Below are positions 1-64,000 of a stretch of 64,000 nucleotides of DNA, piece by piece. The position numbers and the translations under genes were made by a program. The DNA lies in the NCBI RefSeq assembly GCF_963921235.1, contig NC_086097.1, positions 22,012,001 through 22,076,000 of the forward strand, read 5' to 3'. Positions within the stretch are counted from its first letter, which is position 1. Each line of letters opens with the position of its first letter. This DNA is from Mobula hypostoma (lineage: Eukaryota). The notes under the pieces were generated by a model that was given only the letters and a program-made list of their open reading frames with translations, had not been told where the DNA came from and searched no databases.

Positions 1-331
1 ATGTTAAAGGACCTCAGTCTCCTCAGGAAATACAGACGGCTCTGACCCTTTTGTAGACAGCCTCAGTGTTCTTTGACCAGTCCAGTTTATTGTCAATTCG
101 TATCCCCAGGTATTTGTAATCCACCACCATGTCCACACTGACCCCCTGGATGGAAACAGGGGTCACTGGTACCTTTGCTCTCCTCAGGTCTACCACCAGC
201 TCCTTAGTCTTTTTCACATTAAGCTGCAGATAATTCTGCTCACACCATGTGACAAAGTTTCCTACCGTAGCCCTGTACTCAGCCTCAACTCCCTTGCTGA
301 TGCATCCAACTATGGCAGAGACTTCGATCAC
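1..331 (-). mobile_element. Rex1/Babar-type LINE RT fragment (runs off window edge)
   Basis: ORF 23..331 (-) reads WCEQNYLQLNVKKTKELVVDLRR...YKYLGIRIDNKLDWSKNT, a typical post-catalytic RT region of Rex1/Babar LINEs. Confidence 0.8.
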
Positions 332-2170
332 TGCTCATATGATAACCTTTTCATTCCCAGAATCACTCTCGTGATCCTCATTTGTACCCTCTCCAATGCC
401 AGCACATGCTTTCTTAAAGACTGCTCGTAATACTCAGTGAGGCCTCACCAGAGCCTTGTACAGCCTCAGCATTACATCCTTGCTTTCAGATTCTAGTCCT
501 CTTGAAATGAATGCTAACATTGCATTTATCTTCCTCACCACTGATTCAACATGGAAATTAACCTTTCAGAAATCCTTTACAAGGGCTCCCAAAGTCCTTT
601 GCATCTAGGATTTTTGAATTTTCTCTCCATTTTGAAAATAGTGGACCTTTTTATTTCTTCTACCAAAGTGCCTGACCATACACTTCCCAACACTATATTC
701 CATCTGCCCCTTCTTTGCCCATTCTCCTAATCTGTCTTAGTCCTTTTGTAGCCTCTCTAATTCCTTAAAACTACCTGCACTTTCACCTATCTTTGTATCA
801 TCCACAAACTTGGTCAGAAAGCTATCAATTCTGTCATCCAAGTCATTGACATGTAACGTAAAAGCAGTTCTAACACAGACCCCTGTGGAACACCACTCAT
901 CACCAGCAGCCACCAAAAAGGCTCCCTTTATTCTCACACTTTGCCTCCTACCAATCAGCCATTGATTTATCCATGTTAGTATCTTTTCGGTAAACCATGA
1001 GCTCTTAACTTGTTAAGCAGCCTCATGTGTGGCACCTTGTCAAAGGCCTGAAAATCCAAGTACGCAACTTCAACCAATTCTCCTTTGTCTATCCTGCTTG
1101 TTATTTCTTCCAAGAATTCCAACAGATTTGTCAGGCAAGTTTTTTCTTAAGAAAACAATGCTGACTACAGCCTATTTTATCATGTGCCTCCAAGTATCCA
1201 GAAACCACATCCTTAACAATCGACTCTAACATCTTCCCAACCACTGAGGTCAGGCTAATTGGCCTACAATTTTCTTTCTTTTGCCTCCTTTCCTTCTGGA
1301 GGAGTGGAGTGACATTTACAAATTTCCAGTTCTCTCGAACCAAGCCTGAAACTATTGATTCTTGAAAGATCATTACTAATACCTCCACAATCACTTCAGC
1401 TATCTCTTTTAGAACCCTGGGGTGCAGTCCATCAGGTCCAGGTGACTTATTTACCTTCAGACCTTTCAGTTTCCCAAGCACCTTCTCCCAAGTAATAACA
1501 ACTGCTCTCACTACTGCCCCATGACACTCTCAAACATCTGGCATATTACTAATGTATTCCGCAATGAAGACTGGTGTAAAATACTTATTTGGTTCGTCCT
1601 CCATTTCCTTGTCCCCCATTTCTATCTCTCTAGCATCATTTTCCAGCAATCCAATATCTACCCTGACCTCTCTTTTACCCTTTATATCTCTGAAAAAAAC
1701 TTTGGTATCATTTTTGATATTATTGACCAGCTTACCTTCATATTTCATCTCCCTCCCCTTATGTTTTTTTTCAGTTTCCTTCTGTTGGTTTTAAAAAAAT
1801 TCCCACTCCTCTAACTTTCCACTAATGTTTGCTATATTATATGCCCTCTCTTTTGCTTTTATGTTGGCTTTGGCTTCCCTTATCAACCACAGTTGCATTA
1901 TCCTGCCTTTAAAATACTTCCTCATCTTTGGGATGTATCTATCCTGAGCCTTCTGAATTGATCCCAAAAACTCTAGCGATGGCTGCTCTGCTGTCATCTT
2001 TGCTAGAGTCCCCTTCCAATCAACTTTGGCCAGTTCCTCTCTCATGCTTCTGCTCTACTCTGCTGTCATACTGATACATCTGACTTTTGCTTCTCCCTCT
2101 CAAATTGCAGAGGGAATCCTATCATATTATGATCATTGATTCCAAAGGGTTCCTTTACCTTAAGCTCCCT
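332..2170 (-). mobile_element. Decayed CR1-clade LINE ORF2 fragment
   Basis: Broken ORFs with KSPGPDGLHPRVLKE, RPISLTSVVGKMLES, KFVDDTK; many stops and frameshifts. Confidence 0.9.
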
Positions 2171-3843
2171 ATACTTAGCATGTTCTAAACAAATAGCGAA
2201 CTGATAATAAGGATTATTTTTTAATAATGTTAGTTGGATGATAAATATTGGACCAGACTCTGCAGGCAGCTCCATGGGATCTTTCCCACCCACATGAGAG
2301 AACAGAAAGGACTTTAGTCTCACATCTCACGTGAGGGGCAGCAACTCAGATGCTGAAACCTCTCTGCTCTGTGGAGAAGCATCAGGCTCTGTTGAATTTA
2401 AGTCTTGAGAAGGACTTGAATCAGAATCAGTCTGAATATCACTGGCATATATCATGAAAAGTTTTGTGGTAGCATTACATAAAAAATATAAATTACAAAC
2501 AAAGGAAGTATATTCTTTAATTTAATTAAGTAGTTCAAAAGGAGAAAAGAAAAAGTGAGCTAGTGTTCATGGGTTGGTTCATTGTCCATTTAGAGACCTG
2601 ATGGCAGAGGGAAAGAAGCTATTCCTGAAAAGTTGAGTGTGTGTCTTCAGGCTCCCTTATCTCCTCCTTGATGGTAGCAATGAGAAAAAGGGATGTACTG
2701 GGTGATGGGGTTCCTTAATCATTTTGAGGCATTGCTGATTTACGTCCTTTTAAAGAACCCAGTACTTTAGGATACTGAGCAAAAGGTACCGCCCCCAACA
2801 TAGACTCATATTTAGCTGTCAGATCAAACCTCATGATGCCTGCATTCTCTCAGCTCTCAGCAATTCAACTTGGCTATCCTGTTTGATCTGGCAGATACGA
2901 GAAGGATGCTTCAACGTCTTGGTACAGAAAGCTGAAGATCTCCTTAACCGAAGCTCTCGTCCTTTGGCAGATCAGTCTGTACGAGATCCTGCTCTGGATT
3001 AAGTCTTCATCACTGGGCAGTTGGATCAGTGGCATCGATACACGTGATCACCCTCTACAGTGAAGGAACTCTCTTGGCCAGAGAAAGGACTGGATCTCCT
3101 TTTTTTGTACGAACCATTCTGCCCATCTCTAGCTTTGTGGCCTGCTGTGCTGTTCAAATAGGCCAGGGCCTCATGGATTTCTGGCCTCAATAGAATTCTC
3201 CTCTGTCGAAGTGGTTCTCGTTAAAGTTGTCATTTTTTCAGCTGTTTATTTGGGTTTTCAAAACAGATGTGCAGCTACACTCCACAATACCACCCAAAAT
3301 GCTCCAAACTCAAGTCCCAATGAGAAATCCGTCCTGAGGTCACACTGTAGCTAAAGAAAGTGCTGAATTGCCTATCCACGACCAGATATTACTATGACCT
3401 TTAAGTATTAAGATTGAGATGTGATCTAATTGCAGTGTTCACGATGGTTAGAGTTGTATGAAGGTGTGATGGCATTGGGTTTGCTCACTGCAAAGTTCTA
3501 AACACAAATGAAGACCTTAACCCCTATCAGATATAAATAGCCATGAGTACTCTCACTAAAGTGAGATTATACTGTAACTACCTAATCTTCAAAAACTAGT
3601 TCACTTCCCTGTTTGTTCTCTGCAGTGAGTTTAGCTGCGAGCATCCACTGTTTGAGTGTTGGGTCCTTCTCCCTACCAAGGAGAAGATACCTCCAGCTAA
3701 CAAAGTAGTTTAAAACAGTTCATTTATTTTTAGTGGTACACATTTAAATTGAAACAACATTCTTAAAACACATTTAAAACTCACAGAGCATTTCTATCTT
3801 AAAATTTCCAAATATAAACCATTTCTAAAAAACAATTTCCAAG

Positions 3844-5514
3844 ACATAGAACATAGAATAGTACAGCACAGTACAGGCCCTTCGGCCCACAATGTTGTGC
3901 CGACCCTCAAACCCTGCTTCCCATATAAGCCCCCACCTTAAATTCCTCCATATACCTGTCTAGTAGTCTCTTAAACTTCACTAGTGTATCTGCCTCCACC
4001 ACTGACTCAGGCAGTGCATTCCACGCACCAACCACTCTCTGAGTAAAAGACCTTCCTCTAATATCCCCCTTGAACTTCCCACCCCTTACCTTAAAGCCAT
4101 GTCCTCTTGTATTGAGCAGTGGTGCCCTGGGGAAGAGGCGCTGGCTATCCACTCTATCTATTCCTCTTATTATCTTGTACACCTCTATCATGTCTCCTCT
4201 CATCCTCCTTCTCTCCAAAGAGTAAAGCCCTAGCTCCCTTAATCTCTGATCATAATGCATACTTTTTAAACCAGGCAGCATCCTGGTAAATCTCCTCTGT
4301 ATCCTTTCCAATGCTTCCACATCCTTCCTATAGTGAGGCGACCAGAACTGGACACAGTACTCCAATTCTGGCCTAACCAGAGTTTTATAAAGCTGCATCA
4401 TTACATCGCGACTCTTAAACTCTGTCCCTCAACTTATGAAAGCTAACACCCCATAAGCTTTCTTAACTACCCTATCTACCTGTGAGGCAACTTTCAGGGA
4501 TCTGTGGACGTGTACCCCCAGATCCCTCTGCTCCTCCACACTACCAAGTATCCTGCCATTTACTTTGTACTCTGCCTTGGAGTTTGTCCTTCCAAAGTGT
4601 ACAACCTCACACTTCTCTGGGAAGAACTCCATCTGCCACTTCTCTGGGAAGAACTCCATCTGCCACTTCTCAGCCCACTTCTGCATCCTATCAATGTCTC
4701 TCTGCAATCTTCGACAATCCTCTACACTATCTACAACACCACCAACCTTTGTGTCATCTGCAAACTTGCCAACCCACCCTTATACCCTCACATCCAGCTC
4801 GTTAATAAAAATCACGAAAAGTAGAGGTCCCAGAACAGATCCTTGTGGGACACCACTAGTCACAATCCTCCAATCTGAATGTATTCCCTCCACCACCACC
4901 CTCTGCCTTCTGCAGGCAAGCCAATTCTGAATCCACCTGGCCAAACTTCCCTGGATCCCATGCCTTCTAACTTTCTGAATAAGCCTACTGTGTGGAACCT
5001 TGTCAAATGCCTTACTAAAATCCATATAGACCACATCCACTGCACTACCCTCATCTATATGCCTGGTCATCTCCTCAAAGAACTCTATCAGGCTTGTTAG
5101 ACACGATCAGCCCTTCACAAAGCCATGCTGACTGTCCCTGATCAGACCATGATTCTCTAAATGCCCAGAGATCCTATCTCTAAGAATCTTTTCCAACAGT
5201 TTTCCCACCACAGACGTAAGGCTTACTGGTCTATAATTACCCGGATATCCCTACTACTTTTTTTGAACAAGGGGACAACATTCGCCTCCCTCCAATCCTC
5301 CAGTACCATTCCCGTGGACAACGAGGACATAAAGATCCTAGCCAGAGGCTCAGCAATCTCTTCTCTCACCTCGTGGAGCAGCCTGGGGAATATTCCGTCA
5401 GGCCCCGGGGACTTATCTGTCCTAATGTATTTTAACAACTCCAACACCTCCTCTCCCTTAATATCAACATGCTCCAGAACATCAACCTCACTCATATTGT
5501 CCTCACCATCATCA
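3844..5514 (-). mobile_element. 5'-truncated CR1 LINE with 3' UTR and (TTCTATG)n-type tail
   Basis: ORFs 3907..4401, 4429..4707, 4780..5070, 5223..5519 ([22 protein letters not shown]); tail seen as acatagaacatagaa at 3844; same subfamily as 50996-54317. Confidence 0.95.
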
Positions 5515-6249
5515 AACACAGGTACAATTCTTATAAAAACTGAAAAGACATATCAACCATACAGATGAATGCATTGTCCTTTGCAGAAATTGAAGCTAGA
5601 GGAATGTATTCTGGTTCACCCCGTTTCATTCACTTTTCTTGTTCCTTACCCCGTTCCTAGTAATACTCTTTTTTTCTGCCACATGTGTGACTTCACATGC
5701 ATATGATATTTCCTCAGATACCCTTTTTACACAATTAATCTAAGAGCTATCTGAAGACACAGAACCAAGCTTCCCATAGTTAATGTTGTAAAGCTAGCTT
5801 CTCTGAGTACATAAACCTTCCAAATATAAGCATATCAGTCGTTTGATATGCTAAATAATATTATCCATTTGGTCTGAAAGCTTCCTTGATTTAAACAACT
5901 TAGTCAGCTTGTCCGTTTTAAAACAAGGCAAATTAAATAGCCCATTGTCTTAAACTGCACCTCTTAAGAGCAATAAAGCAGGTGTAGTGGGCTAGCTGTC
6001 TGCTCCATAGAGTTTGTTTGCAAAGATACTCTATACACTCTGCTTGTTTTAACTGCAAAGTGATTACTGCTTGCAATTTACATTTTAAGAACTAGACTGG
6101 CTCCCATTTACCACCCAAAGCTAAACAACTGTTTAATCCTACAAGTGGCAGCTGCTGTATTCAGAAAACCAAGCCCGGCAAAGATGAGACCTCCTGGCCC
6201 AGGAAGCAAATGTCTATCACAAAGGAAACTGATCAGGCAACTTGTATAT

Positions 6250-7250
6250 CAAGGATCAAAGATCAACTTTATTCATCGTATATGTTTACATGTATTAGGA
6301 ATTTACTGTGGTGTGTTAGTCAGGGTGTGACATGCAACAACAAAACAGCATTCAACAATGACAAAGAATAGAGAATTAAATAAAATTAAATTAGAGATTA
6401 AAATGCAAATATGGAATAAAATGTGCATAAGTACATAAATAGCAGCATGTATTTACAATGCAGACAGCATTGTGGTTAAGAAGGCATACGGTGTAATGGC
6501 CTTCATTAATTGTGGAATTGAATTGAGGAGCCGAGAGGTAATGTTGCAGCTATATAGGACCCTGGTCAGACCCTACTTGGAGTACTGTGCTCAGTTCTGG
6601 TTGCCTCACTACAGGAAGGATGTGGAAGCCATAGAAAGGGTGCAGAGGAGATTTACAAGGATGTTGCCTGGATTGGGGAGCATGCCTTATGAAAACAGGT
6701 TGAGTGAACTCGGCCTTTTCTCCTTGGAGCAGAGGAGGATGAGCGGTGACCTGATAGAGGTGTATAAGATGATGAGAGGCATTGATCGTGTGGATAGTCA
6801 GAGGCTTTTTCCCAGGGCTGAAATGGCTGCCACAAGGGGACACAGGTTTAAGGTGCTGGGGAGTAGGTACAGAGGAGATGTCAGGGTAAGTTTTTTAGCA
6901 GAGAGTGTTGAGTGTATGGAATGGGCTGACGGCAACGGTAGTAGAGGCGGATACAATAGGGTCTTTTAAGAGACTTTTGGATAGGTACATGGAGCTTAGA
7001 AAAATAGAGGGCAATGGGTGAGCCTAGTAATTTCTAAGGTAGGGACATGTTTAGCACAACTTTGCGGGCTGAAGGGCCTGTATTGTGCTGTAGGTTTACT
7101 ATGTTTCTATTATAAAAAGTGTTTTGAAGTGTTTACAGTGCAGTGACAAGGGTAACAGATAGAGGGGTGTGGGAGGAGTGGTTGGTCCTGTATGGGGGAA
7201 GAAATTTTTAAGTTGGCACGAATTTTGTTTTAGTCGCCCTATAGAGCTCT
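6250..7250 (-). mobile_element. LINE-type 3' UTR with (GATCCTT)n tail, split by the CR1 at 6472-7110
   Basis: Both halves match the reverse complement of 32320-32770; the host sequence cagcat|tataaaa rejoins across the CR1. Confidence 0.75.
6472..7110 (+). mobile_element. CR1 LINE 3' fragment
   Basis: ORF 6472..6969 (LYRTLVRPYLEYCAQFW...), 3' UTR ending ctatgtttctat. Confidence 0.9.
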
Positions 7251-7276
7251 CAGGAAGAGAATATTGTGATGAGGGG

Positions 7277-8324
7277 CTGGAAGCAGGTGGAGGTAGGGGC
7301 GATGGAGTGAGTGCTGGTGGAAGCAGGTGGAGGTAGGGGCGATGGAGTGAGTGCTGGTGAAAGCAGGTGGAGGTAGGGGCGATGGAGTGAGTGCTGGTGA
7401 AAGCAAGTGGAGGTGGGGTCAATGGAGTGAGTGCTGGTGGAAGCAGGTGGAGATGGGGGCGATGGAATGAATGCTGGTGAAAGCAGGTGGAGGTAGGGGC
7501 GATGGAGTGAGTGCTGGTGAAAGCAAGTGGAGATGGGGGCGATGGAGTGAGTGCTGGTGAAAGCAGGTGGAGGTAGGGGCGATGGAGTGAGTGCTGGTGA
7601 AAGCAGGTGGAGGTAGGGGTGATGGAGTGAGTGCTGGTGGAAGCAGGTGGAGGTAGGGGCGATGGAGTGAGTGCTGGTGGAAGCAGGTGGAGGTGGGGGC
7701 GATGGAGTGAGTGCTGGTGGAAGCAGGTAGACGTGGGGGCGATGGAGTGAGTGCTGGTGGAAGTAGGTGGAGGTAGGGGCGATGGAGTGAGTGCTGGTGG
7801 AAGTAGGTGGAGGTGGGGGCGATGGAGTGAGTGCTGGTGAAAGCAGGTGGAGGTAGGGGCGATGGAGTGAGTGCTGGTGAAAGCAGGTGGAGGTAGGGGC
7901 GATGGAGTGAGTGCTGGTGGAAGCAGGTAGACGTGGGGGCGATGGAGTGAGTGCTGGTGGAAGTAGGTGGAGGTAGGGGCGATGGAGTGAGTGCTGGTGG
8001 AAGCAGGTAGACGTGGGGGCGATGGAGTGAGTGCTGGTGGAAGCAGGTGGAGGTGGGGGCGATGGAGTGAGTGCTAGTGGAAGCAGGTGGAGGTGGGGGC
8101 GATGGAGTGAGTGCTAGTGGAAGCAGGTGGAGGTAGGGGCGATGGAGTGAGTGCTGGTGGAAGCAGGTGGAGGTGGGGGCGATGGAGTGAGTGCTGGTGG
8201 AAGCAGGTGGAGGTGAGGGCGATGGAGTGAGTGATGGTGGAAGTAGGTGGAGGTGGGGGCGATGGAGTGAGTGCTGGTGGAAGCAGGTGGAGGTGGGGGC
8301 GATGGAGTGAGTGCTAGTGGAAGC
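7277..8324 (+). repeat. 40-bp G-rich minisatellite, about 26 copies
   Basis: Unit AAGCAGGTGGAGGT(A/G)GGGGCGATGGAGTGAGTGCTGGTG(G/A) in exact 40-bp register from 7281 to 8320. Confidence 0.98.
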
Positions 8325-9140
8325 GGCAAAGCAGGAGTTTGTTAGGAAGAAGGAGGACAATCCACTGAATTGATGACAACCCTACCAATGAGTGGTCAGG
8401 AAATGGTCTGACAGATAAGATAAGGGGGTTGAACGTGAGCAAGGTGAAATTTGTTTGCAGAACTACTGCGGACAACAGCTCTAGTAAAATTGTCGCAAAA
8501 TATTCCATCTTGTTCCTAAATCAGGCTTTCTCTCCGACAGACCTGCACTGATGAAGTACAAAGCCACTTAGCAACAGAGCAAATCAACAAACACAAAATA
8601 TGAAGGAGACGATTGGTATTTCCCTGGAGGAGTTGAGTTGCGGAGAGTTAAGATAATTTGCTTTTAAATCTTATTCTTTGGCTCAGCATTGATTTTGCCA
8701 GGGGTTACTTGGGAAGGAATAAAAGATCTGAACTATTAAAGCAGCAATTTGTGAAGGCAGCTTTAAGGTGTAATTGAATTGCTATTGACAGCTCAGTTCT
8801 TGCAGGACAGACACATAACACCAATTTGCATCTTTAAATGGACGATTAGCTGTAAATCCTGAAATGGCCCAAACCTTCTCGGCTTGTTGACAGACATCTG
8901 TCTGTACACCAAGGCTGCTTGGAAAACTGCTGTGACTGAATGCATGGACAAGAATGTTTAATGGAAGCATTTGTTAATTGTTGGTGCTGGGGGTGGGATC
9001 ATGGATGGGATTGAGATCACCAGCTGGTTGGAGATGTGCAGATGTTGCAAGTACAAATGCACAAGGATCCAGCCATTTAAAATGGGACAGGCTTGAGCTA
9101 ACTTGCATCTTGCACATTCCTTTCAGGACATCTCAAAGTA

Positions 9141-9580
9141 CACTCAGGGGCCACATTATTAGGAACCTCCTGCTCGTGAGCTTCTGCACACGTAGCCTAA
9201 ATGCTTCAAGGTGTGCATTCTGAGATTCTCTTTTGCACACAACTATTGTAACGCGTGGTTATCTGAGTTACCGTCACCTTCCTGTCAGCTTGAACCAGTC
9301 TGGCCATTCTCCTCTGACCTCCCTCATTAACAAGGCCATTTTGCCCCCGGAACTGCTGCTCACCGGATTTTTTTTTTGTGTGTTTTTCACACTGTTCTTT
9401 GTAAACTCCGGAGACTTGTGCGTGAAAATCCCGGGAGATCAGCAGTCCCTGAGATACTCAAACCTCACTGTCTGACACCAATAATTATTCCACGGTCAAA
9501 GTCACTTAGATCACATTTCTTCCCCATTCCGCTGTTTCGCCAACTGAACCTCTTAACCATGTCTGCCTTGATTTGCTGAT
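9141..9580. mobile_element. Tc1/mariner-like non-autonomous fragment
   Basis: TA followed by CACTCAGGGGCCACATTATTAGG, resembling fish Tc1-like TIRs; related internal sequence at about 38790-38930 and 39630-39760; second TIR not found. Confidence 0.6.
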
Positions 9581-9618
9581 TAAAATTCAGAATTCAAAGT
9601 AAAATATATTATCAGAGT

Positions 9619-10530
9619 TGTCATGGTCCGGTCCGTGAAGTCCGCGTTCCGGTTCAAGGTCCGGTCCATGGACTCTGGACTCTGGGTCTTCCGTCTGTCC
9701 CTTGTTTCAGTTGGGCTTAATCATAGGCACCTGATGCTTGTCTTGGGTCTGGGAATGTAAGTGGCCCTGGGTTCGAGTGTGGGTGCTGGTTTGTCTTATC
9801 AGTATCCTGTCCTCGCCTCTGTGGGGTAAGTCAGGCTGTCTTTGTCGTTACTCTGTGTTTGGATCTGTCCCTTCCTCTCCTTGCCTCCGTTGGGTAAACC
9901 AGGCTGTCTTTGCCGTTACCCTGAGGCTGGACTGTTCCCTTCCCCTCCTCTTCCTTCTGGGGCCTTGCCTGCCACCTGTGTCTGGGGCCTTGCCTGCAAC
10001 CTTGTCAAGTTCAACCACCGGAGCGAGACCGGAGCCTTGCTGTGTCAAGATAAGGAACTGTTTATTGTTGAGTTGGAACTGACTTTGTGTCCACGCCTTC
10101 GCTAGGTAGGTCTGGCCATTTGCCGCTACCTAGTGTTGGGAACTGTCTTGTCGTGTTCAGCATTCTGTGTATGAGTCCCAGCCCTACGTCCTGTTCCCAA
10201 GGAGGGGTCCGGCTCTGTGTTCCATGTTCCTGTCTCTCAAGTCCAGGGCTCCGTGTTCCTGTGCTCGAGACCAAGGCTCTGTGTTCCTGTCTTCCCCAAG
10301 ACCAAGGCTCTGTGTTCTGCATTCCTCTCATCCCAAGTCCAAGGTTCCGAGGTTCCTGTTGTCCCAAGTCCAAGGCTGAGCTGTTCCTGAGTACCAAATC
10401 AAGGCTTCGTGTTCTCGTCCTGTCCATGTGCTTCGTCCTGTGCTGGAGTTTCCTCGTCCTGTGCTGAAGTTCCCTCGTCTTGCTCAGGAGTCTCTCGTTC
10501 TGTCCTGTATCCTCACCTAGTCCTGTCTCC
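9619..10530. mobile_element. Truncated LTR-like sequence (Gypsy-like)
   Basis: Abrupt TGTCATGG start interrupting a LINE tail; T/C-rich with short internal repeats (ccaaggctctgtgttc); no ...CA end or TSD found. Confidence 0.5.
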
Positions 10531-11671
10531 CCGTTTGAGGTGGTGTTAATCCCTCTCAAGGTCAGACAAACCCTCCCAACTATGTGACTGACTTACTTTT
10601 TTAACTTGGCCTCTGATAAACCCTATCATTGTGAGAAAGGTAATAACTCTCTGCTGGGGACAGATATAACAACCCAGCTCAAGGGGAGTACTCTCGACTG
10701 TGGGGAACAATTAATCCTCTCTCCAGGATTCTGCTCGGCCATGGCACTGACGCACTCACCCAACTGGAAAATTGATGGAATCACTAGGTGGTGGGACTAA
10801 TTAGAGTCAGCCGAGGGTGGAGGGTGTATGGTGGGATGGATGGAGTCTAATGTACTGTTTTAAGTGTGGGACATGAAACTCTCAGCTGGGGACTGACCTC
10901 CTATCTCAGGAGCAACAGATAAACCTCATCTGAGCTAGGGACTGCTAAAGCCTGTCTGGAGGAGATGGATGAAATTTCTGATTCCCTAAGGCATGTAGGT
11001 CGGTAGGTTATTTACCCCATAATGGTCAGTCCGTGTTGGAAAATGGTGAGGGAATGGGAATGAGAGGGGAATGACGTGAGTGGTAAAGGATTAGTATGTG
11101 GGAGCTTAATGGTTAGTACAGACTTGATGGGCTGAATAACCTGTTTCTGTGCTGTATCTCTCTATGATTCTTGGAATAGCAGTTGCTTGGATAAACAGTC
11201 TGTTAGAGGAATTCAGGAGGTTGAGGGGCAGAGGGGAGGTGGAATGAATTATCAAAGTTTGTGGCCAAATTGCTGCATCAGGTCCAAATTTCTGTAGCAT
11301 CCCCTCGCTTTCCCCACTCTCCTACCTGATTGCAGTCTCCTGAATCTCCATTGGAACCACTTCTTTCCTTGTTCATCCAGATTGCACCATAACCACTTCC
11401 TTATGTCCCCAGCTGCATGCGTGAACTCCCTGAGCCAACGGACTGTTAAGCCTTTTCAGCTGGGGCCCTGATGCCCCCTCCTAGTCGTGTGACTGTCAGA
11501 GAACTCCTTCTGCAGCACTGCAAGTCCCTCTCTGCTGAAGAACTGATCTACCCTTGCACCTGGGAATATAAAACCCTCTCACTAATCACTGATAAAACCC
11601 TCTCCGCTGGGGACAGGTAAAAGCTCTTAGACGTTGCGGTTATATGCATTCAGTGCAACACGCAGAAAATG

Positions 11672-12125
11672 CTGGAGAAGCTCGGCAGGTGAGACCAGCA
11701 TCAATGGAGAGGAACAAAGAGTCAGGCCCCTTCATCAGGACTGGAAAGGAAGCCAGAATAAAAAATGTAGTGAGGCGGGCTAGGGAAGGCCGACAAGCTC
11801 GAAGGTGACCAGTGAAGTCAAGTGAGGGTGGGTGTAGGTGTGTGCATGAGAGGGGATGAATTGAGCAGCTGGGAGGAGACTGGTGGAAAAGGTGAAGTGC
11901 TGAAGAAGGAAAACTTTGATAGGAGAGGAGAGTGGAGCCTGGGAGAAAGGGATGGAGGAGGGGCACCAGAAGGAGGTGATGGGAAAGTGATGATGAAAGA
12001 AAGGGTAAGAGGGAGCCAGAATGGGGAATGGAAAGGTGGGGGGGGGGGGGAGAAATTACCAGAAGCTGGAGAAGTTGATGTTCATGCCATCAAGTTGGAA
12101 GCTACCCAACTGGAATATGAGATGA
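11672..12125 (-). mobile_element. Penelope-like element 3' terminal fragment
   Basis: Reverse complement of the 3' part of 30150-31460; partly deleted hammerhead at about 11721-11742. Confidence 0.8.
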
Positions 12126-12269
12126 AGGCTGGGTTTGATAAGCTCCCTCCACAGATAAAAAAAAAACTATACATTGGTGTTCTTTCCTCTTTGGTATTTC
12201 CTATAGCCTATAAAATAATTGGAAAAATTGGCAATTGGTTTATTGCAGTAATGTCCACAGTGATGAGCT

Positions 12270-12725
12270 GCCATTGGAGAGAGAGTCCAGAGGAGGTTCA
12301 GGAGAATGATCCCAGGAATGAAAGGGTTAATGAGTGAGGAGCTTTTGATGTCTCTGGACATGTACTCACAGGAGTTCAGAAGAATGAGGGAGGAACCCAT
12401 TGAATATTGAAAGGTCTAGATAGCGTGGATGTGGAGAGGATGTTTCCTATAGTGGAGGAATCTAGGACCGGGGGTTCAGCTTTAGATACAAGGACATCCC
12501 TTTAGAACAGAGACGAGGAGCTATTGCTTTAGCCAGATGGTGATGAATCTGTGGAATTATTATTTAAAGCGGGCTGCTGGGTTCTCAATTACTAAGAGTG
12601 TCAATAGTTTAAGGGAGAAGACAGGAGAATGGGTTGAGAGGGATGATAATTCAGCCATAATGGAATGGCAGGGCTGACTTATTAGGCAGAATTATCTAAT
12701 TCTGCTCTTTTGTCTTATAGTCTAA
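12270..12725 (+). mobile_element. Decayed CR1 3' fragment
   Basis: Matches CR1 ORF2 C-terminus and 3' UTR of other copies in the window. Confidence 0.8.
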
Positions 12726-12919
12726 CATTTCAACCGTTCCAGACCTACATGAGACTTGTAGGTTGTCTCTTTCACTGCCCTCTAAAACATGGAGTTAGAA
12801 TCAGAATCAGGTTGATTATCATTGACATATGACATGAAATGTCTTGCTTTGCAGCAGCATTATAGTGCAATCCAAAAAAAATTACCACAATTTACAATAA
12901 GAAATGTAAAAACGAATTA

Positions 12920-13446
12920 ACATAGAACATAGAAATCTACAGTACATTACAGGCCCTTTAGCCCACAATGTTGTGTCGACCATGTAACCTACTCTAGAAG
13001 CTGCCTAGAAATTCCCTAGTGCATAGTCCTCTATTTTTCTAAGCTCCATGTAACTATCTAAGAGGCTCTTAAATGACCCTATTGTATTGGCATCCACCAC
13101 CGTTGCTGGCAGTGCATTCCACGCATCCACCACTCTCTGTGTGAAAAACTTACCCCTGACATCCCCTTGGTACCCATTTCCAAGCTTCTTAAAACTATGC
13201 CCCCTCAGGCTAGCCATCTTAGCCCTGGGAAAAGGCCTCTGGCTATCCACATGATCAATGCCCTTCATCATTTTATACAGTTCTATCAAGTCACCTCTCA
13301 ATCTCCGTCGCTCCAAGGAGAAAAGGCCAAATTCACTCAATCTATTCTCTTAAGGTACACCCTCCAATCCAGACAACTAAATGAAAGTCTTTGCACTCTC
13401 TCTACAGTATCCACATCCTTCCTGTAGTGAGGTGACCAGAACTGAA
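12920..13446 (-). mobile_element. CR1 3' fragment nested in a Rex-type 3' UTR (about 12797-13650)
   Basis: ORF 13005..13340; tail acatagaacatagaa; gaatta at both junctions (12914-12919, 13444-13449). Confidence 0.85.
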
Positions 13447-13741
13447 TTAGTGCAAGAACAGTCAAAATAGTGAGTTAGTGTTCATAGGTTCAAGGACCAT
13501 TAAAAAAATTTGATGGCGGAGGGAGAAGTAGCTGTTTCTAAAATGTTGAGTGTGGATCTTCAGGCTCCTGTGTCTCCTGCCTGATGGTAGCCATGAAAAT
13601 AGGACATGTCCTGTGTAGTGGGGGTCCTTAATAGGATGCCACCTTTTTCATGTCATGCCAATGTAACAATTTGAATTGAAGCATAAAGACCAACCAACAG
13701 AACTTTAAATTTACTTCCTATTGCTACTTTAAACAGAGAGA

Positions 13742-13965
13742 AGTGAATCTGTGGAATTCTTTGCCACAAACAGCTGTGGAGGCCAAGTCTTTATGTATAT
13801 TTAAGGCCGAGGTTGATAGATTCTTGATTGGTCAGGGCATGAGGGGATACGGGGAGAAGGCAGGAGATTGGGGCCGAGAGGAAAATTGGAACAGCCATGA
13901 TGAAATGGTGGAGCAGACTTGATGGGCCAAATGGCCTAATTCTGCTCCTGTGTCTTATGGTCTTA
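13742..13965 (+). mobile_element. Short CR1 3' end
   Basis: gtgaatctgtggaattct... to a tcttatggtcttatg tail. Confidence 0.8.
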
Positions 13966-14849
13966 TGATGTTCTTGCTCAACTAAGTTATTTTTTATGAT
14001 GAGTAATCAAAGATTCCTTCATCAATAAAAGGCCAAGCATCAGTAAATTACAGAAGGAAATAAACTTTAATGAATCAAGTGTCCACTGAGACTCATATCT
14101 TCCCCTCATTCAAAGAATAAATTCAAAGGGATTTTAAATAACTTTCAAATTGTGTTAAAAACAGTTTTATCAGGATTTCCCCTGCTTTTCTATATTTCAT
14201 GATATTGAAGAACGATGCTTCAATAGGGAAAAGGCCACTTGAGACATCATAACTATCCTGGATCATTTGCGGAAGCATCCAATTAGTCCCGTTCCCTTTT
14301 ATTTTTTTACCATAGCTCATTAACTTGTGGAATAAAATGCACACTTCAGTGTCACTTAAGATTTGCAGTGCCATTCAGGAGAAAGTAGCCCATTTGGCTT
14401 CCCCATCCAACACTCTTTAAAAAAACCCCTGCCTAGCAATAAGGCCAACATGGCTACAGAGTGTATCATCTGGGCAGCAGGTGCACCCTGCAGCGATCTC
14501 CCATTGCACGCCATCCTGATATGGAAATATAATGGAGTTGCTTCATCATTGCTAGGTCTAGAACACGGAATTCTCCAGCCGTGCTGTGAAAGTACCTTCC
14601 CCCGAGGATGAGGCTCACGCTCATCTTCCCGGGAGTGGGTATGGAGAGGCAATACATGCTGCTCTTGCGGTGATGCCTAAGTCCAGGTCCAGTGATGCAA
14701 ATGAATAAAGGAAGTCTCCTTTAATTAGGAACAGTTCTCTTGTTAACGGTTTTAATGAATTTGTTTCCAGCTCCCTGTCAGAAAATAGCTCAATAACTTG
14801 TTAACTTGGAACAAATCTGGCTCAGAGAGATTTGTTATATCTGCTGTTT

Positions 14850-15952
14850 CCTGGAGCCATGAGGTAATCTTGCAGCTCTACTAAACCCTGGTAGGACCAC
14901 ATTTGAAATACTGTGGTCAGTTCTGATCACCTCGATGTGGAAACGTTAGAGACGGTGCAGAGTTTTACCGGAACGTTGCCTGGATTAGAGAGCATGCCTT
15001 ATAAGAATAGGTTGCACGAGCTAGGGCTTTTTCTGGGGGGCACTGCGTAAAGGTGTGCAAGATGATACAAGCAATAGATTGAGTGGATAGTCAGAGACAT
15101 TTTCTTAGGGTGTGGTGATGGCTTGCTCGTAATGCCACAGACGTTTAGGGCAGCAATGAAGATCTTCCATCTCTGTTTGTCCTTGGCCATCTTTTCTATT
15201 GTGTGGTTTAGGGTCCTCATTTCTGCTTTCTCTAGCTGTCTCTGAGTCCAGCCTGTTTGCCAAAGGAACACAGGCACTGAGTTTTCTCCTGCGTGTGCTG
15301 GTGTGTTTGTGATAAGTACCTGGCCATTTTTGCCAGACATGCAAGTCCCAGGTGGAGACTCAGGTATACCATTGCGCACAGATATAGGATTCTTCATTGC
15401 TGTTTCTGTAACAATGTTTTTTGACCAATCAAGGTTGTTGGCCCTGAGCTGAACCCCCAAACCTGGAGCACCAGTGCACCACTCTTAGTCTGGCCTCTAA
15501 CCCTTGATCTGTTTGGCATGGTGACCCTACCAAGAGCCACAGCACAAGACGCTGACTCCAGCCAACATAGCTCTCCGGGTCATTGAGGTACGCAAGCCTC
15601 CAGACCTTATGGCAAGATTGTAGTCCTCTTGGTGGTTTTCTCAGGCTGGAAATGGCTAATTTGAGGGTATAATTTTAAGGTGACCGGAGGAAAGTACAAA
15701 GAGGAGGAGCTGTCAGAAGTAAGTTTTTTATTCTGAGAGTGTTGGGTTCATGGAAAGCTCTACGAGGGGTGGTGAGAGAGGCAGAGACATTAGAGGCGTT
15801 TAAGAAACTTTCAGATAGGCATGCAGATGATTGAAAAAAATGGGGGGCTATGTCGGAGGGATGGGTTAGATTGATCTTAGTGTAGGTTAAAAGACCAGCA
15901 CAACATCATGGGTCTAAGGGATTGAACTGTGCTGTAAAGTTCTATGTTCTAT
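14850..15952 (+). mobile_element. Old CR1 3' fragment split by an RTE-derived insertion
   Basis: CR1 ORF2 C-terminal sequence on both sides of 15113-15635; ttctatgttctatg tail. Confidence 0.8.
15113..15635 (-). mobile_element. Short bipartite RTE-derived element (5' UTR joined to ORF C-terminus and 3' end)
   Basis: Minus strand encodes TIEKMAKDKQRWKIFIAAL (RTE-like C-terminus); degenerate 13-bp TSD ttttcttagggtg / ttttctcaggctg; paralog at 20455-20784. Confidence 0.75.
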
Positions 15953-17151
15953 GATTGGAGGATGTAAAATTATGAGGGGTATAGACAGGATAATCTGCAG
16001 GAAAGGTTTCCCCAGAGGTAGATAAACTAAAGGACATAGGTTTTGGGGGTAACAAGAAAAAGATTTAGAGGGCACCTAGGGAAACCTTTATCCCCCGGGG
16101 TGGAAGCGCTTACAGGAGATACATTAGAAAGATTTACGGGACTCTTAGATATACACATGAATGAAAGAAAAATCGAGGACTCTGTGGGAGGGAAGGATTA
16201 GATTGATGTTGGAAAGTGTTGGAGCTACATCAAGGTGCTTGGAAGTGAATTAAGTGCCTCTCACCCTGCAATCAAGGAAGTAGTTACACAGTTCAGGACA
16301 AAGAGAGCTGGTTTAAACAAGAAAGCTCTTTTAACACAGCTGTTAACAAATGTTATGGGAAAATAAATATTTAATGCAGACTATATTGTGAAATTCAGAA
16401 ATGCTAATGATATGGCTGTCAGCTCCATGAAAATTTATTTTAATGGCTATGTTTCTTCAATTAACATGACTGTTTAGACATAAGCTTTCAGAAGTTTAAT
16501 GCTTTGTTGGATATATTAGCATATTTTATAAGCTGCAGTCATGGGGAATTAGACTGTAAGGGTTTCTCTCAGATGGAACAATTAGGAGAATGCTTTTGTA
16601 GCTATATAAAGTGCTGAACATTTCAGAAGTAAATACAATAACATTGGCAAACTGCAGCATGTGGTTAGGTCAGACACAATCTAAGGTAATGTAATTGGAG
16701 GTCATGTGATCCTCCAGCCATCGACCAACCCACAACTCATCCACCTGAGCCTCGAGCCTTGATTTGAGAAGCTGCTGCCCACAACTGGCTCCGTTGGCGC
16801 TGGAATTATGGGGACGCCTGCAGGCTGCCCCCAGGACGACCTGATGCAAACGACACATTTTGCTTTATGTTTTAATGTACATGTGAAAAATAAAGTCCTA
16901 ATCTTTATCTTTAATTCCAAAGCACTTGAGCAGACAACATGAATTGGCATGGTCTGCTGACATCTAGAAGGCCACCCTCTGGATAGGCTAAGGACTTAAG
17001 AACTTCACAGGCTGTGAAGACACTCCTGAACCCTTCCTAATTAACCATTCTTATATGCAAGACAGCAATATACAACCTCCTATGTAATGGGTAATTGCAA
17101 CATATATGCTTGTATATATGGACCACACTACACAGTAAGAATAAATTTACC

Positions 17152-17600
17152 AGTCTTCTTCAAGGGTCTTGGCCTTGTCATGGTGGAGAAGCATGGGAGT
17201 TCCTGAGATCCCCAGAGTGATACCGTGTGGAGTTTAACTATCTGGTGCTTAGTTCCTGGTTGGGTCACCCATGGTGGTAAGGTCAAGGGAGAGGTTCCAA
17301 AGATCAATCCAACCAAGATATTGGTGGTAGAGCTGATGGAAGGCGATGACACGTCACAACAGTGGTGAAGACAGAGGAAGGCTCCAGCAATGAAGGGGCT
17401 CCAGTTGTCTTGCACCCTGTGCCACTGGATCCTGACCCGGAACTCCCATGGATTATGGGTGGATGTCCGCACATCAGCTTCCCCATGTTAAATAAAGTCA
17501 TGCTCAATCATTCTTTATTAAGGGTATCCACCTAAACATTCTGGAGTTCTGTGGAGCCCAGATAGGCATCTGTAGCCACCTGTGGACTCACCAATAGACA
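17152..17600 (+). mobile_element. RTE-type 5' UTR-like short element
   Basis: gccttgtcatggtggag...ggtcacccatggtggtaaggtcaaggg resembles the 5' region of the 15.1 kb and 20.5 kb elements. Confidence 0.55.
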
Positions 17601-18596
17601 ACCCCATAGGAGAACATCATACTCAATGTGAGTGATTGTACTGCTACCTACCAATGATTATCAATACTTTTTTAAATGCATTCTTTTTCCTGGATTTCCT
17701 GCTCTTAAACCGAGGCTTGCCAGATGACTTCAAAGGACAAATTGATGTCAACTATATTGAGGTTTACTTGAAGGCTTAAAAAAAAGATAGGTTTTCGCTA
17801 TTAAGCCAATCTTAACCTTCAAACCCTCAACTGTAGCTGGCAAAAGCTGTGCTAGTGGGATGATGAATTTTGCCATTTCCGTGTCTGCCTTTGCCTAAGA
17901 GGGGCTCCTGTGATATAGGGAATGATCCATGTTCTGCTGGGTCTTGTCATGGAGCTTTAATATTAGAGAGAAATAAGGCTATAAGACATAATTGGGCCAT
18001 TCAGCCCTTCCAGCTTGTCATTTTGTCAAGGATGATTTATTATTCTTCTCAAACCCATTCACCTGCCTTTTCTCCATAACCTTTGACACCCCGGGGGGAT
18101 AAAGCTTCTTGTAGTCTGAGGCTATGCTCTCTTGTCCTACACTGTCCCACAGGAATGATACAGTGAACACAGTTAAGTTGAAGACCATTGCTTTGTGAAT
18201 GTTCAGTGTAAGACACGTTCACTTGCATGCTTCAGTGAGCCAGTCAACAAAACTAGGAGCTTGACCTTTGAATGAAAACATTTGAAAGCATTGATGTACT
18301 GCACTTTAATGACTGAGGTTGATATGAACTTGGATCTGAAGTTGAGACAATATTGGTCGAACAATTTTCACAAAGATTAGCTCCTCTCCAGCAGGAAGCT
18401 TATTGGAGGATGAGGTGAAGAACTGTGAGGATAAAATGCCCATATCCCTCCATTCTCTGCATTGGTGGATGCGAATTCAATCTGAACATCTAAGGATAAG
18501 CACATCTAAGAATCATGAATGGGGAGGGTATGGAGTTCAGGTTGATGGAAATAGGCAGAATAATAGTAAAACACAAACTAGATGGGCTGAAGGGAA

Positions 18597-19049
18597 ATGC
18601 AAACAACAGGAATTCTGCAGATGCTGGAAATTCAAGCAACATACATCAAAGTTGCTGGTGAACGCAGCAGGCCAAGCAGCATCTATAGGAAGAGGTGCAG
18701 TCGACGTTTCAGGCCGAGACCCTTCGTCAGGACTAACTGAAGGAAGAGTGAGTAAGGGATTTGAAAGTGGGAGGGGGAGGGGGAGATCCAAAATGACAGG
18801 AGAAGACAGGAGGGGGAGGGATAGAGCCAAGAGCTGGACAGGTGATAGGCAAAAGGGGATACGAGAGGATCATGGGACAGGAGGTCCGGGAAGAAAGACA
18901 AGGGGGGGGGTGACCCAGAGGATGGGCAAGAGGTATATTCAGAGGGACAGAGGGAGAAAAAGGAGAGTGAGAGAAAGAATGTGTGCATAAAAATGAGTAA
19001 CAGATGGGGTACGAGGGGGAGGTGGGGCCTTAGCGGAAGTTAGAGAAGT
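18597..19049 (-). mobile_element. Penelope-like terminal repeat (little-decayed copy) inserted in a CR1 tail
   Basis: Homologous to other PLE 3' ends in the window; interrupts gggctgaaggg...ctgtttctgtg of a CR1 3' UTR. Confidence 0.8.
18699..18734 (-). ncRNA. Minimal type I hammerhead ribozyme
   Basis: Minus strand AGUC-CUGACGA-AGG(GUCUCGG)CCU-GAAA-C-GUC-GACU: complete core, stem I AGUC/GACU, stem II AGG/CCU, GUC cleavage triplet. Confidence 0.85.
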
Positions 19050-19299
19050 GGGCTGGTCTGTTTCTGTGTTATAGTGCTCAATAACTTTATGAAAAAGCTT
19101 TCTTTTTTAATGACCCAGCCTTTCTTGCGAGGGTCTGCAGTGACAGTAGTGATATGCTGAATTGAACTGCATTGTCAACTTCTTTTTAGCAATCATTCCA
19201 ATATTTATGAGCTTCCTTCCCCACTTCTCTTTGATTTATCTGCCTGATCCCTTTTGAACTCTTGGGGATTGGTTTCAGTTCACGGAGCCCTTCAGTTCA

Positions 19300-19886
19300 A
19301 CTGCAAGAAGCAGGATTTCCCATTTTGATTCTACTTCCCATTCCCATTCCAACATGTTGGTCCATGGGTTCCTCTACTGCCATGAAGAGGCAACTCTCAC
19401 TTGGGAAGAGCAAAACTTCGTAGTTCATCTGAGTAGTCTCCAACCTGACAGCATGAACACCAACACCGATTTCTCCAACTTCTGGTAGTCTACCCCACCT
19501 TCTCTCTCTATCCATTCCCCATTCAGACTCCCCTCCCAAACCTTCCTTTCTCCTTATCTGCCTATCACCTCCCTCTGGTGCCCCTCCTCCTTCCCATTCT
19601 CCCATGGCCCACTGTCCTCTCGTATCAGATTTGTTCTTCTTCTGCCTTTTACCTTCTCCACCTAACACCTCCCAGCTTCTTTCTCTATCCCCCACCTCCC
19701 AACCCACCCATCTCTCTCCTCACCGGGCTTCACCTCTCACTTGCCAGCTGGTACTCCTTCCACCTTCCTCCACCTTCTTATTCTGGCTTTTCCCCCCTTC
19801 CATTCCTGTCCTGATGAAATGTCGACTCTTTACTCCTCTCCACGGATGCTGCCTGCTTTGCTGAGTTCCTCCTGCATTTTGTGTGA
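19300..19886 (+). mobile_element. Penelope-like 3' fragment (GIY-YIG C-terminus and terminal repeat)
   Basis: Colinear with about 30990-31460; hammerhead with stem II deleted at 19808-19826. Confidence 0.8.
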
Positions 19887-20454
19887 GTTACTCTTGAGTA
19901 CCAGATGTGGTTGCCTTAACTCCATCTCTCAAGAGGCAGAAGCTGAAAAGTGCTTGCCTCCACAATAACCTTTCCTGGCAAAAAATAGTGAATAAACACA
20001 ATAGATGAACAGCCACATTTGCAATAACAAAGACATGATTCTCATATTTAATAACCAACTTTGGAGATTGATTTCAAGGCTGCAATCTGATCTCACTGCT
20101 CAGATGGTTGATGTAGACTGCTCAGAGCTAAACCCTTCAGAGACTAGCCACAAAGTCTAACGTATCACTTTCAGCTCTCTTGTAACATTGCAGAAACAAA
20201 GCTGAATCCGTAACATGAATCCTGGGGAGGTGAGAACACATGTGGTTTCACTTCAGTTCCTTTGTCTCCTCAGATACAACTCACTGAGTTTCTTAATGAA
20301 TTATCCTGCAAGAGGTGGTGTTAAGTAATGTTACGATTCAGCCTTGGAACAATGAACTGTTTGATTTTAAGTGGGCCCTTGTGTTCCAGATTAAATGTGG
20401 CCACCAGGCTCTTGCTGCTACTCTTCCGCACCAATTTGGCAGCTGGATGTACTT

Positions 20455-20784
20455 TGAGGTGTATGCTGCTGGTGTTTAGGGCAGCAAAAAAGATCCTCTA
20501 TCTTTGCCTGTCTACACCATCGCTCACATATAAAAAGGGATTCTTCATTGCTGTTTCCGTAACAATTTTTTTTTGACCAGTTAGGATTGTTAGCCCTGAA
20601 CTGAATCCCCAAACCTGGAGGACCGGTGGACTACTCCTAGTCTGGTCTCTACCCTTTCACTTGTTTGGCATGGGTGACCCTACCAAGAGCCAAAGCACAA
20701 GGCCCTGACTCCAGCCAACATAGCTCTCTGGATTATTGAGGCAAGCCTCCAAACCCTACAACAAGGTTGTGGTCCTCTTGGAGA
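20455..20784 (-). mobile_element. Short bipartite RTE-derived element, shorter variant
   Basis: About 250 bp highly similar to 15385-15635 plus a short RTE-like 3' end; lacks the middle segment of the 15.1 kb copy. Confidence 0.7.
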
Positions 20785-21145
20785 TGTGAATCTTAAGAGT
20801 TTCCCATTTTCATGGGGAGTGCAGACTTTACCCAGCCTGCTCATCTATCTTGAATGCATGTACTGATCCAGTACTAAAATCCCTGTGCACAGGAGAACTG
20901 CCACTGGCTTAGCACCTTTTAGCTATTTGTCTAAACACATTCTATCTCATAGTGAGGACAGATTGATATACTATGGAGATACTGACAGGAACAGAGGAGG
21001 CAAATCTCCCAGGAACAATTCTTTGTCCTGTGCAATAAAAATAATTTTTTAACATCACTCAGAGAAATTCACCATGCAGAAGTTATTTGGACCATTGTGT
21101 TGATACTAGAGGAGTAAAAACAATCATAGTCAAACTAATTTAACC

Positions 21146-21372
21146 TTGGTTCAATTCCTGCCATTGCCTGTAAGGCGTTTGTATGTTCTCCCCATGACCA
21201 CTCTGGTTTCCTCCCGCAGTCCAAAGACATTCCAGTTGGTAGGTTAATTGGGGCTTTGTAAATTGTCCCATGATTAGACTAGCATTGTTGGGCAGCATGG
21301 CTCAAAGGAGAGGGAGGGGCTATACTGTGTTGTATCTGAATGAATGAATGAATGAACGAATAAATAAATAAA
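21146..21372 (+). mobile_element. V-SINE-like (HE1-type) SINE
   Basis: B-box-like ggttcaattcc, V-domain-like tgtatgttctcccc...ggtttcctccc...ccaaagac...ggttaattgg, (gaat)n(aaat)n tail. Confidence 0.7.
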
Positions 21373-21546
21373 TACATTGAATATCAAAGCATGCATGCTC
21401 CCATATACGACCTTCAGATTTATTTTCTTGTAGGCATTTCAGGAAAATAAAGAAATACAATAGGATTTATGAGAAAGACGTATAGAATGACAAACAATTA
21501 ATGTGTCAAAGAAGACAAATTAAGCAAATAAAAAACAATAATGTTG

Positions 21547-23516
21547 AAAGTGGCTCACCTGAGGACTGGGAGAAATTCAGAGTTCAGCAGAGGAGGACAA
21601 AGGGCTTAATTAGGAAGGGGAAAAAAGATTATGAGAGAAAACTGGCAGAGAACATAAAAACGGACTGTAAAAGCTTTTATAGATATGTAAAAAGGAAAAG
21701 ACTGATAAAGACAAATATAGGTCCCCTGCAAACAGAAACAGGTGAATTGATTATGGGGAGCAAGGACATGGCAGACCAATTGAATAATTACTTTGGTTCT
21801 GTCTTCACTAAGGAGGACATAAATAATCTTCCAGAAATAGTAAGGGACAGAGGGTCCAGTGAGATGGAGGAACTGAGCGAAATACATGTTAGTAGGGAAG
21901 TGGTGTTAGGTAAATTGAAGGGATTGAAGGCAGATAAATCCCCAGGGCCAGATGGTCTGCATCCCAGAGTGCTTAAGGAAGTGGCCCAAGAAATAGTGGA
22001 TGCATTAGTGATAATTTTTCAAAACTCGTTAGATTCTGGACTAGTTCCTGAGGATTGGAGGGTGGCTAATGTAACCCCACTTTTTAAAAAAGGAGGGAGA
22101 GAGAAACCGGGGAATTATAGGCCGGTTAGCCTAACGTCGGTGGTGGGGAAACTGCTGGAGTCAGTTATCAAGGATGTGATAACAGCACATTTGGAAAGCG
22201 GTGAAATGATCGGACAAAGTCAGCATGGATTTGTGAAAGGAAAATCATGTCTGACGAATCTCATAGAATTTTTTGAGGATGTAACTAGTAGAGTGGATAG
22301 GGGAGAACCAGTGGATGTGGTATATTTGGATTTTCAAAAGGCTTTTGACAAGGTCCCACACAGGAGATTAGTGTGCAAACTTAAAGCACACGGTATTGGG
22401 GGTAAGGTATTGGTGTGGGTGGAGAATTGGTTGGCAGACAGGAAGCAAAGAGTGGGAATAAACGGGACCTTTTCAGAATGGCAGGCGGTGACTAGTGGGG
22501 TACCGCAAGGCTCAGTGCTGGGACCCCAGTTGTTTACAATATATATTAATGACTTGGATGAGGGAATTAAATGCAGCATCTCCAAGTTTGCGGATGACAC
22601 AAAGCTGGGTGGCAGTGTTAGCAGTGAGGAGGATGCTAAGAGGATGCAGGGTGACTTGGATAGGTTGGGTGAGTGGGCAAACTCATGGCAGATGCAATTT
22701 AATGTGGATAAATGTGAAGTTATCCACTTTGGTGGCAAAAATAGGAAAACAGATTATTATCTGAATGGTGGCCGATTAGGAAAAGGGGAGGTGCAACGAG
22801 ACCTGGGTGTCATTATACACCAGTCATTGAAAGTGGGCATGCAGGTACAGCAGGCGGTGAAAAAGGCGAACGGTATGCTGGCATTTATAGCGAGAGGATT
22901 CGAGTACAGGAGCAGGGAGGTACTACTGCAGTTGTACAAGGCCTTGGTGAGACCACACCTGGAGTATTGTGTGCAGTTTTGGTCCCCTAATCTGAGGAAA
23001 GACATCTTTGCCATAGAGGGAGTACAAAGAAGGTTCACCAGATTGATTCCTGGGATGGCAGGTCTTTCATATGAAGAAAGACTGGATGAACTGGGCTTGT
23101 ACTCGTTGGAATTTAGAAGATTGAGGGGGGATCTGATTGAAACGTATAAGATCCTAAAGGGATTGGACAGGCTAGATGCGGGAAGATTGTTCCCGATGTT
23201 GGGGAGGTCTAGAACGAGGGGTCACAGTTTGAGGATAGAGGGGAAGCCTTTTAGGACCGAGGTTAGGAAAAACTTCTTCACACAGAGAGTGGTGAATCTG
23301 TGGAATTCTCTGCCACAGCAAACTGTTGAGGCCAGTTCATTAGCTATGTTTAAAAGGAAGTTAGATATGGCCCTTGTGGCTACAGGGGTCAGGGGGTATG
23401 GAGGGAAGGCTGGGTTCTGAGTTGGATGATCAGCCATGATCATAATAAATGGCGGTGCAGGCTCGAAGGGCCGAATGGCCTACTCCTGCACCTATTTTCT
23501 ATGTTTCTATGTTTCT
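21547..23516 (+). mobile_element. Young 5'-truncated CR1 LINE with an uninterrupted RT-to-C-terminus reading frame
   Basis: ORF 21501..23420 (first ~15 aa from flank) with [24 protein letters not shown]; 3' hairpin 23454-23492; (ctatgttt)n tail; no endonuclease domain. Confidence 0.95.
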
Positions 23517-24029
23517 AAAACGTAAGTTGTAGAGTCCTTGAAAGTGAGTGTGTAGATTGTGAATCAGTTCAAAGTTGTGAATGAAGTTATCCACGCTGGT
23601 TCAGGAGCATGATGGTTGGATGGAAATAACAGTTGCTGAAGCAGGTGGGGTGGGATCTCAGGCTCCTGCACCTCCTACCTGAGGACAGATGTGAGTAGAG
23701 AGGATGGCATGGGTGGTGGGCATGCTTGGTGACGGATGCTGCTTTCTTGTAGCAGTCCTCCTTGTAAATATACTCATTACGACAGCTTCCAGCACTCAGT
23801 CCATAGCCATGAAGTCACACTCTTGCAGTATACATCCAAGTACTGTTAAAATGTGATGACAGGTCTCTGGCTCTGCTGCCCTCTGAGGAAAAAGTGATTC
23901 CCCATCTCCTCTCCAATCCTTCCTCCAGTTACTTTCAAATCTACACAGCCTCAGTTTTGACCCCTCTGAATGAGGGCAGCTTCAACAATACTCAAGAAGC
24001 TTGACATAATAAGGACATAGCAGCTCAAT

Positions 24030-24850
24030 TAGTGGGCAACTTATCCATTCACCACTTCACCATCAATGCACAGGAGCAGCAGTATGTACCACCTATAGGA
24101 TACACAATAGCTGACTCACCAAGATTCTGTAGACAGCACCTTACAAACTCTACTAGTTGGGACAAGGACACCAAAAGCATGGGAACATTACTACCTGGAA
24201 ATTGCCCTCCAAGCCCCACGCCATCCTGACTTGAAAAAATATCATTGTTCCTTCACATTGACAGCTGGAAGATTGGGGTTCAGTTCCCAATCAGTATGTA
24301 AGGAGGTTACATGTTCTCTCCATCACCGTGTGGGTTTCCTCCTACATTTCAAAGACATGTAGGTGAGGGTTAGTGAGTTGTGGACATGTTACATTGGCAC
24401 TGGAAGCATGGTGACACTTCCGGTCTGCCCAGCACAATCTTCATTGATTTGATCCAATGCAATGGCACGTTACACTGCATGTTTCAACATACTTGTGAAA
24501 AATAAAGCTAATTTTTATAAAGCAATTCTTTATCTTTTTTCTCTTCATAGACAGCACCTTCCAAACCCACAAACTCTACCAGTTAGAAGAACAAGGATAC
24601 CAAAAACATGGCAACACCGTCATTTAGAAGTTGCCCTGCAAGCCACACACCATCCTGACTTGTAAATGTATCATCATTCCTTCACTGCTGCAGGGTCAGA
24701 ATTCTGGAACTACCTCCCTAAAAGCATTGTGGTTGCACCTGCACCTCAAGTAGGGTGGCGGTTCACCGCTCACGAGTAATAAGGGATGGGAAAATACTAC
24801 AGATACAAGCTCAGCCTGTGAAGCTCCCGTCCTTTAAATAAATGAATAAA
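24030..24850 (+). mobile_element. LINE-type 3' region split by a V-SINE-like element (about 24275-24530)
   Basis: catcctgacttg...ttccttcac motif also at about 14510; ends aataaatgaataaa. Confidence 0.5.
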
Positions 24851-25329
24851 TATATATGGAAATGGTCCACCAAGGACAACCGAGAGAAAAGAGTTGAGAC
24901 CTGACTGAAGTCAAGTGATTAAAAGCAGAGCCTTTTCCCAGCTTGGAAGCTTTTAGGAGAGTTGAGTAAGCTCCGAGATTTCTAGGCATCCATAGATCCT
25001 TCAAAGTTGCCATGCACATTAATAAGGTGGTTAGGTTACTATCTCTGATATCTTTCCCTCCCCCTTGATACTTTCCTCCAATTGACTTCAATTTTTAATA
25101 ACTGGACAATTGTGAAAAAATTTTTTCTTCACCTACTGACCTACCCTTGTTTCAAAAAGTCAGATATGTACAGTAGTTGAGGGCTTTCAGAATTTCTAAA
25201 TTTATTTCCTCATGGGATGTGGGCATCGCTGGTGATGCCAGCATTTATTACTCTTCCGTAGTTGCCCCTGATTTGAGAGTCAACCACATTGAGATGTTGG
25301 GAGGGGATTTCTTGCAGTTAATGCAGTCG

Positions 25330-25640
25330 AGGGTACACCACAGTACAATCGCGGTTGGCATGACACTATTACATCTTGGGGCATTCCAGAGTTCAGAATT
25401 CAATTCCAGTGTCCTCTGTAAAGAGATTGTACACTCTGCCCGTGAACGCATGGGTTTCATCCGGGTGCTCCAGTTTTCTCCAACGGTCCAAAGGCATAGG
25501 TCAACAAACAACAGTTTGTAGGTTAATTGCTCATTGGAAATTGTCCTCCGATTCGGCTAGTGTTCAGTAGGTGGGTTGCTGGGCAGTGAAACGTGTTGGG
25601 CCAGAAGGGCCCACTCTGCAGTGTATATTTATATAGAGAG
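25330..25640 (+). mobile_element. V-SINE-like SINE
   Basis: Degenerate tRNA-like head plus V-domain-like gggtttcatccgggtgctccagttttctcc...ccaaag. Confidence 0.6.
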
Positions 25641-27919
25641 AGATAAGTAAAATCTCAAGGCTGTGACACTGGGCATTGTTCTTCTCTGAGAGTTTACAAT
25701 AGGTAACTCACACTCGATGTTGTAGAGAGCAACAGGATGGGATTCTCTGTGCCGGTTGAAAGCATTGTTGCGTGTAGGGTTAGAGGAAGGTAGAACTTGG
25801 AGGTCAGCCTTGTGCTGTTTCTTTCAAAGGCTCGAAAGGCTCAAATAGATCTAGGTGGCAAGTGAAACAAGGTTATTGTCAAAAACATTCACAGCAATGA
25901 CATGAATATCTGAAATGCTGAGACCTTGGGTAAAGATAAATTGGCTTCCCATTCTCAAAATTCTTGCACATAGTTTAACCATTGCAGAACCAATCCTGAG
26001 TTAGCTTTTGTTATCCAAATTTAAAGTAAAAGGTAATTGCAAATTGGTTTATTATTGTCACTGATACCAAGGTACAGTGAAAAGCCTTTGTCTGTGTACA
26101 ATTCCAACCCCCAGCAGTCACTTATCGAGGAGATGCTACAGGTCCATCATCACCAGGAGTACACATCATCTCTGAGGTTCTTTCCTGTAGCTATCCAGCT
26201 TCTCAACAAAACTCCACCCTAGTGGTCCTTACACAACATCCATTGAATGGTCCTTCCTGCTCTCCTTGTTCAGCTGATATTATTCCGTTCAAACAGTCAC
26301 ATTTGTTCAAGCTTCATTATTGATGTTTGCGCTAATTGTTGATTAGTTGCTCATGGCTATTTGCTATTTACAATTGTCTTGTAAATTGCTGGCTGCTGTT
26401 GTGTTGTCTGTTATGGTATTGTCCTGTGTTTTATGCTTGGCACTGAACCACAATCAATTCTGGTATGTTTCTGACTCTGATTCTGAATTCAGATAGATCG
26501 TTCCACAGATAAGTATATTGAGGTAGTACGAGAAGGGGAAATAACCACAATGGCAAAAATAGTGTTACAGACAAGGTGCAGTGCAGGACATACAAGTGCC
26601 TTGACAAGGCAGGTGGAGATATCCAGACTTCATCTTTATCAGATAAGAGGCCCATTCAAAAGTCTTCTAACAGCAGGATAGAAGCTGTCCTTGACCCTGT
26701 TGGGTTCTGTTCTCAGGGAAGAAGAAAGAATGAGCAGGGTAGGAGGGGTAAAAAAGTTAAGTATGAGAAACAGAAAATAGAACAGTTCAGCACAAGAACA
26801 GGCAATTCAGCCACAATGATGTGCCGAATCAGCTAAAAAGTAAACTTTAAAAAACCCAAACTATCCCTCCGAACTACGTAATGCTCATATTCCTCCACTT
26901 CCTCATATTCATGTGCCTATCCAAATGTCTCTTAAAGACCTCGAATGTATTTGCCTCTACCACATGCCAGGCAGTGCATTCCAGGCATCTGCCAGTCTCT
27001 GAGTAAAAAACCTTATCTCTTACATCCTTTGAATTTATCCCCTTTCACCTTCAATGTATGCCCTCTGGTGTTAGACACCTCCAGCCTGTCTATCTATGCC
27101 TCTCATAATCTCAAAAACGTCTATTGGATCTCCCCTCCAGAGAAAATAACCCAAGTTTGTTCAGCCTCTCATGCCGTTTAAATGAGGCAGCCTCCTGGTA
27201 AACCTCTCAACAGGTGATCAGTCAGCATCTGAGGAGAGAGAAACAGAGTTATTGCTTCAGGTCTGCCCGACCTGCTGAATGATTCCAGTTTTTTTTTATT
27301 TGCAGTTAATGCAATTTGTTACTATCCATGCTTACCCAGTCTAGCCATGACCAATGCCGCCAGATTGCTGATTTGAGTCTCAAGACTCTACCACTCTACT
27401 ACCACACTGTGCTCCTAGACTAGGTCTCTAGGCGCAGAGTGGAGGGTAGGTTTCAGCCAAGATTCTTTAAACCTCATCAACAATTGACACCCAGCCACAT
27501 CAGATCATGGTCCTACTAACCTACTGAGTGAGATAGGTTAACCCTGGGGACATAGTTTCATTAAACCAATTCACCAGTCACTGAACTTTGTGTGTTAACA
27601 TCACCACTAAGATCTCTGGCAAGTAAATGCTGTTTGTTTCACTTACGGGAAGATTCTGATCAATGAAGTATCTATTTCTCAAATGTAAATAACGTAATAT
27701 AAGAATTACAGCTGCTTTATTGATCTTAATTCTCTGAGCAATTGTTCCTTAAGGTGTCTGTGTTGGCATTGGAAGCACAGATTTTTTTTATTTTGTGCAT
27801 TCATGGAACACAAGTGACATCTCGCTGACCATGACAAGGTGACAGTAAGATATTGTGAACATACACAGGTTTATGCTGCCTGGTTTAGAGGGCATTAACT
27901 ACCATAAGAGACTGGATGA

Positions 27920-28610
27920 ATCATAAGACTATAAGACATAGTCATTTGGCCCATCAATCTGCTCCACCATTTAATCATGGCAGATCCTTTTTTCCCCTCT
28001 TCAGCCCCATTCCCTTTAGCCTTTGATGCTGTGTCCATTCAAGAAACTGTCAAGCTCTGCCTTAAATGCACCCAACGACCTTGGCTTCCACAGCTGCCTG
28101 TGGTAACAAATTCCACAAATTCACATCCATCTTGCTAAAGAAATTTCTCCACATCTCTGTTTTAAATGGACGCCCCTCTTTCCTGAGGCTGTGCCCTCTT
28201 GTCTAGACTCCCTCACCATGGAAAACATCTTTTCAACATCTACTCTGTCTAGGCCTTTCAGCATTTGAAAAGTTTCAATGAGGTTCCCCCTTATCCTTCT
28301 AAATTCCAGTGAGTAGAGACCCAAAGCCATCAAATGTTCCTCGTATGATAACCCTTTCATTCCCAGAAGCTTCCTTATGAACCTCCTCTGTACCCTCTCC
28401 AATGCCAGCACATCTTTTCTTACATGAGGAGCCCCGGACTGTTCACAATACTCAAGGTGAGGCCTCACCAGGGCCTTATAAAGTCTCAACATCACATTCC
28501 TGCTCTTGTATTCGAGAACTCTTGAAATGAATGTTGACACTGAATTCACTTTCCTCACCACTGACTCTATCTACAAGTTAACCTTTAGGCTGTTCTGCAC
28601 AAAAACTCCC
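27920..28610 (-). mobile_element. CR1 3' fragment
   Basis: ORF 28121..28561 LYKALVRPHLEYC...; cataagactataagac tail. Confidence 0.85.
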
Positions 28611-28614
28611 GACG

Positions 28615-29027
28615 GTTGTTTTCTGTGGAGCGCCAGAGGCTGAGATGAGATCTGATGGAGGTTTTCAAGATTATGAGAGGCATAGATAGAGTGGACAGAA
28701 AGCATCTGTTTCCCTGGGTTGAAATGTCTAATTCCAGAGGGCGGCCATTGAAGGTGAGAGTGGTAGGTTCAAAGGGGATGCGAGGGGCAAGATTTTAGTC
28801 AGAGTCATGGTTGCCTGGAATGCACTGCCTGGTAGGGTGATAGAGGCAAGTACATTAGAGGCTTTTAAGAGACGTTTGGATAGGCACATGGATGCAAGGA
28901 GGATGGAGGGATATGGAGATGGTGTAGGTAGGAGGGATTAGTATTTGGGTGTTTTTTGATTTGCTTTTAGGCTTGTTTGGCACAACATTGGCCTGTTCCT
29001 GTGCTATACCCTTCTATGTTCTATGTT
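28615..29027 (+). mobile_element. CR1 3' fragment abutting the previous copy in opposite orientation
   Basis: CR1 ORF2 C-terminal sequence; ttctatgttctatgttc tail. Confidence 0.8.
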
Positions 29028-29564
29028 CAATCTATCATGGTCTAGCGAGAACTAAATGGTTTTCTGAGCCAGTACTGGTGGCAAATTGAATAAAATTCAA
29101 CTTAATTGTCATAGGGACCAGGTAGGAATGGCATGAAAATTAGTTTGTTGCAGCAACAGCACTGTATGTTATTAGCATAGCAAACATATATTAACATAAA
29201 CTTAACTGAACCCAACTTCATGACAAAATTTACAGAAGAACATTAGTCCGCAATCTGAGAGAGAGAGAGAATCAGAAGTACAGTATAGTCAGAGGTGGAA
29301 TTAGGATATTTTAGGTTGGCTCAAGGGCCTAATGGTATTGGGGGAGAAGCTCTTTTTGAACATTGAGGTGTTGGACTTCAAGCTACTTTACCTCCTGCTT
29401 TTTGGCAGCAGTGGGAAGAGGGCATGGCCCGGATGGAGGTGGGAGGGAGGGTGATCCCTGATGATGGATGTTGCCCTCCTGAGATATTGCCTCTTGTAAA
29501 GTCCTTAATTGTGGGGAGAACTGTAAAAAATGATGGAAATGGCTGCTTCTTTCTAAACACAAGA

Positions 29565-29990
29565 TCCTTTTCTCAAGGGTAGCCTCCAACCTGATGGCAT
29601 GGACAGTGATTTCTCAAATTTCCAGTTATGCCTCCCCCCAACCCTTCACCATTTCCCATCCCCTTGTCCCTCTCTCATGTTATCTCCTTGCCCGCCCATT
29701 GCCTCCCTCTGGTGCACCTCACCACCCCACCCTCCTTTTTCTCTTTCTTCCATGGCCTTCTGTTTCTTGCACAGATCAACTTCCCAGCTCTTTACTTCAT
29801 CCCTTCCCCTCCATGTTTCACCTATCGCCTGGCATTTCTGTCTCCCCTCCACCCCCCCCCACCTATCAAACCTACTCCTCAGCCTTTTTCTCCAGTCCTG
29901 CTGAAGGATTTCAGCTCAAATCATCGACTGTACTTTTTTTCCATAGTTGCTCCCTGGCCTGCTGAGTTCCTTCAGCATTTTGTGTGTGTT
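29565..29990 (+). mobile_element. Penelope-like terminal repeat fragment
   Basis: gggtagcctccaacctgatggcatg... to cagcattttgtgtgtgtt; degenerate hammerhead at about 29894-29929. Confidence 0.75.
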
Positions 29991-30149
29991 GAGAAGATCC
30001 TACCTGCTCCCATCCACCGCAACCCTTCCTTGTCTGGCAGAACTGGTCCTTCCCCTTCGCTCTTCCCACTTTCTTCAGACTCAAAGCGCCACAGCTATGC
30101 CTGCCTTTTCATTGGCTGCATAGAATAATCCATGTTCAAAGCCTTCTCT

Positions 30150-31460
30150 GTTAATATTCCCCAACTCTTCCTGCTGAGCTCGTCAATTTCATCAACTTGG
30201 TCCATTTCTGACACTTCTTTCTCCTTCTTGATATCTGTCTCCATCTCTTCGGACAAACTGACTGCCAACATCTTTTATAAACCTACCAATTCCCACAACT
30301 ATCTTGACGATATCTTTTCCATCCTGTCTCCTGTAAAATTCTATTCCACTTTCTCAGTTACTTCATCTCTGCCGCATCTGTTCCCAGAATGAAGATTTCC
30401 TTTCTAGGACATTAGGGATGTCCTCCTTGAAAGAACAAAGAACAAATTTTCCCTTCTTTCAGTATTGATGCTGCTCCGTTCGGCAACTCTTCCATTTCCA
30501 AGACATCCATGCTCGTCCCATCTTGCTGATTACTTAACAGGGATAGAGTTCCTCTTGTCCTCACCTACCACTCCATGAGCCTCTGCATTCAACACACCAT
30601 TCTCCACATCCTGCGCCACCTTCAATGGGATTCTATCATGAAACACATCTTTATCTCCACCCCCCTCCCCACCTGCTCTCTGCTTTTTGCAGGGATCAGT
30701 CCCTCCATGATTCCCTTGTCCACTTGTCCCTCCTCATTAATTTCCCTCCTGGCACATATCACTGCAAGCCACAGAAGTGCTACACCTGCTCATTTGCCTC
30801 TTCCTTCACCTTCATTCTGGGCTCCAAGTGAGGCAACTCTTCACCTGCTAATCTGTTGGGGGTCATCTATTGTGTTCAATGCTTCCGATGCAGCCTCCTG
30901 TACACTGGTGAGACCCAACGTAAGTTGGGGGACTAGTTTATTGAGCAACTCCACCCCAACAGCCAAAAGCAGAATTTCCCGGTGGACAACAATTTTAATT
31001 CCTATCCATTTCCCCATTCTGACATGTCGGTCCATGGCCTCCTCTTTTTCTATGATGAGGCCTCTCTCAGGGTGGAAGAGTAACACCTCATATCCTGTCT
31101 TGGTAGCCTCCACCCTGATAGCCTGAACATCGATTTCTCCTTCAGGTAATTTTTTCCCCTTGCCCTTCCCTCTTCTATTCCCCAGTCTGGCCTCTTACCT
31201 ATTCTCACCTGCCTATCACCTCCCACTGGGTCCCCTCCTCCTTCCCTTTCTCCTATCGTCCACTCACCTCTCCTATCAGATTTCTTCCTCTCCAGCCCTT
31301 CACCTTTCGCACCCACCTGGCTTCCACTCCTCCCACTTTTTTATTTTGGTGTCTTCCCCTTCCTTTCCAGTCCAGAAGGGTCTCAGCCCAAAACAGCAAC
31401 CGTTTATTTATTGCTATTGATGCTGCCTGACCTGCTGAGCTGCCCCTGCGATGTGTGTGT
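30150..31460 (+). mobile_element. Penelope-like element: RT C-terminus, Zn-binding linker, GIY-YIG endonuclease, terminal repeat (decayed)
   Basis: Manual translation across frameshifts: IFYKPTNSHNYLD, DRVPLVLTYH, CKPQKCYTC, GVIYCVQCFRCSLLYTGETQR (GIY-YIG). Confidence 0.85.
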
Positions 31461-31675
31461 TTTACAATGGAACAGGCTGAGCCCATTGCACTCTGAAACC
31501 TCGTGCGTTTTCTGAAATATTGTGAAAAGCTTGTCTTGCATACGGATCAAATCATTACACTGTATATCTATAGCAGTTTAGTCCATAAGATACTAGAGCA
31601 GAATTAGGCCAATCAACCCATCGAGTTTGCTCCACCATTCGATCGTAGTGGATTTATTTTTCAAATCAAACATTC

Positions 31676-32005
31676 ACTGTTTTATATATAAAACAATGGG
31701 TGCTTGTGAGTGAGTTACAGGCTGGATGCTATCAAGGTGTTCAGGTGGTTTAATATAAACAATAATGTTCACCTGAGAGTGAGCTACAGGCTGGTATCTA
31801 ATTAAGGGATTCAAGTGGTTTATACATAGAATAATGGATACGTGAGAGAGTGTTATTGGCTGGCATCTAATCAATGGATTCAGGTGGTTTAATATAACGA
31901 TTAATGTATAGCCGGAGGGTATTCCTGGATGGAGCCTAATCAAGGGGTTCTGGTGGCTTAATATGGGATTAATAAATACCTGGAAGTAAGATACTGGCTT
32001 GAATC
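31676..32005 (+). repeat. Degenerate 69-bp tandem repeat, about 4.5 copies
   Basis: gagtgagttacaggctgg-like starts at 31708, 31777, 31846 and about 31915. Confidence 0.85.
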
Positions 32006-32319
32006 CGAGGCCCTCAGGCAAAAGAAAGTGTTTACCAAGGTATGACAGCAAAATAGTAATTCATTCAAGGATTCAGCAGATATCAGAGCCCAGAGGAGAG
32101 GATTAGGTAGTTTAAATCCATAATGTGAATGCTGAGATTACAGAACAGGCTTGAAATTAGATGTCCCATCCTTTTCTTGTAGCAGTAATGGATTTTTGGG
32201 AAGGTTTTACTGAACCTTCAGGCAAACCGTGGGACATCTGATTGAAAATTTGTCGTCAGTGCACTAAAGCAGAGATTATATTTGGTCAAGAACTAATTTC
32301 TTATTGATTACTAATAAAT

Positions 32320-32770
32320 TATTATGCACTGCCAACCCAGCAAACTGCATTTTCCAAAAGCTCCCTTCTGGAAATTGCTATAGGGCTATTAAAAGAAAAA
32401 GTTCACACCATCTTAAAAAATTCTTTCCCCTCCACCCACTCAGGCAGTTTATCTGATCGCCCATTCTAGTTTGCTTCCCCCACCCCACCTGTTCCCCTCC
32501 ATCTATTACCTCAGCCACTGCACTGCAACTTAAACACTTAAAACCATTCATAATGCTATTTGTATCGTAAATACAAGCTGATATCTATGTACTTATGAAC
32601 ATTTTATTCCATATCTGTACTTTCTATCTTTTTAATTTAATTCTTTATTCTTAATAATTGCTGAATATTGTTGGTTTTTGTTGCATGTCATGTCCTAACC
32701 TATACACCACAGTAAAAACCTAATGCATGCAAATATATATGATGAATAAAGTTGATCCTTAATCCTTGGT
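32320..32770 (+). mobile_element. LINE-type 3' UTR with AATAAA and (GATCCTT)n tail
   Basis: Paralogs at 6250-7250, 57630-57925 and 59165-59352. Confidence 0.7.
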
Positions 32771-33237
32771 AATCAATAAAAATATAAATTGGAAGAATTA
32801 GGTTCCGCGGGTGCTTTGAGCACTCCTCCCACACACCTGATGCTTCTTACCTTTAATTATCTCAATTGCCTGAATATCCATAAATCTATCGACCTCTGCC
32901 TTCCATAAATTCAGAGACAGAGCCCCCAGTAGTCGTCTTGCGTACAGAATTACACAGATTCACTACTCTCAGGCGAAGACATTTTTACTCAGTTATGATG
33001 GGAAGGTGAAGAATGTGCAGAGCCAAATAAAAGTATTCAACCCCACCCCTGGAAGTTCTCATGTTTTATTGTTTTACAGCATTGAATCACTGTGGATTTA
33101 ATTTGGCTTTTTAAGACACTGATCAGCAGAAAAAGACTTTTCATGTCAAAGTGAAAACGGGTCTCTACAAAGTGATCTAAATTATTTACAGATATAAAAC
33201 CAAAAAAATTGATTGCCTAAGTATTCACCCCTTCAAG

Positions 33238-34258
33238 TCAGTATTTAGTAGATGCACCTTTGGCAGCAATTACAGCCTTGAGTCTGTGTGGATAGGTCTT
33301 TATCAGCTTTGCACATCTGGACACTGCAGCTTTTCCCCATTCTTCTTCACAAAACTGCTCAAGCTCTGTCAGATTGTTTGGGGACCGTGAGTTAACAGCC
33401 CTCTTCAAGTCCAGCCACAAATTTTCAATTAGATTGAGGTTTGGACTCTGACTTGCCCACTCCAGGACATTAACTTTGTTGTTTTTAAACCATTCCTGTG
33501 TAGCTTTGTCTTTATGCTTGGTGTCATTATCTTGCTGGAACACATATCTTCTCCCAAGTTGCAATTCTCTTGCAGACTGCATCAGGTTTTCCTTCAGGAA
33601 TTCCCTGTATTTTGCTGCATTCATTTTACCCTCTACCTTGACAAGCCTTCCAGGACCTGCTGAAGTGAAGCATCCCCACAGCATGATGCAGTCACCACCA
33701 TGCTTCACAGTAGGGATGATGTGTTTTTGATAATGTGCGGTGTTTGGCTTACACCAAACGTAGCATTTAGTCTGATGGCCAAAAAGCTCAAACTTAGTTT
33801 CATCAGACCATAACACCTTCTTCCAGCTGACTTCAGAGTCTCCCACAAGCTTTCTGGCAAACTCTAGCCGAGATTTCATGTTAGTTTTTCCCAACTGTTG
33901 CTTTCCCTTTGCCACTCTCCCATAAAGCTGCGACTGGTGAAACACGTGGGCAACAATTGTTGTATGCGCAGTCTCTCCCATCTCAGCCACTGAAGCTTGT
34001 AACTCCTCCAGAGTTGTCATAGGTCTCTCAGTGGCCTCCCTCACTAGTCCCCTTCTTGTACAGTTACTCAGTTTTTGAGGATGGCCTGCTCCAGGGAGAC
34101 TTACAGCTGTGCCATATTCTTTCCGTTTCTTAATGATTGACTTAACTGTACTCCACAGGATATTCAGTGTCTTGAAAATTTTCTTGTATCGATCTCCTGA
34201 CTTGTGCTTTTCAATAACCTTTTTACAGAGTTGCTTGGATTGTTCTTTTCGTCTTCAT
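33238..34258 (-). pseudogene. Tc1 DD34E transposase with a single +1 frameshift near codon 3-4
   Basis: WSDETK, FQQDND-(34 aa)-E, LWGCF, AKGASTKY; ATG at 34258; frame open from codon 4 to the stop. Confidence 0.9.
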
Positions 34259-34461
34259 GGTGTAGTTTTTGCCAGGATGCCGACTCACCAGCAGTTGAAC
34301 CTTCCAGATACGGGTGTAGTTTTACTATAATCAATTGAAACTCCTTGACTGAACGCAGTGATATCCTTTTAACTAATTATGTGACTTCTAAAACCAATTG
34401 GCTGCACCAATGATGATTTGGCGTGTCATATTAAAAGGGGAGAATACTTATAAAGTCAATT

Positions 34462-36987
34462 GCGTGCAATAAAGGAACAGCAGTTATAATGGGTGACTTC
34501 AATCTACATATAGATTGGGTGAACCAAATTGGTAAGGGTGCTGAGGAAGAGGATTTCTTGGAATGTATGTGGGATGGTTTTTTGAACCAACATGTCGAGG
34601 AACCAACTAGAGAGCAGGCTATTCTAGACTGGGTATTGAGCAATGAGGAAGGATTAATTAGCAATCTTGTCGTGAGAGGCCCCTTGGGTAAGAGTGACCA
34701 TAATATGGTGGAATTCTTCATTAAGATGGAGAGTGACATAGATAATTAAGAAACAAAGGTTCTGAACTTAAAGAAGAGTAACTTTGAAGGTATGAGACGT
34801 GAATTAGCTAAGATAGACTGGCAAATGATACTTAAAGGGTTGACGGTGAATATGCAATGGCAAGCATTTAAAGGTTGCATGGATGAACTACAACAATTGT
34901 TCATCCCAGTTTGGCAAAAGAATAAATCAGGGAAGGTAGTGCACCCATGGTTGACAAGGGAAATTAGGAATTGTATCAATTCCAAAGAAGAAGCATAGAA
35001 ATTAGCCAGAAAAAGCGGTTCACCTGAGGACTGGGAGAAATTCAGAGTCCAGCAGAGGAGGACAAAGGGCTTAATTAGGAAAGGGAAAAAGGTTATGAGA
35101 GAAAACTGGCAGGGAACATAAAAACTGACTGCAAAAGCTTTTATAGATATGTGAAAAGAAAAAGATTGGTTAAGACAAATGTAGGTCCCCTACAGACAGA
35201 AACAGGTGAATTGATTATGGGGAACAAGGACATGGCAGACCAATTGAATAATTACTTTGTTTCTGTCTTCACTAAGGAGGACATAAATAATCTTCTGGAA
35301 ATAGTAGGGGACAGAGGGTCTAGTGAGATAGAGGAAATGAGGGAAATACATGTTAATAGGGAAGTGGTGTTAGGTAAATTGAAGGGATTAAAGGCATTTA
35401 AATCCCTAGGGCCAGATGGTCTGCATCCCAGAGTGCTTAAGGAAGTAGCCCAAGAAATAGTGGATGCATTAGTGATAATTTTTCAAAATTCTTTAGATTC
35501 TGGACTAGTTCCTGAGGATTGGAGGGTGGCTAATGTAACCCCGCTTTTTAAAAAAAGAGGGAGAGAGAAACCAGGGAATTACAGACTGGTTAGCCTAACA
35601 TCGGTGGTGGGGAAAATACTAGAGTCAGTTATCAAAGATGTGATAACAGCACATTTGGAAAGCAGTGAAATCATCAGACAAAGTCAGCATGGATTTGTGA
35701 AAGGAAAATCATGTCTGACGAATCTCATAGAATTTTTTTGAGGATGTAACTAGTAGAGTGGATAGGGGAGAACCAGTGGATGTGGTATATTTGGATTTTC
35801 AAAAGGCTTTTGACAAGGTCCCACACAGGAGATTAGTGTGCAAACTTAAAGCACACGGTATTGGGGGTAAGGTATTGGTGTGGGTGGAGAATTGGTTAGC
35901 AGACAGGAAGCAAAGAGTGGGAATAAACGGGACTTTTTCAGAATGGCAGGCAGTGACTAGTGGGGTACCACAAGGCTCAGTGCTGGGACCCCAGTTGTTT
36001 ACAATATATATTAATGACTTAGATGAGGGAATTAAATGCAGCATCTCCAAGTTTGCAGATGACACAAAGTTGGGCGGCAGTGTTAGCTGTGAGGAGGATG
36101 TTAAGAGGATGCAGGCTGACTTGGATAGGTTAGGTGAGTGGGCAAATTCATGACGGATGCAATTTAATGTGGATAAATGTGAGGTTATCCACTTTGGTGG
36201 CAAAAACAGGAAAACAGATTATCATCTGAATGGTAGCCGATTAGGAAAAGGGGAGGTGCAATGAGACCTGGGTGTCATTATACACCAGTCATTGAAAGTG
36301 GGCATGCAGGTACAGCAGGCGGTGAAAAAGGCAAATGGTATGCTGGCATTCATAGCAAGAGGATTTGAGTACAGGAGCGGGGAGGTACTACTGCAGTTGT
36401 ACAAGGCCTTGGTGAGACCACACCTGGAGTATTGTGTGCAGTTTTGGTCCCCTAATCTGAGGAAAGACATTCTTGCCATAGAGGGAGTACAAAGAAGGTT
36501 CACCAGATTGATTCCTGGGATGGCAGGACTTTCATATGATGAAAGACTGGATCGACTAGGCTTATACTCGTTGGAATTTAGAAGATTGAGGGGAGATCTT
36601 ATTGAAACGTATAAAATCCTAAAGGGATTGGACAGGCTAGATGCAGGAAGATTGTTCCCGATGTTGAGGAAGTCCAGAACGAGGGGTCACAGTTTGAGGA
36701 TAAAGGGGAAGCCTTTTAGGACTGAGATGAGGAAAAACTTCTTCACACAGAGAGTGGTGAATCTGTGGAATTCTCTGCTACAGGAAACAGTTGAGGCCAG
36801 TTCATTGGCTATGCTTAAGAGGGAGTTAGATATGGTCCTTGTGGCTAAAGGGATCAGGGGGTATGGAGGGAAGGCAGGTGCAGGGTTCTGAGTTGGATGA
36901 TCAGCCATGATCATACTGAATGGCGGTGCAGGCTCGAAGGGCCGAATGGCCTACTCCTGCACCTATTTTCTATGTTTCTATGTTTCT
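34462..36987 (+). mobile_element. CR1 LINE (APE C-terminus, RT, 3' UTR) inserted into the Tc1 TIR
   Basis: MGDFN, LDWVL, SDH, FADD; several stops; AATT at 34458-34461 and 36988-36991; same subfamily as 21547-23516. Confidence 0.95.
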
Positions 36988-37749
36988 AATTATTTTGTGT
37001 TTTATATTTGTAATTAATTTAGATCACTTTGTAGAGATATGTTTTCACTTTGACACAAAAGGGTCTTTTTCTGTTGATCAGTGTCAAAAAAAGCTAAATT
37101 AACTCCACTGTGATTCAGTGTTGTAAAACAATAAAACAGGAAATCTTTCGGAGGGGACAGTGAATACCTTTTACCGGCTCTTTACCTGGCATGTTGGCCT
37201 TCATCAGTTAGGGCACTGGAAGCGGGAGTCGGAACATCATAGTTCAATTATACAAGATGCTGGCGAGGTCGCGTCAGGAGTATTATGTACAATCTTGGTT
37301 ACCTTGTTATAGGAAAGACTTCATTAAGATGAAAAGAGTGCAAAGAATATTTACATGAACGTTGCCAGCGTAAAAAGATGCAGAAAGTTTTCAACGCTGC
37401 AAGCTGCATCAAGGGCACTAGTCTGTTCAGTGGCATACATCATTAAGGACCCACATCATTCAGGACATGCCGTCTTCTCATTGCTGCAGGAGCCTGAAGA
37501 CACACACTCAACATTTCAGGAGAAGCTTCTTTCCCTTTGCCATCAGATTTCTGATTAGACAATGAACATTACCTCAGTAATTTTTATCCCTCTGTTTTGC
37601 ACTACTTATTTAGTTTAATTTTCTTTTTTATGTCTGACTTATTGCATTGTATATTTTTAGTTAATATATATTACAATGTACTGCTGCCATAAAACAACAA
37701 ATCTCACGCCATATGCCAGTGGTATTAAACTTGATTCTGATTTTCAACA

Positions 37750-38283
37750 TAGTGTTCGGTTCTGGTTGCCTCATGTAGGAAGGATGTGGAAGCTTTAGAG
37801 AGGGTGCAGGGGAGATTTACCAGGCCACTGCTTGGATAATAGAGTGTGCCTTCTGAGGACATGTTGAGCAACCTAGGGCTTTTTCTCTTTGGAGAGAAGG
37901 TGAATAAGAGATGACAATGGAGGTGTACTAGGTGATAACAGATATAGACAAAGTGGAGTGCTAGAGACTTTTTCCCAGGGCAGAAATATCTAATACGAAG
38001 GGGCATAATATTAAAGCGACTGGAGGAAAGTAGAGAAGGAATGTCCGAGTTCCGTTTTTTTACACAGAGGCTGGTGAGTGCATGGAATGTACCGCCAGCA
38101 GTGGTGGTAGAGGCAGTTACATTAGGGACATTTAAGTGACTCTGAAAGGCCCATGGATGATAGAAAAATGGATTTATGAGGGAGTGAAGGGTTAGATTGG
38201 TCTTGGAATAGGTTAAATGGCCAGCACAACATCGAGGGCCAAAGGGCCTGTACTGTGCTGTAGTGTTCAATGTTCTATGTTCA
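37750..38283 (+). mobile_element. Decayed CR1 3' fragment
   Basis: aggaaggatgtggaagctttagagagggtgcag... to atgttctatgttc. Confidence 0.8.
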
Positions 38284-38374
38284 GGGACTTGGGAGAGGTT
38301 GAGCAGGCTAGAACTCTAGACATTGGAACCCAGGATACTGAGGGGTGACCGATAGAAAATCATGTGGGGAATAA

Positions 38375-38662
38375 TTTATTTGTTTAGTAATACAGTGTGG
38401 AGTGCGACTTTCCGGCCCAGCAAACCCCTGGCAAGCCCAATTAACCCTAACCTAATCACATGACAATTTACAATGACAAGTTAACCTACCTGGTACATCT
38501 TTGGATTGTGGGAGGAAATGAAGGACCCTGAGAAAATCCATGCATTTGATGTGGAAGTTGTACAGGGACTCCTTACAGAACAGCACTGGAACTGAACTCC
38601 GAAATCTGGAATCCCCCGAGCTGTAATATCGTTGGGCTAACCACTGCGCGACTGTAGCACCA
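38375..38662 (-). mobile_element. V-SINE-like SINE (paralogs at about 39265-39590, 45290-45390, 59580-59745, 62215-62560)
   Basis: Reverse complement has a tRNA-like head ggtgctacagtcgcgcagtggttagc followed by a V-domain-like segment. Confidence 0.7.
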
Positions 38663-41600
38663 TAAATGCACACTGTCTATTTCCCAGGGAAAGGAAATCA
38701 AAAACTAGAGGGCAAGTTTAGCAGAATGAGTGGAATTTTAATCAAGTATATAAAATTCTTTACAAGCTTGACAAAGTTGAAGTGGAATTCAAGCTTGCTC
38801 TGTCTGGGATGACTTTGACCTTGGAATAATTGTTGGTGCCTGACAGGGTAGTTTGAGTATCTCGGAAACGATTGATCTGGAATTTTCACGCACAACTATC
38901 TCTGGAGTTGACAGAGAATGTTACAAAAACAAATAAAATATGAAGGCATAGTTTTCAAGTGCATAAAATCAAAAACTAGAGACCATAGATTTGAGGCGCC
39001 TAGATTTAAAAGGAATATGAGGGCAACTTCTTCATGCAGGGCATGGTGCATATATGGGAAAAGCTGCCCAATGAATTGTGAGGCAGGTACAACGAGAGCA
39101 TTTAAAAGATTCCTGGATTGGCTCGGTGGTTAGGAAAGGTTTAGAGGGATGTGGGCCAAACACGGACAAATGGGACTTGCTTAGAAGGGCATTGTGGTCG
39201 GCATGGATGAGTTGGGCTGAGTGGACTGTTTCCAGGCTGCATTGCTCTAGGACTGTGTACTGAATTTTTATTTTTGTTTTATTTAGAAATACAGTGCTGA
39301 CAGGTTCTTCCAACCCGATGAGCCGTGCTGCCTGACAACCCACTTGTTGAATCCTAGCCTAATCACAGGGCAATTTACAATGACCAATTAACCTTTAGTT
39401 AATTTCTTTCCACTGTCCAAAGACCAATGCATCTTTGGACTGTGGGAGGAAGCTGGAGCACCCGGAGGAATCTCATGCGGTCCTGGGGAAATGTACAAAC
39501 CCCTTACAGACGGCAAGAGAATTGCACTCTGAACTCTGACACTCCAAGCTATAATAGCATTGCACTAACTGCTATGCTACAGTGGTGCCCACGGACTGGA
39601 CTCTCATTTTGAGAATGTGATCCAGAACTGCTGCTCACTTGATGTTTTTCACACAATTCTCTGTAAAATCTAGAGACTTGTGTGTGAAAATCCCAGGAGA
39701 TCAGTCTGAGATACTCAAATCACCCCTTCTGGCACCAACAATTATTCCACAGACAAAATCATTCCAGACAGAGCAAGCATGAACTTCACTTCCTTGTCAC
39801 ACCCCTTAAGGATTTTAAATACTTGATTAAAATTCCTCTTATTCTGCTAAACAAGTACAAGCCAAATCTGCTCAATTTCTCCTCATAGTTTGGGAGGTGA
39901 ATCAGAATCAGTTTATTATCACTGACATATGTCATGAAATTTATTGTTTGTGGAAGCAGTACATTAAAAAAATCACTATAAGAAATGCATGATAAATAAA
40001 TAGTGCAAAATAATGAGTAGTATTCATGAGTAATGGACCATTCAAAAATCTAAAGGTGGAGGAAAAGAAGCTGATCCTAAAACATTGAGGCTCCTGCACT
40101 TCCTCCCTCACGGTAGAAATGAGAAGGCATGTCCTGGCTTATGGGGGTCATCAATGATAGAGGCCACCTTCTTGAAGCATTGCCTTTTGAAAATGCCTTT
40201 GATGGCGGGGAGGCTAGTGTCCATGATGGAGCTGGTTGAGTTTAGAATCCTCTGTAGCTTTTTCTGATCCAGTGCAGAGGTGTGCTCCTTCTACCATTTT
40301 CCTTGAGTGTTCTCCCAAAAAGGAGAATTCAAGGTGCTCAGCACTTTCCCAGACACCCCTCTCTATCTTGAGAGGGTTTCAGGCCAGAGACTCCCATCAG
40401 TCCATGAGGATGTTGTATATTTTTTCAATGGAACTTTGGGAAGAACGTTGAAGTGTCTGTACTGATGGAGCTTAGAGCAGAGGGCCCCTTGTGGGAGCCT
40501 GGTGATGTGCATTTCAACAACATGGCATCCCCATCAGAGCATGACAATGTAATTAAAACCACACTGTTGGCACTGGCATTGGGTTGCCAGTAGATCTGGA
40601 GGACTTTATGGTGATGGTACTTCCCTAGTGCCTTGAGGTGCCCATTGTTGATATTCCATGTCTCCTAAGAGGACAGGAGAGCAGGAATCACTTCCACCCA
40701 CTGGACTGTGTGCTCTATATTATAGAGTTTTAGGCTTAGATCTGGATAGAGTGAACATTGAGAGTATGTTTCCAATAGTGTGAGATATAGGGCCAGAGGT
40801 CACAGCCTCAGAATAAATGGATGTCCCTTTAGAACAGAGATGAGGAGGAATTTATTTAGCCATAGGGTGGTGCATCTGTGGAATTTATTGCCACAGACAG
40901 CTGGTCTATTTAAGGTGGATGTTGATAGGTTCTTGATTAGTAAAGGCATCAAAGGTTATGGGGAGAAAACAGGAGAATGAGGTTGAAAGGGATAACAAAT
41001 CAGCCATGATCCAATGGTGAAGCTGACTCAATGAGCCAAATGACCTTTGGCTTTATGGTCTTAAGAGTTATAGAATCATACAGCATGAAGAGGCCATTCA
41101 GCTCACCATGTTCATACATACCAGTGGGCACTGATCCATAATAATTCCATCTTCCAACACTTAGCCTGTAGCCTTCAATGCCAAAGTGATTAAAGTGTTC
41201 ACCAGGAAGTGACCCTCTCTGCCAGTATATTCCAGGTGCTCACCGCTCTCTGGGTGGAAACGTTTCTCCTCAGATCCTTCCTAAATCTCTTCCTGTTACT
41301 CTCAAATCGATGTCCTCTAGTTTATGCATCTTTGTCTTTTCAACATTACTTCTACCACACCTCCTTCCAGCTCTCTCCAGAAACCTACCATTCTTATTAA
41401 AAAAAAACCTTCTCTTGTAAAGCTCCTTTAAAGTTTTAAAACACCCACCTTAAATCTATACACTCTAGTATTCGACAATGGGACTTTAAGGAAAAAAAAG
41501 CTTCTGACTGTCTACCCACCCTCTGCCTTTCATACTTTTAAATATGTTTATCAGATCATCCCCTCAGCCTCCGATGCTCCAGAGAAAATAATCCAAGTTT

Positions 41601-41687
41601 GCAAATGGTTATTATTGTCACATGTACTGAGATAAGCTGAAATACTTTTGATAATGTGCCTTCCAGACTGAATTCTGTACTTAAGTA

Positions 41688-42101
41688 TTTTTATTGTTCA
41701 TCCATCGTCGACATCAATGAGGACCTTGACACCATAATGATGGTGTCGAGACTAGCCCGTGATTTGGACTTAAGTGAGGGAGAGTTGCGCAGCGTCAGCC
41801 TCACTCTCTCTTCACAATTTCCATCTGGATCCAGTGCCAATACAGAGTCGAGATGGCTGGAGATGGGACTAGGCGCAGTGGATGACCAGGATGTCTTCTG
41901 CATCTTGTCCTGCTCTACACATTCCATGACGCCTGCAGAGACCGCCTTCTTGACCGTTGGACCTTCCATAGGTCTCGTCCACTCAATCCGTCAGAGTCTG
42001 TCTTCACATGCTGGGATAGACAACTCCCTATCTCACCGAGGGTTTGAGACCCGTCAGCTACCCTCACCTGGTTTAGCCGGCTTGTCGAAGCTGTTTGCAT
42101 G
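41688..42101 (-). mobile_element. 414-bp non-coding retroelement (RTE-like) with exact 12-bp TSD
   Basis: TGTACTTAAGTA at 41676-41687 and 42102-42113; A-rich 3' end on the minus strand. Confidence 0.8.
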
Positions 42102-42189
42102 TGTACTTAAGTACATTGAGGTAGTATAGTGTTTTAAGAACAGCTTCTTCCCACCCGTTATCAGGTTTCTGAATGGTCCAACACCACTA

Positions 42190-42330
42190 TCAAAAACACA
42201 AGACAGTCTGCAGATACTGGAAATTCAACATAACACACACAAAACACTGGAGGAACTCAGCAGGTCAGGCAGCATTTATGGAAAAGAATGAACAGTCGAC
42301 GTTTCGGGCCAAGACCCTCCTTCAGGACTA
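42190..42330 (-). mobile_element. Penelope-like terminal fragment with a near-intact hammerhead
   Basis: Minus strand AGUC-CUGAAGG-AGGGUCUUGGCCC-GAAA-C-GUC-GACU at 42294-42329 (A9 to G). Confidence 0.75.
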
Positions 42331-42419
42331 CCTCACTTATCCTCTTTTGCATACCTCATTTATTTATTTGTTTATTTTTTATCATCACTTATAACATTGG
42401 TTTTGTTTGCTCTCTCCCC

Positions 42420-43436
42420 ATTTTCCACAACACAGGAGGTCCCCCAGGGCTCTCACAGACGATTGCCCGGGCAAACACCTGAGGAATCACATTGTCAAGT
42501 TCGCCGATGACATGGCAGTGGTGGGGCTCATCACCAACAATGATGAGATGGCCTACAGAGAGGAGGCAGAAGAGCTCGAGGCCTGGTGCCAGGCAAATAA
42601 CGTCTTCCATAATGTCAACAAGACAAGAGAACTCTCACCACTCACAACCCCCTTTACATTGGTGGCACAGCAGTGGAAACTGCAAGCAGTTTCAAATTCT
42701 TATGAGTGCACATCACACACAACCTCCCTCGGTCCCAGAACATTTTCTACACAGTTATAAAAGCTCACCAATCCTCTACTTTCCAAGGAGGCAGAAGAGA
42801 GCTGAACTATGCACGGCCTTACTCACATCATTCGACAGATGCACAGTAGAGATCACCCTAACAAGCTGCATGAAGCTACTCAAAGCATCACTGGCACCGG
42901 CCTAGCTGCCTGCAAGGGCATGCTGTATATACAGAACGGTGCCAGAAAAGGGCCAGTAACAGCACGAATGATCCCACCCACCCTGCTCATGGACCATTGG
43001 CCCCACTCCCATCAGGGAGTAGCATCCACACCAGGACCACCAGGTTCAAAAAACAGTTCCTTATCCCAAGCAGTAAGGCTAATCAACACCTCCACCTACT
43101 AACTCGGTCACTACTTCACCACACACAAAATGCTGGAGGAACTCAGCAGGTCAGGCTGCATCTATGGGAAAGAGTAAACAGTCAATGTTTCGGACTGAAG
43201 CTCCTTTACTATTTCCTATCAGTCACCTTATGTGTAGCCTAGCATCACTCTACAGGCATACTATCAATTTACTGTATGTATATAAGCTATCTTATGTATT
43301 TATATTTATTGTTTATTTTTATTATTGTTGTATTCTTTATCTGTTGTGTGTTTTTGTGCTGCATCAGATCTGGACTAACAATTACCTTGGTTTCCTTTAC
43401 ACTTGTGTACAGGGAGTGAAATTCTTGAATCTTGAA
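42420..43436 (+). mobile_element. Rex1/Babar-type LINE 3' half (decayed)
   Basis: IVKFADDMAVVGLITNNDEMAYREE...WCQANN; tail ttcttgaatcttga; small PLE fragment inserted at about 43120-43205. Confidence 0.8.
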
Positions 43437-44024
43437 AGTACCGAGACAGTGTGAAAAGCTTGTCTTGCATATTGTTTATACAATCAAATACAGATCTCAA
43501 TGCACACAGAACATTGAGCTAGAATAAGGTAAAACAATAATAATGCAGTATAAAGTGTATAAGATACCAAAAAAGTGCCGTGTGGGTGAATACTAAGGTA
43601 CAAGATCATAATGAATTAGTTAGTGAGGCCAAGAGACTATCTATTATTTAATTATTTAATAATAACATTTTATGACTTGTACTGTACTGCTGCCACAAAA
43701 TAACAGACTTTGCAACAGATGTGAATGATAATAATCCTGATTATGATTCATATTCAACTGGAAGCAATAAAAATGCAGAACCAACTACACCTTGTAACTT
43801 ACAGTCTCTACTCCAGGAAGCATCCTGTTAAACTTCTTTTGCACCCTCTCTAGAGCCTCCACCTCCTACCTGTAACTCAGCGATGAGAATTGCACACCGT
43901 ACACCAAATGTGCGTCCACCAAAGTTTTGTTGACCGTCAGACACTCTTACCTCAGGTGGGCACAGTCTGTGCTGGAGCACAGAAAGTGACGCGCAATTTC
44001 ATCTCCACCTTCTTCCTACAGTAA

Positions 44025-44455
44025 AGATGTCGATAAGATTGAAAGAGTGCAGAGAAAATTTGCAAGGATGTTGCTGGGACATGAGGACCTGAGTTATTGG
44101 GAAAGGTTGAGTAGGTTCAGACTTCATTCCCTGGAGTGCAGGAGGATGAGGGCAGATTTGATAGAGGTATATAAAATTATAAGGGGTATAGATAGGTTAA
44201 ATGTAAGCAGGCTTTTTCCACTGAGGCTGAGTGAGACTAGAACTAGAGATTTTAGGTTAAGAGTGAAAGGTGAAATGTTTAAGGGGAACTTCTTCACTCA
44301 GAGGGTGGTGTGGGTTTGATTTCAACATTTAAGAGGTTTGTATAAGTACATGGATGGAAGGGGTATGGAGGTCTATTGTCCAGGGTTGATGGGACTAGTT
44401 TAGAATGAACTAGATGGGCTGAAGGGCCTGTTTCTGTGCTGGAATACTCTAAGAC
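44025..44455 (+). mobile_element. CR1 3' fragment
   Basis: ORF 44047..44319. Confidence 0.8.
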
Positions 44456-47427
44456 TCGGTGACTTCACGGCAGCATAGCTCTTGGGGTATGGAGCGTGAG
44501 TCACGCTGTGTGATCACAGAGCCACATTCTGAAAACAAACACTTAGCACTAATCCCAGTCCCTGCAAGGCATCCAACTGAGCTCACAACCGCAAGAGAAA
44601 ATAATTATAACTCATTTGCACAGCACTGAAAATGCTTCAAATGGAGAAGATGTCACATCAGAGTGGTGCCGAGTTGGTTCAGCCCTGTCCCTTGGAGAAA
44701 TCTCTGCCAAACCAGGTGCTGACATGTCCTCTAGACAGTGATATGTTAATACGGAGACTGAGTGAAAGATGCGCTCTTCAGTGGAATCTCCAGAGGGATC
44801 CTCTACTTCAGCTTCAGCCAAGTGAGATGCACTTCCCGTGGATTAATACAGAGAGCATTAAACTGCATCTCAAGAGCAGGATCAGACTTGTCTGGTGCTG
44901 GGAGGTGAATGCACTGTCTCATTGAATGTAACCAAGAGACAGTCAGAAGCCTGCAGATGTTAACTAATGCTGAGCAACCACTTGTTGACAATCAACATCA
45001 AGGATGGTAGGTGACATGACAACACGAGACATACCACTTATTTTAATGACGTTAACTTTCTGACAAATGGCAAAAGAAATCCTCACCTTCTCTTCAACTT
45101 GCTGTGCAGTTTGTCAACATAATTGAATGGTGTACACATCATGGGAAATGTTAAAATACAAAGGTGAGATTAGCTTTATCTGTCACACGTACTTTGAAAC
45201 ATACTGTGAAGTGCGTCATTTGTGTCACGTCAGATCAGCGAGTATTAAGCCATCATGTCGCCACGCATCTGGCACACAATTTACCAACTCCTTTGGAATG
45301 CGGGAGAAAACCAGAGCACCCAGAGGAAACCCATGCAGTCACAGGGAGAATGGACACACTCCATGTAGAAAATGGCCGGAATTGAACCTGAATTTAAAAC
45401 AGCAGTCCTGGTGAAGGGACTTGGCCTGAAACGTCGAGTATTTACTCCTCTCCATGGATGCTGCCTGATCTGCTGAGTTCCTCCAGCATTTTGTGTGTCT
45501 TGCATTGCAATGTAAAGCATTGCACTAAACTTTATGAGACTATAAAACATAGGAGCAGAATTAGGCTATTTGGCCCTTCAAGTCTGCTGCACCATTCTAT
45601 CATGGCTGATTTATTATCCCTCTCAACCTCATTCTCCTACCTTCTCCCCATGACCTTTGACATCCTGACTAATCAAGAACATATCAACTTCTGCTTTGAG
45701 TATACCCAATGACTTGGCCTCCACAGCCACCTGTGGCAATCTTCATCTGTGTTCTAAATGGAAATCCTTCTAGTTTGAGGCCATAGACTCTGGTCCTAGT
45801 TTCACCCACCTCCCCCACTCTGTCTAGACCTATCAATATTCACTAGATTTCAATGAGATCCCACCCCGCCCCCCCCACTCATTCTTCTAAACTCCACTGA
45901 GTACAGGCCCAGAGCCATCAAAGGTTCCTCATACGTTAACCTTTCCATTCCGGAATCATTCTTGTGAACCTCCTCTGGATTCTCTCCAATGCCAGCACAT
46001 GTTTTCTTAGATAAGGGGCTCACAGTACTCGTGTGATCTGACCAGTGCCCCATAAAGACTCAGCCTTACATTCTTGCTCTTATATTCCAATTCTTTTGAA
46101 ATGAATGTTAACTTCACATTTGCCTTCCTTACCACCTGTAAGTTAACCTTTAGGGAATTCTGCACAAGAACTCCCAAGTTTTGCACCTCATATACTTGGA
46201 TTTTCTCCCCATTTATAAAGTAAACTATGCCTTCATTCTTACTACCAAAGTACATGACCATACACATCATTACACAATATTCCATCCACCAATCCATTTC
46301 CCGTTCTCCCAATCTGTCTAAGTACTTCTGCAAGCTCCCTGTTTCCTCAGCCACCACTCGCCCTCCCACCTATCTTCCTACCATCCACAAAGCCATCAGT
46401 TCCATCATCCAAATTATTTACAAATAACGGGTAAGAATCAGTCCCAACACTGACCCCTGTGGAACATCACTTATCAACAACAGCAAATCAGAAAAAGCCC
46501 CTTTATTCCCATTCTTTGTCTCCTGCCAGTTAGCCAATCTCCTATCGATGTTAGTAACTTTCCCATAATACCATTGGCTCTTATTTTGTAGTGTGGCACT
46601 TTGTCAAAGGCCTACTGAAAATCCAAATAAACAACATCAACTGACTCTCCTTGATCTATCCTGCCTGTTGTTTCCTCAAAGAATTCTAACAGATTCGTCA
46701 GGCAAGATTTCCCCTTCAGAAAATCATGCTGACTTTGGGCCTATTTTATCATTGCCACCAAGTACCCTGAAACCTCTTACTTAATAAAGGACTCTAACAT
46801 CTTTACAACCACTGAAGACAGGCTAAATAGCCTATAATTTCCTTTCTTCTGCCTCCCTCCCTCCCTTCCTAAGGAGTGGAATGGCATTTGCAATTGTTCT
46901 TTCCTGCCGAAGCATTCCAGAACCTATTGATTCTTGAAAGATAATTACTACTGTCTCCACAATCTCTTCAGCTACCTCTGGGCGGTCATCCATCTGGTCC
47001 AGGTGACTTATCTATCTCCAGCCTTTTCAGTTTCCTAAGATCCTGCTCCTTAGTAATAGCAGTTATGCTCACTTCTGCCCCCTGACACTCTCTCATTTCT
47101 AGAATACTGCTAGTGCCTTCCACAATGAAGCCGGTCGCAAAATACTTATTAAGTTCCTCCTTCATTACTACCTCTTCAGTTTCATTTTCCAGCAGTAAGA
47201 TAGCCACTGTCTTCTCCCTTTCAGTCCTTATATATCTGAAAAAACTTCTTGTATCCACTTTTATATCTTGGCTAGCTTGTCTTTATATTTTATCTTTTCT
47301 TTCTTTATGGCTTTTTAATTGACTTCTGTTGGTTTTTAAAATCTTCACAATCTCCTACCTTCCCACTAATTATATGCTCTCTCTTTTGCTGTTATACTGC
47401 CTTTGACTTCCCTTGTCAGCCGTAGTT

Positions 47428-48030
47428 GTACTGCAATTGTACAAGGCCTTGGTGAGACCACACCTGGAGTATTGTGTGCAGTTTTGGTCCCCTAATCTGA
47501 GGAAAGACATTCTTGCCATAGAGGGAGTACAAAGAAGGTTCACCAGATTGATTCCTGGGATGGCAGGACTTTCATGTGATGAAAGATTGGATTGGCTAGG
47601 CTTATACTCCCTGGAATTTAGAAGATTGAGGGGGCATCTTATTGAAATGTATAAAATTCTAAAGGGATTGGACAGGTTAGATGTAGGAAGATTGTTCCCG
47701 ATGTTGGGGAAGTCCAGAACGAGGGGCCACAGTTTGAGGATAAAGGGGAAGCCTTTTAGGACCGAGATGAGGAAAAACTTCTTCACACAGAGAGTGGTGA
47801 ATCTTTGGAATTCTCTGCCGCAGGAAACAGTTGAGGCCAGTTCACTGGCTATATTTAAGAGGGAGTTAGATATGGCCCTTGTGGCTAAAGGGATCAGGGG
47901 GTATGGAGAGAAGGCTGGTGCAGGGTTCTGAGTTGGATGATCAGCCATGATCGTACTGAATGGCGGTGCAGGCTCAAAGGGCTGAATGGCCTACTCCTGC
48001 ACCGATTTTCTATGTTTCTATGTTTCTATG
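47428..48030 (+). mobile_element. Young CR1 3' fragment
   Basis: ORF 47413..47931 nearly identical to the C-terminus of the 21.5 kb and 34.5 kb copies; (ctatgttt)n tail. Confidence 0.95.
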
Positions 48031-48331
48031 CCCCATTCTCAGTGCTATCATTGCAGTTCCCATCCCCCTTTCAAATTAGTTTAAACACTCCCCACCAGCT
48101 CTAGCCAATCTGCCGGCAAGGATATTGGTCCCCCCTCAGGTTTAGGTGTAACCTATGCTTTTCGTACAGGTTATTCATTCCCCAGAAAGATCCCAATGAT
48201 CCAGAAATCCAAATCCCTGCCCCCTGCACCAATTCCTCAGCCATGCATTTACCTGCCAAATCATCCTGTTCTTGCCCTGGCATGTGACACAGGCAGTCAA
48301 CTGTCCTGGAGATCCTGCTTTTCAGCTTAAT

Positions 48332-48475
48332 AGAAACATAGAAACATAGAAAATAGGTGCAGGAGTAGGCCATTCGGCCCTTCGAGCCTCCACCGCCATT
48401 TATTATGATCATGGCTGATCATCCAACTCAGAACCCCACCCCAGCCTTCCCTCCATACCCCCTGACCCCTGTAGC
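48332..48475 (-). mobile_element. Young CR1 extreme 3' end (about 145 bp)
   Basis: Reverse complement of about 23378-23516. Confidence 0.9.
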
Positions 48476-49957
48476 GGGTGCACTACCTTCCTTGATTTAT
48501 TCTTTTGCCAACTTCTTTTGCATAACTTCCTATATTCTCTCTTCAGGACTTCCTCCATTTTCCAAACTATGTAGTTGGTACCAATATGTACCACGACCTC
48601 TGGCTGCTCACCCTTCCCCTTTAGAATGCCATGGGCCCAATCTGAGGCATCTCTGACCCTTGTACCTGGGAGACAACATACCATCTGGGTGTCTTTTTTC
48701 ACATCCACAAAATCTGCTTTCTGCTCCTTTAATTATGGAATTCCCTATCACCACTGCAGTCCTTTTCATCCCCTTCCCTTCTGAGCCACAGAGCCAGAGA
48801 CCTGGTCACTGTGGCTTCCTCCTGGTAGGTTGTCTCCCTCCTCTCCTCACTCCCCTCCACAACAGCATCCACAGCAGTATGCTTGCTATTGAGGGGGATC
48901 CTCACAGGGGTACTCTGCACTGGCTCTTATTCCCTTTCCCTCTCATGAAAGTTACCCAGGGACCAGTCTCCTGCAACTTAGTGGTGACTAACTCCCTGCA
49001 GCTCCTATCGATCACCTCCTCATTCCCCCATATGAGCCAAAGGTCATCGAGCTGTAGCTCCAGTTCCTTAACGCAGTCGCCAAGGAGTGGCAGCTTGATG
49101 CATTTCATGCAGGTGTAGTTGTCAGGGAAACTGGAAGTCTCTCAGTATTCCCACATCTCAGACAAAGAACATACCACTACCGCTAGATCCATTCTCGGGG
49201 GACTAGCTGTGTACCAAAAGAAAAAATCACCAGAAACTTACTCACAAAGTCTGCATGTGCTGGCCCAAGCCCGTTTTCGCTCAAGCTCATTGAGCCAAAG
49301 CCGGACCACTCTAACAATGCCCCACTTCAACAATGGCCGCTCTGCATACACCACCTGAGTCAAAAACCGAAAGCACCTGAGCTCTTTTTAAATGTCGCAC
49401 TGCATCACCAACGAACAACCTACCGTGCTGATCGCCGCTGGCTGAGAAAGTCAACGTGGGTCTTGAGGGAAAGGAACTAGATTGAAACTTCGAGCCAGAT
49501 TAAAAACATTAAGGAGTCAAGCCAAGGGTGGAGGATGAACCGGTGTTGAGCTCACTACCCCGTGTCTTACTCGCCTCAGCACTGAACTGACTCTGCACCT
49601 GTGGCCTGCAGCCATCGGGCTCCTGGCCCGCTTGCACTCACCTCAGTGCTGAACTGCCTCCGTGGCTGTGGACTCACTTTCGAGGACTCTGTGTTCAGTG
49701 GATTATTAGTTTACTTTTTTATTGCTTGCACAACTTGTTCTTTTTCTTTGCAAGCTGGGTGTTTGACGGTCTTTGTTGTGTGTTTTTCTTCATGGATTCT
49801 GTTGTATTTATTTGTTTTCTGGTTGCTTGCAAGAAGATGTATATGATAATACTTTGATAATAAATGTACTTCGAACTTGGAACTTTGAAGGAAGGGGATG
49901 TGGTTAGAGGGCTATTTGTTTCTTGAGATGAAACAGCTAAATTCCCCACTTTTGATC

Positions 49958-50432
49958 CATCTCCCTACTTGTGCTTTGTGATAACCTTTTCACAGAGTTG
50001 CTTGGATTGTTCTTTTGCCTTCAGGGTGTAATTTTTGCCAGGATACTGACTCACCAGCAGTTGGACCTTCAAGATACAGGTGTACTTTTACTACAATCAA
50101 TTGAAACACCTTGACTGCACACAGGTCTCCAAAAGTAGATTACCATGGAACTAATTATGTGACTTTTAAAACCAATTGGCTGCCTCAGTGATGACTTGGG
50201 GTATCATATTAAAAGGGGAGGGGTGAATCCTTATGCAATCAATTATTTAGTTTTTTTATATTTATAATTAATCCAGATCACTTTGTAGAGATCTGTTTTC
50301 ACTTTGACACGAAAGAGTCTTTTTCTGTTGATCAGTGTCAAAAAAGCCAGATTGTTTCCATTGTGATTCAATGTTGTAAAACAATAAAACATGAAAACTT
50401 CCAAGGAGGGTGAATACTTTTTATAGGTAATG
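49958..50432 (-). mobile_element. Tc1 5' fragment with uninterrupted TIR (paralog of 33018-37182)
   Basis: Colinear with about 34190-34461 plus 36992-37182; ends before TA at 50433-50434. Confidence 0.9.
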
Positions 50433-50801
50433 TATATTTTAGTCCTCTTGAAGTGAATGCTAGCATTGCATTTGCCTTCCTCACCACAGACTCAACCTGC
50501 AAATGAACCTTTAGGGTATCCTGCACAAGGATTCCCAAATCCATTTGCACCTCAGTTTTTTTTCTGTATTTTCTCTCCATTTAGAAAACAGTCAATCCTT
50601 TAATTTCTTTTACCAAAGCAGTATCGAGCTAAAGAGGTGTTGCTGTAGTTGATAGCTGGTAATTGTCTTACTATTGTCACATATACAGTGAAAAGCTTTG
50701 TTTTCCACACCGTTCAGGCAGATCATTCTTTACATAGTACATGTGGTACAACAAAAGGAGTACAACAGCAAAATGCAGAATCTAGTGTTGCTGTTACAGG
50801 G

Positions 50802-50911
50802 TTTGGAAGGCAATGGCAAACCACTTCGGTAGAAAAATTTGCCAGGAGCAATCATGGTCACAGAGTGACCATGATCGCACAGGTCATACAACATGGCACA
50901 CACTGGTGGAA
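50802..50911 (+). mobile_element. About 110-bp RTE/BovB-like tail element
   Basis: ggaaggcaatggcaaaccac motif; flanked by tgttacaggg / tgttactggg; 11-bp hairpin at 50851-50875. Confidence 0.6.
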
Positions 50912-50995
50912 TGTTACTGGGAAAGTACAGAGCAGGTGTAAGCAGCAAGGGCCACAGCGAGGTAGTTTGGGAGTTCAAAAGATCATCTATATAGT

Positions 50996-53900
50996 ACGTG
51001 ACCCTGTGGTGCAGAAGGGTGGGACGGAAAAGGGGAGAGCTGTCGTCATTGGGGACTCTATAGTCAGGGTAGCAGACAGGAGATTTTGTGGACGTGAGAA
51101 GGACACCCGCATGGATTGTTGCCTCCCGGGTGCCAGGGTCCGGGATGTCTCTGACCAGGTGCACGACATCCTGGTATGAGAAGGAAAGCAACCAGAAGTC
51201 GTGATACATGTTGGTACCAACGACATAGGCAGGAAGAGGGATGAGGTCCTGAAGTGTGGGTTTCGGGAACTAGGCAGAAGGCTGAAGAACAGGACCTCAA
51301 GGGTGGCCTTCTCAGGATTGCTGCCAGTGCTACTTGATAGTGATGATAAGAGATGGCAGTTGAATTTGTGGCTGAGGAGTTGGTGCAGGGGACAGTGTTT
51401 TCGATTTTTGATCACTAGGATCTCTTCTGGGAAAGGTGGGACTTGAACAGATTGGATGGGTTGCACCTGAATTTGAGGGGGAGCAATATCCTTGCAGGTA
51501 GGTTTGCTAGCATGGTTGGGGAGGGTTTAAACTAATTTGCAAGGGGGATGGGACCTGGAGCAATAGAGCAGTGAAAGAAGCGCATGGAGTAAAGCCAGAT
51601 CTAACATATAAAGAGGCTTTGAGGAAAGAGAAGCAGAATAAAGGGTGTAAAGGTAGGAAGGTAGAAGGGATAAAGTGCATGTACTTCAATGCAAGAAGCA
51701 TTAGGAACAAAGGTAATGAACTGAGAGCTTGGATACATACGTGGAATTAGGATGTAGTGGCCATTACAGAGACTTGGCTGGCACCAGGGCAGGAATGGAT
51801 TCTTAATATTCCTGGATTTCAGTGCTTTAAAAGGGATGGAGAGGGGGGAAAGGGGAGGAGGGGTGGCATTACTGGTCAAGGATACTATTAAGCTACAGAA
51901 AGGGTGGGTAATGTAGCAGGATCCTCTTTTGAGTCAGTATGGGTGGAAGTCAGGAACAGGAAGGGAGCAGTTACTCTATTGGGAGTATTCTATAGGCCCC
52001 CTGGTAGCAGCAGAGATACCGAGGAGCAGATTTGGAGGCAGATTTTGGAAAAGTGCAAAAATAACAGGGTTGTTATCATGGGTGACTTTAACTTCCCTAA
52101 TATTGATTGGCATCTTATTAGTTCCAATGGTTTAGACGGGGCAGAGTTTTTTAAGTGTGTCCAGGACGGATTCCTGTCATAGTATGTTGACAGGCCGACT
52201 GGGGGATTACCATACTAGATCTAGTATTAGGTAATGAACCGGGTCAGGTCACAGATCTCTCAGTAGGTGAGCATCTGGGAGACAGTGACCACCGTTCCCT
52301 GGCCTTTAGCATTATCATGGAAAAGGATAGAGTCAGAGAGGACAGGAAAACGTTTAATTGGGGAAGGGCAAATTATGAAGCTGTAAGGCTAGAACTTGCG
52401 GGTGTGAATTGGGATGATGTTTTTCCAGGGAAATGTACTATGGACATGTGGTCAATGTTCAGGGATCTCTTGCAGGATATTAGGGATAAATTTGTCCAGG
52501 TGAGGAAGATAAAGAATGGTAGGGTGAAGGAACCATGGGTGACAAGTGAGGTGGAAAATCTAGTCAGGTGGAAGAAGGCAGCATACAAGAGGTTTAGGAA
52601 GCAAGGATCAGATGGGTCTATTGAGGAATATAGGGTAGCAAGAAAGGAGCTTAAGAAGGGGCTGAGGAAAGCAAGAAGGGGACATGAGAAGGCCTTGGTG
52701 AGTAGGGTAAAGGAAAACCCCAAGGCATTCTTCAATTATGTGAAGAACAAAAAGATGACAGGAGTGAAGGTAGGACCGATTAGAGATAAAGGTGGGAAGA
52801 TGTGCCTGGAGGCTGTGGAAGTGAGCGAAATGTTCAATGAATACTTCTCTTCGGTATTCACCAATGAGAGGGAACTTGATATATGAGGACAATATGAGTG
52901 AGGTTGATGTTCTGGAGCATGTTGATATTAAGGGAGAGGAGGTGTTGGAGTTGTTAAAATACATTAGGACGGATAAATCCCTAGGACGGAATATTCCCCA
53001 GGCTGCTCCACGAGGCGAGGGAAGAGATTGCTGAGCCTCTGGCTAGGGTCTTTATGTCCTCGTTGTCCACGGGAATGGTACCGGAGGACTGGAGGGAGGC
53101 GAATGTTGTCCCCTTGTTCAAAAAGGTTTTAGGGATAGTCCAGGTAATTATAGACCAGTGAGCCTTACGTCTGTGGTGGGAAAGCTGTTGGAAAAGATTC
53201 TTAGAGATAGGATCTATGGGCATTTAGAGAATCATGGTCTGATCAGAGACAGTCAGCATGGTTTTGTGAAAGGCAGATCATGTCTAACAAGCCTGATAGA
53301 GTTCTTTGAGGAGGTGACCAGGCATATAGATGAGGGTAGTGCAGTGGATGTGATCTACATGGATTTTAGTAAGGCATTTGACAAGGTTTCACATGGTAGG
53401 CTTTTTCAGAAAGTCAGAAGGCAAGGGATCCAGGGAAGTTTGGACAGTGTTGTGGATAGTGTAGAGGATTGTCGAAGATTGCAGAGAGGCATTGATAGGA
53501 TGCAGAAGTGGGCTGAGAAGTGGCAGACGAAGTTCAACCCAGAGAAGTGTGAGATGGTACACTTTGGAAGGACAAACTCCAAGGCAGAGTACAAAGTAAA
53601 TGGCAGGATACTTGGTAGTGTGGAGGAGCAGAGGGATTTGGGGGTACATGTCCACAGATCCCTGAAAGTTGCCTCACAGGTAGATAGGGTAGTTAAGAAA
53701 GCTTATGGGGTGGTAGCTTTCATAAGTCGAAGGATAGAGTTTAAGAGTCGCGAGGTAATGATGCATCTTTACAAAACTCTGGTTAGGCCACACTTGGAGT
53801 ACTGTGTCCAGTTCTGGTCGCCTCACTATAGGAAGGATGTGGAAGCATTGGAAAGGGTACAGAGGAGAAATACCAGGATGCTGCCTGGTTTAGAGAGTAT

Positions 53901-54317
53901 GGATTATGATCAGAGATTAAGGGAGCTAGGCCTTTACTCTTTGGAGAGAAGGAGGATGAGAGGAAACATGATAGAGGTATGCAAGATATTAAGAGGAATA
54001 GATAGAGTGGACAGCCAGCACCTCTTCCCCAGGGCACCACTACTTAATACAAGAGGACATGGCTTTAAGGTAAGGGGTGGGAAGTTCAAGGGGGATATTA
54101 GAGGAAGTTTTTTTACTCAGAGATTGGTTGGTGCATGTTATGCACTGCCTGAGTCAGTGGTGGAGACAGATACATTAGTGAAATTTGAGAGACTACTAGA
54201 CAGGTATATGGAGGAATTTAAGGTGGGGTGTTATATGGGCCGCAGGGTTTGAGGGTCAGCACAACATTGTGGGCCGAAGGCCCTGTACTGTGCTGTACTA
54301 TTCTATGTTCTGTGTTC
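50996..54317 (+). mobile_element. Near-full-length CR1 LINE: ORF1 SGNH esterase, ORF2 APE and RT (inactivated)
   Basis: VVIGDSIV, CLPGARV, HVGTND (esterase); FNARSI, AITETW, YRPP, MGDFN, SDH (APE); RT with internal deletion; stops present. Confidence 0.93.
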
Positions 54318-54734
54318 ATGAGGTCCGTTTGAAGAATCTTATGAGAGTGGGTTAGCAGGTTCCCGAACCAGCGTGGATAACTGCACTCACCTCAGCTCAG
54401 TACTGATTCCACAACCTACAGATTCACTTTCAATGACTCTTTCCATCTCATGTTCGCAGTAGTACTTTTAAAAGTTTGTCTTCTTTTGCACATTTGTTGA
54501 TTGTCAGTCTTTGTGTAGATTTCCCACTGCTTCAATAGTATTTCTCTTTTCTACTGTAAATGCCTGCAAGAAAACGAATCTCCAGTTCCTATATGGTGAC
54601 GTGTGTGTATTTGATATTGAACTTAACTTTGAACTTTGATCCTGTTGGTACATGTTCTCCAGCTTTTGCATCTTCTGCCCAATGAAACAGGAATAATGGA
54701 TGACTTGGGAGAGAGGGGTTTTTGATTATTTTAG

Positions 54735-55400
54735 TTGCTTTCAAGTTCAAGTTTATTGTCATCCTACTGTACTTATATACAGCCAAATGAACAAACCAAG
54801 TTTGTCTGGATCATGGTGCACCCACAAAAGATGCTTCACACATAGCACATGAAACAAAATATTACCACAAATACCGTAATGAACTATAATTCATAATGCA
54901 TGTGAGGTGTGCAGCTCAGGTAAGCAGTAAACAATACAGTCCCAGTGACAAGACCTTAGTGATGACAGGGTATCCATCATTCTCATAGCCTGGGGGAAGA
55001 AGCTGTTACCCCATCGGGCAGTCCCAGTCCTGATAGTCTGTACCTCCTTCCTGTTGGTATTAGGGTCAAAGAGATTGTGAGGTGGGTGGCAGGGATCTTT
55101 AATAATGCTCCGGGCACTTTGGGCTGGTTAATGTCATGAATGGTGGGGGGGGCGGAGATGGGGAAGAGAGACCCTGGTGATTCTCTCAGTGGTTTTTACT
55201 ATCTTCTGTAGCATCTTGAGGTCTGAAACCTTGCAGTCTCCATTCCCCAAATTGATGCAGCCAAGTACGATGGAGCTCCTGTAGAACGTTGTTAGCATGG
55301 TGGAGGGGAGCCTTGCATAACTCAGTCTCCCCTGAAAGTGTAGATGTTGCTGTGTCTTCTTGACTAAGGCAATCAAGAAGTGCTTCTGAAGGCAGTGGGA
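54735..55400 (-). mobile_element. Rex1/Babar-type LINE 3' fragment
   Basis: ORF 55134..55505 LTTFYRSSI...LQKIVKTTERI; ttcaagttcaagtttatt tail. Confidence 0.7.
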
Positions 55401-56579
55401 AGTGTCTATGAGGGGAGGCTGGTTTTCGCGATAGGCTGGGCTAGTGTCCACAACTCTGCACTTTCTTGCGGTCCCAGGCAGAGCAGTTGCTACACCAGGC
55501 TGCAACGCAGCTGGATTGCTCGTCTAGAGAGGACAGCTTGGGATAGGGGCCAGTGGGGTGCAGCTGGAGAGCAATCTGTTTCCACAAATGTCTCAAAGAC
55601 ATGTCCACCTCAGGGAGATTGACCTTAGCAGAGAGACAGGAGTGGGAAACAAATAAAGGGAGCAAAATAGCATTTAAATGGTGGAAAGAAAGTGTTTTCG
55701 TTCAGGGCCTTCTACGGCCCCAAGATGTTCCAGAGTGCTTTACAGCCATTTCCGTCCTTTTGAAGTGTAGTCATTGTTGTAATGTAAGATAAAACAGTGG
55801 CCACTTTTCACACAGCCAGATACCGCAAGAAGGAATGAAATTGATGCACCATTTCCACTCTGTACAACGGTCCCAGCCCTGCAGCTGTCCACAGAATGAT
55901 TAGAAAGATTCAGTACCTGCTGGTCAACAGAAAAGTAATTTGCCAGGAGACTTCTTCAAACGGTAATCTATCTGGTGCCATACAGAGTACCACGCTCTAT
56001 TCTATCTCTTTCAATCTTGACCTCTGTGTGACATTTTCAAACTGCTACTGAACACTATCTGATGAGTTTCTTTAATCATTCTTAGATCGGGACTGAACTT
56101 ATAATATGGGATCAGGCTAGTTGGCCCGTCTGGACAATGCTGTTCCCAGCTCTGCACCAGCCTCTTCCTGATGCAGGGCTTCACACTAAAATGTTAACAA
56201 TTCCCTTCCTTCCACAGAAGCTGCTCTGAATCAGGTTTACTTGACCACTGAGTTCCTCTAACAGCTGTTTTATTTTTTTCAGATTCCAGCATCTGCACTC
56301 TCCTGTGTCTCATTGCCTTGTTTCCTCTAACATTATTAATGTAGGACCAGCCTAGTAGATACAAAATGTCTACATGAAGAAGAAGCTATGTGTCTCAATT
56401 TCATGTTCATTTAACATCTCCACTGCTCTTGGTTCTTTTCTGTTACCCCAATGGTGTCAGATGGTGGTGATGAAGCTCAGCGACTGATTGTTGGTGGCAA
56501 ATAAAACAAAGAAAACAACTAAATACTTCTTTAATGGCACTTTTTCTGTTAAATGATCTCTGCAAACAATAAACTGTAA

Positions 56580-57425
56580 CTTCCCAGTCAGTGCTGGGTT
56601 TTGAACCGCTGTCTGACCTGGCATTTTTGCAGTGGAAGCTGAAGTCTCGGAGGTGCAGGATGACTGAGGCATGGTGAATCAAGGCGGCAGGGAATGAGTC
56701 AATGTTTGGCCATTCTTGGAGTGAATTTGGAGACAATTGGATTCAGCAGAACCAAGGTGAGGCAATGCAGAGTTGAGGAGGCGGGGCCTGAACCCAGGCC
56801 TGAGAGCCAGGAAAGACCCGAGGTTTGATCGATTTAAGAGCCTAGCGGAATTGGAAAGTTGGGTACGGGCTGAATTGGGATGGTGGGGTACGGGCTGAAT
56901 TGGGATGGTGGGGCACTGGTCCGAGAGCGTATCGACACAGCAGGATCTGGGTCTGAGAGCAAGGGCTGGATGATTTAAGCGCTGGGCCAGATGGCAAAGG
57001 ACAGTGTGTGGGGGTCGGAGATGAGGCACGTGCCAGTTCAAATAGCTGCTCCGTGAGCTTTACTCACCTCTGCGCTGAACTTCAACTCGTTACTCCGTGA
57101 GCTTTACTCATCTCCGCGCTGAACTTCAACTCGTTACTCTGCGAGACTTACTCACCTCTGCACTGAACTGTGGCTGTGGCCTGCAACTATCACAGTGTGA
57201 ACTCACTTCTGTTAACTTCAGTTCTGAATGCTATTTGCTTACTTTCACTGTTTGCACTTTTTTTTCCTTTTTTTCTCTCTGCATGTTGCGTGTTGGACGA
57301 TCTTTTTTTGTTTTAATGGGTTCTGCTGGGTTTCTTTGTTTCATAGCTGCCTGAAAGGTGATGAATCTTGACATTGCATGAAAGATACTTACTTTGATAA
57401 TACATGTACTTTGACTTTTGACTTA
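56580..57425 (+). mobile_element. Unclassified interspersed element with a (ACTTTGA)n-like tail and internal tandem duplications
   Basis: 3' part similar to about 49560-49890; 25-bp and 44-bp duplications inside. Confidence 0.5.
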
Positions 57426-58051
57426 ATCAGGGCCCAATTGGGACTTATGAACATTCTGATCTTCTCCAGCAGGCTAGAAACAATTTATGCCTCTGTGCTT
57501 CAAAACCTCCCCAAATTCAGCCACTCTGTGTCCTGAGCACTTGAGTTGTAACTAGAACCATCACTATCACGAGTACCGTCATCACAGGACTTGTATGTGC
57601 CCAGGACAAAAAAGTGGCAAGAAAATTATTATGGATACTATCTGCCCAGTAAACTACTTTTTTCCAAAAAGCCCCCTTCTGGAAAGCACTTTAGGGCTAT
57701 TAAAACAAAAACAAAAAAACTGTATGTCATCTTAAAAGTTCCTTCCCACGGGCAGTTAATCTGATCAACCATTTTAGTTATCTCCGCCACCTCCTCTATC
57801 AATTACCACCATCCCTGCACTGCATTGTAAGCATGTTAAACTACATTTTATAATGCTGTTTATATTGTAAATACATGCTGATATGTATGTATTTATGCAC
57901 ATTTTGTTCCATGTTTATACTTCTATCATTAGAACACAGGTTCTGACGAATTCGCCACATGGATATCAGCAGGGATCAGATACCAGAACATGGAAGGTGA
58001 AACAGAACTTTACAGTACAGTGTGGGGATCCTTCTGCCCACAATGTTATGT

Positions 58052-58805
58052 TGTTATGTACCAGCAGCAATAGATCACAAATTGAGTCAGGTTTTAATGT
58101 TAAACCACTATATTTATTACTATCTACTCAAAATATAAAAGATTAAACAAAATAAACAGAAGTTAACAGTGTTATGTGTGTGTGGCTCCCAAACTGTCAA
58201 GCTTAGGAACAGTTCATAAAGTCTGAGGATGGCAAACTAGAAAGGTCCAGTAATCCATGGAATAAGTGAGGGGAGAAACTTGTAAATCCACATTAAAATG
58301 TAGAAAGGAGGCGATTACGAAAGATTCCATAGGTTCCACGCTGGGAGAACGAAGTAACAGTCGCCGAAGATCCTATCCGTCGAGTCGTTCCGAAATCCAC
58401 GTAGAAATATCCCCAAAGGTGACAGTCACGGAATATTCCTTTAGCACAAGTGGTTACCACACAACGTACCTGAAACCATGCAACGGGTAAGAAAAGTGGT
58501 CACCACAGGATAATCCAGGGAAATCCACATATGGATCATACGAAGTGAGAGTCACACATCCAATGTGCATTGGGTGCTGTTGATCAACCCAATTCTCAGG
58601 GCATGGGAAACTATCAGATTTTACCCATCACTGCAGCAAGCTCGTCCAGCGGCTGGCGGTCCAAAGCTTCCACACTTTCTCTCTCTCTCTCCTCTCTGAA
58701 AGTCCCAGCGGTCTGTCGCAGCTTGTTATACTGGTGTCATAGTCCTACCTCATTCAGGCGTTTTAAAGTGGCACCCCTAGTAAATGAAACAGTGGTCACG
58801 TAACA
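58052..58805 (-). mobile_element. Solo LTR (754 bp, Gypsy-like) with 4-bp TSD
   Basis: TGTTA...TAACA termini; ATGT at 58048-58051 and 58806-58809; interrupts a CR1 3' UTR that rejoins; AATAAA on the minus strand near 58113-58118. Confidence 0.88.
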
Positions 58806-60261
58806 ATGTCAAACTTTTAACCTATGCTAAGATCAATCTAACCCTACCATAGCTCTCAGTTTTGCTGTCATCCATGTGCCAATATAAGAGTCTCTTAAAT
58901 AACCCTTGTGTATCTGCCTCCAACTCCATCCCTGGCAGGGTGTTCCATGTACTCACCATGCTCTGTAAAATCTGTACTTTACCAACTCCATTCAGGTGGA
59001 GAGAGAGCCTTCACTTTTAACCCAATGGTTGGAAGGGAACCCCTTTGGTGTTCCACAAGTGTTTCTCCCACCTAATATATATCTCCACCGAGAATGAGCT
59101 TTATAATCTGCCAGGATGGGTTCGGTTAAAATTTCCTGCAGCAGACAGAACTTACTTCCCCAGGGTAGAATGTATTTATGTATTTATGCAGATTTTATTC
59201 CATGTAACCTCAAACTTTATTATTTATATAATTCAGCATTCTTTATTATTACTTACTGTTGTGGTTTTTTGTTGCATGTCATGACACACACCACAGCAAA
59301 TTCCAAATACATGTAAACTTATACGATGAATAAAGTTGATCCTTGATCCTTGAAACTAAGGAGTCAGAGGTCTTTTTTTTTTCCCCAGCACAGAAATATC
59401 AAATACTGGAGGACATGCACTTAAGGTGAAAGAGGGCAAGTTTAATAAAAAGATTAGCTTTATTTGTCACATGTACATCAAAACGTACAGAGAAATGTGT
59501 CTTTTGCTTCAAATCAAATCAACAATGTTTGTGCTGGGGGCAGCCCATGGGTGTCACCAACATAGCTCTCCCATAATTTATTAGCCCTAACCCTAACTGT
59601 ACATCTTTGGAATGTGGAAGGGAACTGGATCATCCACGCATTCACGGAGAGGAAGTACAAACTCCTAACAGACAAAGCTGGCATTGAACCCCCGATCTGT
59701 AATCGCCGGCACTTGTAGAGTGATTTCTCTAACTGCTATACCACCTTTTAAATGAGATGTGGGGGTTGGGGTGGGGGCAAGCTTTTACACAGAAAGCGGT
59801 AGGTGCTTGGAACGGATGCCAGGCGATGGTGGTGGCAGCAGGTATATGATAGTGGCATTTGAGAGGTTATTAGATAGACCCATGAACAGGCGGTGAGTGG
59901 AGGGATGTGGATCATGTGCAGGCAGAAGAAGTAGTTTAAGTTGACATCACGTTCAGCACAGACATTGTGGGCCGAAGGGCCTGTTCCTGTGCTGTACTGT
60001 TCAGTGATCTTTCACATTTAATACTCAAATGGACCTGTGGGGAAAAATACTCAACATTTTAGATGGTGTACTTGACACTTCCTTGTGACTGAGGTGTCTG
60101 ACAACGTATCAGTTTCCGTCACCAACCTTATCTAGGCCAGAAATGTTTCTTCTCCAAATGATGTTGAATGGTAGCCTTAGGATCCTCCATCTCCTCCAGG
60201 GTCTGCATGAACACAGGCTCTGACTGATTCATCCCATGAATGTCAGCAGGGCTCAGATTCC

Positions 60262-60715
60262 AGAACATAGAACATGAAATATTGAATACTACAGCATAAG
60301 TAGTGCTCTCTAATACAAACAGCATTTTGGTAAATCTCCCCTGCACCGGCTATAAGTCGTTCTGCCCACGAAATGTCAAACTTTTAACCTACTCTAAAAT
60401 CAACCTAACACTACCAACCTTACACATAGCTCTCAATTTTTCCACCATCATGTGCCTATCTAAGAGGCCCTTAAAGGACCCTAATGTATCTGCCTCCACC
60501 ACCACCCCTGGCTGGGTGTTCCATGCACTCACCACTCTCCGTGTAAAAAAATCTTACTTCTGACATCCCTCCTATACTTTCCTCCAATCACCCTAGCTCG
60601 CTTAGTCTTTCCTCATGACATGCTCTCTAATACAAACAGCGTTTTGGTAAATCTCCCCTGCACCCTCTCCGAAGTTTCCACATTCTCCCTATAGTGAGGC
60701 GACCAGAATTGAACA
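60262..60715 (-). mobile_element. CR1 3' fragment with a locally duplicated 44-bp segment
   Basis: agaacatagaacat tail; CR1 ORF2 C-terminal remnants. Confidence 0.8.
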
Positions 60716-60819
60716 AGGCTGTGGGTTCAAGTTCGGAGACCTGTGTACAGAACTCAAGCCAGTTGAGATATTAATATGAGCCCCTACAAATCCTCACAGG
60801 TACAAAAAGACATGCAGCA

Positions 60820-61355
60820 CTGAATTAAAGGATAGGAGCTTTCCCTGATTTCCAGCCAAAGTTGTTCTCCCAAATAGCCTCTGACAACCAAGCCAAGCTC
60901 CTGGCCTTCACGTGTGGCTTAGCTATGAAACCCAGCAGGACAGTTTTTATTGACAGGAGAAGGGGTAAAGATGGGTACTGGTGCCAGAATCAGTTGCTTT
61001 GGACAGATGGGGCTCGTCAGCTGAGGTTGGCCGCTCACCTACGAGAAGGAGAACTCTGATCTCAAACTTTCGCTATACCCACTCATGGGGAAGGCTTAGG
61101 AAGTAAATCCTGAGCGGGGGGGGGGGGAATAGAGCTGCAGTCTCCAAGGCAGTCCCACGTTGAGTTAAATGCTGACCGGCAACTCCTGCAATGCTGCTGG
61201 TGCCAAACTGTGTTGGCCTCTGCCGTTTCTTTGAATTCATGAGCTGCGTAGAGAGGGGCAGCCAGCTGCATGGGCAACAGCCTGCTCTGCACAATGTGCT
61301 GCTCGGGCTGGAGTAGACAGCTAGGATGCAGCATCCATGGTCGACCCTGATCAAT
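60820..61355 (+). mobile_element. Possible RTE-like 5' UTR-derived element
   Basis: Resemblance only (gaaggagaactctgatctcaaac segment); no ORF or TSD verified. Confidence 0.3.
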
Positions 61356-63469
61356 GGAGGGCCTACATTGTTCTCTCAGTCAGAATCAGATTCAGATTAG
61401 TTTATTGTCCTATTCACCAGGATGCAAAGAAATTCCTTGGTTGTGTGGATCTCTCAGATTAAGTACTGTGGATTTTAGTGATAAATGCAAAAATCCATAC
61501 AGCAATGAGTGCAGAAGATTAAAATGGTGCAAAGTTCAAGTGATATCTCCCTTGCTCTCTTTTCCCCTCTCATTCTCCGCCTTTCTCTTCCATGGTCAGG
61601 CATTATTTCATATTTCATCACATAAATAGGCCAATTGGCCCATCAAATCTATGCCAACTCTCAGCGTAATTCATGACCCCCAGTTGTTTCGATCTTGCAC
61701 GTCTGTTAATGGCACGGCATACCATCTCCCCCCTCCACCCATGCACAGACAATTCTGCTACTGTGGGGGTAAATTATAGTGGTCAAATACATAACAGCCT
61801 TTAGGATGTGAAACAAACTGACACATATAACACTGGAGGTCAGGACTGAACCTGTGTCTCCGGGTCTCGAGAGAGAAGTTTCAGCTGCACTACCTGCAAT
61901 ATCACTGGTCATTGATGATGTTATCCTTATAGCACTTGTGAACTGGTCAGTAATGAACAAAAACAGTTAACTCTTTACCCTCCAAGCTACGGTTGGGTAT
62001 ATAAATTCTTGTGACCACATTGGTCTCATTCAGGTGCTCAGGTTTCCTCCCGCATTCCAAAGGGTTAGGGTTAGGTGTGGGCGTGCTATGTTGGCACCCA
62101 GGAAACTTGAGTCATAAAGGCACATGGCATGGTTTAGGCTTTGTGGCCCATTATGCCCATGCCAACCATCATTACTGATCTCATTTACCAACGCTTAGTC
62201 CAAAGCCCAAAGCCGGCATGCTAGCATAACGGTTAGTGTAATGCTTTACTACGCCAGCTGTAAGGTCGGGGTTCAACTCTCACAAGGAGTTTGCATGTTC
62301 TTCCCATGACTGTGTTGGTTTCCTCCAGGTACTCTGGATTCCTCCCACATGAAATCATAGAGTCATACCGCACAGAAGCAGGCCCTTCAGTCCATCTAGT
62401 CCCTGCTGAGTCACGTAAGCTGCCTGCTCCCATCGATCTGCAGTGGGACCACATTACAAAGACGTACGACTTAGTGTGTTAATTCACATCAGTGGAATTG
62501 GGTGGCACGGGCTCATTAAACTGGAAAGACGTTACTGTGCTATATCTCAGGATAATTAAAAAAAAGTGGCTGGGGATCCATTGGGAAAGGGATTTGACAG
62601 AGGAGATTGCTTCAGGAGTCTAGTCTGGCTGTCTTGTCTTTCATGCACCGATATCTTCTCCCAGAAATTAGAAGAGAGAAAAGGGAATGGCCAGGGTGGC
62701 AGATATCCTGATGCACCACACCTCGGAGATGGGCTGAGTGGCTGGAAGTGATGAGCGTATGATAGACATACACAAGCAGGTTAGCCTTTCAACATCTCAT
62801 TACTCCTTGTGACAGCTTGCTACCCATACCTTACCTACTGATTTTCCCCGGTGTACAACAGACTGCCTCAAAGTTCAATGTAAATTTATTATCAAAATAC
62901 ATATGTCACCATGTACTACCTATTCATTTTCTTGTGGATATTCATTCACAGTAGAACAAAGAAATACAATAGAATCAGTGAAAAACTGCCCGCACAAAGA
63001 CTCACAAACAACCAATGTGCAAAAGAAGACAAACTGTGTACATATAATAAATCAAATGATAATAAATAAATAAATATTGAGAACATGAGATTTTAGAGTC
63101 CTTGAAAGTGTGTCTAAACCGCTTCTAAAAGCTTGACTGAACAGCTTCATTTTCAGAGTTCTGAGTTTCTGAGAAGTTTTCTAAACACGTAAGATCTTTT
63201 TCTCTAGTGTATTTGCAGCCTAAGCCAAAATAGTTGAGGGTGGTTTTAAATTCTGCCTGGAGCAAAAGAAAAATGCAGGAACTGAAAATCCGGAACGAAA
63301 ACTGTAAAGCGTTGGAAGTGTTCAGGTGTCAAGCGGTGTCTGTGGGGAGAGAAACAAATTCAATGTTGCCAGCCAAGGAGCAGAAACGGTTTTTGGCAAG
63401 AACAGGTGAAGGTTCTAAGTAAGACTTTTTTTTCTCTTTCTTTGTCTATTAGTACATAGCTAGTATGTT

Positions 63470-64000
63470 GGAGAATGGATCCAGGATTACTGGTATGTTC
63501 CATGTGTGGGATGTGGGAATTCTGAGACCTCCAGTCTCCCTGATAACCACATCTGCACAAAGTGCATCAAGCTGCAGCTCCTTGGAGATTGCATTAGGGA
63601 ACTGGAGCTGCAGCTGGCTGACCTTCAGCTCGTATGGGAGAATGAGGAGGTGATAGATAGGAACCACAGGGAGGTAGTCAGAAGGCTGCAGGAGGCAGGT
63701 GGCTGGGTGACTGTCAGAAGAAGGAAAGGGAATAGGCAGCCATTGCAGGGCACCACTTTGGCCATTGCCCTCAATAACAAGTATACTATTGGGGCGAATA
63801 GCCTACCAGGTTGAAGCCTCAGCGATTGGATCTCTGGCACTAAGTCTGGCTCTATGGCTCAGCAGGAAAGTGGGAGAAGAGGAGTGTAGTAGTAATTGGG
63901 GATTCCACAGTTAGAGGAACAGACAGGAGATTCTGTGGACTTGAAAGAGACACCCAGATGGTATGTTGCCTCCCAGGTGCCAGGGTCAAGGATGTCTCAG
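63470..64000 (+). mobile_element. CR1 ORF1 (Cys-rich knuckle, coiled coil, start of SGNH esterase); runs off window edge
   Basis: CSMCG...HICTKCIKLQLLGDCIRELELQLADL; VVVIGDSTVRGTDRRFCG...CCLPGARV. Confidence 0.88.

What the first reader, a model, noticed from the sequence alone, without database searches (positions are those of the whole stretch)
18699..18734. Intact minimal type I hammerhead ribozyme in a Penelope-like terminal repeat
Seen: the minus strand reads AGUC CUGACGA AGG-GUCUCGG-CCU GAAA C GUC|GACU. All core nucleotides are present, with a 4-bp stem I, a 3-bp stem II and a loopless, self-complementary ACGU stem III. Established: Penelope-like elements carry minimal type I hammerheads in their terminal repeats, and the palindromic stem III favours dimeric cleavage. 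Inference: this copy is little decayed and could cleave any transcript crossing it on the minus strand, after about position 18703.
Basis: partly seen in the sequence, partly recalled or inferred. Interest (0 to 1): 0.72.

Follow-up and report, generated by a model that had tools for sequence, protein, structure and literature searches.

The report
Minimal hammerhead in young Penelope fragment
The 36 bases are a real copy of the small hammerhead ribozyme motif that Penelope-like jumping genes carry, here in a recent, truncated 450-base insertion in a cartilaginous-fish genome; the kind is already described and a lone copy probably does not cut RNA by itself.

Summary
The motif is there exactly as read (minus strand, 18734-18699; predicted cut between 18703 and 18702) and is not chance (3 hits in 1000 shuffles of the window). 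It sits in the 3' terminal repeat of a 5'-truncated, 450-bp fragment (19049-18600) of a very abundant Penelope-like element, probably Neptune-type; protein relatives of the family come from rays, skates and a shark. The fragment is nested in an older repeat and looks young: contigs of two related organisms stop at its junctions. Stem II is better drawn as an extra A plus G10.1-U11.1 (4 bp), not A-U (3 bp); U11.1 is the majority letter of the family in this lineage (about 79% of laid depth, against 25% in a more distant organism), so it is a subfamily trait, not decay. And 'could cleave any transcript crossing it' is not supported: published minimal PLE hammerheads do not cleave as monomers and need a partner or the element's protein; no intact partner lies in the window, the active fold is under 0.2% of the ensemble, and this copy was itself made from RNA uncut at this site. 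New member of a known kind; low interest.

The parts
18699..18734 (-). Minimal type I hammerhead motif (36 nt)
   Evidence: Sequence; only strict-descriptor hit in the window, 3 in 1000 shuffles
18731..18734 (-). Stem I, 5' arm (pairs with 18699-18702)
   Evidence: Sequence; 4 Watson-Crick pairs
18724..18730 (-). Catalytic core C3-A9 (CUGACGA)
   Evidence: Sequence; consensus in PMC4209133 Fig. S3
18723..18723 (-). Extra nucleotide (A) between A9 and G10.1
   Evidence: Folding register; described as conserved in PLE minimal hammerheads
18711..18722 (-). Stem-loop II: GGGU / CUCG / GCCU, closed by G10.1 (18722) with U11.1 (18711)
   Evidence: C instead of U at 18711 in 21%, 24%, 21% and 75% of laid depth in runs X1, X5, X9, X18
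18703..18710 (-). G12-A13-A14-A15.1-C-G-U16.1-C17; loopless palindromic ACGU (18707-18704); predicted cut between 18703 and 18702
   Evidence: Sequence; ACGU self-duplex only -1.7 kcal/mol
18699..18702 (-). Stem I, 3' arm
   Evidence: Sequence
18600..19049 (-). Whole insertion: 5'-truncated 3' end of a Penelope-like element (450 bp)
   Evidence: Summed contig depth of millions over about 18587-19037 against 9-10 on unique flanks in X1; loose ends pile at 18600 (207 records) and 19049 (217 records)
19030..19047 (-). Last five codons and stop of the element's ORF (FSNFR*), C-terminus of the GIY-YIG endonuclease
   Evidence: Translation; same C-terminus in P0003, P0006, P0007; family contigs continue upstream into the same domain (table 7, translated by hand)
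18735..19029 (-). Pyrimidine-rich 3' untranslated region between the ORF stop and the hammerhead
   Evidence: Sequence; same layout in older copies at 19.3-19.9 kb and 30.3-31.5 kb
18600..18698 (-). Terminal-repeat tail downstream of the hammerhead; the element ends 103 nt past the predicted cut
   Evidence: Shared by 10 window copies; 3' end from loose ends at 18600
18575..18594 (+). Left half of an older repeat tail that the element interrupts
   Evidence: Aligns to uninterrupted copies at 11.1, 44.4 and 62.4 kb
19055..19075 (+). Right half of the interrupted older repeat tail; 18595-18599 and 19050-19054 are 5-nt junction fillers
   Evidence: flank contigs of X5 and X18 start at 19055

Best explanation
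This is the ordinary minimal type I hammerhead of a Penelope-like element (PLE), carried as a passenger in a young, dead-on-arrival 3' fragment. Shown: the motif, the element's ends, its ORF terminus, its nesting in an older repeat, and the family's abundance. Inferred: a full-length or tandem family member was transcribed; its RT began about 100 nt downstream of the hammerhead, copied through the uncut cleavage site and stopped after 450 nt, six codons into the endonuclease ORF. In the source elements the hammerhead works, if at all, as a conditional switch: two copies pair through ACGU, helped by the element's protein, to process tandem transcripts. At this locus there is no partner in cis and the sequence prefers other folds, so a transcript crossing it is left essentially uncut.
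For: Motif and chance test. PLE identity: the neighbouring relic ORF 19258-19485 finds 17 proteins at E up to 0.001, the 8 looked up all from rays, skates or whale shark, two of 17 with weak Pfam GIY-YIG hits (E 0.001-0.002), one with RT-thumb-linker-endonuclease layout; three end in the same FSNFR as this copy. Boundaries and abundance. Youth: X1 contigs span both junctions with 0 differences, while flank contigs of X5 stop at 18594 and 19055 (7 differences in 589 nt) and that of X18 at 19055; the copy carries a letter at 18642 shared by up to 20% of laid depth in X1 but 2.6% in X5 and 1.3% in X18. The insertion keeps 103 nt downstream and 347 nt upstream of the cut (coordinates), and family depth is level across the cut (7.6 and 7.7 million in adjacent bins). 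Folding: minimum-energy form pairs core GACG with CGUC; cleavage-ready fraction 0.0018 for the 36-mer, 0 of 5000 samples in 101-450 nt contexts. Literature: monomer inactive, dimers weak; protein-assisted, not needed for insertion in vitro, no RNA-seq ends at the site.
Against: No cleavage assay exists for this family. Nearest-neighbour folding ignores tertiary contacts, Mg2+ and proteins and scores real hammerhead cores poorly. With a family of this size, partners in trans may be plentiful. One Xenopus dimer was highly active. The empty site in X5 and X18 is inferred from where contigs stop; no joint across it was listed for them (150 joints hidden), and the one empty-site joint listed (X1, one contig, 20 nt on the short side) may come from another copy of the flanking repeat. 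No full RT-endonuclease ORF of this exact subfamily was in reach; Pfam scored nothing on the window's own PLE relics. No covariation among 8 window copies, which are mostly decayed.
Confidence: 0.82

Rival explanations
1. Conditionally active at this locus: a host or read-through transcript crossing the copy in sense is cut when the element's protein is present (for example in the germ line) or when a second family RNA pairs in trans through ACGU. Young copies like this one would then be many protein-gated cut sites in host pre-mRNA.
For: Core intact and family-typical; protein-assisted cleavage shown for the anole PLE hammerhead; the copy keeps the 100 nt downstream where RT starts in that system (by analogy); family very abundant.
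Against: ACGU duplex is worth only -1.7 kcal/mol and two copies prefer a long inactive duplex (-28.3 kcal/mol); no host exon or strand found in the window; no RNA-seq ends at the cut in the anole data.
Confidence: 0.1
2. One reading: an autonomous, constitutively active ribozyme that cuts any minus-strand transcript after 18703.
For: All core nucleotides and stem I are present.
Against: No helix III in a monomer; published monomers of this class inactive; cleavage-ready fold under 0.2%; the insertion itself was copied across the site.
Confidence: 0.03
3. The lineage's U11.1 subfamilies have a weakened or lost ribozyme and spread regardless; the sequence is kept for another reason (protein binding, or overlap with splicing signals just downstream) or simply hitch-hikes.
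For: C11.1 falls from 75% of laid depth in X18 to 21-24% in X1, X5, X9; hammerhead mutants did not affect insertion in vitro; hammerhead-less Naiad PLEs proliferate well.
Against: G10.1-U11.1 closes helix II in 8 of 56 published representative minimal hammerheads (my count from Fig. S3), so it is a tolerated variant; no other variant of 10% or more was listed inside the 36 nt, though it holds 4 CpGs.
Confidence: 0.05

Closest known systems
[quoted passage not shown]
   Same: CUGANGA core plus one extra nucleotide, short helix I (4 bp), loopless palindromic 15.2-16.2, position in the 3' terminal repeat of a 5'-truncated PLE, dispersed as single motifs in large numbers.
   Different: Helix II is short (4 bp) and closed by G-U rather than the commoner G-C (43 of 56 G-C, 8 of 56 G-U, my count). 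No cartilaginous fish is among the 56 listed examples. The family here appears far more abundant than the 4,000-9,000 motifs reported for coelacanth and Xenopus.
Hammerhead of the Poseidon element of Anolis carolinensis, PAc (Frangieh et al. 2024, PMC11167929; read: main text and part of methods)
   Same: Hammerhead in the pLTR, with the element's end about 100 nt further on, and insertions copied from RNA uncut at the hammerhead.
   Different: PAc is Poseidon clade; relatives of this family show a CX4CxxC linker before the endonuclease, which points to Neptune or Nematis. In PAc the ORF starts at stem II; no such long ORF start is seen here.
Non-LTR retrozymes (Cervera and De la Pena 2020, PMC7229834, passages; Li, Clavereau and Pollet 2026, bioRxiv 2026.07.22.740005, parts 1-3 of 5)
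   Same: Type I hammerhead derived from a PLE terminal repeat; reported in one sampled chondrichthyan genome.
   Different: Retrozymes are tandem units with two or more hammerheads; this is one copy that still bears the ORF end and 3' UTR of the PLE.

Membership tests
PLE minimal type I hammerhead | Core CUGANGA ... GAAA N N U H | tested here: met
PLE minimal type I hammerhead | [quoted passage not shown] | tested here: met
   A18723; favoured register; feature named
PLE minimal type I hammerhead | Helix II closed by a 10.1-11.1 pair (usually G-C; G-U in 8 of 56 published examples) | tested here: met
   G18722-U18711; the family holds both C and U here; published list. It is not the commonest G-C form.
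PLE minimal type I hammerhead | Palindromic, loopless helix III allowing a dimer | tested here: met
   ACGU at 18707-18704
PLE minimal type I hammerhead | Lies in the terminal repeat of a PLE, downstream of the endonuclease end | tested here: met
   FSNFR* at 19047-19030, 295-nt UTR, then the motif
PLE minimal type I hammerhead | Compensatory changes in stems across the family | tested here: inconclusive
   0 pairs with two-sided change among 8 window copies, score below shuffles; only one-sided C/U change at 11.1; no genome-wide alignment possible
PLE minimal type I hammerhead | Self-cleavage as dimer or with protein | not testable with these tools
   Needs an in vitro assay
Penelope-like element, EN+ | C-terminal GIY-YIG endonuclease after a telomerase-like RT | tested here: inconclusive
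   Only six codons survive in this copy. Relatives in the window (30210-31140, E 1e-44 to P0002) and database proteins show the RT-thumb-linker-GIY-YIG layout; Pfam GIY-YIG only at E 0.001-0.002, under its cut-off. Domain motifs were recognised by eye.
Neptune clade of PLEs | CX2-5CxxC linker and RT phylogeny | tested here: inconclusive
   Linker seen in P0002, P0007, P0010 and the 30.7-kb relic (criterion), not in this copy; no RT tree built
Non-LTR retrozyme | Tandem units, at least two consecutive complete hammerheads | tested here: not met
   One intact motif in 64 kb; no tandem at the locus
Canonical type I hammerhead (Rfam models) | Match to an Rfam hammerhead family; helix I of about 6 bp with loop 1-loop 2 contact and a closed helix III | tested here: not met
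   No hammerhead family among 5 matches up to E 5; helix III absent

The most novel reading that the evidence does not exclude
A still-active ray PLE family has spread on the order of 100,000 young, intact minimal hammerheads through the genome, and its recent subfamilies fixed a G10.1-U11.1 pair that tunes cleavage; whenever the element's protein is expressed, these copies act as protein-gated cut sites in host transcripts that cross them in sense. A candidate splice acceptor 16 nt past the motif would also put the ribozyme inside the element's own intron, so that splicing, not cleavage, decides which RNA is translated and which is copied.
Probability: 0.07. Interest if true: 0.6.

Novelty: new member of a known kind. 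Interest (0 to 1): 0.15.

Why it matters
As a single locus it matters little: it is one of very many copies of an RNA class described in 2014. What the role of PLE hammerheads is remains open in the papers read, and this family offers a natural experiment: young, lineage-specific insertions, and a C-to-U change at the conserved 11.1 position that rose from about a quarter to about four fifths of laid depth between related organisms. I found no paper describing these motifs in rays or sharks by sequence (searches; one preprint counts retrozymes in one chondrichthyan; its supplements could not be seen, and Lunse et al. 2016 was not held).

Tried and rejected
Own genome not held, so no genome-wide count, consensus, orientation bias or covariation test. 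Rfam: no hammerhead match. My first idea, that U11.1 is private CpG decay of this copy, was rejected: it is the majority letter among laid family contigs in X1, X5 and X9. Fewer variable sites inside the motif than beside it (1 in 36 nt against 12 in 135 nt) is not significant by a rough Poisson estimate (about 0.17, my arithmetic). Covariation on 8 of the 10 window copies: none above shuffles in either register (the two copies with most of stem II deleted were left out). The 214-aa plus-strand frame over the motif (18346-18990) has no Pfam match and is the antisense of the pyrimidine-rich UTR. Host gene: 139 frames against Pfam gave only LINE-type RT/endonuclease and Tc1 pieces plus sub-threshold hits; the weak EF-hand hit at 1794-2054 had no PDB match; an exon scan gave 21 candidates, none recognised. 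Expression: no RNA holder listed; run X9, RNA by guess only, has contigs on both unique flanks at depth 2.5-3.8 but contigs show no strand or ends. Word-based homolog search and the Atlas were blank for the neighbouring relic ORF; the Atlas search with P0006 returned only its GPCR part. The sigma-70 scan is not meaningful for a vertebrate. Effect of G10.1-U11.1 on rate: searches and passages gave no measurement.

Full report
Observation. In standard numbering C3-A9 are 18730-18724, G12-A15.1 are 18710-18707, U16.1 is 18704 and C17 is 18703, so the predicted cut lies between 18703 and 18702. A strict minimal type I descriptor (core, paired stem II, GAAA-N-N-U-H with paired N-N, stem I of 3 or more) finds only this site in the window, and 3 sites in 1000 dinucleotide shuffles of the whole window. 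Rfam, searched to E 5, gave 5 unrelated matches and none here.

What carries it. A profile search finds 10 related terminal-repeat copies in the window; the other 9 have core changes or deletions. Laying contigs of four public runs on 18300-19500 at 86% likeness shows summed depth of 2.4 to 7.8 million over about 18587-19037 in run X1 against 9-10 on unique flanks. The tool warns that this is no copy number; the ratio suggests an order of 100,000 related copies. Loose ends pile up at 18600 (207 records) and at 19049 (217), which fixes the insertion at 450 bp. Its 5' end is the last six codons of an ORF, FSNFR* at 19047-19030, and the family contigs that run on beyond 19049 continue, by my hand translation of the consensus, into SLQPDGMNID. 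An older relic next door (19258-19485, plus strand) has the same terminus; as a query it finds 17 proteins at E up to 0.001. The 8 of 17 looked up are gene models of Hypanus, Rhinoraja, Leucoraja and Rhincodon; P0003, P0006 and P0007 end in FSNFR; P0007 and P0010 have sub-threshold Pfam GIY-YIG hits; P0002 shows, by eye, RT motifs, thumb, a CX4CxxC linker and the endonuclease, and matches a longer relic at 30210-31140 at E 1e-44. By the criterion in Craig et al. 2021 (PMC8557442, passages) that linker points to Neptune or Nematis; no RT tree was built. So the layout is ORF end, 295-nt pyrimidine-rich UTR, hammerhead, 99-nt tail: the 3' end of a 5'-truncated PLE in a cartilaginous fish.

Age. 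The flanks are two halves of an older repeat tail found whole at 11.1, 44.4 and 62.4 kb (I take it for a LINE tail from recall). X1 contigs cross both junctions without a difference (18300-18620; 19023-19348). Flank contigs of X5 (organism B, 7 differences in 589 nt) stop at 18594 and 19055 with 7 and 14 unmatched letters left over, and that of X18 (organism D) stops at 19055 with 14. This is what an empty site would give, but no joint was listed for those runs, so it is an inference. One X1 contig joins 18594 to 19058; it may be an empty allele or another copy of the repeat tail. The family has subfamily letters confined to organism A (18696: 21% in X1 against 0.8% in X5; 18829: 28% against 0.1%), and this copy's letter at 18642 is shared by up to 20% of depth in X1 against 2.6% and 1.3%. 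The family has therefore been amplifying since A and B parted, and this copy is recent. 'Little decayed' is right.

Position 11.1. I first took U18711 for CpG decay of the conserved G10.1-C11.1 pair. says otherwise: C is read in 21% (X1), 24% (X5), 21% (X9) and 75% (X18) of laid depth. It is the only variant listed inside the 36 nt, although the motif holds 4 CpGs; 23 weaker rows were hidden, some differences were not counted, and the 86% cut-off favours close relatives. So U11.1 marks the subfamilies that dominate organisms A and B. It is also within the known range: of the 56 representative motifs in Fig. S3 of Cervera and De la Pena 2014, I count 43 closed by G-C, 8 by G-U, 3 by A-U and 2 by U-A, and none from a cartilaginous fish. 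In all four runs loose ends gather at both edges of the motif (18698 and 18734; 394 and 449 records in X1), meaning that other repeat families share the 36-mer better than its flanks; part of this is due to indels. Covariation could not be shown on the decayed window copies.

Would it cut? The monomer has no helix III. Its lowest-energy fold pairs core GACG with CGUC; the cleavage-ready fold is 0.18% of sampled structures for the 36-mer, 0.04% at 56 nt and 0 of 5000 in four longer contexts; two copies prefer an inactive duplex, and ACGU alone gives -1.7 kcal/mol. Such models ignore tertiary structure and proteins, so this is suggestive only. The literature agrees in direction: a single Schistosoma motif showed no cleavage and dimers and trimers low cleavage (PMC4209133); the anole PLE hammerhead cleaved only with the element's protein, its mutants inserted normally, and no RNA-seq reads ended at the site (PMC11167929); 1 of 9 Xenopus dimers cleaved (bioRxiv 2026.07.22.740005); a review passage repeats the dimer requirement (PMC6765202). 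No intact partner lies within the window. The insertion runs 103 nt past the cut, and family depth is level across it, so the RNA that was copied was uncut (or re-ligated) there. No host exon or transcript strand was found.

Verdict. A correct catch of a known class. The most likely state is an intact passenger motif in a young dead fragment, functional only in the context of tandem source elements and their protein. Earlier notes of this scan report the same class many times in this genome; they are unchecked and were not used as support. What this locus adds is small: evidence of very recent activity and a lineage shift at 11.1. Interest 0.15.

Noticed in passing
window 18683-18698, minus strand: A pyrimidine run ending in TAG (18685-18683), followed by ATG, lies just past stem I and looks like a 3' splice acceptor; 5 of 10 window copies keep YAG there and the loose-end consensus of other families does too. 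The core CUGAC fits a branch-point consensus (recalled) 44 nt upstream. If real, the hammerhead would lie inside the element's intron.
   Followed up: no
joints 18734 to 18700 and 18734 to 18698: A few contigs go back about 35 nt across the motif (3 in X1, 1 in X5, 1 in X18), which would be head-to-tail hammerhead duplications at other loci, natural dimers; may also be alignment artefacts.
   Followed up: no
window 19228-19926, plus strand: Older PLE 3' fragment (endonuclease end, UTR, terminal repeat) 180 bp from the target, opposite strand, with 15 nt of the hammerhead deleted.
   Followed up: partly
window 30210-31503, plus strand: Longest PLE relic in the window: RT end, CX4CxxC linker, GIY-YIG with stops and frameshifts, then a decayed hammerhead.
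   Followed up: partly
window 42291-42329 (minus) and 45404-45439 (plus): Two near-intact hammerheads of an older family, each with a core change (position 9 and position 6); the first keeps G10.1-C11.1, the second has U11.1.
   Followed up: partly
P0003, P0006, P0010, P0014: Database gene models of rays and skates in which the PLE endonuclease end is fused to host proteins (ATP synthase c, neuromedin-U receptor, DUF4518 protein, VKOR): exonised PLE pieces or annotation artefacts.
   Followed up: no
window 33238-34254, minus strand: Uninterrupted 338-aa Tc1-type transposase frame (DDE_3, HTH_Tnp_Tc3_2, HTH_SB).
   Followed up: no
window 21486-23518 and 35012-36989: Two LINE-type copies 94% alike over 2 kb; the first keeps a 644-aa frame with RVT_1.
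   Followed up: no
window 7278-8324: Tandem array with a 40-bp period, about 93% alike.
   Followed up: no
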